Shown here: positions 1 to 64,000 of the stretch, in pieces | How the letters are laid out: each line of letters opens with the position of its first letter | How positions within the stretch are numbered: the first letter of the stretch is position 1 | Assembly: GCA_963724765.1 (NCBI GenBank) | Contig: CAVRVY010000004.1 | Span: 1,280,001-1,344,000 of the forward strand | Source: an uncultured delta proteobacterium | GTDB taxonomy: Bacteria; Desulfobacterota; Binatia; Binatales; Binataceae | Direction of reading: 5' to 3' | Length of the DNA stretch: 64,000 nt | Notes under the pieces: model-generated | Seen by the model: only the letters and a program-made list of their open reading frames with translations | What the model was told of the DNA's origin: nothing | Databases searched by the model: none | Position numbers and translations under genes: made by a program

Positions 1-59
1 CGCACCTCGATCGCAACTGGCGAAACCGTCCCCTTTCCGTTCTGTTCAGCAGCCGCCAT
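1..59 (-). CDS. Probable MlaF-type ABC transporter ATP-binding subunit, 5' end only (runs off window)
   Basis: ATG at 59 reads MAAAEQNGKGTVSPVAIEV..., directly downstream of mlaE on the same strand; call rests mainly on gene order. Confidence 0.45.
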   Translation of the reverse strand, partial: MAAAEQNGKGTVSPVAIEV

Positions 60-105
60 CTTCGCCTGACAAGGTTTTCTCCAAATTCTCTTGAATCGCG
101 GCATT

Positions 106-885
106 CTATAGGAGAATCGACGTGAGGAAATAGTCCCAGGCCAGGATCAACACGCTCGAGAGCACCACCGCCTCGGTGGTGGCGCGGCTCACCCCGGTCG
201 CCATGCGCTGCGCGTGGTAGCCCTTGTAGCAGCAGACCCACATCACTACCAGTCCAAAGACCAGCGCCTTGTACAGGCCGCTCATGATGTCGTGGCCGCT
301 CATGTTTTGCGCGATACCATTTAAGTAGCTGCCGCCCGGCGCGCCCATCAGGCCCACCCCGATAAGGTAGCCGCCCCAGATTCCGATTACGTCGAAGATG
401 CTGGTCAGCAAGGGGAAGCTGATTATCCCCGCGATCACACGCGGCGAGACCAGGTATTGGATCGGATTTATCGCCATCACGGACAGCGCGTCGATCTGTT
501 CGGTCGCCTGCATCGATCCCAGCTCGGCCGCCATCGCCGACCCGGCCCGCGCCGTGACCATCAGCGCTGCCAGTACCGGGCCCAGCTCGCGCACCAGCAC
601 CAGCGCGACCACGGTGCCGAGCGCGCCCTCCGAGCCGAAGCGGCGCAGCGTGTTGTAGCCCTGCAAGCCGAGCACCATCCCGGTGAACGCGCCTATCAGC
701 GCCACCAGCACGATCGACTCGGCCCCGATAGTGCGCATCTGCCGAATCGCCAGCCGCGGTTTGTAGGGCGGGGTTATCGCGCACCAGAGCGCCGTCGCGA
801 GGAACAGCACGAAGTTGCCCAGCGCGGTGACATTATCGATCACCAGCGCCCCAAGGCGCTCGATCATCTCCACGATTCTCGACAT
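106..885 (-). CDS. mlaE: MlaE-family lipid asymmetry ABC permease
   Basis: RELGPVLAALMVTARAGSAMAAELGSM...EQIDAL and GVSRATTEAVV signatures. Confidence 0.93.
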   Translation of the reverse strand: MSRIVEMIERLGALVIDNVTALGNFVLFLATALWCAITPPYKPRLAIRQMRTIGAESIVLVALIGAFTGMVLGLQGYNTLRRFGSEGALGTVVALVLVRELGPVLAALMVTARAGSAMAAELGSMQATEQIDALSVMAINPIQYLVSPRVIAGIISFPLLTSIFDVIGIWGGYLIGVGLMGAPGGSYLNGIAQNMSGHDIMSGLYKALVFGLVVMWVCCYKGYHAQRMATGVSRATTEAVVLSSVLILAWDYFLTSILL

Positions 886-897
886 TCAAATAGCCGT

Positions 898-1545
898 CTA
901 GCCGTGAGTGATCCCGAGCCGGGCAAGCTGATTGTAGGTATGAGTCATGCTGGGCGCGCGGACAAACTCGTTCAGATCGTCGATCACGTCAAGGTCGAGC
1001 GCCGGGCCGCGCCGCCGCACTACCCGGCTTGGCAGACCGAGCCGATAACATTCCTCGAGATGGCGCGCGAGACTCCGGCCGCCAAAGCGCGTCGGAATCG
1101 CGCCGGCCGGCGCGCGGGCAATTATATTGGTGCCGCTTAAGTCGCGCGAGGGCACCAGCACCACGCCGCGCTCTTCTTCGGCCAGTTCGCTGAAGACCGC
1201 GTCGATGTCCTCGCCGGTCACCAGCGGAATGTCCGACAGCACCGTGCACAACGTGCCGACGCCCTGCGCGGCGAGCGCCGCCGTCGCCAGGCCTACCGCC
1301 GCGTTGAGCCCGCGCGGAAACTCCTCGTCGATCACCAACGCGCCCGCGGTGCGTGCGAGGTTGAGCAACGCCGGGTCCGAACTGATAACCGCCACGTGGT
1401 CCGCCGCGCGCGCGCTTAGCGCCGCGGCCAGCACGTCGCGAAACATCGCCTCGGCCAGCGCCATACGATCGGTGTCGCCCACGGCGCGGCCCAGACGCGT
1501 CTTGGCGAAAGCGAGATGCTTGGCGGCGATGAGGATTGCACGCAC
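898..1545 (-). CDS. cofC: CofC/FbiD guanylyltransferase (F420 biosynthesis)
   Basis: AKTRL, GLNAAV, SDIPLV, GTN, FG..S..RH and LDLDVIDDL motifs. Confidence 0.85.
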   Translation of the reverse strand: MRAILIAAKHLAFAKTRLGRAVGDTDRMALAEAMFRDVLAAALSARAADHVAVISSDPALLNLARTAGALVIDEEFPRGLNAAVGLATAALAAQGVGTLCTVLSDIPLVTGEDIDAVFSELAEEERGVVLVPSRDLSGTNIIARAPAGAIPTRFGGRSLARHLEECYRLGLPSRVVRRRGPALDLDVIDDLNEFVRAPSMTHTYNQLARLGITHG

Positions 1546-1755
1546 GGCGTACCTTTATAACTCACGCGGCCAGTCGAGCCAACCGTAAAGAGCGAATCAT
1601 CCGCCTTGACAGTCTTTGCATCGGTGCTCCAACATTGGAGCAACGCTCCGCCATCAGTTGCCGGCGCCGGCCCTGGACCGCTCGCCCGAGAGCTGACGCG
1701 ATTGTCGCGGCGGACGCGCCATATCCGTTCGAGTCCAGTGAGGCAGGTGGAGGCA

Positions 1756-2682
1756 ATGGAGCGGAAGCTACGGACTTTGTCAAAATTCAGGTGCGGCCGC
1801 GCGCTCGCGCTTGGGGCGGCGGCGGCCTTTAGCGTCGGCTTGATCGCCGGGTGCCATGGCAAATCGGTCAATGACTACCTGAGCGACGGTAACGCGGCGA
1901 TGCAGAAGACGGAACTGCCGCAGGCCGAGCAGAGCTACCAGGCCGCGGCCAAGGCCGCGCCCAATGACCCGCGGGTCCACGTCGCGCTTGGCAACCTGTA
2001 CGTCTTCGAGCAGAAACCGACGCTGGCGCAAGCGGAATTCATGCGGGTGCTCGAGCTCGAACCAGCCAACGCCGCGGCCCATTCGGCGCTGGGCGGAATC
2101 TACGAATCGCAATCGCAGATGGGCGGAGCGCAAGAACAATACCTCGCCGCGGTCGCGCTCAAGCCGGCCGACCCCGCCTATCGCCTCCAACTCGGCTCGC
2201 TGCTCGCGAAGATCAACCGCACGGTATGGGCCGAGATCGAGCTGCGCACCGCGATCGGGCTCCAACCCAAGGACGCGCAAGCTCATCTGGCGCTCGCCAA
2301 CCTGCTGAACGCGACCCCCGGCAGCAAGGTGGAGGCCGACGACGAGTATGCCGAAGTGCGCGCGCTCGATCCGCATCTGCTGGCCGCTCCACCGCCGACC
2401 GAGGTCGCGCCGGCCGCGCCCGGTGCGGCGCCGAGCGCCGAAGCCGCCGTGGCGCCCCCTGCCGCCCCCGGCGTTGCGCAGCATAAGCTCAAGGCGCTTA
2501 ACCGCAAGTTCAGGCTGACCAGGGACTCCGCGGTCTACCAGCGGGCCGACAGCTCCACCAGCGTGGTCGGCCAGGTACATCACGGGCACTACGTACATGT
2601 CACGGGAATCGAGGGCAACTGGCTGCAGGTGACGTTGCGCAACGGCACCGTGGGATTTATCCCGGTGACGGCGGCCGAGTAG
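1756..2682 (+). CDS. TPR-repeat lipoprotein with Pro/Ala linker and C-terminal SH3-like domain
   Basis: GGAGG RBS before ATG 1756; lipobox LIAGC; TPR-like helical repeats; ends GNWLQVTLRNGTVGFIP. Confidence 0.75.
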   Translation: MERKLRTLSKFRCGRALALGAAAAFSVGLIAGCHGKSVNDYLSDGNAAMQKTELPQAEQSYQAAAKAAPNDPRVHVALGNLYVFEQKPTLAQAEFMRVLELEPANAAAHSALGGIYESQSQMGGAQEQYLAAVALKPADPAYRLQLGSLLAKINRTVWAEIELRTAIGLQPKDAQAHLALANLLNATPGSKVEADDEYAEVRALDPHLLAAPPPTEVAPAAPGAAPSAEAAVAPPAAPGVAQHKLKALNRKFRLTRDSAVYQRADSSTSVVGQVHHGHYVHVTGIEGNWLQVTLRNGTVGFIPVTAAE

Positions 2683-2760
2683 CCGCGTGCGAAACCTCCT
2701 GCGAGAGCTCCTGAAAGTTTTCGATCAACATAGAAGTTTTCATCAGCGAGGATTCAACCC

Positions 2761-3465
2761 ATGGCCAATCAACTCGTTGCACAGGAAGTAACGTTCGCGA
2801 GCAAAGCCTGCCAGCTCAAAGCATACGTGACGCATCAGGGCGGCGGCGCACCGCGCCCGGCGGTTATCGTGGTCCAGGAATGGTGGGGGCTCGACGATCA
2901 TATCCGCGACGTCGCGCGGCGTTTCGCCCAGGAGGGCTTTTTCGCGGTCGCGCCCGATCTCTACTCGCGCCTGGGCCACCAGGTGACCAAAGACCCCAAT
3001 GTCGCGGGGGATCTGATGTCAAAGCTCCCGCTGGCCGACGGCATCGAGGATCTGCTGAGCACCATCGCGTGGATCAAAAGCCAAAAGGAAGCCAATGGCG
3101 CGCGTATCGGAGTGATCGGCTTCTGTATGGGCGGGAGCTACGCGATGGCGCTGCCGTGCGTGAGCAAGGACATCAAGGCCGCGGCGCCGTTCTATGGCGA
3201 GGTTCCCGACGATCGGCAACTGCAGAATCTCAACTGTCCGATCTTCTACGCATACGGCGAGAACGACGGATGGATCACGCGGGCGGACGTCGACCGGCTC
3301 GCCGCCGATCTGAAGAAATTCAACAAGCGCGGCGAAGTGAAGATCTACCCAGGATGCTCGCACGGCTTCTTTAACGACAGCCGCAAGGACGTCTACGCGG
3401 CGACCGAAGCGCGGGACGCGTGGGGCAAGGCGACCGCGCTGTTCAAGGAGAATCTTGGCGCCTAG
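2761..3465 (+). CDS. Dienelactone hydrolase family protein
   Basis: QEWWGL, GFCMGG nucleophile motif, YPGCSHGF. Confidence 0.92.
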   Translation: MANQLVAQEVTFASKACQLKAYVTHQGGGAPRPAVIVVQEWWGLDDHIRDVARRFAQEGFFAVAPDLYSRLGHQVTKDPNVAGDLMSKLPLADGIEDLLSTIAWIKSQKEANGARIGVIGFCMGGSYAMALPCVSKDIKAAAPFYGEVPDDRQLQNLNCPIFYAYGENDGWITRADVDRLAADLKKFNKRGEVKIYPGCSHGFFNDSRKDVYAATEARDAWGKATALFKENLGA

Positions 3466-4843
3466 CGCCAGACCGCCCGGACCGCGGGGGCACCTGCTGC
3501 TCGGCAGCCTGCGCGAGGTGCAGCGCGAGCCTCTCAATCTTCTGCGCGACGGCTTTCGCCAGCACGGCGACATCGTGCGCTACCGCTTTGGCAGCACGAG
3601 CGCCTTTCTCCTCGCCCATCCCGACCACATCCGCCACGTCCTACACGACAACCATCGCAACTACGACAAGCATACCATCGACTACGCGATGCTGGGCCGC
3701 CTGCTTGGTAACGGCCTGCTGACCAGCGACGGCGCCTTTTGGCATCGCCAGCGGCGGCTGATAGCGCCGATGTTCCATCGCCAGCGCGTGGCCGGGTTCT
3801 GCAAGCTGATGGTCGACAGCACGCTCGAGATGCTCGACCGATGGGACGTTCTGGCGCATAGCGGCGAGCCCTTCGACGTCGTCGCCGAGATGACCCGGCT
3901 TACGCTCGTGATCGTGGCCAAGGCACTGTTCAGTGCCGACGTGAGCGACGATGCCGAGGCGATTGGCCCGGCCCTGACCGAGGTCAACCGCCAACTCGGC
4001 GAGTTCAGCCTGCTCGACCTGATCCCGGTGATTCCGACGCCGCGCAAGCGGCGCTTTCGCGCGGCCGTGCGCGCGCTCGACGAGGTGGTAAGCAAGATCG
4101 TCGACGAGCGCCGCCGCGCGACGTATCGCAACGAGGACTTGCTCTCGATGTTGCTCGACGCGGTCGACGAAGAGACCAGCAAGGTAATGACTGAGCGCCA
4201 GGTGCACGACGAGGTGCTGACCCTGCTGCTGGCCGGTCACGAAACCACCGCCAATGCGTTGGCGTGGACCTGGTACTTACTTGCGCAAAACCCCGAAGCC
4301 GCCGACAAGCTCCATCACGAGATCGCCGGCGTGCTCGGCGAGCGCGCACCCGGCGGCCTCGACCTGCCGCAACTCCCTTACACCCGGATGGTGATCGAAG
4401 AATCGATGCGGCTTTATCCGCCAGCCTGGGCAATTTCACGCAACGCCATCAGCGAGGACGAGATCGGCGGCTACCGCGTCCGGCCCGGGACCAACATCAT
4501 CATTTGCAGCTTCGTCACCCATCGCCATCCCGCCTTCTGGGCGGAGCCCGAACGCTTCGACCCCGAGCGCTTTTCGCCCGCGCGTTCCGAGGGACGCCCT
4601 AACTTCGCCTACCTGCCGTTCGGCGGCGGCCCGCGAGTTTGTATCGGCAACGTTTTCGCGATGAGCGAGGCACAACTGGTCGTGGCGACGGTGGCCCAGC
4701 GCTATCGGCTGCAGCTTGCGCCCGGGCATCCGGTGGAACTCCATCCGCTGGTCACCCTGCGTCCCCGCCACGGGATACGGATGACGCTGCATCCGGCCGA
4801 CGACGACGCCGCCGCCGAGACTCCCGATCGCGCCGCCCGCTGA
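3455..4843 (+). CDS. Cytochrome P450
   Basis: AGHETT I-helix, EESMR (ExxR), PERF, FGGGPRVCIG heme-binding Cys; TTG start overlaps the upstream gene. Confidence 0.95.
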   Translation: MAPSARPPGPRGHLLLGSLREVQREPLNLLRDGFRQHGDIVRYRFGSTSAFLLAHPDHIRHVLHDNHRNYDKHTIDYAMLGRLLGNGLLTSDGAFWHRQRRLIAPMFHRQRVAGFCKLMVDSTLEMLDRWDVLAHSGEPFDVVAEMTRLTLVIVAKALFSADVSDDAEAIGPALTEVNRQLGEFSLLDLIPVIPTPRKRRFRAAVRALDEVVSKIVDERRRATYRNEDLLSMLLDAVDEETSKVMTERQVHDEVLTLLLAGHETTANALAWTWYLLAQNPEAADKLHHEIAGVLGERAPGGLDLPQLPYTRMVIEESMRLYPPAWAISRNAISEDEIGGYRVRPGTNIIICSFVTHRHPAFWAEPERFDPERFSPARSEGRPNFAYLPFGGGPRVCIGNVFAMSEAQLVVATVAQRYRLQLAPGHPVELHPLVTLRPRHGIRMTLHPADDDAAAETPDRAAR

Positions 4844-4879
4844 CAGTCACTCGCTGGCTTCAGTTTTTGCGTGGCTGTC

Positions 4880-4908
4880 ACTCCCTCCCCAACTGATGGG
4901 GAGGGAGT
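4880..4908. terminator. 12-bp perfect inverted repeat between convergent genes (terminator or REP-like)
   Basis: ACTCCCTCCCCA-actga-TGGGGAGGGAGT. Confidence 0.55.
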
Positions 4909-4957
4909 TAAGATCCGACCTTCATCCCTCATCAACTATTAGGTGAACGCTCCGCGG

Positions 4958-5602
4958 CTATGCCTTGACCGCATCGGGCTGACGTTCGGGATGCGCGGCG
5001 GCGAAGGCGTCGAGCTTAAGGCACTCCTCGTTGATCCGGCGAATCGTCGGATAAGGCGCCAGGTCGAGCTTGACCCGGCCGGCATTTAAGATCTGCGGCA
5101 CCAGGAAAATGTCGGCCATGGTCGGCGTATCGCCGTAGCAAAATCGCCCGGTCGCGCGCGACTCATTCAGCATCCGCTCGATCGCGGCGAAGTTGAGCGC
5201 GATCCAGTGACGGCACCATTCGTTCAGCTCGTTTTCGCCGGCGTTGAAATGTTCCCCGAGGAACACTTGCGTGCGCCGACTTGCCAGCGGATGAATTTCG
5301 CAGGCAATGTTCAGCGTGATCGCGCGCACGCGGGCCCGCCCCGCCGGATCGCGTGGCAAAATCGCCGGGATGGGAAAGCGTTCCTCGAGGTACTCGCAGA
5401 TCGCCATCGATTGCGGGACTATTACGCCGTCGTCCTCCAGCGCCGGCACGATCCCCTGCGGATTGATCCGGCGATATTCCTCGCTCCAGGCCTCGTCCTT
5501 CAACAGGTTGACCGGAGCGTACTGGTACTTGAGCCCTTTCAGATTGAGCGCGATCCGCGCTCGGTACGCGGCCGACGATCGAAAATATCCGTAGAGCTTC
5601 AT
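4958..5602 (-). CDS. maiA: Maleylacetoacetate/maleylpyruvate isomerase (GST zeta class)
   Basis: MKLYGYFRSSAAYRARIALNLKG N-terminus; QSMAICEYL; AHPERQPD C-terminus. Confidence 0.92.
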   Translation of the reverse strand: MKLYGYFRSSAAYRARIALNLKGLKYQYAPVNLLKDEAWSEEYRRINPQGIVPALEDDGVIVPQSMAICEYLEERFPIPAILPRDPAGRARVRAITLNIACEIHPLASRRTQVFLGEHFNAGENELNEWCRHWIALNFAAIERMLNESRATGRFCYGDTPTMADIFLVPQILNAGRVKLDLAPYPTIRRINEECLKLDAFAAAHPERQPDAVKA

Positions 5603-5699
5603 GGCGGCACTCCTGTGGTCATGCGCGAAGGTCTGCGGCGACGATCGCCAAAGGGACGGACTAGCCGCAGGGATTTAGCGCAAGGACTAAGCGGAACGG

Positions 5700-6164
5700 C
5701 TACCGATAGATCATATGGATCGAAAGCGCGAGAACGCCCTTGCCCGCGTATTGAACCTTGCACTGATCGAATGACGGCGCCCTGAGCGTCGGATTTACGT
5801 TATTGGTGAATCCATAGCCCTCGAGCGGGTAGCCGAACCTGCGGTCGAATTTGCCGTTGCCGTTTTCGTCGTGAAACACGGTCGCGGCGTAGGCCCCAGC
5901 CGCCAGCCCCTTGAATTCGCACACGCCTTTATCGCCTTCGATAGGCACCGAAACTTCGTGCGACTCCGTGCCAGTTTTTGTAAATTCAGCGGAGTTCGCG
6001 CCCGACCATAGCGAGCAAATCACGGAGCCTTTCTGATTGCGCACGCCGTCCACGACGATGCGGATTTCGTTCGGCTGCGCCACCGGTTGCGAATGTGCGA
6101 TACACGGCGCGAGCACAAATCCAATTGCCATCGCGCACGCCAATGTGAAGAGTTTGGGCTTCAT
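5700..6164 (-). CDS. DUF2141-family exported protein
   Basis: Signal peptide; G.YA..VFHDENGNGKFD...P.EGYGFTNN and PSFD motifs. Confidence 0.85.
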   Translation of the reverse strand: MKPKLFTLACAMAIGFVLAPCIAHSQPVAQPNEIRIVVDGVRNQKGSVICSLWSGANSAEFTKTGTESHEVSVPIEGDKGVCEFKGLAAGAYAATVFHDENGNGKFDRRFGYPLEGYGFTNNVNPTLRAPSFDQCKVQYAGKGVLALSIHMIYR

Positions 6165-6243
6165 TCCTAATTTTTCCTCATGCCGCACGATCGATTTCTC
6201 CCAGGGATGCTCGCGAGATGTTTGTGGTCAAGCGCTCGCCCGA

Positions 6244-6960
6244 TCAGTGCTTGCCGTAGTCGAGCGGTACGCCCTTGCGCTGCGCGTAGATGTAGGCTTC
6301 GAGCGCGCGCAGCTTCGGATCGTTGGGGTCGAGCGCCTTGCCCTTGATCGGATTCTCGATGCACCAATCGATCATGTCGCGCAGCAGCGCGACCCGCTGA
6401 AGCTGGACCTGGTACTTGGGATAAGTCTCGGGATGCGTATTGGCGGCGTCGGGATGGCACATGTCGCAGCTTATTCCGATCGTGCTGCCGAGCGCCTTGG
6501 AGTCGTGAAAGATGCGCTTGCCGTCGGCGACGAACTTGTCGGTCTCGGCTTTCCAGACCTTGTAGTCGCGCGGCTGAAAGCTCGCGTACGTGTCGCCCTG
6601 CTGGACGGCCAGCGAAGGCGCCGCCGCGGGGGCTTGCGTACCTGACATTGTCGCTGTCGAGGCCTTTGGGCTCGCCGGTGAGGCTTGGGCAACTTCCCAG
6701 CGCTCGCCGGGATGCGCGCGTCGCCATTGGTCCATCAGTTCGTCGCTTACCGCCTGCGCCTGCGCGCGCGACATCGTCTGTCCGGGCTCTAAGTTCTTGA
6801 CCTCGATACTGGTCTTGCCGTCGCAGAGCATCACGACCGTGCCGCCGCTGTGGGCCGCGGGAACGTCGTGGGTAGCTGCCTGCTGCGCATACGAGCGCGC
6901 CAGGCCAGCGGCCGCGATCGTGGTTCCAAACATCAGGAGGACTATTCGTTTGGAGATCAT
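6244..6960 (-). CDS. Exported monoheme cytochrome c, SoxA/TsdA-like domain
   Basis: Signal peptide; CDMCH; downstream YPKY...LRDMIDWCIENPIKG...LRALEAYI resembles SoxA/TsdA heme domains. Confidence 0.75.
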   Translation of the reverse strand: MISKRIVLLMFGTTIAAAGLARSYAQQAATHDVPAAHSGGTVVMLCDGKTSIEVKNLEPGQTMSRAQAQAVSDELMDQWRRAHPGERWEVAQASPASPKASTATMSGTQAPAAAPSLAVQQGDTYASFQPRDYKVWKAETDKFVADGKRIFHDSKALGSTIGISCDMCHPDAANTHPETYPKYQVQLQRVALLRDMIDWCIENPIKGKALDPNDPKLRALEAYIYAQRKGVPLDYGKH

Positions 6961-7002
6961 TGTCGCCTCGTCGAATGAGAACCGTCGAGTATCGGTTGGC
7001 GA

Positions 7003-8151
7003 TCAATAGCTCGCGAACTGCGGCGCGGGCGGGCGATAGACCTTGCCATGCGATCGCAGGTATTGCGCGCGCACCGTGACCGGATTGCGGTCCCACAGGT
7101 TGTACATCATATCCGCCAGCCCTTCCTTGCTGACATTGACCTGGCCGTCACCGAGCCCGTCGAGCTGGTCGTACGGATCGGCGCGATTCATCTGCACTGT
7201 GAGCGGCGGCAATCCCTGCGGCGCGTAAGGCCATGGCCAGGCAGTCGAGAGCATTCCGTAGAAGCTGATGTTGGCGATCTGGTTGAAGAGCATCTGATGC
7301 GTGTGGCCATGGATTACGGTGACGTGGGGGTAGGGCCTGAGCAGCGCCTGCACCTGATCGGCGTCTTCGGTCCAGAAATTCCAGTTGCGGTAGTACTTAT
7401 AGAGCGGCGAGTGTGAGAACACGAGCAGCGGCGTGGTGGCCGGCACTTTGGCGAGGTCGCCTTTGAGCCATTCGCGCTCCTGGTCGCCGACTTCGAAGCG
7501 CGACTGAATCGGATTGTCCAACCCCGCGACGATTTGCATCCGCTCGGCCGGGGTCAGCTTGCGCGCGGTCCAGAAATCCTTCTCATGCACGCTCATCAGG
7601 ACGATTACGTGCACGCCTTTCCAGTCGAACGAATAGTTGGGCGGGCCGAACAGCTCCTGCCATTTCTCGCCCAAATCGTAAAACCAGTCATGCTCCCCGA
7701 CCATCATTTTGACCGGCGCCTTGAGCATCGAGAGAATTTCCTTGCCCTGCTGCAGTTCCTCGGGCCGCCCCAACTGCGCCAGGTCGCCGCCGAACAGCAC
7801 AAAATCGGGCTGTGGATCGAGCGCGTTGACGTCCTCGACCGCTTTGACCGCGCCTTTGACGAAACGCTGATTGAGCGTCCGCACGTACATGTGCGTGTCG
7901 GAGATATAGGCAAAAGTAAACGGCGGCGTTCCCGACAGGCCGGTCGCGCTCGCGCTCTTGTCCACGGCCGCCTCGGCTACGTTGACGAGCTGAAAGGTAT
8001 GCGGCGGCATTAGACCCTTGGCCATCACGGCGCCGGCGCTCGCAGCCAGGACTTTCAGGAAAGTGCGGCGATCGAGCCGGCGCATCCCGCGCAGCACCGC
8101 CTCGCGATCTTCCATGTATTTGGTTTCGACGCTCTTGTGCCGTACCGCCAT
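7003..8151 (-). CDS. Tat-exported calcineurin-like metallophosphoesterase
   Basis: DRRTFLK twin-arginine motif; SDTH, GGDL, GEHD, SHSP and HGHTH metal motifs. Confidence 0.85.
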   Translation of the reverse strand: MAVRHKSVETKYMEDREAVLRGMRRLDRRTFLKVLAASAGAVMAKGLMPPHTFQLVNVAEAAVDKSASATGLSGTPPFTFAYISDTHMYVRTLNQRFVKGAVKAVEDVNALDPQPDFVLFGGDLAQLGRPEELQQGKEILSMLKAPVKMMVGEHDWFYDLGEKWQELFGPPNYSFDWKGVHVIVLMSVHEKDFWTARKLTPAERMQIVAGLDNPIQSRFEVGDQEREWLKGDLAKVPATTPLLVFSHSPLYKYYRNWNFWTEDADQVQALLRPYPHVTVIHGHTHQMLFNQIANISFYGMLSTAWPWPYAPQGLPPLTVQMNRADPYDQLDGLGDGQVNVSKEGLADMMYNLWDRNPVTVRAQYLRSHGKVYRPPAPQFASY

Positions 8152-8179
8152 GACTTTGCTTCCTCGTGGATAAGGATCG

Positions 8180-9478
8180 TCAGTCGCCGCCGAGTAGCGC
8201 GGGATTCTCTTCGCTCTGTGCCGGCGTCATATCACCGAACGGTCCCTTGAAGCCGGGACCGAGGCCGGACTTGCCCATCGCGGCCGCCTCGTCGCGCTGA
8301 GGACGCTCGGTCTTGGCACGTGCGCGCTGCTTTTCGAGCTCCTCGTTCGCCGCGCTCGCGTATTCGGGACTGGTCAGAGTCGCGAGGAAAGCGACGAGGT
8401 CATCTTCTTCGGATTCGCTGAGTCCGAGCGGCAGCAGGCCGCCATCGAGGTAAGGGTTCGGTACGCCGCCTTTATTGTAGTGATCCAGAACGTCCCACAG
8501 CGTCGGCTGCGAACCGTCGTGGAAGTAGGGCTGCGTCACCAGCAAGTTGCGCAAGCCCATCGTTCGGAAGCCGCCGATATCATGGGCCTGTTTGGTTACG
8601 AGGAAACGCCCGAGCCCGCTCATGTCGGTTTGGATTGCGAGTCGGTCGAGCTGCTGCAAACCGCCGCCGCCCTGCGCGATCAATAACAGCGCTTTGCGCG
8701 CCAGCGGAACGAAGTCCGACTTATGCGCAGATACGCCAATATTATGAAAACGATTGTCAGTGAACAGCGGCTGCGTCGGATTCCATCCGTGGCAAGTCAT
8801 GCAGCGGCCCTTGCCGTTGAACAATGACCATCCGCGTTTGGCGCTGGCATTGATGGCGTTCTGATCGCCCGCCATAAAATGGTCGAAGGGCGTATCGAAG
8901 GCAACCTGCGTGCGTTCGTAAGCCGCGATCGCCTTCTCGATATTGTCCATCGTGATTGCGCCGTTGAATACGGCCTGAAACGACTGCTGATAGTCGGAAA
9001 TCGCCTTCACCTTGCCGACTACATCGTCGAAGCTCTTGTTGCCCATTTCGACCGGGTTGAGGATCGGGCCTTCGATTTGTTTCTCCAGCGTTGGCGCGCG
9101 GCCGTCCCAAAACTGGAGCGTGTTGAACAGCGCGTTCAAAACGGTCGGAGCGTTGCGCTGTCCGAAAGCGTGATGAATACCCATCGAGGTCGGGAGCTGA
9201 TCGGTGAAACCCTTGGCGGGCGAATGGCACTGGTCGCACGATACGGTGCCATCGGCAGAGAGCCGATCGTCGAAGAAGAGCTTACGGCCGAGCTCTACCT
9301 TTGCCGGCGTCTGTGGATTATCCGCCGGTATTACCCACGAATAGAGCTCGGCGGGGAAGCCGGTCTGATTGTTCGGCTTGGGTGCGGCGAGCGGAACCGA
9401 CTCGTCGGCGCCCACAGTTGTCATCAAGGCAATCGCTACGGCGCAGAGAATCACCGGTGTGAACAGCCTGGCTCTCAT
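8180..9478 (-). CDS. Diheme cytochrome c peroxidase/MauG superfamily protein
   Basis: CAGGAGGAGG RBS; signal peptide; CDQCH and CMTCH; RNAPTV, QFWDGRA, PYFHDGS. Confidence 0.92.
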   Translation of the reverse strand: MRARLFTPVILCAVAIALMTTVGADESVPLAAPKPNNQTGFPAELYSWVIPADNPQTPAKVELGRKLFFDDRLSADGTVSCDQCHSPAKGFTDQLPTSMGIHHAFGQRNAPTVLNALFNTLQFWDGRAPTLEKQIEGPILNPVEMGNKSFDDVVGKVKAISDYQQSFQAVFNGAITMDNIEKAIAAYERTQVAFDTPFDHFMAGDQNAINASAKRGWSLFNGKGRCMTCHGWNPTQPLFTDNRFHNIGVSAHKSDFVPLARKALLLIAQGGGGLQQLDRLAIQTDMSGLGRFLVTKQAHDIGGFRTMGLRNLLVTQPYFHDGSQPTLWDVLDHYNKGGVPNPYLDGGLLPLGLSESEEDDLVAFLATLTSPEYASAANEELEKQRARAKTERPQRDEAAAMGKSGLGPGFKGPFGDMTPAQSEENPALLGGD

Positions 9479-9701
9479 TGCCTCCTCCTGACAGCCGGTC
9501 GAAACCTCGAAGTCTACAAGACATCCTGACACGAAGCCTCAGGCCGTTGGCAACACGCTCATCGGCACCTGACCCAACCAGGTTAGAAAAGCTTCTCGCG
9601 AATCGAGACGGAATTTCCGTCTCTGAGTTCCACCCTCGTCGGCGTATAGCAAACCCCACCCGCCTTCGCAAAGTTTACGCAAACTTCAAAGGATGGCAGT
9701 T

Positions 9702-11645
9702 CTACGATCTCGCCATTGGGAACTGTGACGTTTCGGCGCGGCCGGCAGCGGTGGCGGGCGGCCGTAGCGCGGCGGGATCGAGATTCGGTCCGCGCAGATG
9801 AATCAGCCGGCCGTCGGCGCCGTCGCGCTCCGAGAGCCATCGTGCGACGATCGCCATCGCGTCCAGTTCATCGCGTATCACCGGCCGCGCGCGATAGCCC
9901 TCGTAATTCGCGGCCACGAATTCCGCAACCGCCTGCGCATCACCGGCTTCCGCGACCGCACGGCTCAGCGCGAGCCGCCCGCTCAGCACCACATGCGCGA
10001 GCGTCGAGGCGCCAGCGCCTGCCACGATCACGAGATTGTTCTCGGTGACGACGCGGCTTAGCCGCTCGGCGCGCGCGGCGAGGGTGGTGAGCGAGGTCAG
10101 CTCGCGCTTAAACCGCGCGGCCTCCTCGAAACGCATCGCGCGGGCCGCCTCGTCGCGCGCGCGAGCCAGTTCGCCGAGCAGAGGGCCGCTGCGTCCGCGC
10201 AGGAATTCGACCGCGCGCCGCACTCGCGCGCCGTAAGCGTCTTCGTCGGCGCTCAGGTTGCACGGCATCGCGCAGTGCCCCATCTGGCCGTACATGCACG
10301 GCGAAAAATCCGCGTATGGCGCGAGCTTGCCGACGCAGGTGCGCAATCCCAGGATACGCTCGAGTGCGCGCATCGCGCGGTCTACCCCGCCCCGGCCCGC
10401 GAACGGCCCAAGCTGCATCATGCCGCGGCGCGCCGAAAGCCTGGTCGAGAGCGTCAGCCGCGGAAAGGCGTCCATCAGGTCGAGCCGCAAGAAGTACGCC
10501 TGCGCCATCCCCTTGAGCATCCGGTTGTACGGCGGTTTGAGTTCGCGGATGAGCCGCGCCTCGAGCAGCGCGGCGTCTAGCGCCGACAGCGTCACCCGCG
10601 CATCGATCATATAAACGTGGCTTACAAGATCGGCGGTCTTGGCGTCGATCGTCATGCCGCCGTTGAAATACGAGGCAACCCGCTCGCGCAGACGCCGCGC
10701 CTTGCCGACGTAGAGCAGATCGCCACGCTCGTTGCGCATCAGGTAAACTCCGGGCGCCATCGGCAGAGCCGCGATCGCTTCGGGTGCGACGTGACGCTCG
10801 ATCCTGCGGCCGGCGGCGCCGCGGCTGTGCAGATCGATCAGCCGGTCGACGCGGGTAATACCGCTTTGCGCGGCGATGTCGAGAAAGATCGACAGCAGCT
10901 CGGCCGCCATTCGCGCGTCACCGAGCCCGCGATGGCGGCCCTGGGTCGAAAGCCCGAAATGTTCGGCCAGCGCGTCGAGCCGGCGCCGGCGCAGCGAGGG
11001 CGCGAAGCGGCGCGAGAGCCTGAGCGTGCACAACACCGGGTTCTTGAGCCCCATCCCGAACACCCGGCGGAACTCGAAGTCGAGGAACGCGAAATCGAAC
11101 TGCGCGTTGTGCGCGACCATCACCGCGTCGCCCAGAAAATCGCGAAACGCCGGCAGCACGCGCTCGATTGGCGGCGCGCCGGCCACCATCTCATTGGTGA
11201 TCGACGTAAGCCGCGTGACGAAGGGCGAGATCGGACCGCGCGGGCGCACCAGAGTCGCGAACGATTCCGTCATCCGCGGACCTTCCATCCGGTACGCGCC
11301 GATTTCGGTAATCGCGCCGGGGCCGGGGCGCCCGCCGGTGGTTTCGAGATCGACCACCACGTAGCGGCCCCGTTCCAGCGGCACCTTCAGCGCCTCGCTC
11401 GCGCGCAAGGCCCACATCCCGCTCGCGCCGTCGAACACGAAATTCGGATCGCCGGCGAGCAGGCGGTGAACGATACGCGGGCCGAGTTCGGGGTCGGAAC
11501 CTGCGCCCTGAAAGAGCAGGCCAACCAATTCGTCGGTGTGCGCGCCGGCTATCTGGCGCTCGAGATAAGCGTAAAGCTTCTCGCGCGCGGTTGCGCCTGA
11601 ATAACGATGCTCGAGGTCGAAAGCTGCCACAGCCCCATCCACCAC
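9702..11645 (-). CDS. DEDDh (DnaQ-like) exonuclease fused to UvrC/Cho-type GIY-YIG nuclease and UVR domain
   Basis: VVVDLETTG, AHNAQFD, HRGLGDA; PGVYLM..LYVGKA..LRERV; P.YN; Cys cluster; FEEAA motif. Confidence 0.88.
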   Translation of the reverse strand: MVDGAVAAFDLEHRYSGATAREKLYAYLERQIAGAHTDELVGLLFQGAGSDPELGPRIVHRLLAGDPNFVFDGASGMWALRASEALKVPLERGRYVVVDLETTGGRPGPGAITEIGAYRMEGPRMTESFATLVRPRGPISPFVTRLTSITNEMVAGAPPIERVLPAFRDFLGDAVMVAHNAQFDFAFLDFEFRRVFGMGLKNPVLCTLRLSRRFAPSLRRRRLDALAEHFGLSTQGRHRGLGDARMAAELLSIFLDIAAQSGITRVDRLIDLHSRGAAGRRIERHVAPEAIAALPMAPGVYLMRNERGDLLYVGKARRLRERVASYFNGGMTIDAKTADLVSHVYMIDARVTLSALDAALLEARLIRELKPPYNRMLKGMAQAYFLRLDLMDAFPRLTLSTRLSARRGMMQLGPFAGRGGVDRAMRALERILGLRTCVGKLAPYADFSPCMYGQMGHCAMPCNLSADEDAYGARVRRAVEFLRGRSGPLLGELARARDEAARAMRFEEAARFKRELTSLTTLAARAERLSRVVTENNLVIVAGAGASTLAHVVLSGRLALSRAVAEAGDAQAVAEFVAANYEGYRARPVIRDELDAMAIVARWLSERDGADGRLIHLRGPNLDPAALRPPATAAGRAETSQFPMARS

Positions 11646-11766
11646 ACTTCGCGTTATGTTCGCTTTAGCAGACCGCGCGGCGAATGCCTATCCCTGATGC
11701 AGACCCGCTTTGCCGGGCCGCGTCGGGAACGGATACGTTTAACGGACGGCGGGTGAGAAAATTTCG

Positions 11767-12777
11767 ATGCTGACTCGACGCAAGATGTGGAAGGTGACGT
11801 GGATGGTGGTGGCGGGCGCCGCGATAGCATTGATGGCGCTCGTGGCGAGCCGGTTGATTTCGGAGGCGGGTCCGTACCAGGACGCCCCGCCGCCCAGCGG
11901 CCAACTGCATCCGGAGCTGTGGCCAGGCCGCACACTTACCATCGCGGACCTCGGCCATTCGACGCTGCTGATGAACTGGTACGGCCTGCGCGTGCTGAGC
12001 GACCCGACGTTGTTCAATCGCGTCGGACTTTCGTTAGGCTCGCTGCTGACTATCGGACCGCGCCGGCATAGCGCGCCGCCGCTTGCGCCGGCGCAGTTGC
12101 AAAACCTCGACGTCATTCTGATAACCCACGCACACATGGACCATCTCGACCTTCCCTCGCTGCGCGCCCTGCCCAAGAGCGCGGTGGTGATCGCGTGCGG
12201 CGGATGCGCCCGGCTGATTCGTCCGTTGGGCTTCACCGACGTGCGCGAGCTTCGATGGGGCGAGCACACGGAAGTAAAAGGACTCAGCGTGACGGCGATG
12301 GGCGCGAAGCATTGGGGCGTGCGATGGCCGCCGATGGGCCGCGCGTATGGCTACAACAGCTACCTGCTGGAGCGCGGCGGTACGCGGATGCTGCTCGCGT
12401 GCGACAGCGCCTATACGCCGCTGTTCGGGACGCTCGCGTCCGACCCGCCCGACGTCGCGGCCTTCTCTATCGCGGCCTACGATCCATGGATTCGCAATCA
12501 TGCCGATCCCGAACAGGTCTGGGCGATGTTTCAGCAAAGCGGTGCACGCTACCTGGTGCCGATTCACTGGGGGACCTTCCGGCTGTCCAGGGAGCCAATG
12601 GACGAACCGATGCGCCGGCTGCTGGCGGCGGCCGGCCCCGAGGCCGATCGCATCGCGATACGGCAGATCGGAGTTGCCTGGAGCTTGCCGGCGACGGCGC
12701 GGCGAAATGGCGGTCAGGCCGCCAGTCGAGGCCACGCACGAGATGACGTCGGCGTTCGGCTAAAGGCGTCAAAATGA
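11767..12777 (+). CDS. Membrane-anchored MBL-fold metallohydrolase (RomA/NAPE-PLD-like)
   Basis: GHSTLL, THAHMDHLD, PIHWGTF; N-terminal hydrophobic helix. Confidence 0.85.
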   Translation: MLTRRKMWKVTWMVVAGAAIALMALVASRLISEAGPYQDAPPPSGQLHPELWPGRTLTIADLGHSTLLMNWYGLRVLSDPTLFNRVGLSLGSLLTIGPRRHSAPPLAPAQLQNLDVILITHAHMDHLDLPSLRALPKSAVVIACGGCARLIRPLGFTDVRELRWGEHTEVKGLSVTAMGAKHWGVRWPPMGRAYGYNSYLLERGGTRMLLACDSAYTPLFGTLASDPPDVAAFSIAAYDPWIRNHADPEQVWAMFQQSGARYLVPIHWGTFRLSREPMDEPMRRLLAAAGPEADRIAIRQIGVAWSLPATARRNGGQAASRGHARDDVGVRLKASK

Positions 12778-12849
12778 GCTACAATGCTTCAGGAGATGGA
12801 AAGGGCGGCATTACGCTGTCCTCCGCGTATTCCATTGGTGGGGGAAATC

Positions 12850-13752
12850 ATGGCCACGCTGCAAGCGCGAGACAAGCTGCACGGCAGGCGCACGATCAGG
12901 CGTGAGGCGTCATTTTTCAACCAGACTTTTGCGCGGCTTGCGATAGCCGCACTGGTGCTTGGATGCGCGGCACTGGGCGCACGGCCGACGCTCGCACGGG
13001 ACGACGACTGGTCGGTTGTATCGCCCCAGGACCAGTCGCAGCAGGAGCAGTCGAATCAAGTCCAGTCGAATCAGGTCCACGAGAGCCATCGATCCACGAC
13101 CAAGCCCGCCGAAGCTGACCCCAACGCAGCCCAAGCACTGCCGCCGGAGCTGCAGCCTGGAGCCGATGGTGCGCAAATGATCTGCGGTGAGATGGCGCGG
13201 CCGGCAACGGAGCCGTACAAGAGCATCGTCGCCAACATCGATCGCGCTTGGGGGGCCAGCGCCACGGTCTACGAATCGGTGCGCGCCGGCTCGCCGCACG
13301 TGTCGCGCGGCGGATGCATCTTCTACAACCCAACCTTCATGGACGTTTTCCTGCGCGGCGAGGCCGACGAGCACGGCGAGCCCGACAAGACGTCGATGAT
13401 TTACGCGATCCTGGCGCATGAGCTCGGCCATATCGAGCATCACGACTACGAGCGCACCGATGTCTCCAGCGTCGACAAGGAACTCCAGGCCGATCGCTTC
13501 TCCGGCTACACGCTCGAGCGGCTGAGCATCCCGCGCGACAACATCACCGCCTTCTACAGCATGGGCGGCGACGAGTTCAGCGGCGTCCATGACCACGGCT
13601 TTTCCAACCAGCGTATCGCGGCCTTCAACCAGGGCTGGCAACGCGCCGAGTGGAACGAGCCCGAGGACGGCGGCAAGGCGGCCAGCAACGCCGCGAATAG
13701 CGCAGCCATTGACGACGAGGCCGACGATGCGGGCACCGCGGCGCTGCCGTAG
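12850..13752 (+). CDS. Exported zinc metallopeptidase-like protein (M48-like)
   Basis: Signal-like segment; ILAHELGH followed by ELQADRFSG; start uncertain. Confidence 0.6.
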   Translation: MATLQARDKLHGRRTIRREASFFNQTFARLAIAALVLGCAALGARPTLARDDDWSVVSPQDQSQQEQSNQVQSNQVHESHRSTTKPAEADPNAAQALPPELQPGADGAQMICGEMARPATEPYKSIVANIDRAWGASATVYESVRAGSPHVSRGGCIFYNPTFMDVFLRGEADEHGEPDKTSMIYAILAHELGHIEHHDYERTDVSSVDKELQADRFSGYTLERLSIPRDNITAFYSMGGDEFSGVHDHGFSNQRIAAFNQGWQRAEWNEPEDGGKAASNAANSAAIDDEADDAGTAALP

Positions 13753-13906
13753 CAATGCTGAGGTGAAAGAAAAACTCGAGCGCCTGGATCGCAGCCGACT
13801 CGGGACTGTGGGAAGCTCGACCCAAAGCTAGAACGGGCGATGGCCGAGACGGACCCAACATCTGCGGCGCACCCAAGGGTCACGCGGCACGATTCGCGAT
13901 CGCTCG

Positions 13907-15505
13907 TCACACTTTCTTGCGGCGCTTGGAGAGATAATCGACCAGCATGTATTCGCCGAGATGGTCGGGGCGGGTGTAGAGCGCGCGTCCGCGGTTGATC
14001 AGGGTCATCTTCTCGACGAACGCGCGCAGGCTTGGCGAATCATCCAGCATGAAAGTGTTGATCGTGATGCCCTTGCGGGTGACGCGCTCGACTTCCTTGA
14101 GCGTCTCCTGGGCCGCGCGCATGCTGATGCCGCCGAACGACAAAGGCCACTCGCAATACAGGCGCTTGTTGAGAAAGTAGGCGGTAGGCTGGCCGTCGGT
14201 TATCACGATGATGTGCTGGTTGCGCGAGGGATGCCGCGCGAGCAGATCCGAAGCGAGACGCAGCCCGTCCTGCAGATTGGTGAACGGGTCGCCCATGTTC
14301 CACGAGGCCTCGGGCAGGTCCTTGAGCTTGAGCTCGACCGCGCGGGTGAAGAACCCGACGATCGAAAAAAAATCGCGCGGAAACTTCGAGCGGATCAGCG
14401 TCTCCATCGCCATCGCGACTTTTTTGGCCGCCGCGAACCGCCCCTCCCAGCTCATCGACCACGACATGTCCAGGCACAACACGGTCGACGACGAACTGGC
14501 GTAGTCGCTTTCGTAGACCTCGAAGTCGCCAGGCTCCAACTTAAGCGGCACGCCGGGGTGCCGCGTCAGTGCGTGCTTGAGCGTGGCGACCAGGTTAAGG
14601 TTGAGCGGATCGCCGAAGCTATAGCTCTTGGTCTCGTCGGGGCGGATCTCGGTTATGCCGCGATGGTCGGTCGCGTGCGACCCGCCGCGGTCCTTGAGCA
14701 GGCCCTGGTAGATGTCGCGCAGCGCGAGCTGGCCGATACGCCGCACGCCCTTGGGCGAGAGCGCCATGTGCTCGCCCTTTTGCACCATGTAGCCGCCCTC
14801 TTCCAGCAGCAGCATCACCTGGCGCAGGTTCTGGAAATCCTGCTCGGCCTGCTGGCCCAGCATCTCGCGCAGATCATCCATCGAGATTTTGTCGAAGTTG
14901 CCCGACATCAGATCCTGCTCGAGCTGCTTCATGCGATCCATCTCGCGCATCAGCTCGAGCGCCTGCTGGTAGTCCAGGCTCTTGGGCCCGTGGAACAGGT
15001 GCTGGTTGCGCTCGCGGAAGTTTTCGAGGTCGCGGATGTTCTCGTACTCCTTGAGCAGCGCCTCGAAATCGGCGCGCGCCTGGGCGTCCTCGAACTCGTG
15101 GCTCTCGAGTTTGCGAATCGCTTCCGAGAGCCGCCGCGGCATCCGCTTAAGCTCGCGCAGCTTCTCGTCGAGTTTGGCGCTCGGATGCTCGGCGCTTAAC
15201 CGCTCCAACGTGCCGCGCTCGCGATCGACGATGTCCTGGAGCCGCTGCTCCATCTCGCCGAGCGCGTCCTTGAGATTGAACTCGCGGTAGCGCTGGCGCA
15301 TCTCCTGGCGCAATTGCTCGAGAAACTCCTCCAGGCCCGCCACCCGCGAGCCGTCGAAGTCCATCCCCTGGCGCGTCATCCAGTCCATCGCCTGGCGTAC
15401 GTCGTCGGTATAGGAGAGGAACTCGGCCAGCTTCTCGAACACCTTGTCGGCGTCGAGCTTGAGCTTCTGACTGCCGTCCCACGCGGTGTAGCGGATTTCG
15501 ATCAT
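13907..15505 (-). CDS. VWA-domain protein with long N-terminal coiled coil
   Basis: MIDAS motif LDMSWSM, TNLQDGL, VITDGQPT. Confidence 0.88.
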   Translation of the reverse strand: MIEIRYTAWDGSQKLKLDADKVFEKLAEFLSYTDDVRQAMDWMTRQGMDFDGSRVAGLEEFLEQLRQEMRQRYREFNLKDALGEMEQRLQDIVDRERGTLERLSAEHPSAKLDEKLRELKRMPRRLSEAIRKLESHEFEDAQARADFEALLKEYENIRDLENFRERNQHLFHGPKSLDYQQALELMREMDRMKQLEQDLMSGNFDKISMDDLREMLGQQAEQDFQNLRQVMLLLEEGGYMVQKGEHMALSPKGVRRIGQLALRDIYQGLLKDRGGSHATDHRGITEIRPDETKSYSFGDPLNLNLVATLKHALTRHPGVPLKLEPGDFEVYESDYASSSSTVLCLDMSWSMSWEGRFAAAKKVAMAMETLIRSKFPRDFFSIVGFFTRAVELKLKDLPEASWNMGDPFTNLQDGLRLASDLLARHPSRNQHIIVITDGQPTAYFLNKRLYCEWPLSFGGISMRAAQETLKEVERVTRKGITINTFMLDDSPSLRAFVEKMTLINRGRALYTRPDHLGEYMLVDYLSKRRKKV

Positions 15506-15532
15506 CGGCGTCGCCCGCGCTTGGCCCCGACC

Positions 15533-16942
15533 TCAGGCGTGATAGGCGAAGCGCCCACCCTGGCGCTCCTTGTTGAGCTTCTGATGAAGGTGCAGGCCCT
15601 CGAACACCAGCTCGCTCGCCGCCGCCATCAGGCCCGGGGTCTCGAACGAGCCGAGCTGTTCGACCGCCTCGCGCAGGCCCGGCACCTCGCGCAGCGCGTC
15701 GAGGTATTCGGAGGCGGGCGCGTCGTCGGAGACCTCGACTCCCCATCCGCCCTCGAAGTAGGCGGACACGCGGCGCAGGTCCTCAATTTTGAAATAGCGA
15801 TCGAAGACCTTGAGCACGGCGCGGTTGATGAGGCGTTCGATGAGGTCCTCCTCCTTCTTGTCCTCGCCCACGTACTCAAGCTCGATTTTGCCGGCGGTCG
15901 AGGCGTAGAGCGAAGGCAGATCGGAAAGGCGCGGCACGATCTCATTGTCGCCCAGGCGCACGGCGCGCTTCTCGGCGTTGGAGACCACGGATTCAAAGTT
16001 ATTAATCGAGACCCGCACCGAGACCCCCGAACTCTGGTTGATCTCGTTGGAGGCGCGCGCCTCGAAGGTTAGCTGCGCGACCACCTCCTTGATGAAGGGC
16101 GGGACCCGCAGCGCCATCCCGGCGCTCGGCGGGTAGGCGGACTCCTGGTCCATGATCGCGATTTCGTCTTCGATCGTACGCGGATAGTGCGTGCGAATCT
16201 GAATGTCGAAGCGGTCCTTGAGCGGCGTGATGATTCGGCCGCGCGAGGTGTAGTCCTCGGGATTGGCGCTGGCCACAAACACCAGGTCAAGCGGCAGGCG
16301 CACCCGGTAACCCTTTATCTGGACGTCCTTCTCCTCCATCAGGTTGAACAGGCCCACCTGGACCTTCTCGGTCAGGTCGGGCAGCTCGTTGATGGCGAAG
16401 ATGCCGCGGTTGGTGCGCGGAATGAGGCCGTAGTGGATGGTCTCTTCGTCGGCGAGGTAGCGCCCCTCGGCGACTTTGATCGGATCGATCTCGCCGATCA
16501 GATCGGCCACCGAGACATCGGGGGTCGCCAGCTTCTCGGCGTAACGCCGCTCGCGTCCGATCCATTCGATCTCCAGCTCTTCGCCGAACTCGGCCGCCCG
16601 CCGCCGGCAGGCGCCGCACAGTGGCCGATAAGGATCGTCGTTGATCTCGCAGCCCTTGACCGCCGCCACGCGCTCGTCGAGCAAGTCGGCGAGCAATCGA
16701 ATGAGCCGCGACTTGGCCTGCCCGCGCTCGCCAAGAAAGATCATGTGATGACCCGCGAGCACGCCGTTTTCGATCTCGGGCAGCACGCTCTGGTCGTAGC
16801 CGATGATGCCGGGCAGGATGCGCTCGCGCGCGCGCAGACGTTCGAGCAGATTGCGGCGCATCTCGAGCCTGACCGGTAATACTTCGACGCCCGCCGCGCG
16901 CAATTCGCCCAGCGTGCGAATCTTGAGCAAGTCTTGCTTCAT
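15533..16942 (-). CDS. Mg-chelatase ChlI-like AAA+ ATPase
   Basis: Variant Walker A GERGQAKS; INELPDL; ASANPEDYT.RGRIITPLKDRF. Confidence 0.88.
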   Translation of the reverse strand: MKQDLLKIRTLGELRAAGVEVLPVRLEMRRNLLERLRARERILPGIIGYDQSVLPEIENGVLAGHHMIFLGERGQAKSRLIRLLADLLDERVAAVKGCEINDDPYRPLCGACRRRAAEFGEELEIEWIGRERRYAEKLATPDVSVADLIGEIDPIKVAEGRYLADEETIHYGLIPRTNRGIFAINELPDLTEKVQVGLFNLMEEKDVQIKGYRVRLPLDLVFVASANPEDYTSRGRIITPLKDRFDIQIRTHYPRTIEDEIAIMDQESAYPPSAGMALRVPPFIKEVVAQLTFEARASNEINQSSGVSVRVSINNFESVVSNAEKRAVRLGDNEIVPRLSDLPSLYASTAGKIELEYVGEDKKEEDLIERLINRAVLKVFDRYFKIEDLRRVSAYFEGGWGVEVSDDAPASEYLDALREVPGLREAVEQLGSFETPGLMAAASELVFEGLHLHQKLNKERQGGRFAYHA

Positions 16943-16975
16943 TTGGAGATCCAGTTGGGAAGTCCCATCCCAAGT

Positions 16976-17551
16976 TTAGGATATGGCAGCGCCGACCGTT
17001 TTGAAAAGCGGCTCGAGCAGGTCGAAGGTCTCCTCGAGATGTTGCGAGATCACACGGGTGGCCGCCAGCACCGGCATGAAGTTGACGTCACCCTCCCAGC
17101 GCGGCACCACGTGCCAGTGCATGTGATCGGCGAAGCCCGCGCCGGCGCTGCGCCCCAGATTGGCGCCCAGGTTAAACCCGTCGCAGTGGTAGGCACGGCG
17201 CAACAGCGCCACCGCCGCGGCCTGCAGCTCGGCGAGCGCGGCGCGCTCGGTGCGCTCGAGCAATTCAGGCGACGCGAGATGGCGCCGCGGCGCGATCATC
17301 AGGTGACCGTTGTTGTACGGGTAGCGGTTGAGCATCACCAGCGCTAGCGGCCCCGCGTAGAGCACCAGGCGGCGGCGGCGCTCACGGGCGTTGGGCTCGC
17401 CAAAGCAGAAGATGCATCCGCGCCCCGGCGTGGCGGCGGCGTGCAGGTAGGACGCGCGCCAGGGCGCCCACAGCCGCGGCGGCGCGCCGCTTAGGGCCTC
17501 AGGCCGAGCGGGCTTACGCCGAGCGCGCCTGGGCGTCCTGCTCCGCGCCAT
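16976..17551 (-). CDS. HIT-family nucleotide hydrolase/phosphorylase
   Basis: LWAPWR, CIFC, NRYPYNNGH, HMHWHVVPRW; likely ATG at 17551 inside the 3' end of ihfB. Confidence 0.85.
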   Translation of the reverse strand: MARSRTPRRARRKPARPEALSGAPPRLWAPWRASYLHAAATPGRGCIFCFGEPNARERRRRLVLYAGPLALVMLNRYPYNNGHLMIAPRRHLASPELLERTERAALAELQAAAVALLRRAYHCDGFNLGANLGRSAGAGFADHMHWHVVPRWEGDVNFMPVLAATRVISQHLEETFDLLEPLFKTVGAAIS

Positions 17552-17822
17552 TGAGGCCCGCGCGCAGCTCCTTGCCGGTCCGAAAGAAAGGTACCCGCTT
17601 GGCTTCCACGTCGACCATATCGCCGGTGCGCGGGTTGCGTCCCTGGCGCGCACGGCGCTGCTTGACCCCGAAGCTGCCGAAGCCGCGAATCTCAATACGC
17701 CCGCCATGGGCCAGCACGCTGGCCATCTCTTCGAACATCGCGTTGACGATGGTCTCGGACTGGCGATGCGAGAATTTCTGATGCCTTGCCAGCAATTCCT
17801 CGATGATGCCGCGTTTGGTCAC
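17514..17822 (-). CDS. ihfB: Integration host factor beta subunit
   Basis: RIEIRGFGSF, GRNPRTG, PFFRTGKELR; follows rpsA. Confidence 0.9.
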   Translation of the reverse strand: MTKRGIIEELLARHQKFSHRQSETIVNAMFEEMASVLAHGGRIEIRGFGSFGVKQRRARQGRNPRTGDMVDVEAKRVPFFRTGKELRAGLNGAEQDAQARSA

Positions 17823-17915
17823 TGGACCACCTGTACCCCTGCCGCGCCCGTGCCGCTCGCTTTTGCCGCGCCTGGCGGAAGTGTCGGGCGCGCTGCGCGC
17901 TAACGGTCGCGTCGT

Positions 17916-19661
17916 TTACCGGTCACGTCGCTGGCCGCGCGGAGCGGTGCGCCCGCTCTCGTCGCGATCGAGCCGGAGTTCCTCGTTGAGGATGTCTTCC
18001 ATCGAAAAGCGCGCCGCTTCATGCTCGCGCTTGAGATAGGCCTGCATCTCCTCGCGCTCCTCGTGCTGCTTGACGGCCTTGACCGAGAGTCCGATCCGGC
18101 GCTCGCGGCTGTCGACCTGCACCACGATCGCTTCGATCTCGTCGTCGACCTTATACAGCGAGGAAGGCTTGTCGACCCGCTCGTTGCTGAGCTGCGAGAT
18201 GTGGATCAAGCCCTCGATTCCCTCCTCCAGCTCGACGAACACTCCGAAATCAGCCACCGAGCTCACCTTGCCGCGCACCCGCGTGTTGAGCGGATAGCGC
18301 TGCGCCACGCTCGACCACGGGTCGGGCGTAAGCTGCTTGACGCCGAGGCTCACGCGCTCGTTCTCGACGTCGATGCCGAGCACGGTGGCCTCGACCTCGT
18401 CGCCCTTCTTATAAACTTCCGAGGGATGGCGCACCTTCTTGGTCCACGAGAGGTCCGAGATATGCACCAGGCCGTCGATCCCCGGTTCGATCTCGATAAA
18501 CACGCCGAAGTCGGTAATCGACTTGACCTTGCCTTTGACCATGCTGCCGACCGGATGCTTCTGCGCCAGCTCTTCCCACGGATTGGGTTCGGTCTGCTTG
18601 AGCCCGAGCGAGATGCGCCGGTTGGCCTCGTCGACGCCCAGCACCTGGACCTCGACCATGTCGCCCTGATTGACGACCTTGGACGGATGCACCGCGCGCT
18701 TGCTCCAGCTCATCTCGGAGACGTGGATCAGCCCCTCGACGCCTTTCTCCAGTTCGACGAAAGCGCCGTAGTCGGTGACGCTGACGACTTTGCCCTTGAA
18801 GCGCGCGCCGACCGGATAATTGTCGGCCGAGCGCGCCCATGGGTCGGGCATGATCTGTTTCATGCCGAGCGACACACGCTCGCGCGAGGGATCGTACTTG
18901 AGCACTACCACCTTGACCTTGTCGCCGACCTTGACCGCCTCGGAAGGATGCTGCAGCCGGCCCCACGACATGTCGGTGATGTGCAGCAGGCCGTCGAGCC
19001 CGCCGAGATCGACGAAGGCGCCGTAGTCGGTGATGTTCTTGACCACGCCTTCGAGGATCACGCCCTCTTCGAGCACCTTGAGCGTCTGCTCCTTGAGCTC
19101 GGTGCGCTCGCGTTCGATCACGGCGCGGCGCGACACCACCACGTTGCCGCGTGCGCGGTTGAACTTGAGCAATTGGAAGCGCCCGCGCTGGCCGACGTAG
19201 CGGTCCAGGTTGCGGGCCGGGCGGATGTCCACGTGCGAGCCGGGCAGGAAAGCCGGCACGCCGATATCGACCTGCAGGCCGCCCTTGACCTTGCCGAGGA
19301 TCACGCCCTCGACCGGCATCTCGTTCTGGAACGCGCGCTCGAGCTCGCGCCAGACCTTGAACTTCTCCGCCTTGGCGTGCGAGAGGGTGACCGTGCCGTT
19401 CTCGGTCTCGGTGCCCTCGAAATAGACGTCAACCTCGTCGCCTTCCCTGACCACAGGGTTGCCCTCGTGGTCGAGGAACTCGGCGAGAGGCACCTGCCCT
19501 TCGCACTTGTAGTTGATGTCGATGATGACGCTGTCGCGCGTGATCAGAAGAACCGTTCCGGAGAGTACATCGCCGGGGCGGGGAGCCCTGAGGCTCTGTT
19601 CCATCAGCGACTCGAAGTCATTATCTCCTCCATGCACCTTGTCAGACAACTCTTTCTCCAT
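17916..19661 (-). CDS. rpsA: 30S ribosomal protein S1
   Basis: Repeated S1 domains (DYGAFV..., DFGVF..., GL.H.S); cmk-rpsA-ihfB order. Confidence 0.98.
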   Translation of the reverse strand: MEKELSDKVHGGDNDFESLMEQSLRAPRPGDVLSGTVLLITRDSVIIDINYKCEGQVPLAEFLDHEGNPVVREGDEVDVYFEGTETENGTVTLSHAKAEKFKVWRELERAFQNEMPVEGVILGKVKGGLQVDIGVPAFLPGSHVDIRPARNLDRYVGQRGRFQLLKFNRARGNVVVSRRAVIERERTELKEQTLKVLEEGVILEGVVKNITDYGAFVDLGGLDGLLHITDMSWGRLQHPSEAVKVGDKVKVVVLKYDPSRERVSLGMKQIMPDPWARSADNYPVGARFKGKVVSVTDYGAFVELEKGVEGLIHVSEMSWSKRAVHPSKVVNQGDMVEVQVLGVDEANRRISLGLKQTEPNPWEELAQKHPVGSMVKGKVKSITDFGVFIEIEPGIDGLVHISDLSWTKKVRHPSEVYKKGDEVEATVLGIDVENERVSLGVKQLTPDPWSSVAQRYPLNTRVRGKVSSVADFGVFVELEEGIEGLIHISQLSNERVDKPSSLYKVDDEIEAIVVQVDSRERRIGLSVKAVKQHEEREEMQAYLKREHEAARFSMEDILNEELRLDRDESGRTAPRGQRRDR

Positions 19662-19730
19662 TTAGTGGGACCTTCCCCGGAATTCGAGGCTACAGCAATG
19701 CATACCGCCCAGCCCTCTGCGTTTCAAGCC

Positions 19731-20411
19731 CTAAGCCGCGCCGACGCGCGTGCTGACGCGTTGTGCCATCAGCGTTACTACCTCTTCGACACTCATCCGG
19801 CTCGCGTCGACGACTATTGCGTCGGCCGCGGGCCTTAGCGGCGCCAGCTCGCGGCCGCGGTCGCGCCGGTCGCGTTCGTGCAATTGCGCGAGTACTTCCG
19901 CGCACGCGATCTTAACCCCGCGCGCGTCCAGTTCGCGCCAGCGCCGCTCGGCGCGCACCTCGGCGCTGGCGTCGAGAAAAAATTTGAACTCGGCGTCGGG
20001 AAAGACCGCGGTGCCGATGTCGCGGCCTTCCATCACCACCCCGCCGCGTTCGCCGGCGGCGCGCTGCAGGTCGCGCATCCGCACCCGCACCGCCCCGAGC
20101 GTCGAAAGGCGTGACGCGTTCTCGCTCATCGCGGGCGATCCAATCTCGGCGCTTACGTCGCGGCCGTCGAGCATGATGCGCCCGCCGGAAAAATCAATCC
20201 GCGCCGCCTTGAGCAGCGCGTCGAGCTTGCCCTCGGCCTCGGGATCATCGTCGCCGATGCCGGCGGCGCGCGCCGCGACCGCGACCGCGCGGTACATCGC
20301 ACCCGTGTTGACGTACTCGAAGCCAAGCACCTCGGCCAGGCGCCGGGCGACAGTAGATTTGCCCGCGCTGACCGGCCCATCGATTGCGATTACCGGACGT
20401 GAGCGCGTCAC
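19731..20411 (-). CDS. cmk: Cytidylate kinase
   Basis: IAIDGPVSAGKST, TGAMYR, VMEGRDIGT. Confidence 0.96.
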   Translation of the reverse strand: MTRSRPVIAIDGPVSAGKSTVARRLAEVLGFEYVNTGAMYRAVAVAARAAGIGDDDPEAEGKLDALLKAARIDFSGGRIMLDGRDVSAEIGSPAMSENASRLSTLGAVRVRMRDLQRAAGERGGVVMEGRDIGTAVFPDAEFKFFLDASAEVRAERRWRELDARGVKIACAEVLAQLHERDRRDRGRELAPLRPAADAIVVDASRMSVEEVVTLMAQRVSTRVGAA

Positions 20412-21271
20412 TTGAGCCCCTCGCGCATCGCACGCCCGCGGTTGAAAATTTCCTCGAAGCGCGCGACGTCGCCGCTAGCAATCGCGCGCTCGAATTCATC
20501 CAGCGCGGCGCGAAAAAGTCCGAGCGACGCCAGGATCGCGTCGCGATTGGTCAACACGATGTCGCGCCACATCTCGGCCGACGACGCCGCGATCCGCGTG
20601 GTGTCGCGAAGACCTCCCGCGCCGTAGGCCGCCGCTTCGTGCTCGCCCACCCGCTCACCGCAAAGCGCCGCGGCGAGCGCGCTTGCGACCAGCTGCGGCA
20701 GATGGCTTGCGCGCGCGAGTATCTCGTCATGTTCATCGGGCGCCATCCGCTCTACCCGCGAGCCGGTCGCCCGCCACAACCGTTCGACCCGGCCGATCGC
20801 GTCCGGCGTGCTGCGCGCCGACGGCGTGATTATCGTGCGGCGTCCGATGAACAGGCTCTTGTCCGCGGCGCCCGCGCCGGTGCTTTCCTTGCCGGCCACC
20901 GGATGCACCGCGACCAGCGCCATCTTTGGGCCAAGCAGCGGCTCGAGTGCGCGCACCACCCATCCCTTGACGCTGCCGACGTCGGTTATCACCGCCGCGG
21001 GCGGAAGATACGGGATCATCGCAGCCAGCGTCTCGGGCATCGTGCGCACCGGCACCGCCAGCATCACCAGGTCGGCGCCGCGCGCGGCGGCCGCAGGATC
21101 GCGCGTCGCGTCGTCAATGATCCCACGCTCCAGCGCCACGTCGAGGTTCTTTTGCGTGCGGCCCAGACCGACCACGCGCTCGACCAAACCCTCGCGCTTG
21201 GCGATTAACGCGAGCGAGCCGCCGATAAGGCCGACCCCGCACACGGTCATCTGCTTGAACAGCGTGGTCAT
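20408..21271 (-). CDS. tyrA: Prephenate/arogenate dehydrogenase
   Basis: GVGLIGGS, TDVGSVK, HPVAG, SHLPQ, RDTTRIA; start corrected to MTTLFK. Confidence 0.93.
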   Translation of the reverse strand: MTTLFKQMTVCGVGLIGGSLALIAKREGLVERVVGLGRTQKNLDVALERGIIDDATRDPAAAARGADLVMLAVPVRTMPETLAAMIPYLPPAAVITDVGSVKGWVVRALEPLLGPKMALVAVHPVAGKESTGAGAADKSLFIGRRTIITPSARSTPDAIGRVERLWRATGSRVERMAPDEHDEILARASHLPQLVASALAAALCGERVGEHEAAAYGAGGLRDTTRIAASSAEMWRDIVLTNRDAILASLGLFRAALDEFERAIASGDVARFEEIFNRGRAMREGLK

Positions 21272-21500
21272 GGGGGTCAGTTCCAAACGTCCGTCGAAAC
21301 GCTGTGCGAAATGCCGGCCGAGACTCCAGCCAAGACTTCGGCCAGACCGGATCGAGACTTCAGGGATTGGAGCGTTGGGTAAGTCAAAGCGTGAGGTCAG
21401 ACAACCGCGGCCGCGCCGGGCGAGGTCCAAGACTAGCACATCGGGCAATGCCGCGCTCGTTTCAACGCGTCGAAAATTGTTAATTTTCCGAGAATCGCGA

Positions 21501-22613
21501 TTAGCGAGAAGGTTGACTCTGCAGCACGCGCTCGAGCGCAGCCACCATCCGATGATTCTCTTCCAACAGCCCAATACTGACACGGACGTGGCGCGGCAGC
21601 CCGTACCCGTTCATCGGACGGACAATTACCCCCTGCAGCAGAAGCTTTTCGTAAACCGTACGCCCCTCGCCGACCTCGACCAGGATAAAATTGGCCTGGC
21701 TCGGTAAAAACGGCAGGCCGAGGCGGCGGAACTCGCCCACCAGGTAGGTCATCCCGCTCGCGTTGACCTCCAGCGTGCGCCGCACGTGCTCATGGTCGTC
21801 CATCCCGGCCTCCACCGCGACCAGGCCGAGCGAGGTGATATTGAATGGCTGGCGCACGCTGTTGAGCAGGCGCGTGATGTCTTCGCGCGCCACCGAATAG
21901 CCCACGCGGAGGCCCGCGAGGCCGAAAATCTTCGAGAAAGTGCGCAGCGTCACCAGCATCCGGCGTCCGTCGTGATCCTCCATCGAGTCGGGATACTCGG
22001 GGTCGCGCACGAATTCGAAGTAGGCCTCGTCGGCGACGATCACCACGCGCTCGGGCACGCGCTCCAGGAAGCGCCGCCACTGGGCCTTGCGGTAGATGGT
22101 GCCGGTCGGATTGTTCGGATTGCCGAGGAACACCAGGCGCGTGTTGTCGTCGATCGCGGAGGCCATCGCGTCGAGGTCGAAGACGTAATCCTCGCGTAAC
22201 GGAACGACTTTGGCCGCGCCGCCCGAGGCCGCGATCGCAAGCTGGTAGATGACGAACGAGTGCTCCGCGATCACCGCGTTCAGGCCGGGACGCAAAAAAA
22301 GATAGACCAGCAGGTTCAGAATTTCGCACGAGCCAGAGCCCATGAAAATCCGATCCGGGCTAACCCGATGCTTGGCCGCAATCTTGTGGCGCAGCGTCCA
22401 GCTCGAGCCGTCGGGGTAGCGATGGAGGTCGCCAAGCGCAGCGCTAATCGCAGCCAACGCCTTGGGCGACGGACCGACCGGATTTTCATTGGAGGCGAGC
22501 TTGGCCGGCTCGCCGATACCCAGTTCGCGCTGGACCTCTTCGATAGGCTTGCCGGGCTCGTAGGGATGGAGCGCGGCAACCGCTGGCAAAACCAGATCGT
22601 CGGCTTTTATCAA
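21501..22613 (-). CDS. hisC: Histidinol-phosphate/aromatic aminotransferase
   Basis: KLASNENP, NPNNPTG, DEAY, RTFSKIFGLAGLRVGY. Confidence 0.96.
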   Translation of the reverse strand: MIKADDLVLPAVAALHPYEPGKPIEEVQRELGIGEPAKLASNENPVGPSPKALAAISAALGDLHRYPDGSSWTLRHKIAAKHRVSPDRIFMGSGSCEILNLLVYLFLRPGLNAVIAEHSFVIYQLAIAASGGAAKVVPLREDYVFDLDAMASAIDDNTRLVFLGNPNNPTGTIYRKAQWRRFLERVPERVVIVADEAYFEFVRDPEYPDSMEDHDGRRMLVTLRTFSKIFGLAGLRVGYSVAREDITRLLNSVRQPFNITSLGLVAVEAGMDDHEHVRRTLEVNASGMTYLVGEFRRLGLPFLPSQANFILVEVGEGRTVYEKLLLQGVIVRPMNGYGLPRHVRVSIGLLEENHRMVAALERVLQSQPSR

Positions 22614-22633
22614 GGCGCTTGCGGGCGGCCGCG

Positions 22634-23794
22634 CTAGGCGGCGGGCTGCCTTCCCTCAGGATACGATCCCAGTACTTTCAAAAAAAGGGCTTTGCGCTCG
22701 AGCGCGGCGAGCGCCCGCTTGAGGCCGGGGTCCTCGCGATTGCCCTGCAGATCGACGAAAAACAGGTACTCCCACGGGCGCGATCGCAGCGGGCGCGATT
22801 CGATTTTCGAAATGTTGATCCGGTTGCGCGCGAAGATGTTGAGCGCCTGGTTGAGCGCGCCGACCTGGTCGCGCACCGCGAACAGCGCGGTGGTCTTGTC
22901 CGATCCGCTGCGGCCGGCTGCAGTCCGCCCGATCACCAGGAAGCGCGTGGTGTTCTGCGCCGAGTCCTGGATGTTGCGCGCGACGACGCGCAATCCGTAG
23001 GGCGCCGCCGCCGCCTCCGACGCGATCGCCGCCGCATCGGGCTCGGCCGCCGCACGCTGCGCTGCCGCCGCGTTGGAGGCCGCCGCCTCGAGCCGGCAGC
23101 GCGGAAAGTTGGCGGCCAGATAGTTGCGGCACTGGCCTAGCGATTGCTGATGGGAATAAATGACGGCAATCGCCGCGGTGTCGCCCTCGCGCGACATCAG
23201 GGCGTGGCGAATCGGCAGCAGCACCTCGCCGATGATCACCAGCGGCGTGTCGATCAGCAAATCGAGCGTCAGCGTCACCGAGCCCTCGCTGGAGTTTTCC
23301 ACCGGCACCACGCCGAAGTCGGCGCGCGCGGTGTCGAGCGCCGCGAACACCGCAGCGATCGAGGGCTCGGCGGCAAACTCGGCGCTCGAACCGAAGCGCA
23401 GCCGCGCCGCCTCGTGCGAATAGGTATGCTCGGGGCCCAGATAGGCGACGCGCAGCGGATGCTCGAGCGCGGTGCAGGCCGAAATTATCTCGACAAAGAT
23501 GCGCCGCAGATGCTCGCTCGTAAGTGGCCCCGCATTGAGCGCCGTCACCCGGTCGAGAACCGCGCGCTCGCGCGCAGGCTGGTAGATCGCGGCGCCGCCG
23601 GCCTGCTTGAGATGGCCGATCGCCTGCGCGATTTTCGCGCGCTGGTTGAGCAGGCGCACCAGTTTGACGTTGATCGCGTCGATTTGCGTGCGCAGGCGGT
23701 CGAGCCCGGCGAGATCCATTGAATCTACCGAGCGTGCCGGCTTTGCGCCGGCGGGGTCTTTGGGTTTTCGCGATGCGCTTGCGGGGGACGCCAT
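22634..23794 (-). CDS. pheA: Chorismate mutase/prephenate dehydratase (P-protein)
   Basis: LRTQIDAI CM domain; YLGP, PVENSSEG, NTTRF, KIESRP, LGSYP; start uncertain (23719-23836). Confidence 0.94.
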   Translation of the reverse strand: MASPASASRKPKDPAGAKPARSVDSMDLAGLDRLRTQIDAINVKLVRLLNQRAKIAQAIGHLKQAGGAAIYQPARERAVLDRVTALNAGPLTSEHLRRIFVEIISACTALEHPLRVAYLGPEHTYSHEAARLRFGSSAEFAAEPSIAAVFAALDTARADFGVVPVENSSEGSVTLTLDLLIDTPLVIIGEVLLPIRHALMSREGDTAAIAVIYSHQQSLGQCRNYLAANFPRCRLEAAASNAAAAQRAAAEPDAAAIASEAAAAPYGLRVVARNIQDSAQNTTRFLVIGRTAAGRSGSDKTTALFAVRDQVGALNQALNIFARNRINISKIESRPLRSRPWEYLFFVDLQGNREDPGLKRALAALERKALFLKVLGSYPEGRQPAA

Positions 23795-23837
23795 ACTCGA
23801 TGCCATCTCGGGCGACGTTATATCGGAATATCGCAAA

Positions 23838-23872
23838 AGATGGCTAACCCAACAGGAGATGGCTAACCCAAC
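23838..23872. repeat. 16-bp exact direct repeat spanning the accA stop codon
   Basis: AGATGGCTAACCCAAC at 23838-23853 and 23857-23872. Confidence 0.9.
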
Positions 23873-24849
23873 GGGGGCTGATTTTCAACGCGCCGTCCCG
23901 AAATGAACGCCGTGCCCATCGCGGCGAATTTCTTCTCGCGCTCGCGGCGTAGTCGAATCGGGGAGAGTCGCGCGAGGCGCACGAGATGACGCTCGATCGC
24001 GTGGCCCAGGTCGCGCGCGGCGCGATTCGGGTCCTGATGCGCTCCGCCTGCCGGCTCCGGCACGACCTCATCGGCGACTCCGAGACGCAGCAGGTCAGGC
24101 GCCGAGAGCTTGAGCGCCGCAGCCGCGTCGGCCACCCGCTCCGGACCGCCCTCGCGCCACAGAATCGCCGCGCATCCCTCGGGCGTGATCACCGAATAGC
24201 AGGCGTTCTCCTGCATCAGGACGACGTTGGCGACTCCGAGCGCGAGCGCGCCACCCGAGCCGCCCTCGCCGATGACGCACGCGATGACCGGGACCTCCAG
24301 GCGCATCATCAGCTCCAGGTTGGCGGCGATCGCCTCGGCCTGGCCGCGCTCTTCCGCGCCCAACCCCGGCTCCGCACCCTGCGTATCTATAAATGTGATG
24401 AGCGGGAGCCCCATGCGGCTTGCGAGGTCGTACATCCGCGCCGCCTTGCGGTAGCCCTCGGGATGGGGCTTGCCGAAGTTGCGCCGGATCCGCTCCTGGG
24501 TCGAGCGGCCGCGCTGATGGCCGACGATCGCGACCGCACGGCGCCCGAAGTAACCCAGTCCCGCCACGATCGCGCAGTCGTCGGCGAAGCGGCGATCGCC
24601 GTGAATCTCGAAAAAGTCGCGCACCAGATGCTCGACGTAATCCAGGGTCTGCGGACGCGAGGGATTGCGCGCCAGGCGCACGCGTTCGATCGCGCTCGGA
24701 GCGGCCGTGACCGCCGCCGCGGCGGTCGATTCATTTGCAGCCGCGTCCTTAGAAGCCGCGTGCCGGGCATGGGCGGCGGAATTGCCCGCAACCGGATTGC
24801 CGATGCGCGCATTCGTCGCGCGCGGCCGGGGATGTGTCGATGTCGCCAT
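23863..24849 (-). CDS. accA: Acetyl-CoA carboxylase carboxyltransferase alpha subunit
   Basis: HGDRRFADD, PEGYRKA, AEERGQ, IGEGGSGGAL, YSVITPEG. Confidence 0.95.
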   Translation of the reverse strand: MATSTHPRPRATNARIGNPVAGNSAAHARHAASKDAAANESTAAAAVTAAPSAIERVRLARNPSRPQTLDYVEHLVRDFFEIHGDRRFADDCAIVAGLGYFGRRAVAIVGHQRGRSTQERIRRNFGKPHPEGYRKAARMYDLASRMGLPLITFIDTQGAEPGLGAEERGQAEAIAANLELMMRLEVPVIACVIGEGGSGGALALGVANVVLMQENACYSVITPEGCAAILWREGGPERVADAAAALKLSAPDLLRLGVADEVVPEPAGGAHQDPNRAARDLGHAIERHLVRLARLSPIRLRREREKKFAAMGTAFISGRRVENQPPLG

Positions 24850-24871
24850 AATAATTAAAGATGTAGCGCCC

Positions 24872-25891
24872 TCAGTGGCTCCGTGCTTGCGCGCGCGCGA
24901 AAAATGCGCCGAGCAAGTCGAAAGCTTCCTGTAGCCCGCGCTCCGCGTCAACCCATACGATCTCGGGCTCGGCGCGAAACCAGGTGAGCTGGCGCTTGGC
25001 GAGCCGGCGCGTGTCGCGCTTGGCGAGTTCGATCGCCTCGCCGAGCGTCATCTCGCCGCGCACGGCGGCGGCGATTTGCCGATAGCCGACGGTCCCAAGC
25101 GGCGCCTTGCCGGGATCGCATCCGGCCTCAAGCAGCGCGCGCACCTCGCCCACGAGGCCGCTCGCGACCATCGCGTCGAAGCGCCGGTTAATCGAGTCGT
25201 AGAGGCGCTTGCGCTCCATCGCGAGACCGACCGTCAGCGTCTCGTACTCGCGCGCGGCGAAACGATGGCTTTGCTGGTGGGCGCTTATCGGCTGACCCGT
25301 CAATCGGAAAACTTCGAGCGCGCGCACGATACGGTAGAGGTCGTGATGGCCGATGCGCTCGGCAGACGGCGTGTCGACTTCGGCCAGGCGCGCGTGCAGA
25401 TATTCCACGCCATGCTCGGCGGCGAGCGCCTCCAGTTCGCGGCGCACTTCGGGGGCGGCGGCAGGCCCGGCGAAGATTCCGCCGCGCAGCACGCGCAGAT
25501 AGAAACCGCTGCCGCCGACCACCATCACGTTGCGGCCGCGCAGCGCTATCTCCGCAATCGCCGCGCGCGCGAGCTTCAGGAATTCCGCCACGTCGAGCGG
25601 TTGGTCGATCGCGCGGATGTCCAAAAGATGATGCGGCACGCAGCGGCGATCCTCGGCGTCCGGCTTGGCCGTGCCGATATCCATTCCGCGATAGACCTGG
25701 CGCGAGTCCGCATTGACGATTTCCGCGTTAAGGCGCTCGGCAAGCGCCATCGCGGCGGCCGACTTGCCCACGCCGGTCGGCCCCACGATAAAGCCGATGC
25801 GAATTGCGCACGGCGCATCGGCGGCCTTCGCCGGCGAGGCCGCGTCGTCGTCGATTGAAGCTGCGGTAGTCACTGTCTCCGCCTGGTTCAT
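24872..25891 (-). CDS. miaA: tRNA dimethylallyltransferase
   Basis: GPTGVGKS, DSRQVYRGMDIGTAKP, AKRQLTWFR; follows mutL. Confidence 0.96.
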   Translation of the reverse strand: MNQAETVTTAASIDDDAASPAKAADAPCAIRIGFIVGPTGVGKSAAAMALAERLNAEIVNADSRQVYRGMDIGTAKPDAEDRRCVPHHLLDIRAIDQPLDVAEFLKLARAAIAEIALRGRNVMVVGGSGFYLRVLRGGIFAGPAAAPEVRRELEALAAEHGVEYLHARLAEVDTPSAERIGHHDLYRIVRALEVFRLTGQPISAHQQSHRFAAREYETLTVGLAMERKRLYDSINRRFDAMVASGLVGEVRALLEAGCDPGKAPLGTVGYRQIAAAVRGEMTLGEAIELAKRDTRRLAKRQLTWFRAEPEIVWVDAERGLQEAFDLLGAFFARAQARSH

Positions 25892-25894
25892 CGT

Positions 25895-27829
25895 TTACCG
25901 GCGGAACATCCGTTCGATAAGTCCGCGGCCCCATTGGATATGGACCGGGCGGCCGTGCGGGCAGTTGGTCTTGAACTCGGTGCGGTCAAGTTCTTCGAGC
26001 AGCGCCGAAATCTCGGGCTCGCGGAGCACGCGGCCCACCCGCACCGAGCCGTGGCAGGCAAGCTGTTTGAGCAGTTCCTCGAACGCCGTCGCACCGCTTA
26101 AGCGGAAGCCGTCCTCACCCATCGCGTCGATCATCTCGGTCAGCAGCCGCGCGCCGCCGTCGGCGCCGAAGACCGCGGGCGCGCCCTTGAGCAGCAACGT
26201 CGCCGGGCCGAACGGCTCAAGCTCGAAGCCCATCGCGCGAAACTCGCTCAGCGCCTGATGGACCTGCGGAGCGCGCGCGGGATTAAGCTCGATCGGCGCG
26301 GGCGTCAGCATCGCCTGCACCCGGATGCCGCCCGCGCGCAGTTCGGCGCGCAGCTTCTCGAAGGTCACACGCTCGTGCGCTGCGTGCTGGTCGACCAGGA
26401 TGAGGCCGTCGTCGCCCTCCAGCGCGATATAGCCGGCAAAGAGCTGGCCCACGACGCGCAGCCGCGAGTACATCGGAATCTGTCTTTCTGGGATCTGTTT
26501 CTCGCCGGGAGAGCCAGGCGGGACAACTTGTGGAACAACTTGCGGGACGACTTGCGAGACGATTTGCGCGCCGCCGTTTATTGCCGGGGCTGGCGTTATC
26601 GCAAGCGCCGCGGCGGAGTTATCGCTTGCGGGCGCGTCATAGAATGCGGCGGCTTCGGCGGCCCTGCTCGAAGTCCATTTGAGACCCGGCGCGCCGAGAC
26701 CCAGCACGCGCTGCTCGGCGCGGGCGAGAGCCGGCGCGTCGGGCACCAGCCGCAGCGCCGGCGCCGCCGATGAAGGCGCCCCTGAAAGTACGATCGGCGC
26801 GCCTGCCGCCGCACCGGCTTCCGTCTGATCGGCGGTCTGATCAGCAAGTCTTGCGCGCAGCGCATGATGAACCGCCTCGAAAACCGCGCCCGAGTTGCGA
26901 AAGCGCACCTCGGTCTTCATCGGATGCACGTTCACGTCGACGTCCTCGGGGCGCATCTCGATGAACACGGCCGTGGCGGGATAGCGGCCGCGCGGAATCA
27001 GCGTGTCGTAGGCCTGAACCACCGCGCGCTGGAGCACGCGGTCGCGCACCGCGCGCCGGTTGACGAAAGTGAAGACCATCCGCGGCGTCGGGTAGGAGTC
27101 CTGGCTGATAGTGGCAAGGCCGAAGACGCGCGCGCCGGCGCGTTGCGAGTCGAAGTGCAGCATCCGGGAGGCGACCTTCGCCCCATAAAGCTGGCGCATC
27201 CGCTCCAGCAGCGAGGCCGCGCGCGAAAGGTCGTAAACGACGCGGCCCTCGGCGGCGAGTTTAAATGCGACGCGCCAGTGGCCGATTGCGAGGCGCGCAA
27301 TCACCTCGGCCGCCGCCCCCTGTTCGGTCGCCAGCGTTTTGAGGAACTTGAGCCGCGCCGGGGTGTTGAAAAAAAGCTCGCGCACTTCGATTCGGGTGCC
27401 GGGCGCGGCCGCGCACTCGCGCGTCGTCGAGACCTCGCCACCGGCGGCAGCGATTTCGACTGCGGCCAGATCGGCAGGCCGCCGCGTGACCATCCTCAGG
27501 TGCGCGACGCTCGCGATCGAGGCCAGGGCCTCGCCGCGAAAACCCATCGTGCGGATCGCCGTGAGGTCGGCGGCATCGCGAATCTTTGAGGTCGCATGGC
27601 GGCGCAATGAGAGAATCGCGTCCTGCGGGCCCATCCCGCCGCCGTCGTCGCCGACCGCGATCAGGCCGGCGCCGCCGCGCTCGATCTCGATGCTTATCGA
27701 GCGGGCGCCGGCGTCGAGCGAATTCTCCACCAGCTCCTTGAGCGCCGAGGCCGGCCGCTCCACGACCTCGCCCGCGGCGATCTGGCTGGCGACCTGCTCG
27801 GGGAGAATATGAATCAGCCGCTCCGCCAT
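25895..27829 (-). CDS. mutL: DNA mismatch repair protein MutL
   Basis: IAAGEVVERP, GFRGEALASI, DQHAAHER endonuclease motif, ACH, CPHGRP. Confidence 0.97.
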   Translation of the reverse strand: MAERLIHILPEQVASQIAAGEVVERPASALKELVENSLDAGARSISIEIERGGAGLIAVGDDGGGMGPQDAILSLRRHATSKIRDAADLTAIRTMGFRGEALASIASVAHLRMVTRRPADLAAVEIAAAGGEVSTTRECAAAPGTRIEVRELFFNTPARLKFLKTLATEQGAAAEVIARLAIGHWRVAFKLAAEGRVVYDLSRAASLLERMRQLYGAKVASRMLHFDSQRAGARVFGLATISQDSYPTPRMVFTFVNRRAVRDRVLQRAVVQAYDTLIPRGRYPATAVFIEMRPEDVDVNVHPMKTEVRFRNSGAVFEAVHHALRARLADQTADQTEAGAAAGAPIVLSGAPSSAAPALRLVPDAPALARAEQRVLGLGAPGLKWTSSRAAEAAAFYDAPASDNSAAALAITPAPAINGGAQIVSQVVPQVVPQVVPPGSPGEKQIPERQIPMYSRLRVVGQLFAGYIALEGDDGLILVDQHAAHERVTFEKLRAELRAGGIRVQAMLTPAPIELNPARAPQVHQALSEFRAMGFELEPFGPATLLLKGAPAVFGADGGARLLTEMIDAMGEDGFRLSGATAFEELLKQLACHGSVRVGRVLREPEISALLEELDRTEFKTNCPHGRPVHIQWGRGLIERMFRR

Positions 27830-27926
27830 CTCAGCCCCCACCCTAAGGGAAGATTACAAACCGAGGGCAAAAGCATGGCAAAAGGATGGAACGTTTGCGC
27901 GGGCGACTCAAGCGCGGGGCCACCGT

Positions 27927-28688
27927 TCATTTCGCCATGTATCCACCGTCGACCGGCATCGCATGGCCGGTAACGTAGGAAGCCGCATCGGAGCACAGCC
28001 ATGCAACCGCCTCGCCGATCTCGGCCGGCTCGCCCAGGCGCTTGAGCGGTTCGGCCGAGGCGAAGCGCTGTTCCATATCAGGGCGGCCGGTCAACAGGCG
28101 GCCGAGCATCGGGGTGCGGATCGGCCCCGGGCATACGCAGTTGACCCGGACTTTTTCGCGCCCGTATTCGAGCGCCGCCGCGCGCGTCAGTCCGACCACG
28201 CCGTGCTTGCTCGCGACGTAGGCCGGAAGCCCCGGCGAGCCGGTGAGTCCGGCGACCGAGGCGGTGTTGACGATCGCGCCGCCGCCCTGGCGCAGCATGT
28301 GCGGGATTTCGGCCTTCATGCAGAAGAACACGCCGGTCAGGTTGACCGCGAGAGTGCGATTCCAGGTTTCCTCGGTGCAGTCGGCCACTTTCGCCATTCT
28401 GCCGTCGATCCCGGCGTTGTTGAATGCGCAATCGATCCGGCCCCAGGTCGAGAGGACCTTGGCGACAAGCGCCTCGACCTCGGCCATCCTGGAGACATCG
28501 GCGCGCGCGAAAATTGCCTCGGCGCCCGCCTGCTTGACCATCCGGAGCGTTTCCTCGCCACCCTCGGCCGCAATATCCGAGAGCATCAGCTTTGCGCCCT
28601 CGCGCGCAAAAATAAGCGCGGTCGCGCGTCCGATACCCGAGCCCGCGCCGGTAATCAGCGCCACCTTGCCATCCAACAGTATTGCCAT
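27927..28688 (-). CDS. Short-chain dehydrogenase/reductase
   Basis: TGAGSGIG, NNAG, YVASK. Confidence 0.93.
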   Translation of the reverse strand: MAILLDGKVALITGAGSGIGRATALIFAREGAKLMLSDIAAEGGEETLRMVKQAGAEAIFARADVSRMAEVEALVAKVLSTWGRIDCAFNNAGIDGRMAKVADCTEETWNRTLAVNLTGVFFCMKAEIPHMLRQGGGAIVNTASVAGLTGSPGLPAYVASKHGVVGLTRAAALEYGREKVRVNCVCPGPIRTPMLGRLLTGRPDMEQRFASAEPLKRLGEPAEIGEAVAWLCSDAASYVTGHAMPVDGGYMAK

Positions 28689-28945
28689 CGTGCGATGCCC
28701 TCCTTGGGAGCTTTTCGGTTTTTTCGGGGAGTTTTGGGATTTTCCCGGGTTTTTCGATGGATCTTCCTGGTGATTTACTGGGATCCTCCGCTCGGGGCCG
28801 TCTGCCCATATCGGAGGCGCGGGCCTCCTTTATCCCTCTTTGATTCTGCCGCCCAAGCGGATATCGTGAGCCCTCGACCCAGATTCAATCAGCAATCAAA
28901 TAGAGCGCGAATCAAGCGCCATCAAGCGGACCAACGGAATATCAG

Positions 28946-29185
28946 ATGCGAACTTGTGAGATTTGCGGAAAACGTCCCTCCGTCGGCAACAACGTCAGCC
29001 ACGCCAACAACAAGACCAAGCGCCGATGGCAGCCCAATCTGCAGGAAGTGCGCACGGCGGCTGGCGGCGGGGTCAAACGAATCCTGGTTTGCACGCGATG
29101 CATCCGTAGCGGCCGGGTCACCAAGGTTGCGCCCGGCGCCCAGGCGCGGCACGCGGCGGCGGCCGCCGCCGCCAAACCGTCCTGA
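28946..29185 (+). CDS. rpmB: 50S ribosomal protein L28 (Zn-ribbon form)
   Basis: [27 protein letters not shown]...CTRC. Confidence 0.96.
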
Positions 29186-29213
29186 CGGAACCTGCGCGGT
29201 CTGACGCACTAAT

Positions 29214-29352
29214 CCGAACGTCCCAGCGGACTGACCCGCATGTCCGATCCGAACGCTTGCTCGAACGTCCTATTCGAACATCTATTCGAACGCGCTGCCC
29301 GAACGTCTTACGCGGACATCTTGGCGGCCTGACCCGAACGTCCTAGCGGACT
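29214..29352. repeat. CGAAC repeat array bounded by about 19-bp direct repeats
   Basis: GAAC at 29216, 29251, 29263, 29276, 29288, 29301, 29336; CCGAACGTCC(C/T)AGCGGACT at 29214 and 29334. Confidence 0.8.
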
Positions 29353-29714
29353 TGACGGACTTCGCCAAGCAGCGCAAGCATCCGCTCGGGCGGGCGTCCA
29401 ATCACCGCCTTGTCACCCTTGACGACTATCGGACGCTGCATCAGCTCCGGATGCTTTAACAACAGCGCGACTACGGCGTCGGCCGTGACGTAGACCGCAG
29501 GCTTGAGGCCCAGCTCCTCGAAGCGGCGATCCTTGCGCACCAGTTCAGCGGGCGGCGTATCGAGCATCGCCACGATGCGCTCGAGCGTGGTCCGGTGGAG
29601 CGGAGTTTTAAGATACTCGACGATGTCGAACTCGACACCTTGCGCGCGCAACAACTCCAGTGCGCCGCGTGAATTCCCGCAAGCGGGATTATGATAGAGA
29701 GTCACCTTCTTCAT
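29343..29714 (-). CDS. ArsC/YffB-family arsenate reductase-like protein
   Basis: LYHNPACGNSR, YLKTP, HPELMQRPIV, IGRPPE. Confidence 0.88.
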   Translation of the reverse strand: MKKVTLYHNPACGNSRGALELLRAQGVEFDIVEYLKTPLHRTTLERIVAMLDTPPAELVRKDRRFEELGLKPAVYVTADAVVALLLKHPELMQRPIVVKGDKAVIGRPPERMLALLGEVRQVR

Positions 29715-29919
29715 CGTGCTGATATCCCCCCGATGTGCTTTTCCTGCGTCATGCTTTGATTCAACATAGGTCCTAGACCTATGTTTCATTAGATGGCAAG
29801 CGGACTTTACGTAAGCTCTCGGCAAAGGTTTCAGGACGACGACGTTTCAGGACACAACCATGATGGATTCGATGGATGCGATGAATTCGATGGATTCGAC
29901 GATGCTCTGGCCAGGGACG

Positions 29920-30669
29920 ATGCGCCGGCTCAAAATAATCGCGGCGAAGCTGGCGGCGGCAGGGTTGGAGAAAATCGGAACGTTCGCGTTCGTCACGATA
30001 GCGCTGGCGGTCGCGTTCGCGGTCGGCGCCGGGAGGGCGAATGCGGCGGCGCATACCGGCGAGCCGGCCGACATCGCGCATCGCCACGTGGCGGCGATGG
30101 CCTCGCCGGGGGCCGCCACCCTGCAAATGTCCACCGTGGTGACGGGAGTGCTGGCCGCGCCCCAGGCGGGAGGACCGCTCGCCGGCCATGAGCTGCATTT
30201 CCAGGAGCGCATCAGCGGGAATATCTATACGTTAAGGACGGAACCCAACGGCGCATTTTTGACCATGCTTCCCCAGGGCTGTTACGACCTGCGCGGCATG
30301 AATGGCGCCGTGATCGCAAGCGCAGTGACTGTCGGGCAAAGTCCGGTCAACCTCGGCCAGGTGAATTCGCCCGGGCCATACGACGTATGGCGTCTGCTCG
30401 AGTGGCAGGAAATAGGTGAGGCGATCGTGAAAAGTCCGGCGCCTGCGACCGCCTACATTCCGAATGCCGGAGAAGGGTCCCAGCCGATCTCCGTCACCCC
30501 GGTGGCCAGCCCCCGGGTGATGGGCGCCGACGGACGGCCATCCATGCCGGCGGAGGTCATCCCATCGCAGATACAGGAACAGACCGAGATTCCCTCGGGT
30601 GACCAGGTTCCTGCCCCCGGCATGCCCCCCGCCCAGGATATGGCGCCCGCGCCCGCCGGCGGCTACTGA
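29920..30669 (+). CDS. Hypothetical exported protein with Pro-rich C-terminus
   Basis: Hydrophobic signal-like segment and GC-biased codon usage; alternative starts lie in an upstream ATGGATTCG repeat (29860). Confidence 0.55.
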   Translation: MRRLKIIAAKLAAAGLEKIGTFAFVTIALAVAFAVGAGRANAAAHTGEPADIAHRHVAAMASPGAATLQMSTVVTGVLAAPQAGGPLAGHELHFQERISGNIYTLRTEPNGAFLTMLPQGCYDLRGMNGAVIASAVTVGQSPVNLGQVNSPGPYDVWRLLEWQEIGEAIVKSPAPATAYIPNAGEGSQPISVTPVASPRVMGADGRPSMPAEVIPSQIQEQTEIPSGDQVPAPGMPPAQDMAPAPAGGY

Positions 30670-30855
30670 GGCATCTGACTGCCGGATTGAGCGAGCGCTG
30701 GCTCCGGACGCGCCACTTCGGAGAAGGGGGCCCCGGCGCGCGGCGGCAAGTCTGCAAAATCAGGTTGCTTGCCTCCGCGGCACCGGGTGGGGGAGAGAGT
30801 TTTTTCAGCCAGCCTCGACGCCGCTCGTGGATCACGTCGATACTCCCGCTCCGGA

Positions 30856-32034
30856 TTACGCCTTCACCAGTCTTAGCGCGGCGGGGCGGAGCGCGAAGCC
30901 GCCGTTGTCCTCCTCGCGGCCGAAGCCCTCGAGCCCATAGCGCATGAGCATCCGGTAGAGCGTGGTGCGCGAAACGCCCAGAATCCGCGCCGCGCGTTGC
31001 CGATTGCCGCGCGCGTGACTGAGCGCGCTCACCAGCGCCTCGCGCGTGAGTTCGCGCAATGAAGAGGGGGCGGATCGGACCGGCTCAGAGGCAGGAGCCG
31101 GTCCGACCCCGACGGATTGCGGGGAGGAGGACGCAACCGTCGCGGCGACACCCGGTTTGGAGGACAGCCGGGTAACCAGAACGTCGCCGGGGAGACTCCC
31201 AAGATCGATACGGTCGGAATCGCTGAGCAGCAGCGCGCAGCGGATCGCATGCTCCAGCTCGCGCACGTTGCCCGGCCATTCATAGGCGAGCAGATGCTCC
31301 ATCGCGCGGCGCGAGATGAATCTGACGTTGGTGCCGAACTCGCGATTGCAGCGCTCGACGAAAAGGCTCACCAGCGCGTCGATCCCCTCGAGCCGCTCGC
31401 GCAGCGGCGGCACCATCACCGAGGCGACGTTGAGCCGGTAGAACAGGTCGCCGCGAAAGCGCCCCTCTGCTACCGCCTTGCGCAGGTCGCGGTTGGTCGC
31501 CGCCACTATCTGAACGCCGACCTTGTGTGTGCGCGTCGAGCCGACCGGCTGCACTTCATGGTATTCGACCGCGCGCAGCAGCTTGGCCTGCAAGCCCATC
31601 GGCATCTCGCCGATTTCGTCGAGGAACAGCACTCCGCCCTCGGCCGCCCTGAAGTAGCCTTGCGAATCCTCGCGGGCGTCGGTGAAGGCGCCCTTGACAT
31701 GGCCGAAGAGCTGGGATTCGGCCAGCGTCTCAACCAGGTTGGAACAATTGAAGGTGACGAAGGGCCCGCGCGGCTCCGGACGCAGGTTCCACACTGCGCG
31801 CGCCACCAGTTCCTTGCCGGTACCCGATTCGCCATGGATCAAAACGGTTGTGCGATGGGCGCTCAAGCGGGCGAGCAGGCGCATCATGTCTGCCATCACG
31901 GGCGACTTCACGACCATCTCGCCGACCTGCGCCGCGCGGCCCATCAGGCCGAGATCGAACCAGTTGCCGTCGGTCCCGTAGGCCCCGGCAGTTGCAATCA
32001 GACGCTCCGTCACTTCAGCAATTCGATTCAACAA
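30856..32034 (-). CDS. Sigma-54 enhancer-binding protein (AAA+ plus Fis HTH) with no recognisable sensor domain
   Basis: GESGTGKE, SQLFGHVKGAFTDA, LFLDEIGE, RGDLFYRLN, WPGNVREL, AARILGVSRTTLYR. Confidence 0.92.
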   Translation of the reverse strand: MLNRIAEVTERLIATAGAYGTDGNWFDLGLMGRAAQVGEMVVKSPVMADMMRLLARLSAHRTTVLIHGESGTGKELVARAVWNLRPEPRGPFVTFNCSNLVETLAESQLFGHVKGAFTDAREDSQGYFRAAEGGVLFLDEIGEMPMGLQAKLLRAVEYHEVQPVGSTRTHKVGVQIVAATNRDLRKAVAEGRFRGDLFYRLNVASVMVPPLRERLEGIDALVSLFVERCNREFGTNVRFISRRAMEHLLAYEWPGNVRELEHAIRCALLLSDSDRIDLGSLPGDVLVTRLSSKPGVAATVASSSPQSVGVGPAPASEPVRSAPSSLRELTREALVSALSHARGNRQRAARILGVSRTTLYRMLMRYGLEGFGREEDNGGFALRPAALRLVKA

Positions 32035-32106
32035 AAACCCCTAATCTCGGTTCACCCCGATGTATTTGAGTCCGGCGGAAAAATTCGGCGGACATGGCTC
32101 AACACG

Positions 32107-32122
32107 AGCAATTGCTATGCCA
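32107..32122 (-). promoter_or_regulatory. Sigma-54 (-24/-12) promoter facing the bEBP gene
   Basis: Minus strand TGGCATAGCAATTGCT fits TGGCA(C/T)-N5-TTGC(A/T). Confidence 0.75.
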
Positions 32123-32445
32123 TAGAGAGAAATTGCCTAAAATTGCCTATTAAAGCGATAATAAGAAGGACTTAGAATGATTAAAGTGTGGCGTTTTCGC
32201 TTTTTTGTGTTGCTCTAACGCAACCTTATTTAGCTAAAAGAGGCATATTTGAGCGTCTCGGCACCCCCGAAAATCGCCGCCGCAGGACAAACGGGCCGCG
32301 CGAGAGAAGCTCGACCGTGGCCGCCGGCGGCCTGGTCATGCATCGGCCAGCCACAGACGGGTAGCGACGTTGCGTAGCGGCAACAGTGAGTTGCGACCTC
32401 GCGTCTCCTGCCAATAGAGGATTAAGCTAACCCACTTGTGCCAAT

Positions 32446-32470
32446 CATACCGCGTGGCACGCGGTATGCG
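32446..32470 (+). promoter_or_regulatory. Sigma-54 promoter embedded in a 23-bp palindrome
   Basis: TGGCACGCGGTATGC (GG-N10-GC) at 32455-32469; CATACCGCGTG-G-CACGCGGTATG at 32446-32468. Confidence 0.65.
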
Positions 32471-32585
32471 TCTCCCATCCAACGCAAAGGTTGAAGCGGG
32501 ATAATTGAGCGTAGCCGATGGCGTCTTCCGACGCCTGATAGGGAAGGCACGCACCGCCCTCGGATGAGCGGCTTAAAACGAGAGA

Positions 32586-32840
32586 GTGAGTCGAACAATA
32601 TTCAAAAAACGCCTCTCGTTCAGGCGCGCCCCCGATTGGGTGCAATGCGAACTCTGCCAGCGCACCGGCGAGCATCTGCCGGCCCGCTTTGTGGTCGCGG
32701 TGGACGACGAGACGGATCGGTCGGCGCCGGTCGAATCGAAAACGATCCGGCTGCTATGCGTTGATTGCTCGGCCCTGGTCGAGGGCGCGATCGACGCCGC
32801 GGAGTGGAAGCGCCGAACCAACTTCAGCCTGGTCAAGTAA
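32586..32840 (+). CDS. Small hypothetical protein with two CxxC motifs (Zn-ribbon-like)
   Basis: CELC...CVDC; lies between the sigma-54 promoter and a terminator hairpin. Confidence 0.6.
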   Translation: MSRTIFKKRLSFRRAPDWVQCELCQRTGEHLPARFVVAVDDETDRSAPVESKTIRLLCVDCSALVEGAIDAAEWKRRTNFSLVK

Positions 32841-32922
32841 TTATGGGCGTGCCGCGTGACCGCCCAGTGTGAAACAAGTTTGGAAGGGGCGGGAAGGGGA
32901 CAAGGTTCCAAAGGGGGGATAG

Positions 32923-32950
32923 AGGGGCCGGCGGCAACGCCGGCCCCTTT
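32923..32950 (+). terminator. Intrinsic terminator-like hairpin
   Basis: AGGGGCCGGCG-GCAA-CGCCGGCCCCT followed by a short T tract. Confidence 0.7.
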
Positions 32951-33046
32951 GCATTTCATCGTCTGCTGATGATTTCGCCCTCGCCTTCTGGGAGGAGGCG
33001 CATGGGGCTCGCCGATCTCAAATGGTTCGCGGGGCGGCGCTAACGC

Positions 33047-33616
33047 TCACGCCCGCAACAGGGGAGACGGCCCGGAGCCGATGAACTCGCGCAACCGCTC
33101 GAACCATATCAGCTTGTGTTTGAAGCCGGGGAAGCTCGCGTTGAGGCCGCTTGGGTTGGGCAGCACGAAAACTTTGGCGTCGCAAATCAACTCAAGCTTA
33201 GCGCCCGCTCCGGCACTTGCGGCCCCGGCCAGCGGCTTGCCGGAGGTCCGGGAGGCAGCCTTACCGAAGAAATCGCGGTAAATTGTCACTCCGACGAAGG
33301 CGACCACCTCGGGCCGCAGACGCCGAATCTTGATTCTCAACGTTCGCTTGCCACGCTCGATCTCTTCGCGGCTCAACTCGGCGGCGGCGCGCGTGGCACG
33401 TGGGCAGAGATTGGTGAGCGCGAGGCCGAATTCGGCGATCCGGCGATCCTCCATATGGGTCAGTTCGAGCGGCACAAGCCGGGCCGCGTACAACAGCCGC
33501 CAGAACGGATTACCGGGGCCGGCGAAGTGATGGCCCACCGCCTCGGAGCGCAAACTGGGATTGATCCCGACGAACAGCACTCGGGGCGTGGGCGTGAGAA
33601 CATCGCGAAGCGCCAC
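33047..33616 (-). CDS. mug: G/U mismatch-specific DNA glycosylase
   Basis: LFVGINPS, GHHFAGPGNPFW, LPNPSGLN. Confidence 0.92.
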   Translation of the reverse strand: MALRDVLTPTPRVLFVGINPSLRSEAVGHHFAGPGNPFWRLLYAARLVPLELTHMEDRRIAEFGLALTNLCPRATRAAAELSREEIERGKRTLRIKIRRLRPEVVAFVGVTIYRDFFGKAASRTSGKPLAGAASAGAGAKLELICDAKVFVLPNPSGLNASFPGFKHKLIWFERLREFIGSGPSPLLRA

Positions 33617-33992
33617 GCGTCAATAACTATGCTACCGGCAGTGCGGAAAGAAGTATTACGGATACGAGCTAGCCGCCGCCGATCATTTGTATGTTCGCGT
33701 CTCTTCGCGCTATCTCAGTTTCCCTCACGAGCCTGCGTGCTGTGAGTGCGGTTGAAAAAGAGCCGGGCCGCGGTCAGCGCCGTAACGGCCATGAAGCACA
33801 AACCCAGGATACTCGGTGCGATCGCGCCAAACCGCCAGGAAAGACCCACATCAATGCCCGCCGAAGAGTGCGGCACCGCGCGTCAACCCGCGATCCGTCG
33901 CCCATCGGGCCAACAACGGGTATGGTCGGGTATTGTATCGTCTGCGCGAAGCCCAAAGCATCGCAAAGCCAAGCTCCGCGGAGCCAAAACCT

Positions 33993-34676
33993 ATGGATCA
34001 GATCGAACTGTTCGAGGCGATCTACTCGGCGCGCGCGCTAAGAAAGTTCCGTCCCGATCCCATACCCGACGAGGTAATCTCGAAGATCCTCGACGCTGCG
34101 ATTCAAGCGCCTTCGGGCGGCAACCGTCAGCAATGGCTGTTCGTCGTGGTGAAGGATCTAGAGCAGCGGCGCAGGCTCGCCGCCATCTACAAAAAGGCTG
34201 CGGAAATCGTCGCCGCCTTTTACGCCGCGCGCACCCGCCCCGAGCACGTGGACGAGGCAGGGTACCGGCGGATGCTCGCGTCGGGAAGCTATCTCTACGA
34301 ACACATGGATGAGGCGCCGGTTCTGCTGGTGCCGTGCATCCGGCCCGAGACGCTGAAATTCCCACCGATCGCGCAAACGGTCGATCAGACGGCGCTCGCG
34401 ACCCAGATCGATCGCACCAAGTGCGCCAGCATCTATCCGGCGGTCCAGAACATCATTCTCGCCTGTCGCGCCCTCGGACTGGGCACCGTGATCACGACCA
34501 ATCACCTCATCTTCGAGGACGAGGTCAGGGAGGTACTGGGATTGCCCTCCGAGATTCAGACGCATGCGCTGATGCCGATCGGCTATCCGCGCGGCAGGTT
34601 CGGCCCGATACGCCGCCGCCCACTCGCCGAGGTCGCTATGCTCGACCGTTTCGGCACCGCCTGGAAAGCGACCTGA
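33993..34676 (+). CDS. Nitroreductase family protein
   Basis: SARALRKF, QAPSGGNRQQW, SIYPAVQNIILACRALGLG, PIGYP. Confidence 0.9.
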   Translation: MDQIELFEAIYSARALRKFRPDPIPDEVISKILDAAIQAPSGGNRQQWLFVVVKDLEQRRRLAAIYKKAAEIVAAFYAARTRPEHVDEAGYRRMLASGSYLYEHMDEAPVLLVPCIRPETLKFPPIAQTVDQTALATQIDRTKCASIYPAVQNIILACRALGLGTVITTNHLIFEDEVREVLGLPSEIQTHALMPIGYPRGRFGPIRRRPLAEVAMLDRFGTAWKAT

Positions 34677-34717
34677 CGGGCGCCGCCGACGGCCATTGCC
34701 TGCGCACGGCCTCTAAC

Positions 34718-35245
34718 ATGCCGCCGCTAAGCCAGATCCTGACGCAGTGGCACGATTTCTACGCTCTGATCGGCGGCGCATCCGCGACCCTGGTCGCGCT
34801 GATCTTTGTTGCCGCTTCGATCGGCGCCGAAGTCTTTACCACCAAGCATCAGGCCGGCATCCGTTCTTTCCTCTCGCCGACGGTGGTCCATTTCACCGCG
34901 GTGCTGGTTATCTGCCTGCTCGCGAGCATCCCGACCGAAACCTGGATCCTTCTCGGCGCCCTTCTCGCATGCGTCGGCGCTATCGGCCTGGTCTACACGG
35001 GCTGGGTCTGGCGCAGGATGATGAAGCACGGCATCGTCGCTTCGATCGATACCGTCGACCGTTTGTGGTACGCGCTGCTGCCAATCCCGGCCTACTTGCT
35101 GGTCATAGCGGCAGGCGCAAGCCTATGGAGACGGTCTGCGTTCAGCCTCGGCATCCTCGCTTCAGCGTTGATCCTTCTGTTGCTCATCGGTATCAGGAAC
35201 GCCTGGGACATGACTGTCTGGATCATCGACCGTCGGCATCAATGA
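34718..35245 (+). CDS. Hypothetical multi-pass membrane protein
   Basis: About 5 hydrophobic helices; WHDF..GGASATL..LIFVA and GIRNAWD segments. Confidence 0.7.
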   Translation: MPPLSQILTQWHDFYALIGGASATLVALIFVAASIGAEVFTTKHQAGIRSFLSPTVVHFTAVLVICLLASIPTETWILLGALLACVGAIGLVYTGWVWRRMMKHGIVASIDTVDRLWYALLPIPAYLLVIAAGASLWRRSAFSLGILASALILLLLIGIRNAWDMTVWIIDRRHQ

Positions 35246-35300
35246 GCATCCACGTCGGGATCGTCCCTCACACCGAGAGACAGCGATCGCGAAGAGAGTG

Positions 35301-36290
35301 TCATCCGCCGATCTGGTACATCGAGCGGTCGCGGGTCGAGCGACCCTCTAGCAGGTGATGGCCGGTCGGCTTGAGCTCGACCGCGCGCACCAGGATGCGC
35401 GCTACCGCTTCCATCCCGCCGCCGGAGCGAATCGCCCTGCGCACGTCCATCTCGTCGTCGTTGAGCAGGCAGAGATGGAACTTGCCGTCGGCGGTCAGGC
35501 GCATCCGGTTGCAAGTCCCGCAGTACGGCTCGCTCACGGGGCTGATGAAGCCGACCACGCCGCTCGCGCCCGGGAGCCGGTAGTTGCGCGCCTCGTCGGA
35601 GGGGTTACTCGACTCGAACTCCATCAGCGGGCCGAGCGCCACCTCGATCCGCCGTCGCGTCTCGATGTTCGAGACGTAGCGCTTGATCGAAAGCGTCGCG
35701 CATTCGCCGCCCCCGAGCGGCATCAGCTCGATGAAGCGTACGTGCCAGTCGCGTTCGAGCGTCAGCGCGGCAAGGGCGACCACGTCTTCCTCGTTGTAGC
35801 CGGCGGCCACCACCGAGTTGAGCTTGATCGGCACCAGCCCGGCCGCCTCGGCCGCCATGATGCCCTCCCACACTCGCGCGAAGCTGCCCCATCGCATCTG
35901 CCGCTCGACGGTCACCGGGTCGAGGCTGTCGAGATGGACGTTGATGCGCTTGAGCCCGGCCGCCTTGAGCGGCATCGCGAGCTTCGGCAGCAGCAGCGCA
36001 TTGGTCGTGAGCGCGAGGTCGCCGAGTCCGGGCACCGCCGCGAGCCGCTCGACAATCTCGAGCAGGTCGGCGCGCAGCGTCGGCTCGCCGCCGGTCAGGC
36101 GAAACTTACGAAATCCGACGCTGACGGCGGCGCGCACCACCAGCTCGATTTCGGCCGGCGTCAACAGCTCGTCGCGGGGCAGGAAGCGCAAACCCTCCAA
36201 CGGCATGCAGTAGACGCATCGGAGGTTGCAGTTATCGATAACCGAGATACGCAGGTAATCGATTTCGCGGTTGAACGAATCTCTTGGCAT
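35301..36290 (-). CDS. moaA: GTP 3',8-cyclase (molybdenum cofactor biosynthesis)
   Basis: CNLRCVYC radical SAM motif, TGGEP, CGTCNRMR...C, C-terminal IGG. Confidence 0.96.
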   Translation of the reverse strand: MPRDSFNREIDYLRISVIDNCNLRCVYCMPLEGLRFLPRDELLTPAEIELVVRAAVSVGFRKFRLTGGEPTLRADLLEIVERLAAVPGLGDLALTTNALLLPKLAMPLKAAGLKRINVHLDSLDPVTVERQMRWGSFARVWEGIMAAEAAGLVPIKLNSVVAAGYNEEDVVALAALTLERDWHVRFIELMPLGGGECATLSIKRYVSNIETRRRIEVALGPLMEFESSNPSDEARNYRLPGASGVVGFISPVSEPYCGTCNRMRLTADGKFHLCLLNDDEMDVRRAIRSGGGMEAVARILVRAVELKPTGHHLLEGRSTRDRSMYQIGG

Positions 36291-36551
36291 GCTTGCCTGG
36301 GGAAAGCCTGTCGCGGTTGTCCCTTCTAAGCTGGATATAGGCTGCGCTGCGAGAGCGAACCCTGTAGTTCAATTGTAGTCGGGCGCGACGCGCGCTTACA
36401 ACCACGCCTTCCCCCGGCCTGTGCTGATTGCACTTTGAAAGAGGAATTTTCAGGCGTCTCCGCCGGTCTGATTTTTCCGGCTTACGCTAGTCTGTCAGAG
36501 CGCTCCGCGATCTATTAGAGTTGGTAGCCGCGCCAAACCTTATCGCTTGCG

Positions 36552-37406
36552 ATGCCCTCTAAGACTCCCAAAGCTTCCCGCACCTCGCCTGAAAATAGTC
36601 GGCCGATCATCGAAGTAGTGGGCCTCCGCGTCGATCGCGACGCGCTTATCCTCGATTCGGTCGACTGGCGCGTTGACGACGGCCAACACTGGGTCATCCT
36701 CGGCGCCAACGGCTCGGGCAAGACTTCGCTCTTGAGCGTGCTCACCGGCTACCTCGCGCCCACCGCCGGCACCATCAGCGTGCTGGGCGAGACCTACGGA
36801 CGCGCCGACTGGCGCGAGTTGCGCACCCGGATAGGCCTGGTCAGCTCGTCGATTCGCCAGCTGATGCCGCCGCATGAGAACGCCCTCAACGCGGTCGCAA
36901 GCGGGCGGCGCGCGATGATCGGAATGTGGGGCGAAGTCGACGAGGCCGACTCAAAACGCGCCGCCGAACTTTTGCGCGAAGTCGAAGCCGAGTATCTGAG
37001 CGAACGCCCATGGCGTTTCCTTTCCCAGGGCGAGCGCCAGCGGGTGCTGATCGGACGCGCGCTAATGGCGGACCCGCGCCTGCTGGTGCTCGACGAGCCG
37101 TGCGCCGGGCTCGACCCGGTCGCGCGCGAGCATTTTCTCGCCTTCATCGAGCGGCTGCTCGGCCGCCCCGGCGCTCCCACCCTGGTCCTGGTCACCCATC
37201 ACGTCGAGGAAATCGTCGCCGGCTTTTCGCACGTTCTGGTCCTGCGCGCGGGTAAAGTGCTTGCCGCCGGTTCGCGCGAGAGCGTGATGACCTCGGCGAC
37301 GCTCAGCCGCGCCTTCGACGCGCCGCTGCGGCTGGCTGCCAATGGCGGACGTTACTCGCTTGCGGTCGACGTAGAGCTGTCGAAGGTCGCGGAACCGTCC
37401 GGGTGA
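36552..37406 (+). CDS. ABC ATP-binding protein (ModF/YlmA-like)
   Basis: HWVILGANGSGKTS, LSQGE, LDEPCAGLD, VTHHVEEI. Confidence 0.85.
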   Translation: MPSKTPKASRTSPENSRPIIEVVGLRVDRDALILDSVDWRVDDGQHWVILGANGSGKTSLLSVLTGYLAPTAGTISVLGETYGRADWRELRTRIGLVSSSIRQLMPPHENALNAVASGRRAMIGMWGEVDEADSKRAAELLREVEAEYLSERPWRFLSQGERQRVLIGRALMADPRLLVLDEPCAGLDPVAREHFLAFIERLLGRPGAPTLVLVTHHVEEIVAGFSHVLVLRAGKVLAAGSRESVMTSATLSRAFDAPLRLAANGGRYSLAVDVELSKVAEPSG

Positions 37407-37666
37407 TTCGCAAGTTGATTTACAACTTGATTCAATCGATGTGATCGGCGAAAGCGCAACTGATTCTAAATCGAGCGTCACGCGGGTGACGTTTTTCCTT
37501 ATCATCTCAACGTTTTTCCTATCGTCTCGCTGGATTAAACCTGATAGCGTTGAGGATCGGTGGCCCTTTCTTGAACGCAGGCTGCCGGGATGCGGGTTGC
37601 AGTTGCGATAGACGGCAATAGATGGGTTGAGGGGAAGCCCCCGGCGGGGCGCGGAAAAAAAATACC

Positions 37667-37819
37667 ATGGGATGGAAGCTCACGTTTGCGCTGATGCTGA
37701 TTTCGGTTGCCGTGGTTTCGGCGTTGGTCGCCGGCGGCGAATCGGAAACTGAGGCGGTGGTGCGGGACGAGGCGGCGAAGCACTTGAGCGCGCTGCGGGA
37801 TCACCTGATCAGGCGCTGA
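37667..37819 (+). CDS. Possible 50-aa single-TM small protein (below ORF-track cutoff)
   Basis: MGWKLTFALMLISVAVVSALVAGGESETEAVVRDEAAKHLSALRDHLIRR; no clear RBS. Confidence 0.35.
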   Translation: MGWKLTFALMLISVAVVSALVAGGESETEAVVRDEAAKHLSALRDHLIRR

Positions 37820-37916
37820 CCCGGCCAGAGTCAGCCAGACCAAAATTGGCAGCATACGACGGACACCGGCTCGCGCCGCGCCCGGGGACGCGTTCTGCTC
37901 GCTTCCCGGCCTCCCG

Positions 37917-40793
37917 ATGCGGCGAGAGAATTTTTTGAGCTTGCGATACCGAGTCTTTCGCGCACTCGCGCAGCTCAGCATCAAACGGCCCTACCTGGTG
38001 CTGCTCTGCGCGGTGGCGCTTTCGGTTGCCTCGGTGTTCTATACCAAGGCGCGCCTGGAGTTTCGTACCGGCCAGGACGATCTGATTACGCCCAACAGCC
38101 GCGCCTCGCGCGACTACCTCGACTACACCCGCGAGTTCCCCGACCTTGATGGCCTGATTATCGTCGTGCGCGCGGCCCCCAACCCCGCGCGCGCCGAGCA
38201 TTTCGCCGACGCGCTGGCCGCGCGGCTCAACGCCGATCACGCCAACGTCAAGACCGTCTTTTACAAGATCGACGCCGTGGCGTTCGCCGACCGCGCGATG
38301 CTCTACATGACGAGCGCCGATCTCGACGCGCTCGCGCAAAAGCTTCACGCCGCCTTTCCGATACTCGGCGGATGCGCGGCCGACCCGAGCCTCGCCGGCT
38401 TCTTCGCGATGGTCAATGCGGGAATCGACCGCCAGATGCGAGCGCAAATGCCCGCCCAAATGCAGGGCCAAATGCAGGATCGGATGCGCGCGGCCGGCCG
38501 CCCGTGGCGTCGCGCCGCCGCGGCCGCGGCCCATCCGAACGTGGCGTCCGGCGCGTCAGCCGATCCATCCACACTAGCCGCACTTGCCGCGCCTGCCGCG
38601 TTTGACATCGGCGCGATCGATACGGTGCTGGACGGGATGCTCGCCGACACCGGGAGCGCCAACTACGTCTCGCCCTGGCAATCGATGATGCAGGCGGGCG
38701 GGCAGGACAGTGCCCAGGGTCACGGCTATCTGGTCTCGGATAATGGCAAATACCTGCTGCTCCAGGTCGCGCCGGGCGACGGCGTCAAGGACGGCCCCGA
38801 TCCGACCGAGGCGATCGAGAGCGATCTGCGCGCGGTGCGCACCGCGTTTCCGGGCGTGACGGCCGGGATGACCGGCGGGCCGGCGCTGGCCCATGCCGAG
38901 GAAACCACCACCGCGCACGACATCGCACTCGCCTCGCTGATCGCGATCGGGAGCAACGTGCTGTTGCTGATCATCCCGTTCACCGCGGTGGTCGAGCCAT
39001 TGTTTGCGGTGCTGGCGCTGCTGGCCGGCGTGGCCTGGTCGTTCGGCTTCACCACGCTCGCGATCGGCCATCTCAACCTGCTCTCGGCGGTCTTCACCAG
39101 CGTGCTGGCGGGAATCGGGATCAACTTCCCAATCCATCTGATGGCGCGTTACGACGAGGCGCGCCGCCAGGGCGCAACCTCCGCGCAGGCGGTCGAACTC
39201 GCGGTCGTCAACACGGGCACGGGTGTGTTCGCCTCGGCCTGTATCATGGCGCTCGCCTTTCTGACCCCGGTATTCACCGACTTCCGTGGGATTGCGGAGC
39301 TCGGAATCGTCTCGGCCGCCGGACTGTTCCTGTGCCTGGTTTCGGCGCTGCTGGTTTTCCCCGCGCTGGTGGTGCTGCGCGATCGCTATCGCCCCACCCG
39401 CACCCGGCCGCAGCTTGCGCCGCAGACGCGCGCCTCGATCCTCGAAGCCGCCTTCCGCCGGCCGGGGTTGATTGTCGCGGGCGCGGTGGCGATCACTGCC
39501 GGCGCGCTGCTGCTGACCGGCCGTGTCAGCTTCGACCAGAACCTGCTCAAGCTGCAGGCCGAGCAGACCGAGGCGGTCAAGTTCGAGAACCTTCTGCTCA
39601 AGGATTCGGGGCGCTCGTCGTGGTTCGCGGTCTCGCTCGCGCCGTCGATGGAAGCGGGCGAGACGCGCGCGGCGGCCTTTCGCGGGCTGCCCGAGGTCTC
39701 CGACGTCGAAACCATCTCGACCTATGTCCCCGACGACCAGGCGGCCAAGCTCAAGACGCTGCACGCGCTGAGCGCGATGCTCGCGCCGATCAAGATGGCG
39801 CCGCTAAGCCATCCAGGCGACTCCGCCCGGCTCGCGCACGAGCTCGGCCAGTTGGCCGGCCGGCTGACGCAGATGGCGCCCGCCGACCCCTCGGGCGCGG
39901 CGGCTAAGACCGCATCCCTGGTGCAGGCCGCGCTGGACCGGCTCAAGCGCGACCCGACGGCGTTTGCGGGCTACGAGGCCAGCACCAATGCTGATCTCCG
40001 CGCGCGTCTTGGCGAACTCAAGCACGATCTCAAGCCCTCCGTGGTGACGGCCGCCGACCTGCCCAAGGTCGTGCGCGAACGTTTCATCGGAAAGAGCGGA
40101 CGCTTCCTGGTCCAGATCTATCCGCGCGGCGACGTGTGGGAGGACGCGGCGCTAAGCCGCTTCATCGGCGCGCTTAAGACCGTCGACGAGGACGTGACTG
40201 GGCCGCCGGTCCAGACCTACAACATCGCGACCGTGATGCGCCGCGGCTATGAGCATGCCGCCATGCTGGCGCTAATCGCGGTGTTCGTTTTCGTCTTCGC
40301 TGATTTCCGCAACCTGCGCGACACGGCGCTGGCCACCGTGCCGCTGTTGTTCGGCGGGGCCTGGATGCTCGAAGCGATGGGAGGGATGGGCTGGGGATTC
40401 AACCTGGCCAATCTGTTCGCGGTCCCGATCCTGATCGGCACCGGCGTCGATAACGGGGTCAACATGCTCTACCGCTGGCGCGAGGAACGCGACAAATCGC
40501 CGCTGATCCTGACCAAGGCGGTGGGCAAGTCGGTGACTATCTCTTCGCTCACCACGATCGCGGGCTTCGCTGCGTTGATTCCGGCCCAGCATCGCGGCAT
40601 ATCGAGCCTCGGCTGGGTGCTGAGCCTGGGCGTCACGCTGATCCTGGTCGCGACGCTGGTGGTGCTGCCCGCGATGTTCGAGCTGGTCGGACGGCGAATC
40701 GAAAGCCGCCGCGTCATGCCGCCGCCGTCGCTCGTGCCAGAAGAAGAGCCGCCGGCTCCGCCCAAGGCCGCTTCAGGCGGCCTACGCCGCTGA
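37917..40793 (+). CDS. MMPL/RND transporter, HpnN-like
   Basis: Two 1+5 TM repeats; GFTTLAIGHLNLLS, GIGINFPIH, DFRGIAELG, GTGVDNGV. Confidence 0.85.
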   Translation: MRRENFLSLRYRVFRALAQLSIKRPYLVLLCAVALSVASVFYTKARLEFRTGQDDLITPNSRASRDYLDYTREFPDLDGLIIVVRAAPNPARAEHFADALAARLNADHANVKTVFYKIDAVAFADRAMLYMTSADLDALAQKLHAAFPILGGCAADPSLAGFFAMVNAGIDRQMRAQMPAQMQGQMQDRMRAAGRPWRRAAAAAAHPNVASGASADPSTLAALAAPAAFDIGAIDTVLDGMLADTGSANYVSPWQSMMQAGGQDSAQGHGYLVSDNGKYLLLQVAPGDGVKDGPDPTEAIESDLRAVRTAFPGVTAGMTGGPALAHAEETTTAHDIALASLIAIGSNVLLLIIPFTAVVEPLFAVLALLAGVAWSFGFTTLAIGHLNLLSAVFTSVLAGIGINFPIHLMARYDEARRQGATSAQAVELAVVNTGTGVFASACIMALAFLTPVFTDFRGIAELGIVSAAGLFLCLVSALLVFPALVVLRDRYRPTRTRPQLAPQTRASILEAAFRRPGLIVAGAVAITAGALLLTGRVSFDQNLLKLQAEQTEAVKFENLLLKDSGRSSWFAVSLAPSMEAGETRAAAFRGLPEVSDVETISTYVPDDQAAKLKTLHALSAMLAPIKMAPLSHPGDSARLAHELGQLAGRLTQMAPADPSGAAAKTASLVQAALDRLKRDPTAFAGYEASTNADLRARLGELKHDLKPSVVTAADLPKVVRERFIGKSGRFLVQIYPRGDVWEDAALSRFIGALKTVDEDVTGPPVQTYNIATVMRRGYEHAAMLALIAVFVFVFADFRNLRDTALATVPLLFGGAWMLEAMGGMGWGFNLANLFAVPILIGTGVDNGVNMLYRWREERDKSPLILTKAVGKSVTISSLTTIAGFAALIPAQHRGISSLGWVLSLGVTLILVATLVVLPAMFELVGRRIESRRVMPPPSLVPEEEPPAPPKAASGGLRR

Positions 40794-40798
40794 CCGCG

Positions 40799-41131
40799 TT
40801 ACCCGGTAATCGGCTTTTCCGGCTCGGCCACGCAGTGCGCGCAGCGGCAGTTCGCACGTAATTGGACCGTGGTGTAGAGCGTCTCGTGACCGTCGATCCA
40901 TCCCAGGAACACGCCCTGCTCGCCCAGGCGCGATAGCTGTGACAGACGCTGGCTGGCGGGCGGTATCTCGCCCGCGATCGCGCCGCCGCAGGCCATGCAC
41001 GGGCATCCGCGGCGCAGGCTCTCCAGCGGATAGATACTGTCGTGGCCGTCGGCCCATCGCACGCCGATCGCATAGCGGCCCACTTCGTTGAGTGCGGCGA
41101 TTCGGGGCGTCTTTGACTTGTTCTGCGGCAT
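40799..41131 (-). CDS. DUF971 (GBBH N-terminal-like) protein with two CxCxxC repeats
   Basis: WADGHDSIY...LRRGCPCMAC and WIDGHETLY...LRANCRCAHC. Confidence 0.8.
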   Translation of the reverse strand: MPQNKSKTPRIAALNEVGRYAIGVRWADGHDSIYPLESLRRGCPCMACGGAIAGEIPPASQRLSQLSRLGEQGVFLGWIDGHETLYTTVQLRANCRCAHCVAEPEKPITG

Positions 41132-41225
41132 TGTTGCACTCTTTGTTGGAGAATAATTATAGCATTGCGCGCGTACCGCACTGCCACAAGGGCGCGGGCG
41201 GGCCGGCGATGGAGGACGAAAACCC

Positions 41226-41702
41226 ATGGACGAGAATGCAAAAAAGAAAGCGCTCCTGATGATCCCATACGGACTGTTCGTGCTCGGTGCGCGCCACGGC
41301 GACAAGCAGACCGTCGCGACCGTTAACTGGCTGACCCAGGCAAGCTTCAAACCGCCGCTGGTGGTGGTCGGTATCAAGGCCGACTCGACCGCGCATGCGC
41401 TGGTCAAGGAGTCCAAAATTTTCACCCTCTCGATGCTCGGTGCCGGCCAGAAATCGATCGGCACCGCGTTCTTCAAACACGTCGAGTCCAAGGACGGCAA
41501 GTTCGGCAACTTCGCCTTCGAGGCGGGCAAGAACGGCGCACCGATAATCAGCGAGGCGCCGGCCGCGGTCGAATGCAAGGTGGTCGGCTTCCACGAACTT
41601 GGCGACCATAGCGTGGTGATCGGCGAGGTCACCGAGGGCCATCTCAAGCGCGAGTCCGAACCGCTGACGCTGAAGGAGTGCGGCTTCAACTACGGCGGCT
41701 GA
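41226..41702 (+). CDS. Flavin reductase-like (flavoredoxin) protein
   Basis: IPYGLFV, WLTQASFKPP, NGAPI, ECKV, GDHSVVIGEV. Confidence 0.9.
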   Translation: MDENAKKKALLMIPYGLFVLGARHGDKQTVATVNWLTQASFKPPLVVVGIKADSTAHALVKESKIFTLSMLGAGQKSIGTAFFKHVESKDGKFGNFAFEAGKNGAPIISEAPAAVECKVVGFHELGDHSVVIGEVTEGHLKRESEPLTLKECGFNYGG

Positions 41703-41726
41703 TTCGCCCGCGCGCCGCAAGCGAAC

Positions 41727-42782
41727 GTGGCCAGCAAGAAGGTCGTGGTGCTGCCCGGCGACGACGCCGCGCCGGAGACGGTCGGGGCGGCGATGGAAGT
41801 CCTGCGGGCGCTGGGGCCGGATATCGAGTACGTCGAGTTCCCGCCCGGCGAGCACTGGGTGCGCGGCAAGACCGCGATCGACGCGCGCGCGGCGATCGAC
41901 GCCTCGGATTCCACGCTGTTCGGCTCGACTTCAGGCAAGACGGCGGGAATTTTCTACCTGCGCTGGGGCAAGGACACGTATGCCAACGTGCGGCCCGCGC
42001 GTTACATCCCGGGCGCGCGCAGTCCGCTCAAGCATGCCGAGGGCATCGACTACGTAATCGGGCGCGAGAACCTCGAGGATCTCTACCTCGGCCTGGAGGG
42101 ACCGCTCGAGGTTTTAAGCCCGCTCAAGCTGCACAGCCGCATCACGCGCGCCGCGTTGGATACCTCGATGCCCGGGAAGTTCGCGATCAAGATCATCACC
42201 GAGCGCAACAGCAAGCGGATCGCGGAGTTCGCGTTTAAGCTCGCACGCAAGCGCAAGGCGGCCGGCGGCAAGGGCAAGGTCACCGCCACCTCGAAGTACA
42301 ACATGCTGCGCGAATCCGACGAGTTGTTCCGCCGTATCGCGGAAGACATTTCGTCAGGCTATCCGGATATCGCGTACGAGCAGTTCATCATCGATGATTT
42401 CGCGCGCCGCGTGGTGCAGAGCCCGCACGATCTCGACGTGGTGGTGATGCCAAACCTTTACGGCGACATCATGTCGGACGCCGCCGCGGGCACGCTGGGC
42501 GGACTCGGCCTCGCGCCGAGCGGATGCTACGGCAGCGACTACGCCTACTTCGAGTCGGTGCACGGAACCGCGCCCGATATCGTGGGACAAAACATCATCA
42601 ACCCGACCGCCACGATGCTCTCGGCCGCGATGATGCTGGAGTACCTCGGTTTCGGCGCGCAAGCGCAGCGCTTCGAGAGCGCCGTGCGCAAGGTCTACGC
42701 CGAGGGCCGCGTGCTCACGCCCGACCAGGGCGGACGCTCGAGCACGACGGAGTTCACGCGTGCGGTGATGGCGAATCTGTAG
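41727..42782 (+). CDS. Isocitrate/isopropylmalate-family beta-decarboxylating dehydrogenase, substrate uncertain
   Basis: LPGDD..PE, YANVRP, RENLEDLY, NLYGDIMSD, ESVHGTAPDI, NPTA. Confidence 0.88.
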   Translation: MASKKVVVLPGDDAAPETVGAAMEVLRALGPDIEYVEFPPGEHWVRGKTAIDARAAIDASDSTLFGSTSGKTAGIFYLRWGKDTYANVRPARYIPGARSPLKHAEGIDYVIGRENLEDLYLGLEGPLEVLSPLKLHSRITRAALDTSMPGKFAIKIITERNSKRIAEFAFKLARKRKAAGGKGKVTATSKYNMLRESDELFRRIAEDISSGYPDIAYEQFIIDDFARRVVQSPHDLDVVVMPNLYGDIMSDAAAGTLGGLGLAPSGCYGSDYAYFESVHGTAPDIVGQNIINPTATMLSAAMMLEYLGFGAQAQRFESAVRKVYAEGRVLTPDQGGRSSTTEFTRAVMANL

Positions 42783-42900
42783 CGGCGCACTATGGCCTTA
42801 CCGTCTTGGCCTCTGGGGTTATCTTCAGGAGAAAAGCGCTTCGCTGATTTTCCGAATAGAATTCACGAACTCTCAGCGTGACCTAAGAGGCCGAAACATC

Positions 42901-43821
42901 TCAATAGAAACGCTGCTCGCCGGGCGGGCGGGTTTTCCATCGCCGATGGATCCAGTTCCAGTGGTCCGGATAACGACGCACCATGTCCTCGATCGTCCTG
43001 GTGTAGCGCTGCGTATTGAGCAGGACTGACTCTTCGCGATCGGCGCCACAGATCATTTCGATCGGCTCCATGCATTCGATAAAGTGACGGCTGCTGGTGC
43101 CGTCGCGCACGGCAAAGACCGGCACCACCGGCACGCCGGTCGCTAGCGCAAGCCGCGCCAGCCCGTCGCTGGTCGAGGCCTTGAGCGAGAAGAAATCAAC
43201 GAACACGCCCTTGCGCACGTCGAGGTCGAGCGGCATCCCCACAATCCAGTTCTGCCGGAGCAGGCGCAGCACTTCGCGTCCAGCGCCCTTGCGCGGTACG
43301 CCGCGGTTACCGAAACGGTTGCGCGCCGTGCATACGGCGGCGTCGATGAGCGGATTGCGCAGCGGGCGATGAACGATCGCCACGCGATGGCCGTAAATCG
43401 AGTGCGCCAGAATCATCAGCTCCCAGTTGCCGAAATGGCCGGTCAGGATAAGGCCGCCGCGCCCGCGCGACAGTTCCTCGCCCCGCTTCCAGTTCTCCAT
43501 CCCGCGATAGGTGGCGAACCGCTCTATATTGTCGGGCCCGAGAGTGCAAAAGTGCGTCCATTCGGCGAGCATCCGGCCCCAGTTCTCATAGGTGGCGCGC
43601 AGGATTCGCAACCGATCGGCCCGGCTTAGCCCGGGAAAAGCGATCTCCAGGTTGCGCATCGCCACCGGCCGGTTGAAGCGATCAATCCGCATCGCGAGTG
43701 CGCCCGCGCGCGCGCCCGCGCGTATGGCGCGCTCGCGCTCCATCGCGGCGATCGGCGCGACGAGCGCGCCGATCGCCGCATACTCCAAACGCGCGCGCAG
43801 CGGACCAGTCTGACGAGCCAT
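42901..43821 (-). CDS. Lipid A late acyltransferase (LpxL/HtrB family)
   Basis: TGHFGNWE, NLEIAFP, YPDHWNWIHRRWK. Confidence 0.9.
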   Translation of the reverse strand: MARQTGPLRARLEYAAIGALVAPIAAMERERAIRAGARAGALAMRIDRFNRPVAMRNLEIAFPGLSRADRLRILRATYENWGRMLAEWTHFCTLGPDNIERFATYRGMENWKRGEELSRGRGGLILTGHFGNWELMILAHSIYGHRVAIVHRPLRNPLIDAAVCTARNRFGNRGVPRKGAGREVLRLLRQNWIVGMPLDLDVRKGVFVDFFSLKASTSDGLARLALATGVPVVPVFAVRDGTSSRHFIECMEPIEMICGADREESVLLNTQRYTRTIEDMVRRYPDHWNWIHRRWKTRPPGEQRFY

Positions 43822-43832
43822 CGCGCCCACGA

Positions 43833-43884
43833 GCGTTCCAGAGCGGGGGCGGGCGCGCAAGCGCCCACTCCCGCTCTGGAACGC
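43833..43884. repeat. 52-bp long hairpin just upstream of the acyltransferase start
   Basis: GCGTTCCAGAGCGGG...GGGCGC-GCAA-GCGCCC...CCCGCTCTGGAACGC. Confidence 0.8.
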
Positions 43885-44053
43885 GTCGCGGAGACACCGC
43901 CTCAAGGCGGCGTATCCGCGCAAAGACGGGTGGTGCGGGCGGCGCTTACGCCGCCCGCTCCCACCCGATGTCTCAGCCGCGCGCGCCGGCAAGGCACGCG
44001 CGGACTCCACAAGCCGCGGCGCCGCTCACGCGGTGCCGCGGCGCTGCGCAGGC

Positions 44054-46690
44054 CTATGGTGCATCGGCGGCACCGGCCGCCGCTGGTGCGGCGGCGATCG
44101 CGGCCGAAGGTGCAGCCGGCAACGTCGACCCGATGGTCGACGGCGAGGCGGTCGCCGGCGATGACGGCGGCGCCGTCATCCATGGGGCGGGCTTGACCGC
44201 GCCTCGGCTGGTCGTCGGTCCGATCTCTTCGGTGTTAAACGGCGTAGAGGACGAGGGCGCCGGCGCCGTCATGCTCGATGACGAAGACCCAAAGCCGCCG
44301 CCGAAGCCGCCGCCACTGGACGGCAGCCTCGTCGAGCCGCGGTCTTTCAGATCCTGAGCGGGCGAGACCGGCACGCTGAAGGTCGGCTGATAAAGCTGCT
44401 TGTACTGATCCATCGGCATCTGGTGCATCTCCCTGCGGCCCAGCGCGTCGGTGAACTTCTGGCGCTCGTCGAGCGCCAGCGAGCGCAGGTCTTCACGCGT
44501 GCGCACCACGTGTGGAGTGAGAAACACCAGCAGGTTATCTTTCTGCTTGTTGCTGCCGTTGTCGCTGAACAGGTTGCCGATCACCGGGATGTCCGAGATG
44601 AACGGGATCGCCGAGCGCTGGATGTCGGTCTCGCTGGACAGCAATCCGCCGATTACCGCCGTACGATGGTCCTGGACCATCACCGTGGTCGACGCCGAGC
44701 GGATGGTGGTGGTCGGTCCGAGCGGATTGCTGCTCTGGTTGGTGGTACCGCTGACTACGTTTGAGACTTCCTCGTACACGTCGAGCCGCACGTAATCGCC
44801 CTCAGACACCTGGGGGATAATGTCGAGCGTGATGCCGACGTTCTGACGATCGACTGAATTGAAGATCTGTCCCGACAGCGCCGAGGTGGCGCTCGCGGAT
44901 CCCACGAATGGCAGGTTCTCGCCGACCACGATCGTCGCCTCTTCGTTGTCCGCGGTGAGCAAAGTGGGCGCGGAAAGGACGTTGCTATGGGTATCAGTCT
45001 CAAGCGCGGTCAGCAGCGCGACATCGCAGGGCACTGTGGTGGTGGTTGCAGTGGTGCCGGTGGCGGCGGTGGCGACGGTCGACGCGGCGGCCAAAGCGGT
45101 GGAGACGGTACATTGGCTGCCCGAGGCCAACCCGATACTCAGCCCGGTCAACCCCAGCGGATTGGTGAGCGCGGTCTGAAGGTTGCCATAATTCAGTTGT
45201 CCGACACCGAGCGTGCTGCCGCTGATGTTGGTGGCCGCCTGCCAGTTGACCCCGATGTCGCGGGCGCGCTGGGCGCTGACCTCGACCATGATCGCCTGCA
45301 CGAAGACCTGGATGCGCGGCACGTCGAGTTCCGCGATGACGCGGCGGAGCGTCTGGTAGTCCTGCGGTGAGGCGCTGATTATGAGCGAGTTGGTGGCCGG
45401 ATCGGCGGTCACGTTGACCGCGTTTTCGAAGTCTGGTGATTTCCCGCCGCCGCCAGTGCTCGCGGTGACCGCTTCAGCCGTGCTGCCGCCGCTCCGACCG
45501 CCCATCGGCGATCCCATCGAACCGCCGAACGCGGAGTTGGAACCGGCGCCGCCAAACGACGCGCTCGAGCCGCCGAAACCGCCGCTCATACCGCCGCCGA
45601 AGCCGCCGCTCGAGCCGCCGAAACCGCCGCTCATACCGCCGCCGAAGCCGGAGTTGAGCGATCCGCTGCTCCCCATGCCGCCCGAGCCGCCGCGGCCGAG
45701 CGAGTTGCGCCCGGTCACCGGTGACAGTGTTGACGGCGCGCCGCCGCCGCCCAACAGCCCGTTGAGCACCTGAACTATCTCGCCCGCCATCGCGTTCTTC
45801 AGCCGGTACACATGGATGCGCGAGTTCTCGTTGGGCGGATGCACATCGAGCTTGACGATCAGATCTTTGATGGTGCGCATCTGCAGCGGTCCCGCCAGCA
45901 CGATCAACGAGTTGGTGCGCTCGTCGGGCACCACCTTGAAACCGCCGGTCGGCCCCTGCGCCGACGGCGCCACCACGCCCAGGCCGGGCCGCGGAAAGCG
46001 TCCGCTGCTGGATTCCGTGCCGCCTTCAGCGCTCATAATCTTTTCGATCTGCGAGGCCAGGTCGTCGGCGAACGCGAGCTGAAGCGGAATGACCTCTATA
46101 TTCTGCCGCGTACCCTGGATGTCGAGGCTGCCGACGATCCTGAGCAGACGGTCGATGTTGTAGGCGTCGTCGGTCAGGATGAGGGTGTTGTCTTCCGGAA
46201 ATGCTGCGACCAGGCCGTCATGCGAAACCATCGGCTGCACCACGCCGACCAGCGAAGCGGCATCGATGTTCTTGAGCCTGATCATCCGCGTGACGTACGA
46301 GTCGCCGCGGGCTTCGCCGGGTTCCTGCGAAGTGGTAAGCGCGGCCGACTCGCGGACTTCGCGCGAAGGCACAATTTTTATCACCGGCCCGGCCTGCACC
46401 GTGGTGAAGCCTTTGAGCTGGAGCACCGACTGAAAAATGGAATAGGCCTGGGCCGGTGTGACCTTGCTCGGCGAAATGATGCTGACCTTGCCGCGCACGC
46501 TCTCGTCGACCACGAAATTCTTGCCGGTAATCTCGCTGATGAACTTGGCCAGGACGGGAATATCCACATCCTGGAAGTTCATGGTGATGAGATTCTGGTC
46601 CTGCGGCGGTGAATCTTCGGCCCGAACATGCGCGCAGAGCACGCAAGACCAAGCCGCAAGGGCTAGTGCCCCCAACAACCAGCACTTCAT
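44054..46690 (-). CDS. gspD: Type II secretion secretin GspD with Gly/Ser-rich insertion
   Basis: MNFQDVDI...TGKNFVVD..VRGKVSI N0 domain; DERTNSLIV and DPATNSLII; LSAP.LLT.DNEEA.I.VG; IP.I..LF; LLVFLTPHVV. Confidence 0.93.
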   Translation of the reverse strand: MKCWLLGALALAAWSCVLCAHVRAEDSPPQDQNLITMNFQDVDIPVLAKFISEITGKNFVVDESVRGKVSIISPSKVTPAQAYSIFQSVLQLKGFTTVQAGPVIKIVPSREVRESAALTTSQEPGEARGDSYVTRMIRLKNIDAASLVGVVQPMVSHDGLVAAFPEDNTLILTDDAYNIDRLLRIVGSLDIQGTRQNIEVIPLQLAFADDLASQIEKIMSAEGGTESSSGRFPRPGLGVVAPSAQGPTGGFKVVPDERTNSLIVLAGPLQMRTIKDLIVKLDVHPPNENSRIHVYRLKNAMAGEIVQVLNGLLGGGGAPSTLSPVTGRNSLGRGGSGGMGSSGSLNSGFGGGMSGGFGGSSGGFGGGMSGGFGGSSASFGGAGSNSAFGGSMGSPMGGRSGGSTAEAVTASTGGGGKSPDFENAVNVTADPATNSLIISASPQDYQTLRRVIAELDVPRIQVFVQAIMVEVSAQRARDIGVNWQAATNISGSTLGVGQLNYGNLQTALTNPLGLTGLSIGLASGSQCTVSTALAAASTVATAATGTTATTTTVPCDVALLTALETDTHSNVLSAPTLLTADNEEATIVVGENLPFVGSASATSALSGQIFNSVDRQNVGITLDIIPQVSEGDYVRLDVYEEVSNVVSGTTNQSSNPLGPTTTIRSASTTVMVQDHRTAVIGGLLSSETDIQRSAIPFISDIPVIGNLFSDNGSNKQKDNLLVFLTPHVVRTREDLRSLALDERQKFTDALGRREMHQMPMDQYKQLYQPTFSVPVSPAQDLKDRGSTRLPSSGGGFGGGFGSSSSSMTAPAPSSSTPFNTEEIGPTTSRGAVKPAPWMTAPPSSPATASPSTIGSTLPAAPSAAIAAAPAAAGAADAP
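45563..45650. repeat. 45-nt tandem duplication within gspD (GFGGGMSGGFGGSS x2)
   Basis: GCTCGAGCCGCCGAAACCGCCGCTCATACCGCCGCCGAAGCCG at 45563 and 45608. Confidence 0.9.
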
Positions 46691-46928
46691 GTGGATACCC
46701 CCTCGGCGGTGACTCTCGGCCTTTATAGCGGTCCGACAAGGGCATCGCAACCACGCCCCCGTTTGCAAAACTGTTAAGCCTCAAAGACTATTGAAAAGAT
46801 GGAATTCTCACCGATTTGCATAACCCTCTTCACATGACGATCAGCAACGGCAGCTCGGCCACAACGCCTGTCGTCTGGCGCGCGCCCCGGCGGCTGCCGC
46901 GCGCTAACCTCTCCATATACGGGCAACG

Positions 46929-48209
46929 GTGCGCTTCGAATACCTGATAGGCATGCGCTACCTGCGCGCCCGCCGGCGCGAGCGCTTCGTCTCGCTGATC
47001 GCGATCATCTCGCTCGCCGGCGTGGCGCTCGGCACTTTTGCGCTGACCGTGGTGCTCTCGGTGATGAGCGGTTTTCAGGAAGACCTGCGCCAGCGCCTCC
47101 TCGCTTTCAACCCGCACGTCACGGTGCAAAGTTCCAACGCCGTGACGTTTGATCCAGCGCCGCTGCTGGGGCGGATCACCGCGCTCCCCGGAGTCGAGGC
47201 GGCCGCGCCCTATGTTTCCTCGCAAGTGATGGCGGTTTCGACCAACGCCGAGGGAGTGCCGGCCTACGTGGCGGGCGGCGTGCTGCGCGGAGTGGTGGCG
47301 GCGAACAACCCGGTGCTGACCGAACTCAAGGAGACGCTGAAGGTGGGCGGCCTCGACGCGCTGGATCGGACCTATTCGGCCACCGTCACCGATAACGGCG
47401 CCAAACGCAGCGTAAAGCTTCCCGGTGCGATCATCGGCGACTCGCTCGCCTTTGAGCTGGGAATCCGCGTGGGCGAACCGATGGTCCTGATCTCGCCCGC
47501 CAGCCTGGGCGGCGGAATCGGCGCTCCGCGCCTTCGGCGCTTCGTTGTCGGCGGGATGTTTCATTCGGGAATGTACCAGTTCGACTCCTCGCTGATCTTC
47601 GTTTCGCTCAAAGACGCCCGCGCCTTGCTCGCCGACGATCCGCAGCTCGAAAGCGGCCTGGAGGTGCGCGTGCACAACCTGTTCGACGCGCCCGCGATCG
47701 GCGCCCGCATCGGACGCATCGCCGGCACCGGCTTCACGGTGACTGACTGGACGCAGCCCAACGCGGCGTTGTTCTCGGCGCTCAAACTGGAGAAGTTCAC
47801 CTACTTCCTGGTGCTGATGCTGATCGTGCTGGTGGCGGCGTTCAATATCGTGGCCACGCTTGTGATGGTGGTGATGGAGCGGCGCAAGGAGATCGCGATT
47901 CTGCGCGCGATGGGCGCGCGGGCCGGCTCGGTCGCGGCAATTTTTCTGTGTGAGGGCGCCGCGCTGGGCCTCGTCGGCACCGCCACCGGCGTGCTGGGCG
48001 GCTTCGTGACTTCGTTCCTCATCGGCAAGTATCATCTGATCCATTTGCCGCCCGATATGTTCATGGTAAGCGCGGTGCCGGTGCGCCTGTACCCGGTAAA
48101 CTTCCTCGCGGTGGCGGCGGCGGCCGTGGTGCTTTGCCTGGGCGCGTCGCTTTACCCCGCTTTCAAGGCGCGCACACTCTCACCGGTCGAGATCATCCGC
48201 TATGAATGA
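46929..48209 (+). CDS. Lipoprotein-releasing ABC permease (LolC/E-type)
   Basis: RYLRA, VLSVMSGF, VAAFNI, EIAILRAMGA, EIIRYE. Confidence 0.93.
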   Translation: MRFEYLIGMRYLRARRRERFVSLIAIISLAGVALGTFALTVVLSVMSGFQEDLRQRLLAFNPHVTVQSSNAVTFDPAPLLGRITALPGVEAAAPYVSSQVMAVSTNAEGVPAYVAGGVLRGVVAANNPVLTELKETLKVGGLDALDRTYSATVTDNGAKRSVKLPGAIIGDSLAFELGIRVGEPMVLISPASLGGGIGAPRLRRFVVGGMFHSGMYQFDSSLIFVSLKDARALLADDPQLESGLEVRVHNLFDAPAIGARIGRIAGTGFTVTDWTQPNAALFSALKLEKFTYFLVLMLIVLVAAFNIVATLVMVVMERRKEIAILRAMGARAGSVAAIFLCEGAALGLVGTATGVLGGFVTSFLIGKYHLIHLPPDMFMVSAVPVRLYPVNFLAVAAAAVVLCLGASLYPAFKARTLSPVEIIRYE

Positions 48210-48960
48210 GCGCGGCAGACCGTCCCAGACAACTGCCCGGACTGCTGCCCCGGCTCCGCTCCCGGCCGCGGCCGGCGCGGAGCTGCTGCTGCGAGCCGAA
48301 GCGCTCGACAAGAGCTTTTTCGACGCCGGCCGCGAAGTCCGCGTGTTGCGAGGGCTCGAGCTGGAGGTCAAGGCGGGCGAGGAAATAGCGATCGTGGGGC
48401 AGTCGGGCACGGGCAAATCGACCCTGCTCCACGTGCTGGGAAGCCTGGAGACGCCCACCGCGGGCAAGGTGTACTTCGAGGGCCAGGACTTGTTCGCGCT
48501 CGGCGAGCGTGCGCTGGCGGAGTTTCGCAACCTCAAACTCGGCTTCGTTTTCCAGTTCCACTACCTGCTCGCCGACTTCAGCGCGCTTGAGAACGTGATG
48601 ATGCCGGCGCTGATCGCGCGGATGGCCGAGCGCGAGGCGGCGCGGCGCGCGAGTGAGGTGCTGGAGCTGGTGGGACTAGCCGACAAGCTTCATCGGCGGC
48701 CCGCCGAGCTTTCCGGGGGCGAGCAGCAGCGCGTGGCGGTGGCGCGCGCGGTGGTATTGCATCCGCGCCTGATGCTGGCCGACGAGCCGACCGGCAACCT
48801 CGATCCGCAAACCGCCGAGGAGGTTCATCAGCTCTTCCATCTGCTCAACCGGCAACTGGGCATCACCATGGTGATCGCGACCCACAATGAATCGCTGACG
48901 CGTTCGATGGGCCGTGCGCTGAGGATGCGCGACGGGCACCTGATCGAGGAGCGCGGCTAA
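48202..48960 (+). CDS. lolD: Lipoprotein-releasing ABC ATPase
   Basis: [34 protein letters not shown]. Confidence 0.93.
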
Positions 48961-49077
48961 CTGGCGACACGGCGGTGCACAGCCCGCCGGGCATCTTGGC
49001 AGTCTCTGCCTTACTTCGGTTTACTTCACAGTAGCGATTGGTTAGCTTGGTCGCGCCTCGCACAGATGGGAAGGTGA

Positions 49078-51453
49078 TTGGTGGATTTGCGCACGTGGTG
49101 CCGCCCAGGGAAGCGCCTGGTCCATAAGTTTTTTTTATTGGTGGCGCTGATGTTTGCGGCACAAAGTGTCGGTGCGCAGCCGCGCCCGACTATCGAGCGC
49201 GTTCGCATCGTCGGTAACCAGCGTGTCGAAGAAGACGCGATCCGCATTCACATCAGCGCGCAGCCTGGCCAGCCGCTAGACGACGCGATTGTCGACCAGG
49301 ACGTCAAGTCCATCTATCGGATGGGCTTTTTCACGGACGTTCACGCCACCGTCGATCGGCAGGGCGGCCAGGCAATCCTTACCTACCACGTCAGGGAGCG
49401 GCCGCTGATTACCGACGTCCACACCGAGGGGATGAAAGAGATCAAGCCTACCGCCGACGAGGTGGTGGGCGCGATCAAGCTGCATTCGGGCGTAATCGAA
49501 GACCCGCAGCTCGTGCAATCGAGCATCCAGGCCCTGCGGCAGGTCTATCAGGACAAGGGCTATCTCGACGCCGACATCACGTTTCGCACGATTTCCGGGC
49601 CCAACAACACCGCGGTCGGCGTGTTCCACGTAAGCGAAGGGCCGCTGGTCCAGATAAGTGGCATCCGTTTCGTCGGCAACAAGGCGTTCTCGGCCAGCCG
49701 GCTGAGCGGGATGATGGAGACGCGCAAGCATAATATACTCAGCCGCATCTTCAACACCGGTACGCTCGACCGCGCCAAGCTGCAGGACGACGTCGACCGC
49801 CTGACCGCGTTTTACTACAACCACGGCTACCTGCAGGTGCATATCGGCGACCCCACCATCACCCGTCATGGCAATTCGATCATCGTCACGGTCACCATCG
49901 ACGAGGGTCCGGTCTTCAGGACCGGCAAGATAGGCGTGGCCGGCGACCTCAAGTTTCCCAAGAGCGAGCTGGCCTCCAAGCTCACGCTCAAGCCCAACAA
50001 GGTCTTCAGCGGCGCCGACATGGAACATGACGTGCTGACGCTGTCGGACTTCTACTCTGACCGCGGCTACGCCTTCGTCAACGTCGACCCGCACACTCAG
50101 ATTGACCCCGTGGCGCATCGGGTCGATATCACCTACGCGATTACTCCGGGCAATGAGGTCCTGATCGACCGCATCAAGATTACCGGCAACACCAAAACCT
50201 CGGACAAGGTGATCCGGCGCGAGATCAAGGTGCAGGAGCAGGAACCCTATTCGGCGTCGAAGATCCAGGCCTCCAAGCAGCGGCTCGATCAGCTCGGCTA
50301 CTTCCAGAGCGTGCGCCTGTCGACTGAGCCGGCGCGCCAGCCCGACAAGATCAACCTCGACGTCAACGTGCAGGAGGGCAACACCGCTTCCTTCCAGGTC
50401 GGCGGCGGCTACGACAGCGCGTCTTCGCTGTTTGGCACTTTCCTGTTGCAGAATACCAATCTCTTCGGCGGCGGCGAGTCGGCCGCCTTCAGCGCCGAAA
50501 TCGGCTTTCTGTTCCAAAACCTGAGCGTCAGCTACACCGAGCCATGGTTCCTCGACATGCCGCTCGCGGTCAGCATCCAGGGCTTCGATAATAAGCTCTA
50601 CCTCTTCAGCTTCGACCAGAGCGAAATCGGCTTTCTGATCAACAGCGGTTATCCGCTGGCCGATCTGGGACTGCGCAAGCTTGGCCCGTTCTCGCTCGAG
50701 CACATCACGGCCGGGCTGGGTTACCAGTTCGAAAGCGTGGGCATCAGCAACCTCTCGCCGTTCACCACCTACGATATCCAGAACGCCAAGGGCTTCAGCC
50801 GGGTCTCGGAAATTTTGCCCTCGCTCCGCCGCTTCACGGTCGACGACCCGAGAGACCCGCGCAGCGGTTCGGTCCAGAGCCTCGACATGGAAGTCGCCGG
50901 ACTAGGTGGTACGCCGTTCATCAAGGGCGTCCTGCACGGCCACTGGTTCTTCCCGTTCATCAAGAGCCCGAGGCTGGGCGAATGGGTTTACTCGCCTTCG
51001 TTTACGCTGGGATGGGGCACCTCGCTGGAAACCGGCACTGGCGGCAACCTGCCGCTGTACGAACGCTTTTTCCCTGGCGGTCTCAATGGCCAGGGCCAGG
51101 TGCGCGGCTACGAGATCTATTCGCTGGGTCCACAGGTAACCCTGTTCAACCAGTTCGGTCAGCCCTTCGGAGTCGAGCAGGTGGGCGGCAGCAAGGAGTT
51201 GCTGTTCAGCCAGCAGATAGGGTTCCCGATAATCGACGCGTTGGGGCTGCGTGGCAACGTGTTCCTCGATGCGGGCAATTCGTTCCTGACCCGCGAGTCG
51301 ATCAACTTCGAAGGCCTGCAGTATGCCTGGGGAGTGGGGCTGTTCTGGAAGTCGCCCTTTGGTCCGATCAATGTCGACATCGCCAAACCGATCAACCGGC
51401 GGCCCAACGATCAGTCAACGGTTTTCGATTTCGGCGCAGGGGCTCCGCTCTAG
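49078..51453 (+). CDS. bamA: Outer membrane protein assembly factor BamA
   Basis: POTRA repeats (GN..., GY), TGNTKTSDKVIRRE, VRGY loop-6 motif, SPFGPI; start approximate. Confidence 0.93.
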   Translation: MVDLRTWCRPGKRLVHKFFLLVALMFAAQSVGAQPRPTIERVRIVGNQRVEEDAIRIHISAQPGQPLDDAIVDQDVKSIYRMGFFTDVHATVDRQGGQAILTYHVRERPLITDVHTEGMKEIKPTADEVVGAIKLHSGVIEDPQLVQSSIQALRQVYQDKGYLDADITFRTISGPNNTAVGVFHVSEGPLVQISGIRFVGNKAFSASRLSGMMETRKHNILSRIFNTGTLDRAKLQDDVDRLTAFYYNHGYLQVHIGDPTITRHGNSIIVTVTIDEGPVFRTGKIGVAGDLKFPKSELASKLTLKPNKVFSGADMEHDVLTLSDFYSDRGYAFVNVDPHTQIDPVAHRVDITYAITPGNEVLIDRIKITGNTKTSDKVIRREIKVQEQEPYSASKIQASKQRLDQLGYFQSVRLSTEPARQPDKINLDVNVQEGNTASFQVGGGYDSASSLFGTFLLQNTNLFGGGESAAFSAEIGFLFQNLSVSYTEPWFLDMPLAVSIQGFDNKLYLFSFDQSEIGFLINSGYPLADLGLRKLGPFSLEHITAGLGYQFESVGISNLSPFTTYDIQNAKGFSRVSEILPSLRRFTVDDPRDPRSGSVQSLDMEVAGLGGTPFIKGVLHGHWFFPFIKSPRLGEWVYSPSFTLGWGTSLETGTGGNLPLYERFFPGGLNGQGQVRGYEIYSLGPQVTLFNQFGQPFGVEQVGGSKELLFSQQIGFPIIDALGLRGNVFLDAGNSFLTRESINFEGLQYAWGVGLFWKSPFGPINVDIAKPINRRPNDQSTVFDFGAGAPL

Positions 51454-51603
51454 CGCAAGAGGCCCCGGTCTAGCGTAGGACGCGCCAAATCAGCTTAAAT
51501 GTCGTCAGACGTTTTCCGCGCCCCCCGGATATCACCCAAAGCGGCGCGAGTTCGCCAGTCAGCACTCGTGGCAAGTAGTCTTAGTGGGAGGGTCGTTATT
51601 TCG

Positions 51604-52260
51604 ATGAGGCAAGGTCTGATTTGTGGGGCGATGCTCCTGTTCATGGCTGCCGCGATCCCCGCGCGCGCGGAAGTCAAAATCGCGTACGTCGACATCCAAC
51701 GCGCGCTCAACGAATGCAACAACGGCAAGCGCGCGCGATCCAACATCCGCGTCGAGGCCGAACGCGCGCAGGTGAGACTCCAACGCGAGCAATCCGAGGC
51801 GCAGGCGCTCAAGGACGAACTCGACAAGAAGGGCATGCTGATGCCGCCCGACCAGCGTCAGAACCTCGAGGACGAGCTGGCCAAGAAGGCGCGCACGTTC
51901 CAGGACGACGTGAAAAACGAGCGCGACGAGCTTCATCAGAAGGATAACGAGGCCACCGCCGCCATCGTGCGCGACCTCGCCACCGTGGTCCACCGACTGG
52001 GAGAAAGAGCCGGCTACACCGTGGTGATGGAGAAGGGCGGATTGCTGTGGGCCATCCCCTCAGCCGACATCACCGATCAGGTCATCCGCTCCTACGACTC
52101 GATGAACGTCAAGGCCGGCACGCTTGCGCCCGATCCGCGATGGAGCGGGGCGGGTCCGCAGGCAGCGTCGGCCGGCGGCGGAGCGGCCGAGCCCGAAAGC
52201 GGTGAGGACACAAGTAGCAGCGCCGGTTCCACCCGCAAGCGTTCGAGTATCTCGAGGTAA
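51604..52260 (+). CDS. skp: Skp/OmpH periplasmic chaperone
   Basis: Signal peptide, KIAYVDIQR, coiled coil, DITDQVI; follows bamA. Confidence 0.9.
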   Translation: MRQGLICGAMLLFMAAAIPARAEVKIAYVDIQRALNECNNGKRARSNIRVEAERAQVRLQREQSEAQALKDELDKKGMLMPPDQRQNLEDELAKKARTFQDDVKNERDELHQKDNEATAAIVRDLATVVHRLGERAGYTVVMEKGGLLWAIPSADITDQVIRSYDSMNVKAGTLAPDPRWSGAGPQAASAGGGAAEPESGEDTSSSAGSTRKRSSISR

Positions 52261-52270
52261 CAGCCGCGCC

Positions 52271-52771
52271 GTGAATGGCGATTCATCCTCGCCCGACCTC
52301 GCCGGCCTGCTGCGCCAGCTGCCGCATCGTTACCCGTTCCTGATGGTCGACCGGGTGTTGGAGTTGGGCGACAACCGGGTGCTCACGCTTAAGAACGTAA
52401 GTATCGACGAGCCCTTCTTCAACGGTCATTTTCCCGGACGCCCGGTGATGCCGGGGGTCCTGGTGGTCGAGGCGATGGCGCAATCGGGCGCGCTGCTCGC
52501 GCTCGGCCTTATGAACGCCGCAAACACGAACATCGAAAAGATGAGCGCCGAGATGAGCGCGCAGCGCCCGGCCGCGCTGTTCATGCTCACCGGCATCGAC
52601 CGGCTGCGTCTGCGCCGCCCCGTGGTGCCCGGCGATCAGTTGCGGATAGAGGTGCGGCTGCTCAAGCATCATCGCCCGCTGTGGAAGATGCACGCCGAGG
52701 CGCGGGTGGACGGCGAACTGGTGGCCGAGGCCGACTTGTCAGCGATGGAAGTCCAGGAGTCAACGCCATAG
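52271..52771 (+). CDS. fabZ: 3-hydroxyacyl-ACP dehydratase
   Basis: LPHRYPFLMVDRV, FFNGHFP..PVMPGVLVVEAMAQ. Confidence 0.95.
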   Translation: MNGDSSSPDLAGLLRQLPHRYPFLMVDRVLELGDNRVLTLKNVSIDEPFFNGHFPGRPVMPGVLVVEAMAQSGALLALGLMNAANTNIEKMSAEMSAQRPAALFMLTGIDRLRLRRPVVPGDQLRIEVRLLKHHRPLWKMHAEARVDGELVAEADLSAMEVQESTP

Positions 52772-53559
52772 CCGGGCGCATCCATCCAAGCGCCGTCATC
52801 GACCGGCGCGCCGAACTCGATTCCAGCGTCGAGGTCGGCCCGGGAACGGTCATCGGCCCCGAAGTACGCATCGGTGCCGCCACCCAGATCGGCCCTTACG
52901 CGGTTATCGAAGGCCATACCACAATTGGCGCGCGCAACCGGATTTTTCAGTTCTCCTCGATCGGCGCCGCGCCGCAGGACCTCAAGTATCACGACGAGCC
53001 CTCGCGCCTGGAAATCGGCGACGACAACCGCATCCGCGAGTTCACCACCATCCATCGCGGCACCGAGGGCGGCGGGATGCTCACGCGCATCGGCAACTAC
53101 GTGCTGGTGATGAACTACGTGCACGTCGCACACGACTGCCTCATCGGCGACCATTCTATCCTGGCCAACTCGACCGAGATCGCCGGCCACTGCGTGCTCG
53201 ACGAATGGGTCGTCACCGCCGGGATGTGCGGCATCCATCAGTTCAGCCGCATCGGCGCGCACGCGATGCTCGCGGCCGGCTCCAAGGTCGCGCAGGACGT
53301 GCCGCCGTACGCGATGGTCGCGGGCGACCGCGCCCGCATGGTCGGGATCAATGCCGTCGGGCTGGAGCGCCGCGGCTTTCGCCCCGGGGTCGTCGCCGCT
53401 TTGCGGGCTGCCTTCCGCACGCTGTTCTATTCCAAGCTGCTGCGCGAAGATGCGCTCACGCAGGTGCTCGACGAGCACGGCACACTGCCCGAGGTCCGCC
53501 GGCTGGTCGATTTCATCCGCGCCTCCGAGCGCGGCGTGGTAAGCCGCGACCGTGAATAA
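52768..53559 (+). CDS. lpxA: UDP-GlcNAc acyltransferase LpxA (probable ATA start)
   Basis: IHPSAVI hexapeptide repeats, PQDLKY, IREFTTIHRGT, HVAHDC, HQF. Confidence 0.94.
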   Translation: MAGRIHPSAVIDRRAELDSSVEVGPGTVIGPEVRIGAATQIGPYAVIEGHTTIGARNRIFQFSSIGAAPQDLKYHDEPSRLEIGDDNRIREFTTIHRGTEGGGMLTRIGNYVLVMNYVHVAHDCLIGDHSILANSTEIAGHCVLDEWVVTAGMCGIHQFSRIGAHAMLAAGSKVAQDVPPYAMVAGDRARMVGINAVGLERRGFRPGVVAALRAAFRTLFYSKLLREDALTQVLDEHGTLPEVRRLVDFIRASERGVVSRDRE

Positions 53560-54409
53560 GCTCGGAATCATCGCCGGCAACGGAGTCTTCCCCCTCGAGG
53601 TCGCGACGGCGGCGCGCCGGCGCGGCTACACGGTGGTCGCGGTCGCGCATCGCGGCGAGACCGACGAGCGGCTGGCCGCGCTGTGCGAGGAGATAACCTG
53701 GATCCGCGTGGGCGAGCTGCAAACCATGATCGACACGTTCAAACGTGCCGGCGTCACCGAGGCCGCGATGGCGGGCGGAATTGCGCGCGCGCGCCTGGGC
53801 GAATCGTTCGCGCCCGACGCGCGGGCGATCACGATGCTCGCGCGCGTGGGCCGCTTCAGCGACGACGCGCTGTTGCGCGCCGTCGCGGCCGAGGTGGAAT
53901 CGGACGGCATCGCGATGATCGATCCGGTGCCGCTGCTCGACAACGCGCTCGCGGGGCGCGGCCGGATGGCCGGGCCCGAGCCCAGCGCGGCGCAGCTCAA
54001 GGATCTGCGATTGGCCTTCGGCGTGATGCGCGCGCTCGGCAGCTTCGACGTGGGCCAGGCCGCCGCGGTACGCGACGGCGTGGTGGGCGCGATCGAGGCG
54101 GTCGAGGGTACCGACGCAGCGCTGCGCCGCGCGGCGGCACTATGTGGCCGCGGCCTGGTCGTCGCCAAGGCGGCCAAGCCGGGCCAGGACCTGCGCTTCG
54201 ACCGCCCCGCGATCGGGCCGGCGACGATCGATCTCCTGAGCGAAATCGGCGCCGCGATGATCGGCGTCGAAGCCGGGCAGGCGCTGATTCTCGAACGCGC
54301 GCGCACGCTCGCCGCCGCCGCCAGCGCCGGAATCACGGTATGGGGCGATGCCGGGGAACGGGGCGCGGAAGCTGGCGCAGAAACTGGCACAGAATCTGAC
54401 AATGGATGA
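53552..54409 (+). CDS. lpxI: UDP-2,3-diacylglucosamine pyrophosphatase LpxI
   Basis: LGIIAGNGVFP, DVGQ, AIEAVEGTD, KPGQDLRFD.PAIG. Confidence 0.92.
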   Translation: MNKLGIIAGNGVFPLEVATAARRRGYTVVAVAHRGETDERLAALCEEITWIRVGELQTMIDTFKRAGVTEAAMAGGIARARLGESFAPDARAITMLARVGRFSDDALLRAVAAEVESDGIAMIDPVPLLDNALAGRGRMAGPEPSAAQLKDLRLAFGVMRALGSFDVGQAAAVRDGVVGAIEAVEGTDAALRRAAALCGRGLVVAKAAKPGQDLRFDRPAIGPATIDLLSEIGAAMIGVEAGQALILERARTLAAAASAGITVWGDAGERGAEAGAETGTESDNG

Positions 54410-55355
54410 GATTCGCGTGGCCGTGGTCGGCGCCGGCCGGCTTGGCGCGCTGCACGCGCTCAAGTACGCGGGGCTCGCCGGCGTCCGGCTGACCCACGTC
54501 GTCGACGTCGACCCCGCGCACGCACGCGACACCGCCGAGCGTCACGGCGCGGCGGCGCTCGCGGACTATCGCGATCTCAAGGGCCAGGTCACGGCCGTCA
54601 GCGTCGCTGCGCCCGGCAGTCTCCATCACGAGATCGCATCGTGGCTGCTCGCCAACGGCATTGACGTGCTGCTCGAAAAACCGATGGCGGCGAGCGTGCA
54701 CGAGGCGCGTGAACTGGCCGTGCTGGCCGAGCGTAACGGCCGCATCCTGCAGATCGGCCATCTCGAGCGCTTCAACCCTGCGATCGTCGAACTGCGCCCG
54801 ATGGTCCGCGGGCCGCGCTTCATCGAATGCCTGCGCGTCGCTCCGTTCACCGAGCGCGGCACCGACGTCGACGTGATCCTCGATTTGATGGTGCACGACC
54901 TCGACGTCATCCTGACGCTCACCACGGCCGAGGTCGCGGCGGTCGAGGCGATCGGCGTCGCAGTCCTGACCGAGCAGGTCGACGTCGCCAATGCGCGGCT
55001 ACGTTTTAGCGACGGGCTTATCGCCAATCTCAACACCAGCCGCGTCGCGCCGCGCCGCGAACGCAAGATCAGACTCTTCCAGCCCGACGCCTACCTCTCC
55101 GTCGACTACGAAGCGCGCCGCATCCAGGTCTACCGCAAGTCGCCGCCGCCGCCCGGCGGGATTTATCCGGAAATTTCCGCTCAGCAGATCGATCTCGGCG
55201 AGGGCGATCCGCTGGCTGACGAGATCGCCGCTTTCGCCGCTTCGGTGCGCACGCGCCGCTCACCGGCGGTCACTGCGCTCGACGGTTTGCGCGTAATGGA
55301 AGTGAGCGAGCGCATCCGCGACGCGATGCGCGCCGAAGCGGGCACGCGCAGTTGA
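54402..55355 (+). CDS. Gfo/Idh/MocA oxidoreductase, probably GnnA (UDP-GlcNAc 3-dehydrogenase)
   Basis: VVGAGRLG, LLEKP, QIGHLERFNP, DVDVILDLMVHDLD; lies between lpxA/lpxI and lpxB. Confidence 0.8.
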   Translation: MDEIRVAVVGAGRLGALHALKYAGLAGVRLTHVVDVDPAHARDTAERHGAAALADYRDLKGQVTAVSVAAPGSLHHEIASWLLANGIDVLLEKPMAASVHEARELAVLAERNGRILQIGHLERFNPAIVELRPMVRGPRFIECLRVAPFTERGTDVDVILDLMVHDLDVILTLTTAEVAAVEAIGVAVLTEQVDVANARLRFSDGLIANLNTSRVAPRRERKIRLFQPDAYLSVDYEARRIQVYRKSPPPPGGIYPEISAQQIDLGEGDPLADEIAAFAASVRTRRSPAVTALDGLRVMEVSERIRDAMRAEAGTRS

Positions 55356-55393
55356 CGCGTCGCCACTGCCGCGCAAGCATCATCACATCCGGC

Positions 55394-56029
55394 ATGAGGC
55401 TCCGATCCACAATTGCGATGCTAGCGATTGCCGCGGGATTGGCGACAACCCTCGCGACAGCGCTTACCATTGGACTTGCGGGCTGCTCGTCCCACCCCAC
55501 CGACGTCGTCGAACCTGGCTCTTACGCCGCCGCCAATTCAAGCGATTGTCTGCCCGCAGTTACGCTTGTGGACCAGCACGGCCACGACGTCACGCTCGCT
55601 TCGCTCAAGGGCCGTTCCGTGCTGATCGATTTCATCTACACCGCCTGTCCAGGGCCGTGCCCGCTGATGACCTCGCGGATGGCCGCGGTGGCCAAGCTGC
55701 TGGGACCGAAGCTTGGCAGTCAAGTGACCTTTGTCTCGATATCGATCGATCCTGAGCATGACCGGCCGGCCGAACTCGAGAAGTACGCACGCGAACGCGG
55801 CGCCGACGATGCGGGATGGCTTTTTCTGACCGGAACGCCCGCGCAGATCGATCAAGTGCTCGCGCTTTATCATCTGAAGCGCCTGCGCAATCCCGACGGC
55901 ACTGTGAATCATGCGGCGGCGAGCTTTCTACTCGGCCCCGACGGCCATCAGGTGCGCCAATATCAGCCGCTGGAGGTCAAGGCCTCCGCCGTCGTGGCGG
56001 ATATCGATCGAGTGCTCGGCCGAAGTTAG
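55394..56029 (+). CDS. SCO/SenC-family copper-binding lipoprotein
   Basis: Lipobox LAGC; FIYTACPGPCP, ISIDPEHD, WLFLTG, conserved His; start uncertain. Confidence 0.88.
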   Translation: MRLRSTIAMLAIAAGLATTLATALTIGLAGCSSHPTDVVEPGSYAAANSSDCLPAVTLVDQHGHDVTLASLKGRSVLIDFIYTACPGPCPLMTSRMAAVAKLLGPKLGSQVTFVSISIDPEHDRPAELEKYARERGADDAGWLFLTGTPAQIDQVLALYHLKRLRNPDGTVNHAAASFLLGPDGHQVRQYQPLEVKASAVVADIDRVLGRS

Positions 56030-56038
56030 CCGAGCACC

Positions 56039-56491
56039 TCAGCTATGGTTAGGCAAATGGCGGCTGGGATGGCGGACCACCATCACCGGAACATTCGCGC
56101 TGCGCAGGATTTTATCGACCGTACCGCCGAGCAACAGGTTGCGCAGCGAGCCGCCGCCATGCGTACCCATCACGATCACGCCGGCATGCTTTTCCTCGGC
56201 CGTCTTGAGAATTTCCAGCGGCGCCTCGCCCTCCTTGGTGGAAAGCTCGAAGTTGGTGAAGCCCGCCAGGACGTCGTCGAAACGATGGATCAATTCGTGA
56301 ACTTTCTTAATCGCGTTCGCTACGAGTGCGGGATATTCGCCGTGCGGCTCGCCGTAAAGATGCTCGAGCGGATTCTCGATCACGTGAAGGATGAACAGCT
56401 TGGTGCTGCACAGCTCGGCGAGCGTCCGCGCGTAGGTCAGGGCGTAGCCTGAATCCTCGGAGAAGTCCGTCGCGAAGAGAACGTTTTCCAT
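56039..56491 (-). CDS. Universal stress protein
   Basis: VLFATDFS, IVMGTHG...LLGGTVDKILRSANVPVMVV. Confidence 0.92.
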   Translation of the reverse strand: MENVLFATDFSEDSGYALTYARTLAELCSTKLFILHVIENPLEHLYGEPHGEYPALVANAIKKVHELIHRFDDVLAGFTNFELSTKEGEAPLEILKTAEEKHAGVIVMGTHGGGSLRNLLLGGTVDKILRSANVPVMVVRHPSRHLPNHS

Positions 56492-56722
56492 CTTCACCAC
56501 AGCTTGGCTCCCACTATCCGGGCCGCTCGCGCGAGGCACGCCCGCTTCAACATAGATCTCGATAGATCTCGCGCGAAAATTACTTTGTTTACCGTCTAAC
56601 TGCAAGCCAGACACGGTTCAAAGCTGCAGGGTGTCAAAGAATCTGCCCGCGAGCGTTGCCGATAACGCTAAGGCTGGCGAGCCGTGTGGCGCGCGGCGCG
56701 CTTTTCCAGCACAATTCATCCG

Positions 56723-57901
56723 ATGAGCGCGACTCCCTGGGAACAATCGCCAGCCGCCCCCGCCTCGCCTCGACGCCGTCGCGTGATGATTGTCGCCGGC
56801 GAGGCCTCCGGCGACCTCCACGGCGCCGACCTCGCCGCGCAGATTTTCGCCCGCGATCCCCAGTGCGATCTGTTCGGCGTCGCCGGCGAGCGGATGCGCG
56901 CGGCCGGCGTCCGCGCGCTCACCCGCACCGAGGACATCGCCGGCCTCGGCCTTGCCGAACTCGCTTCGACCATCTGGAGCACGCTCGGCGTGCTGCGCAA
57001 GCTCAAGGCCTTGCTGCATAGCGAGCGGCCCGACCTCGTCATCCTTATCGACTTCGCCGAGTTCAACATGTCGCTCGCGCGTGCCGCCAAACGCTCCGGT
57101 GTCCCAGTGCTGTACTACATCACGCCCCAGGTCTGGGCGTGGCGGCGCGGCCGCGTGGCCCGCATCATCGAGCGCACCGACCGGCTCGCCGTAGTGCTGC
57201 CATTCGAGGCCGAACTCTACGCAGGAGCCGGCCCGCGCGTCACCTTCGTCGGCCATCCGCTGCTCGACCGCGTCGCGCCCGCGCAGGATCGCCCGGCCAC
57301 GCTCAAACGCCACGGACTGCCGGCTCACGCGCGACTGCTGGCGCTATTGCCCGGCAGCCGGCGCGGCGAGGTACGTTACCTGCTGCGCCCGATGGTCGAG
57401 GCGGCGCGCGTGCTCGAGGCCGATCATGGTCTCACTGCGGTGATCGCGCTCGCGCCGACGCTCACGCTCGCACAACTGCGCGAAGAAGGCCGAGTCAACC
57501 TCGACGGTATCCGCGTCATAGACGGCGATACCTACAGTATCGTCGCGGCGAGCGAGCTTGCGCTTGCGGCCTCTGGTACGGCGACGCTCGAGACCGCGCT
57601 TTTGGGCTGCCCGATGGTGGTGGCGTACAAGATGTCGCCGCTGACCTACGCGCTCGCGCGGGTGCTAGTGCGCGGAGTCGATTTCATCGCGATGCCTAAT
57701 ATTCTGGCCGGACGCGAAATCGTGCCCGAGCTTATCCAGGGCCGAGTCAATGTGCGCAACCTGGTGCGCGCGGCAGAGAACCTGATGGTCGAGCCGCTGC
57801 GCACCGAGACGCGCGACGCGCTGCTGGCGCTGCGCGCTCGCCTCGGCGAGCCGGGAGCTGCCGCGCGCGTCGCCGCGATCGCGCTGGAAATGATGGCGTA
57901 A
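56723..57901 (+). CDS. lpxB: Lipid A disaccharide synthase
   Basis: VAGEASGDLHG, PQVWAWR, FVGHPL, LLPGSR, SGTATLE. Confidence 0.96.
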   Translation: MSATPWEQSPAAPASPRRRRVMIVAGEASGDLHGADLAAQIFARDPQCDLFGVAGERMRAAGVRALTRTEDIAGLGLAELASTIWSTLGVLRKLKALLHSERPDLVILIDFAEFNMSLARAAKRSGVPVLYYITPQVWAWRRGRVARIIERTDRLAVVLPFEAELYAGAGPRVTFVGHPLLDRVAPAQDRPATLKRHGLPAHARLLALLPGSRRGEVRYLLRPMVEAARVLEADHGLTAVIALAPTLTLAQLREEGRVNLDGIRVIDGDTYSIVAASELALAASGTATLETALLGCPMVVAYKMSPLTYALARVLVRGVDFIAMPNILAGREIVPELIQGRVNVRNLVRAAENLMVEPLRTETRDALLALRARLGEPGAAARVAAIALEMMA

Positions 57902-57981
57902 AGTCCGCCGGGGCGACGGACCGCGGCCGCGCCGTATCGGCAGCCGGCGGGCGACCATCGCGTCAACTCGGCGGTAGTGGG

Positions 57982-59253
57982 ATGCTTCGTCACTTGTATA
58001 ATGCGCTCTGGTACCCGGCACTGCCGCTTGCGCTAGCGCTAAGCGGCGGAGCGCGCGACGCCGGAACGCGGCGCGCGCGCATGGGAATGGCGTGGGCGAG
58101 CGACGGCGCGGCGCCCGCTGCCGCACCGCGAATCTGGGCGCATGCGGCGTCAGTGGGCGAAGTAGAAGCGTTGCGCGCCGTCGTGACGGCGCTGTTTCGC
58201 GAGCACCCCGGCGCGACCCTGGTCGTCACCACGATGACCGCCGCGGGGCGCGACGCCGCGCGGCGCTCGATTCCCGGTGCGCGGGCCCATCTGCTCGCAC
58301 CGCTCGACTGCCACCGCGCGCTGCGCCCCTTTCTGGACGCGCTCCGTCCCACGCTGGTGCTGATCGCGGAGACCGAGCTGTGGCCGAACTATTTCATCGA
58401 GTCGCATCGCGCCGGCGCGCGCGTCGCGATCGTCAACGGCCGCATCTCCGAACGTACGCTCGGCCGTTACCGCTGTGTTCGCCCGCTGCTTCGCGAAGCG
58501 CTAGCCTCAGCCGATCTCGTTCTCACCCAGACCGATGACGACGCGCGCCGTTTCCTCGCGCTCGGCGCGCCGCCGAGCCGTGTCATCGTGACCGGCAACA
58601 CCAAGTTCGATCTCGAGAGCCTCAACGCCGCACCGCTGCGCCCTGAGCTTCAGTCTTTCGCGCCCGGATGCCCGATACTGGTCGCCGGCTCGACCGCGCC
58701 GGGCGAGGAGCAAATCGTCGTCGACGCGTGGCGTGAACTGCGCATCCGCTTCGACCAACTGGCCCTCGCCCTCGCGCCGCGCCATCTCGAACGCGTCGCG
58801 GAAATCGAAGGAGTCCTGCGCGCCGCGGAAATCGAATACTCAAAGGCGAGCGCCCCGGACGCGGCCGCCGCCGGCACCTCCCGCGTGCTGCTGCTGGACA
58901 CGATGGGCGAGCTGCGTGCGATGTACGGACGCGGCATGGCCGCTTTCGTCGGCGGCAGCCTGATGCCCGGTCGCGGCGGACAGAGTCTTGCCGAGCCGGC
59001 CGCGGCCGCAGTGCCGGTGCTGTTCGGGCCCTTCCACGACAATCAGCGCGCCATAGCCTCGGCGCTGCTGGAGGCTCGGGCCGCGGCGGTGGTGCGTGAC
59101 GCCGCTGAACTCGCACGGGCCGTGGCTGCATTTCTCGACGACGAGGCCGAGCGACTGGCCGCCGGACTCCGCGCGCGCGCGGTGGTGGAACGGATGGGCG
59201 GCGGGGTCGCCGCAACCTTGATGCGTTTGCGGCCGCTGATTAGCGTGACCTGA
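57982..59253 (+). CDS. waaA: Kdo transferase
   Basis: WAHAASVGE, ETELWPN, NGRIS, GNTKFD, APRH.ER, DTMGEL, FVGGSL. Confidence 0.95.
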   Translation: MLRHLYNALWYPALPLALALSGGARDAGTRRARMGMAWASDGAAPAAAPRIWAHAASVGEVEALRAVVTALFREHPGATLVVTTMTAAGRDAARRSIPGARAHLLAPLDCHRALRPFLDALRPTLVLIAETELWPNYFIESHRAGARVAIVNGRISERTLGRYRCVRPLLREALASADLVLTQTDDDARRFLALGAPPSRVIVTGNTKFDLESLNAAPLRPELQSFAPGCPILVAGSTAPGEEQIVVDAWRELRIRFDQLALALAPRHLERVAEIEGVLRAAEIEYSKASAPDAAAAGTSRVLLLDTMGELRAMYGRGMAAFVGGSLMPGRGGQSLAEPAAAAVPVLFGPFHDNQRAIASALLEARAAAVVRDAAELARAVAAFLDDEAERLAAGLRARAVVERMGGGVAATLMRLRPLISVT

Positions 59254-59256
59254 GCG

Positions 59257-60435
59257 ATGACCAGTTCTACGCCAGCACCACCGAATCGTTCGCGCCTGGA
59301 GCGGTTGTGGCAGAACGACCTCGCGCTCCACGAGCGGCTGTTATGGGCCGCGCTGGTGCCCGCGGCCGGCGCTTATCGGGTCGCCCTGGCGGCGCGCGCC
59401 CTATGGTGGCGCAGGATGAAACGGCGCGTGCGCCCGCTGGTGGTGAGCGTCGGCAATCTAACGCTGGGCGGCAACTCCAAGACGCCCTTCACGCTGTTTC
59501 TTGCCTCGCGCCTGCGCATGCGTGGGTTGCGGGTCGCGATCGTGAGCCGCGGATGGGGCCGAGCGCCGAGCGCCGAGCGCGCGATTCTGGTTTCCGACGG
59601 CGAGCGGCTGCTCGCCAGCCTCGACGCGGCCGGCGACGAGGCGGTGATGATGGCGAAATCGTTCGCCGGTCCGATCGCGGTCGCGCGCCGGCGTATCGAC
59701 GGCATCGAGCTTATCGAACGGCGGCTCGGCCCGCTCGACGCCGTGGTGCTCGATGACGCTTTTCAGCACGTGCGCCTGGGACGCGACGTCGATCTGCTGT
59801 TGATGAACGCCGAGCGCGCAGTGGGCAACGGATGGTTGTTGCCGGCGGGCCCGATGCGCGAGCCGCTTCGCGCCGCGCGGCGCGCCGACGCGGTGATCGC
59901 GGTCGATGCGGACGGCGCCGGCGCCGCGGCCGAACGCGCGTCGGTGGCGGTCCCGCGCGCAATTGCCGCGCATCCGCGGCTACTGCGCGCCACGCTCAGG
60001 CCACGCGCGCTGGTTACGCCCGCCGGCGCGGCGGCACGATGGGTCGAAGGGCCATTGTCGCTGATGGGCCGCCGGGTAGTCGCGGTCAGCGGGCTTGCCA
60101 GCGCCGGCGGTTTTTATCGCATGCTGCGCGAGATGGAAACCGACCTGGTCGGCGTGCTCGAATATCCCGACCATCATGTGTACACGGCGGCCGACTGGCA
60201 CAGTATCGTCGCCGCCGGGCGCGGCGGCGCGGTGTTCGTGACCACCGAAAAGGATCTGGTGAAACTCGAGCGGTTTCCGTTCGAGCGCGATTCGCTGTAC
60301 GCTTTACGGCTCGAAGTCGTGATGGATCTCGATGACGAAACACGCCTCGTCGAAATGATCGTTGCGGCGCGCTCCGCCATGAGTGCCAATCCCGACCCGG
60401 AAACAAAGGAGGCCTTTGGCAAAAATGGCCGTTAG
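59257..60435 (+). CDS. lpxK: Tetraacyldisaccharide 4'-kinase
   Basis: SVGNLTLGGNSKTP, SRGWG, GDE, LDDAFQH, LLPAGPMRE, PDHH, TTEKD. Confidence 0.94.
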   Translation: MTSSTPAPPNRSRLERLWQNDLALHERLLWAALVPAAGAYRVALAARALWWRRMKRRVRPLVVSVGNLTLGGNSKTPFTLFLASRLRMRGLRVAIVSRGWGRAPSAERAILVSDGERLLASLDAAGDEAVMMAKSFAGPIAVARRRIDGIELIERRLGPLDAVVLDDAFQHVRLGRDVDLLLMNAERAVGNGWLLPAGPMREPLRAARRADAVIAVDADGAGAAAERASVAVPRAIAAHPRLLRATLRPRALVTPAGAAARWVEGPLSLMGRRVVAVSGLASAGGFYRMLREMETDLVGVLEYPDHHVYTAADWHSIVAAGRGGAVFVTTEKDLVKLERFPFERDSLYALRLEVVMDLDDETRLVEMIVAARSAMSANPDPETKEAFGKNGR

Positions 60436-60595
60436 CCAGGAACTGCTCGACATTCTGGCCTGCCCGAAGTGCAAGGGCGACCTGCACGTGACCGACAGGC
60501 AGGACGGACTCGTCTGCGACACCTGCCATCTGCTCTACCCGATTAAGGACGACATCCCGATCATGCTGATCGAGGAGGCGCAGGCAGTGAAGTGA
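60425..60595 (+). CDS. ycaR: Trm112/YcaR family protein
   Basis: LLDILACPKCKG.L...YPIKDDIPIML. Confidence 0.92.
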   Translation: MAVSQELLDILACPKCKGDLHVTDRQDGLVCDTCHLLYPIKDDIPIMLIEEAQAVK

Positions 60596-60623
60596 GGCGG
60601 TTGCGGAGGGCCGCGGCCGTGCG

Positions 60624-61391
60624 ATGAATATCGCGAACCATCCCGTTTCGCGCGCCGCCGCCGCGCGCGAGTTCTCCCGAATCTCGGCCGGCCCCTTCCA
60701 GCTTTACCTGCGCGCCGACCTGGCGCCTCATGCGGCGGCGCTCGCGGTCGCGCTCGGCGAGTTGGGCGCCGTCGGTTCTACCGGCACGGGTAATCGAGGC
60801 ACCGGCAATCGCGGCGGCGGCTTCAGGCTCGCGTTACCCGGCTGCCCGGAGCTGTTCGCGCGCCGCTCGCGGCGCGGCGGCGCGATGCGCCTGTTGCTCG
60901 ACGATCTCTACTTCGGACTCCATCCACGGCCGCTCAGCGAGTTGCTGGTCACCGCCGAGGCCGCGCGGCGGGGCGTGCCGCTGGCCGAGCCAATGGGCGC
61001 AGCAATACGATGGATCGCGCCGGGGCTTTACCGCGGCTTTTTTATCACGCGCGCAGCGGCCGGTATGACGCTATGGGAATTTCTGCGCACCGACGACGAC
61101 GCAGGCGTGCGCGCCCATGTGCTCGAGCGCGCGCGTGAGGCGATCGAGACGATGCTCCGGGTGGGCCTGTACCATCCCGACCTCAACCTTAACAACCTCT
61201 TCGTGACTCCGCATGGCGAGAGCTTCGCCGTCATCATCCTCGACCTCGACAAGGCGCGGCTACACGACCGCTCTTTAAGCGCCGCAGCCCGCCGCCGGAT
61301 CGCGGCGCGTCTTAAGCGCTCGGCGCACAAGCTCGATCCGCGCGGACGTTTCCTCGATACGGCCGCATTGTCTATTCTGAATTTCGCCTGA
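60624..61391 (+). CDS. Kdo kinase / LPS kinase family (KdkA-like)
   Basis: GNRG, RRGG, HPDLNLNNL, ILDLDKA, RLKRS. Confidence 0.8.
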   Translation: MNIANHPVSRAAAAREFSRISAGPFQLYLRADLAPHAAALAVALGELGAVGSTGTGNRGTGNRGGGFRLALPGCPELFARRSRRGGAMRLLLDDLYFGLHPRPLSELLVTAEAARRGVPLAEPMGAAIRWIAPGLYRGFFITRAAAGMTLWEFLRTDDDAGVRAHVLERAREAIETMLRVGLYHPDLNLNNLFVTPHGESFAVIILDLDKARLHDRSLSAAARRRIAARLKRSAHKLDPRGRFLDTAALSILNFA

Positions 61392-61428
61392 CTATCCGTG
61401 CGGCTGAGAACGCAGGAGGGTGCCGTCG

Positions 61429-61809
61429 ATGAAAGATGAAAAAATCGTCCCGCCCGAACAGGTGATGGCTTCGCTGTTCGAGGGGCGCGAGCGCCTGGAT
61501 CAGATGGCGCTGCTCGCGCGGCTCGAACACGGCGGAGCCTCGATCTATCGCGCCTGGGCCAGCGCCGAGCGCAACGTCAAGGCGCGCGACGCGCTGCTGG
61601 CCGCGGCGGAGCGCGAGGAGGCCAACGCCAAGTTGCTGCGCCTGATGAGCACGCCCAAGGGCGAGTGCGAAAAATGCCAGACCCCGCTCGCGCTCGCGGC
61701 CGAAGCCGTATGCTGCGCTTTCCAATGCACCTTCTGTTCCGAATGCGGGGCCGGATACAATCACGTATGCCCGAACTGCGGCGGCGAACTCATGAGCCGA
61801 GCCGCCTGA
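61429..61809 (+). CDS. DUF1272 Cys-rich domain with helical N-terminal extension
   Basis: CEKC...CAFQCTFCSEC...CPNCGGEL. Confidence 0.75.
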   Translation: MKDEKIVPPEQVMASLFEGRERLDQMALLARLEHGGASIYRAWASAERNVKARDALLAAAEREEANAKLLRLMSTPKGECEKCQTPLALAAEAVCCAFQCTFCSECGAGYNHVCPNCGGELMSRAA

Positions 61810-61838
61810 AGCCCCGACCGCCCGCTAGAGGATTTACG

Positions 61839-62704
61839 ATGCAGACAATCGGTGCGGTCAAGGAAATCTGGCGCTTCCCGATCAAATCGATGGCGGGCGA
61901 GTCGCTCGCGCGCGGCGAAGTCGGCGGCCTCGGGATCGTCGGCGATCGCGGCTGGGCGTTGCGTGACGAGAAGGCCGGCGAAATTCGCGGAGCCAAGAAG
62001 ATGCCGCAGTTGATGCAGTGTCACGCCGCCTATGATGAGGAGCCTGCGCCCGGCCGCGTGCCCGCGGCGACTATCACGCTGCCCAACGGCGAACGCGTGC
62101 GCACCGGCGACCGGGACGCCAACCAGAAACTGTCCGCGCGCTGCTCGGCCGGGCGGTGACGCTGTGGCCGCTGCAACCGAAAGAAAACAAGGATTTCTAT
62201 CGCCGCGCCGCTCCCGACAATCCCGACCTGATGACCGAATTGCGCGAGATCTTCGGCCGCGTGGGCGACGAGCCGATACCTGACCTTGGCGTATTTCCGC
62301 CTGAGATCCTGGAGTTCACCTCGCCGCTCGGCACCTACTTCGACGCTTTTCCGCTGCATGTGCTCACTACCGCATCGTTGAAGGAACTCGCGCGGCATAA
62401 TCCGGCGGCCCGCTTCGACGTGCGCCGCTTCCGTCCCAACATCCTGATCGACACTGGCGACACGGTGAATGGATTTGGTGAAGCCGGATGGAGCGGTAAA
62501 ACGCTGACCATCGGCGACGTGCGAATAAAGTTGGAGATGCCGTGTCCGCGATGCGTGATGCCGACGCTTAAGCAGAACGACCTGCCGCACGACCCCTCGG
62601 TGCTGCGCACCGTCGTGCGCGAGGCGGCGCAGAATCTCGGGATGTACGCGACGGTCGCGCACACGGGCAAAATTTCGGTCGGCGACCCGGTCTTGCTGGA
62701 ATAG
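61839..62704 (+). pseudogene. MOSC-domain protein split by a frameshift near 62135-62141
   Basis: N-half IWRFPIKSM.GE, GDRGWAL; C-half RRFRPNI, CPRC; frames join across a GCGCGC run. Confidence 0.8.
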
Positions 62705-62770
62705 GCCGAATCGCTGGGTGAGCGTGGCGGCGGTTTCTCCCTATCGCTCTTTGGGATTGGATTTACGGCT

Positions 62771-63718
62771 CTACGGGGCGGCTCCGGCTGCTTCGTGAGG
62801 AATCTCGTTCATGTCGGCGATCTGTCGCCGAAGCTTGGTGATCAGCTCCTCCTGCGCCTGAATCAGATTTCGAACTTCGAAGACGCTCGGGGTCTGCGCG
62901 CCGGCGTCCTTGTTCGGAACTACGACTAACTCGTGCGGCTGCTCGAATTCAGCGCTCTTGCGCATCGAGTCGCAGTCGGCGGCCGAAAGATCCGCCGCTT
63001 CGCATCGTTGGCCAATCATCTTATCCAGCTCCTTTCGCAGGCGCTTGATCTCCGCCTGTTGTAACTGGGCCTGATCGGCGAGCGACTCCTCATTCACCTG
63101 CGTCTGACCGGGCAGCGTGGACTCCATCGCGCGGCGGAGGTTCTCCCTTATGTTTTTTGTTGGATCCTCGCCAGCGCTGCCTTCTGCGTCGGCGGCCGTG
63201 TTGGTCGTGCCGGCCGGTCCGTTGTAACCGGGGCCGGTGGTGGCCCCGCGGAACATGCCGCGCGATTTGGAGCCGGTCGCGAAATTGATCAACGCAGCGG
63301 TTATCTTGTCCGGCAATTTACAGTCGAGCTTGCTCGGCGGCTCGAGTTTCACCGCCTCACCGCTGACGAGGACCTCGCTGCCGATGTTGTGGTCATCCGT
63401 ATGCACGTTGATAATCGCGTCGACCTGGTTCGGGTATTTTTCGCCCGCAACTTTTCTGAGATCGTCCGCCATGCCGAGGTGTTCAGGGTCTGTGGCCGCC
63501 TCGGCGAAAGGCTCCACGTAGCCGACTTTTCCAACCTCCTGGTAGCACGCGGTGTCAAGCGTATCCTCCGTGACATAGATATGCTCGGGGGGGCGCGACA
63601 CGCTCTGGGCCGTCGGCGCGCGAGCGGCCTCAGGCGGCTTTGCGGTCGCACAGGCCGAAAGCAAAACAGCCGTTATCGAGATCGAACCTAGATAGGCAGC
63701 AACGCGTATCGTACTCAT
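62771..63718 (-). CDS. Hypothetical lipoprotein with two coiled-coil segments
   Basis: Lipobox LLSAC; possible RcsF/YbjQ-like N-domain; QAQLQQAEIKRLRKEL and QAQEELITKLRRQI. Confidence 0.6.
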   Translation of the reverse strand: MSTIRVAAYLGSISITAVLLSACATAKPPEAARAPTAQSVSRPPEHIYVTEDTLDTACYQEVGKVGYVEPFAEAATDPEHLGMADDLRKVAGEKYPNQVDAIINVHTDDHNIGSEVLVSGEAVKLEPPSKLDCKLPDKITAALINFATGSKSRGMFRGATTGPGYNGPAGTTNTAADAEGSAGEDPTKNIRENLRRAMESTLPGQTQVNEESLADQAQLQQAEIKRLRKELDKMIGQRCEAADLSAADCDSMRKSAEFEQPHELVVVPNKDAGAQTPSVFEVRNLIQAQEELITKLRRQIADMNEIPHEAAGAAP

Positions 63719-63956
63719 CGGAGCCGCTCACCCGAGTCGGCGCTTTCGACCACGGGCTTGTTCGACAATATCATTTTTACCGCTTTGTGCTTTTCCACAG
63801 ACGAAAGTCCGCGCGGTTGGTTACAGCGAAAGTGCCGCGGCTTGCGCTGCCGTGCGGGCTTGAACGGATGCCGGTCGGCGGGCTAGTACAACTTGGCGGC
63901 AAAAGGCTTGCGGTACTATGGCCGATGACCGCGGTTGCTCGAAGGAGTACTTGACC

Positions 63957-64000
63957 ATGCTAACGCTCTTTTATGCTCCGGGGGCCTGCTCGATGGCATC
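63957..64000 (+). CDS. Glutathione S-transferase, 5' end only
   Basis: AAGGAG RBS; MLTLFYAPGACSMA. Confidence 0.75.
   Translation, partial: MLTLFYAPGACSMA

Follow-up and report, generated by a model that had tools for sequence, protein, structure and literature searches.

A widespread A-B-C operon for a MauG/MbnH-like dihaem enzyme, a metallophosphoesterase-fold protein and a SoxA/TsdA-fold cytochrome: a candidate periplasmic oxidoreductase

The window, by which we mean the whole stretch of 64,000 nucleotides analysed, carries on its minus strand four co-directional genes for exported proteins, here called A to D in order along that strand. Gene A (8180-9478, start ATG at 9478) specifies a MauG/MbnH-like dihaem enzyme of 432 aa (Pfam CCP_MauG, 7e-59); gene B (7003-8151) a Tat-exported, metallophosphoesterase-fold dimetal protein of 382 aa (Metallophos, 2e-15); gene C (6244-6960) a monohaem cytochrome of the SoxA/TsdA fold, 238 aa in length (SoxA-TsdA_cyt-c, PF21342, 1.9e-9); and gene D (5700-6164) a DUF2141 protein of 154 aa (2.9e-25). 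The first-pass annotation had described gaps of 28, 42 and 79 bp and an export signal on every gene, and both observations were reproduced: the gaps are recovered with the listed starts, and by eye the N-termini of A, C and D are of Sec type and that of B bears a twin-arginine motif. A GAGG/AGGAGG-like site precedes each of the four starts. The co-directional run extends beyond these genes, to a DEDD-exonuclease/GIY-YIG gene upstream of A (9702-11645) and to maiA downstream of D (4958-5602), both likewise on the minus strand.

With B alone as query, 580 relatives were retrieved from species-representative genomes, and the best 80 loci were examined. The order and strand of A, B and C are kept in 78 of these 80, which span Binatia, Myxococcota, Methylocella/Methylocapsa and Acidobacteria, and the intergenic gaps in trio loci are mostly 1-60 bp; as the loci were fetched by B alone, recurrence on this scale means that the arrangement exceeds chance. 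A DUF2141 gene follows the trio in only four of the 80 (L001, L002, L003 and L018). The earlier proposal of a four-gene functional unit therefore stands for A, B and C and falls for D, which is a mere neighbour outside the conserved unit. A second clade, represented by 80 metagenome loci, also keeps the A-B-C order, and the 36 loci there with all three ORFs complete have gaps of 10-15 nt or 4-nt overlaps. Within a 201-genome sample of the phylum, a close B is present in five genomes, all with the trio. Fusions are rare, joining A to B in P0121 and P0122, where the twin arginines are lost at the junction, and B to C once (P0233); on a Methylocystis plasmid the trio is flanked by transposases. 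Gene order held so strictly across phyla, the very short gaps and the few fusions together speak for a mechanism common to the three. A literature search returned no paper describing A-B-C, which is a widespread, unstudied operon. One variant does without A: plasmids of Sinorhizobium and Phyllobacterium encode a CarboxypepD_reg-like protein, B and C inside a cytochrome-oxidase/SCO/hemA island, and in a search of plasmids none of the 75 records matching A (E <= 1e-40) was from Sinorhizobium.

The first haem motif of A, CDQCH (residues 81-85; 9224-9238, minus strand), would by homology bind the five-coordinate, peroxidatic haem. Its C81, C84 and H85 are invariant among 49 aligned sequences, as are W124, Q134, P138 and E144, and by alignment A keeps the inter-haem Trp together with the distal Gln, Pro and Glu. 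The second motif, CMTCH (residues 226-230; 8789-8803), is invariant at C226, C229 and H230 (n = 49). For haem 2, taken to be of His/Tyr type, the candidate for axial ligand is Tyr334 in DHYNKGG (8477-8479), a residue which is invariant in the same 49 sequences, stands opposite the Tyr of DIYSEGG in 6e1c, and is set against chain position 294 where residues 55-337 of A align with 5-297 of MauG. The segment has no conserved Met among the 49 sequences, position 348 being Leu here and Met in many relatives. With Tyr at the ligand position and a segment lacking conserved Met, A as a canonical His/Met peroxidase was rejected. The top NCBIfam model is that of the MbnH family, but its 221.7 bits fall short of the 362.85 cut-off, and A is therefore no MbnH equivalog; the MauG model gives 209.3 bits (cut-off 443.85). 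Among PDB matches, canonical CCPs cover the N-domain, MauG and the BthA-like 6nx0 also appear, and the MbnH-like 6e1c matches full-length in a single stretch (31-374, E 2.6e-44). Taken with the invariant Tyr334, the Pfam, NCBIfam and PDB matches support the original assignment of A to the MauG/MbnH/BthA type. A family search of the genome places A as its strongest CCP/MauG-family gene. The same genome holds a second Tyr-type dihaem candidate, P0396.

Gene B is single-copy in the genome. Its twin-arginine motif, RRTFLK (residues 28-33; 8053-8070, minus strand), is well conserved, with R28 in 49 of 49 homologues and R29 in at least 90%. The dimetal ligands are all kept (D85, H87, D123, H247, H283 and H285 are invariant), and for a predicted model of moderate quality (pLDDT 65) Foldseek ranks GpdQ first (2dxl, 3e-11), followed by Rv0805 and, lower still, by purple acid phosphatases. 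In motif III, GEHD (residues 152-155; 7687-7698) stands in place of GNHD ('vgehd' against 'pgnhd' in the GpdQ alignment), and E153 occurs in 55 of 58 members of the family, down to 29% identity. As every hydrolase residue is retained, including His154 of motif III, B may still hydrolyse esters. Further on lies a WxW motif, W305-P-W307-P-Y309 in STAWPWPYAP (7225-7239), which would sit near the dimetal site, judging from a weak GpdQ alignment. All 154 trio-type B ORFs contain the pattern GHxH...WxWP, which is found in none of 120 CuA-fused relatives and in none of eight relatives without A; Sinorhizobium B, with C present and no adjacent A, also has the WxW, so the motif follows C no less closely than it follows A.

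The wider family of B is linked to electron carriers. Around the protein of locus L170, 119 of the 120 best clusters are Metallophos-cupredoxin fusions, and of those 120 the complete CuA motif CxxxCGxxHxxM is found in 118 and GEHD in all. Other fusions join B-family proteins to a plastocyanin/azurin-type cupredoxin (P0237) or a Rieske domain (P0210), and a separate CuA cupredoxin gene lies directly 3' of the B-family gene in L171 and on a Ralstonia megaplasmid. None of the eight B-relative loci examined has a MauG-like gene within 1.5 kb, and within the same distance a recognisable carrier is absent in five of eight mid-distance relatives of known context. That relatives are tied to plain electron carriers without a MauG-like gene points to B itself being a redox enzyme, and GEHD together with the carrier fusions separates the family from known phosphoesterases.

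In C, alignment distinguishes a small N-domain from the SoxA/TsdA-fold monohaem cytochrome, with a Pro/Ala-rich linker between them. The N-domain (about residues 28-90; 6691-6879, minus strand) is restricted to clade 1, where H31, C46, D47, G48 and M76 are invariant in 33 sequences; it has no match in Pfam, is modelled as a beta-hairpin plus helix (pLDDT 82-89), and is missing from the clade-2 proteins of 137 aa. The haem motif, CDMCH (residues 165-169; 6454-6468), has C165, C168 and H169 invariant (n = 49), as is Cys200 (6361-6363; n = 49), the candidate sixth ligand of a His/Cys haem, which aligns with TsdA chain position 96 (Cys123 as numbered in PMC4423706). Where TsdA binds thiosulfate with Arg109, Arg119 and Ser127, C has invariant Gln186, Met196 and Pro204. 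C is the sole PF21342 match in the genome.

We tentatively favour, with rather less than even confidence, a reading in which the three proteins work together in the periplasm as a self-contained oxidoreductase that couples oxidation at B to peroxide reduction and does not simply hydrolyse phosphate esters. B would be the catalytic centre, its dimetal site provided with an extra carboxylate ligand, Glu153 of GEHD, for electron-transfer chemistry. C would be the dedicated electron carrier of B, a SoxA-fold protein whose His/Cys haem is probably low-potential, and would fill the role that in relatives of B falls to a fused domain of CuA, type-1 copper or Rieske type. A, as a MauG/MbnH-type enzyme with a His/Tyr haem, would react with H2O2 at its five-coordinate haem and draw electrons from B or C, probably via the partner-specific WPW tryptophans beside the metal site of B, and the net effect would be to link oxidation at B to the reduction of peroxide. 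What is observed is the conserved trio, its ligand sets and the ties of the B family to electron carriers; the redox activity of B, the direction of electron flow and the use of H2O2 we infer, and it is equally conceivable that C supplies electrons to B and that B is a reductase. With an electron donor supplied, BthA, which likewise has a Tyr ligand, turns H2O2 over (PMC6405878). Counting against the model, MauG and MbnH, the Tyr-ligated enzymes with known targets, modify proteins and are not turnover partners (PMC11951088), and A is dispensable in the Sinorhizobium/Phyllobacterium variant.

The main rival, possible though in our estimation unlikely, is an MbnH-like modification of the WxW tryptophans of B. 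By this logic, shared with mau and mbn systems, A would act once per molecule, its bis-Fe(IV) state oxidising a Trp of the WPW, for instance to kynurenine, hydroxy-Trp, a quinone or a cross-link, which then serves as cofactor or ligand at the dimetal site, and C would exchange electrons with mature B, much as amicyanin does with methylamine dehydrogenase. This would suit the standing of 6e1c as the best full-length characterised relative of A, with the Tyr conserved, and the confinement of W305-P-W307 to trio-type ORFs in the counts given above; moreover the authors of the BthA study (PMC6405878) proposed that BthA oxidises its phosphatase partner. It sits less well with Sinorhizobium B, which keeps both WxW and C with no A alongside, or with the A-B fusions, which are easier to square with a lasting complex than with a maturase that acts only once.

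Oxidant detoxification is a more doubtful proposition. Here C would feed two reductases, B, at a di-iron-like site, reducing O2, superoxide or NO and possibly releasing H2O2, and A converting H2O2 to water, in an operon induced by envelope or oxidative stress. In cytochrome oxidase and N2O reductase, CuA domains pass electrons to reductive sites, which favours this scheme, as does the position of A as the only strong CCP-family gene of this genome. A homologous ECF sigma and zf-HC2 anti-sigma pair adjoins the trio in G137 and a like pair stands beside the Ralstonia sister operon, which counts for the favoured reading as well as for this one; in Ralstonia there are also ferritin and a 2Fe-2S protein nearby, and LysR regulators lie upstream in L057 and L064. 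However, one or both of the sigma/anti-sigma genes were matched in just 9 of 160 loci, most loci are without such a regulator, and the flanking genes are otherwise variable. Further, B has no homology to any known oxidant reductase, and a His/Cys haem would be an unusual electron donor.

The Sox-analogous unit for S- or P-oxyanion chemistry suggested by the first-pass annotation proved weak, and we regard it as very improbable. C, as a SoxA-type catalytic haem protein, would attach a sulfur compound to a thiol (that of clade-1 proteins might be Cys46 in their own N-domain), B would be a SoxB-like hydrolase, and A would remove the electrons. SoxB, a dimetal enzyme, is indeed exported by the Tat route and belongs to the superfamily of B; C combines the SoxA/TsdA fold with the ligand Cys and, in clade 1, has a tethered domain with an invariant Cys; and on plasmids of Sinorhizobium meliloti the B-C pair is arranged tail to tail with genes for an FCSD flavoprotein, a cytochrome c, SoxZ and SoxY. 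Yet the anion-binding residues of TsdA are replaced in C, clade 2 lacks the Cys-bearing domain, sox neighbours are missing from the Phyllobacterium variant and from the flanks of 12 diverse loci, and carrier fusions would be unexpected for the family of a hydrolase. Whole-genome family searches of this 97%-complete genome gave no match to SoxY or SoxB and, as far as they tested, uphold the reported absence of mau, mbn and sox genes from the window.

It is just as hard to credit that there is no joint mechanism, B being a secreted phosphodiesterase or phosphatase of the ordinary kind, A a peroxidase for which C is the donor (or also, or instead, a trans-acting MauG for orphan methylamine-dehydrogenase light chains), and the linkage a matter of co-regulation. 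B retains intact catalytic motifs, and the solved structures closest to it in fold are phosphodiesterases; in addition, four light-chain genes (PF02975) lie on other contigs, two of them above the TIGR02659 cut-off, accompanied by MauE and a redoxin, which we take to be of the kind expected for MauD, with no MauG in their clusters, and A is the strongest CCP/MauG-family gene. But PF02975 occurs in two of the 201 sampled genomes (G000 and G036) and is absent from the four other trio-bearing ones, P0396 offers a second Tyr-type candidate, and GEHD with carrier fusions is unlike known phosphoesterases.

The oxidoreductase that we favour can be set beside several known systems. Burkholderia BthA, as described by Rizzolo et al. 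(2019, PMC6405878), is a Tyr/His MauG-like dihaem enzyme always found near what is putatively a purple acid phosphatase, PhosA, and this confirms the phosphatase neighbour named for it at first reading; the system pairs a MauG-like Tyr enzyme with an exported partner of the metallophosphoesterase superfamily, as in A and B. However, A is distant from the BthA-like 6nx0 (64.6 bits, against 155 for 6e1c) and keeps the inter-haem Trp that BthA lacks; B is nearest in fold to GpdQ and Rv0805, with purple acid phosphatases ranked below them; and the trio has an additional His/Cys cytochrome. The MbnH/MbnP pair supplies the top NCBIfam model and the best full-length solved relative of A, with an aligned Tyr motif, and MbnP has a conserved WxW beside its metal site (PMC11951088); AWPWPY in B is likewise a WxW motif. 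It differs in that whole-genome family search found no MbnP-like gene here, that the partner of A is a dimetal MPP-fold protein and not a copper protein, and that a cytochrome belongs to the unit. The mau cluster likewise groups the genes for a His/Tyr dihaem enzyme, the enzyme that it targets and a small electron carrier, and the MauG system performs long-range oxidation via Trp residues (PMC6405878, PMC11951088); A nonetheless scores well below the MauG cut-off, the trio is found in genomes without methylamine-dehydrogenase light chains, and B is unrelated to that enzyme. With Sox and TsdA, C shares the cytochrome fold and ligand Cys, but the anion-binding Arg/Ser are replaced, there is no SoxX, and B gives no NCBIfam SoxB signal. 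Finally, the class III phosphodiesterases GpdQ and Rv0805 are the best sequence and fold matches of B, and all metal-ligand positions align; in contrast to them, B has Glu for Asn in motif III, is Tat-exported, is longer by about 90 residues at its C-terminal end, where the WPW motif lies, and belongs to a family whose members are fused to electron carriers.

The three genes that we designate A (a MauG/MbnH-like dihaem enzyme), B (a Tat-exported metallophosphoesterase-fold protein) and C (a SoxA/TsdA-fold monohaem cytochrome) form a genuine and widespread operon that is undescribed within the reach of our literature searches; no paper on this trio was found among the main texts of open-access articles. 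The first-pass annotation had described four co-directional genes separated by 28 (A-B), 42 (B-C) and 79 bp (C-D), and this layout proved correct, in agreement with re-called open reading frames and with Pfam and NCBIfam assignments: A, CCP_MauG (8180-9478, minus strand); B, Metallophos (7003-8151, minus); C, a SoxA/TsdA cytochrome domain (6244-6960, minus); and D, DUF2141 (5700-6164, minus). By ORF calls and sequence these belong to a run of six co-directional minus-strand genes (4958-11645), which begins 223 bp upstream of A with a 647-aa DEDD (DnaQ-like) exonuclease and GIY-YIG/UvrC-like fusion of PRK07883 type (9702-11645, minus) and ends beyond D with maiA, encoding maleylacetoacetate isomerase (4958-5602, minus). 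A promoter and terminator scan of 4800-10000 returned counts not above those of shuffled sequence, and a single terminator-like hairpin (9608-9594, minus) falls in the gap that separates A from the exonuclease fusion gene. Close to the downstream end of the operon, dienelactone hydrolase and cytochrome P450 genes (2761-4843, plus) adjoin maiA, surroundings which look like an aromatic-catabolism neighbourhood.

Neighbourhood conservation across genomes, which the same annotation had singled out for checking, is borne out for the trio. A scan of one genome per species, using an alignment of B homologues as query, confirmed at least 580 relatives of B, and metagenomes contributed at least 576 matches. 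Among the best 80 of those 580 or more loci, searched by tblastn with the window proteins, A, B and C lie in the same order on one strand in 78, with B identities of 63-94% and intergenic gaps mostly of 1-60 bp; carriers include Binatia, many Myxococcota, Methylocella/Methylocapsa and Acidobacteria. At one exception (L067) the sequence stops just past B; the other (L079) has no A in the 810 nt upstream of B, and was rejected as a clean exception because an A fragment lies at the start, and so at one end, of another contig in the same genome. The proposal that DUF2141 is a fourth operon member did not hold, as D follows the trio in just 4 of the 80 loci, and the other flanks also differ between loci (68 ORFs, 12 loci). 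A second clade recovered from the metagenome scan, in which B is approximately 47% identical to that of the window, preserves the gene order, with three complete ORFs at 36 loci and spacing of 10-15 nt or a 4-nt overlap. In an even phylum sample of 201 genomes, a close B was detected in five, all five of which carry the trio, and on a Methylocystis plasmid the trio is flanked by transposases. The trio thus amounts to a patchy, mobile three-gene cassette. Clean fusions are rare (two A-B, one B-C). Several candidates were discarded: P0123, P0155 and P0196 contain frameshifted stretches and are artefacts, as is an 843-aa open frame in genome G137, a high-GC overprint; at L083, L115 and L152, A and B share a frame but are separated by a stop codon; and P0124, a metallophosphoesterase with a beta-propeller, was judged unrelated. 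In one genome of the phylum sample, the trio is closely followed by another strong CCP_MauG gene (G197:C76:15583-16065).

Homologous ECF sigma and zf-HC2 anti-sigma genes adjoin the trio in G137 (L162:5550-7000), and matches to one or both were detected in 9 of 160 loci. The pair accompanies the trio in L162 and in L044, L055, L058, L067, L071-L073 and L075, in three arrangements: ahead of it on the same strand, divergently oriented, or downstream. A pair of this kind also adjoins a sister operon in Ralstonia.

Gene A matches PF03150 (CCP_MauG) at 7e-59 and contains two CxxCH motifs, whose residues C81, C84, H85 and C226, C229, H230 are invariant in 49 sequences, as are W124 between the haems and Q134, P138 and E144 on the distal side. 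While its N-domain resembles canonical peroxidases (161 bits), its C-domain is nearest to the MbnH-like structure 6e1c, to a Tyr of which Tyr334 of A (DHYNKGG), likewise invariant in the 49 sequences, is aligned; judged from the ends of the MauG-aligned stretch, Tyr334 also lies opposite MauG chain position 294. PMC6405878 discusses both the MauG Y294H variant and BthA Tyr463. As the canonical Met-ligand position is not conserved in the same 49 sequences, Tyr rather than Met is, by alignment, the predicted sixth ligand of the second haem. A canonical His/Met cytochrome c peroxidase was rejected as an identity for A: its C-domain scores only 24-27 bits against such enzymes, the Met segment is replaced, and residues ~101-103, corresponding to the distal His loop, are not conserved (consensus GIxxQxG). 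The two haem motifs and the aligned Tyr334 thus uphold the earlier assignment of A to the MauG/MbnH/BthA type. A is an equivalog of neither of its top-scoring models: it falls below the cut-offs for MauG (TIGR03791; 209.3 against 443.85 bits) and MbnH (TIGR04039; 221.7 against 362.85 bits), with no mau genes in the window, no adjacent MbnP, and no match to the MbnP model TIGR04052 anywhere in the genome. A complex prediction from alignments, pairing A residues 45-378 and two haems with B residues 62-382, scored 0.00 in two uncontrolled runs, which speak neither for nor against such a complex.

The genome itself (G000; 5.4 Mb in 4 contigs, 97% complete) does encode methylamine dehydrogenase (MADH), with four light-chain genes and heavy chains on other contigs (C1 and C2; loci L193, L194 and L195), outside the window. 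Two of the four light chains exceed the equivalog cut-off, and one cluster includes MauE, a MauD-like redoxin, a pair of cytochromes c and a PLP decarboxylase; MauG was found beside none of the four. The light-chain family occurs in only 2 of the 201 genomes of the phylum sample, and since the other four trio genomes therein lack it, MADH cannot be the conserved target of A. A is the strongest MauG-family gene in G000. A second Tyr-type candidate on contig C3 (L196:5908-7407), 500 aa long, contains a pair of CxxCH motifs as well as a Tyr in the C-terminal sequence 'NFYNDRF'; its match to PF03150 is weak (35.8 bits), and it is a distant MauG-like enzyme.

The fold of B is of the type found in the class III phosphodiesterases GpdQ and Rv0805. 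Its DxH, GD, H and GHxH motifs are present and, like all the dimetal ligands, invariant, with GEHD in place of the expected GNH[D/E] at motif III; 55 of 58 family members share this Glu, at identities as low as 29%, in a family of 2335 representatives (50% clustering, E <= 0.001). The defining feature of purple acid phosphatases is the ligand Tyr of their GDxxY motif; that identity was rejected, as the corresponding motif in B, GGDLAQLG, lacks this Tyr and purple acid phosphatases fall below GpdQ and Rv0805 in the Foldseek ranking. Clusters returned by an Atlas search with B were all labelled metallophosphoesterase or putative phosphatase. Of the eight mid-distance relatives that the phylum sample provided, L170 is a fusion to a cupredoxin whose CuA motif is complete, L171 is followed after 8 nt by a cupredoxin gene, and L174 is preceded by a CxxCH ORF; around the other five, no recognisable carrier is encoded within 1.5 kb. 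Among the 120 best clusters from a search with the L170 fusion protein, 119 combine Metallophos and cupredoxin domains, 118 have the CuA motif, all have GEHD and none has GNH[D/E]. Other family representatives carry an attached plastocyanin/azurin-type cupredoxin or Rieske domain, and on a Ralstonia megaplasmid a B-family gene is followed by one for a 125-aa CuA cupredoxin. As such carrier domains are of no evident need to a hydrolase, we interpret GEHD-family members as redox enzymes. The fused proteins constitute a large clade of Tat-signal GEHD metallophosphoesterases with a C-terminal CuA cupredoxin (L170:1243-2400, minus; P0276-P0395), named in their sources 'cupredoxin domain-containing protein' or 'Icc-related phosphoesterase/plastocyanin'. 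The same open-access main texts yielded no paper that links a metallophosphoesterase to a cupredoxin or a CuA centre. Separately, B of the window has an unusually long extension, modelled as a helix, ahead of its twin-arginine motif (residues 1-25; 8077-8151, minus). K6, E9, T10, E14 and R16 are invariant in 14 close homologues, and among 34 sequences of clade 1 (the window-like loci) E9 and R16 remain invariant and T10 is kept in at least 90%; the extension, which is missing from clade 2, might serve to bind a dedicated Tat chaperone.

Our leading, albeit tentative, interpretation, to which we assign somewhat less than an even chance, is that A, B and C constitute a three-protein oxidoreductase, in which B would be a redox-active dimetal enzyme, C would serve as its electron carrier, and A would act as a peroxide-driven partner. 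Alternatively, A might mature B, a doubtful but serious rival that hinges on the WxW motif of B (W305-P-W307). The surrounding STAWPWPYAP is invariant in trio-type B proteins, and GHxH...WxWP occurs in all 154 trio-type B ORFs of at least 330 aa, in none of the 120 CuA-fused relatives (117 of which have [YFW]PLP instead) and in none of eight B relatives without A. In a second, weak stretch of the alignment W305 lies opposite GpdQ chain position 217, which we take to be a second-sphere active-site His. Support for maturation comes from MbnH, which converts a Trp in the WxW motif of MbnP to kynurenine, according to PMC11951088. Against it, plasmids of Sinorhizobium meliloti (L198) and Phyllobacterium (L201) encode a CarboxypepD_reg-like protein with B and C and no A (none of 75 plasmid records matching A comes from Sinorhizobium), and this B retains WxW. 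The motif was therefore rejected as a strict marker of A, and tracks haem partners in general. Less probable than maturation, and in our estimation unlikely, is that the operon supplies an oxidant-detoxifying pair of reductases.

Gene C matches PF21342 (37.8 bits against a cut-off of 27), and its invariant Cys200 is aligned to the haem-ligand Cys of TsdA (Cys96 in the chain, Cys123 in full numbering; the PDB chain is offset by 27 residues). In TsdA, thiosulfate is held by Arg109, Arg119 and Ser127, with Cys123 as haem ligand, as described in PMC4423706. In all of 49 sequences compared, C has Gln186, Met196 and Pro204 at the corresponding positions, and it is thus a SoxA-fold cytochrome, probably His/Cys-ligated, that lacks the thiosulfate pocket. 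It is not a SoxA equivalog (TIGR04484; 36.3 bits, cut-off 110). Nor was B accepted as a SoxB thiosulfohydrolase, as TIGR04486 is not among its NCBIfam matches and has none in the genome. With these residues replaced, and with no match to SoxY or SoxB in the whole genome, the Sox-type sulfur analogy drawn in the first-pass annotation fares poorly, and Sox-like chemistry is improbable. The island around the Rhizobiales variant includes SCO, hemA and groL together with a cytochrome oxidase, of cbb3 type or another; in S. meliloti the variant operon is also convergent (tail to tail) with genes for FCSD, cytochrome c, SoxZ and SoxY, a neighbour that Phyllobacterium lacks. We give as little credence to unrelated functions of A, B and C as to Sox-like chemistry. 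Clade-1 C proteins also carry a small N-domain on a Pro/Ala-rich tether (residues 28-90; 6691-6879, minus), in which His31, Cys46-Asp47-Gly48 and Met76 are invariant, while clade-2 C (137 aa) comprises a signal peptide and cytochrome alone. No Pfam family or fold match was found for this domain (model pLDDT 64 for C; nothing below E = 3 by Foldseek against the PDB), which could be a metal binder or thiol carrier.

Extending the three-protein oxidoreductase to the whole GEHD branch yields a bolder and less probable proposal, which we consider possible though unlikely: its thousands of members would be not hydrolases but an undescribed class of dimetal oxidoreductases, exported to the periplasm by Tat and tied to electron carriers of CuA, type-1 copper, Rieske or haem type. 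In that case the trio would be the peroxide-driven version, in which a MauG-type enzyme might draw electrons through the tryptophan pair of WPW, leading to oxidation at a phosphate-like oxyanion site (of sulfite, phosphite or arsenite, for instance) or of a metal ion. If the family of B does consist of redox enzymes, then thousands of exported proteins carry a mistaken 'phosphoesterase' label (Icc, CpdA, serine/threonine phosphatase), which is a very common annotation, and an old fold has gained a new catalytic use. MauG-type dihaem enzymes perform long-range, high-valent oxidation, and to our knowledge their targets are known for MauG and MbnH alone. For BthA, the authors of PMC6405878 themselves leave the identity of the partner open. 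The present operon is a second, far more widespread pairing of a MauG-type enzyme with a metallophosphoesterase-fold protein, and as its culturable, non-pathogenic carriers include Myxococcus, Corallococcus, Methylocapsa and Sinorhizobium, it makes the partner question directly testable.
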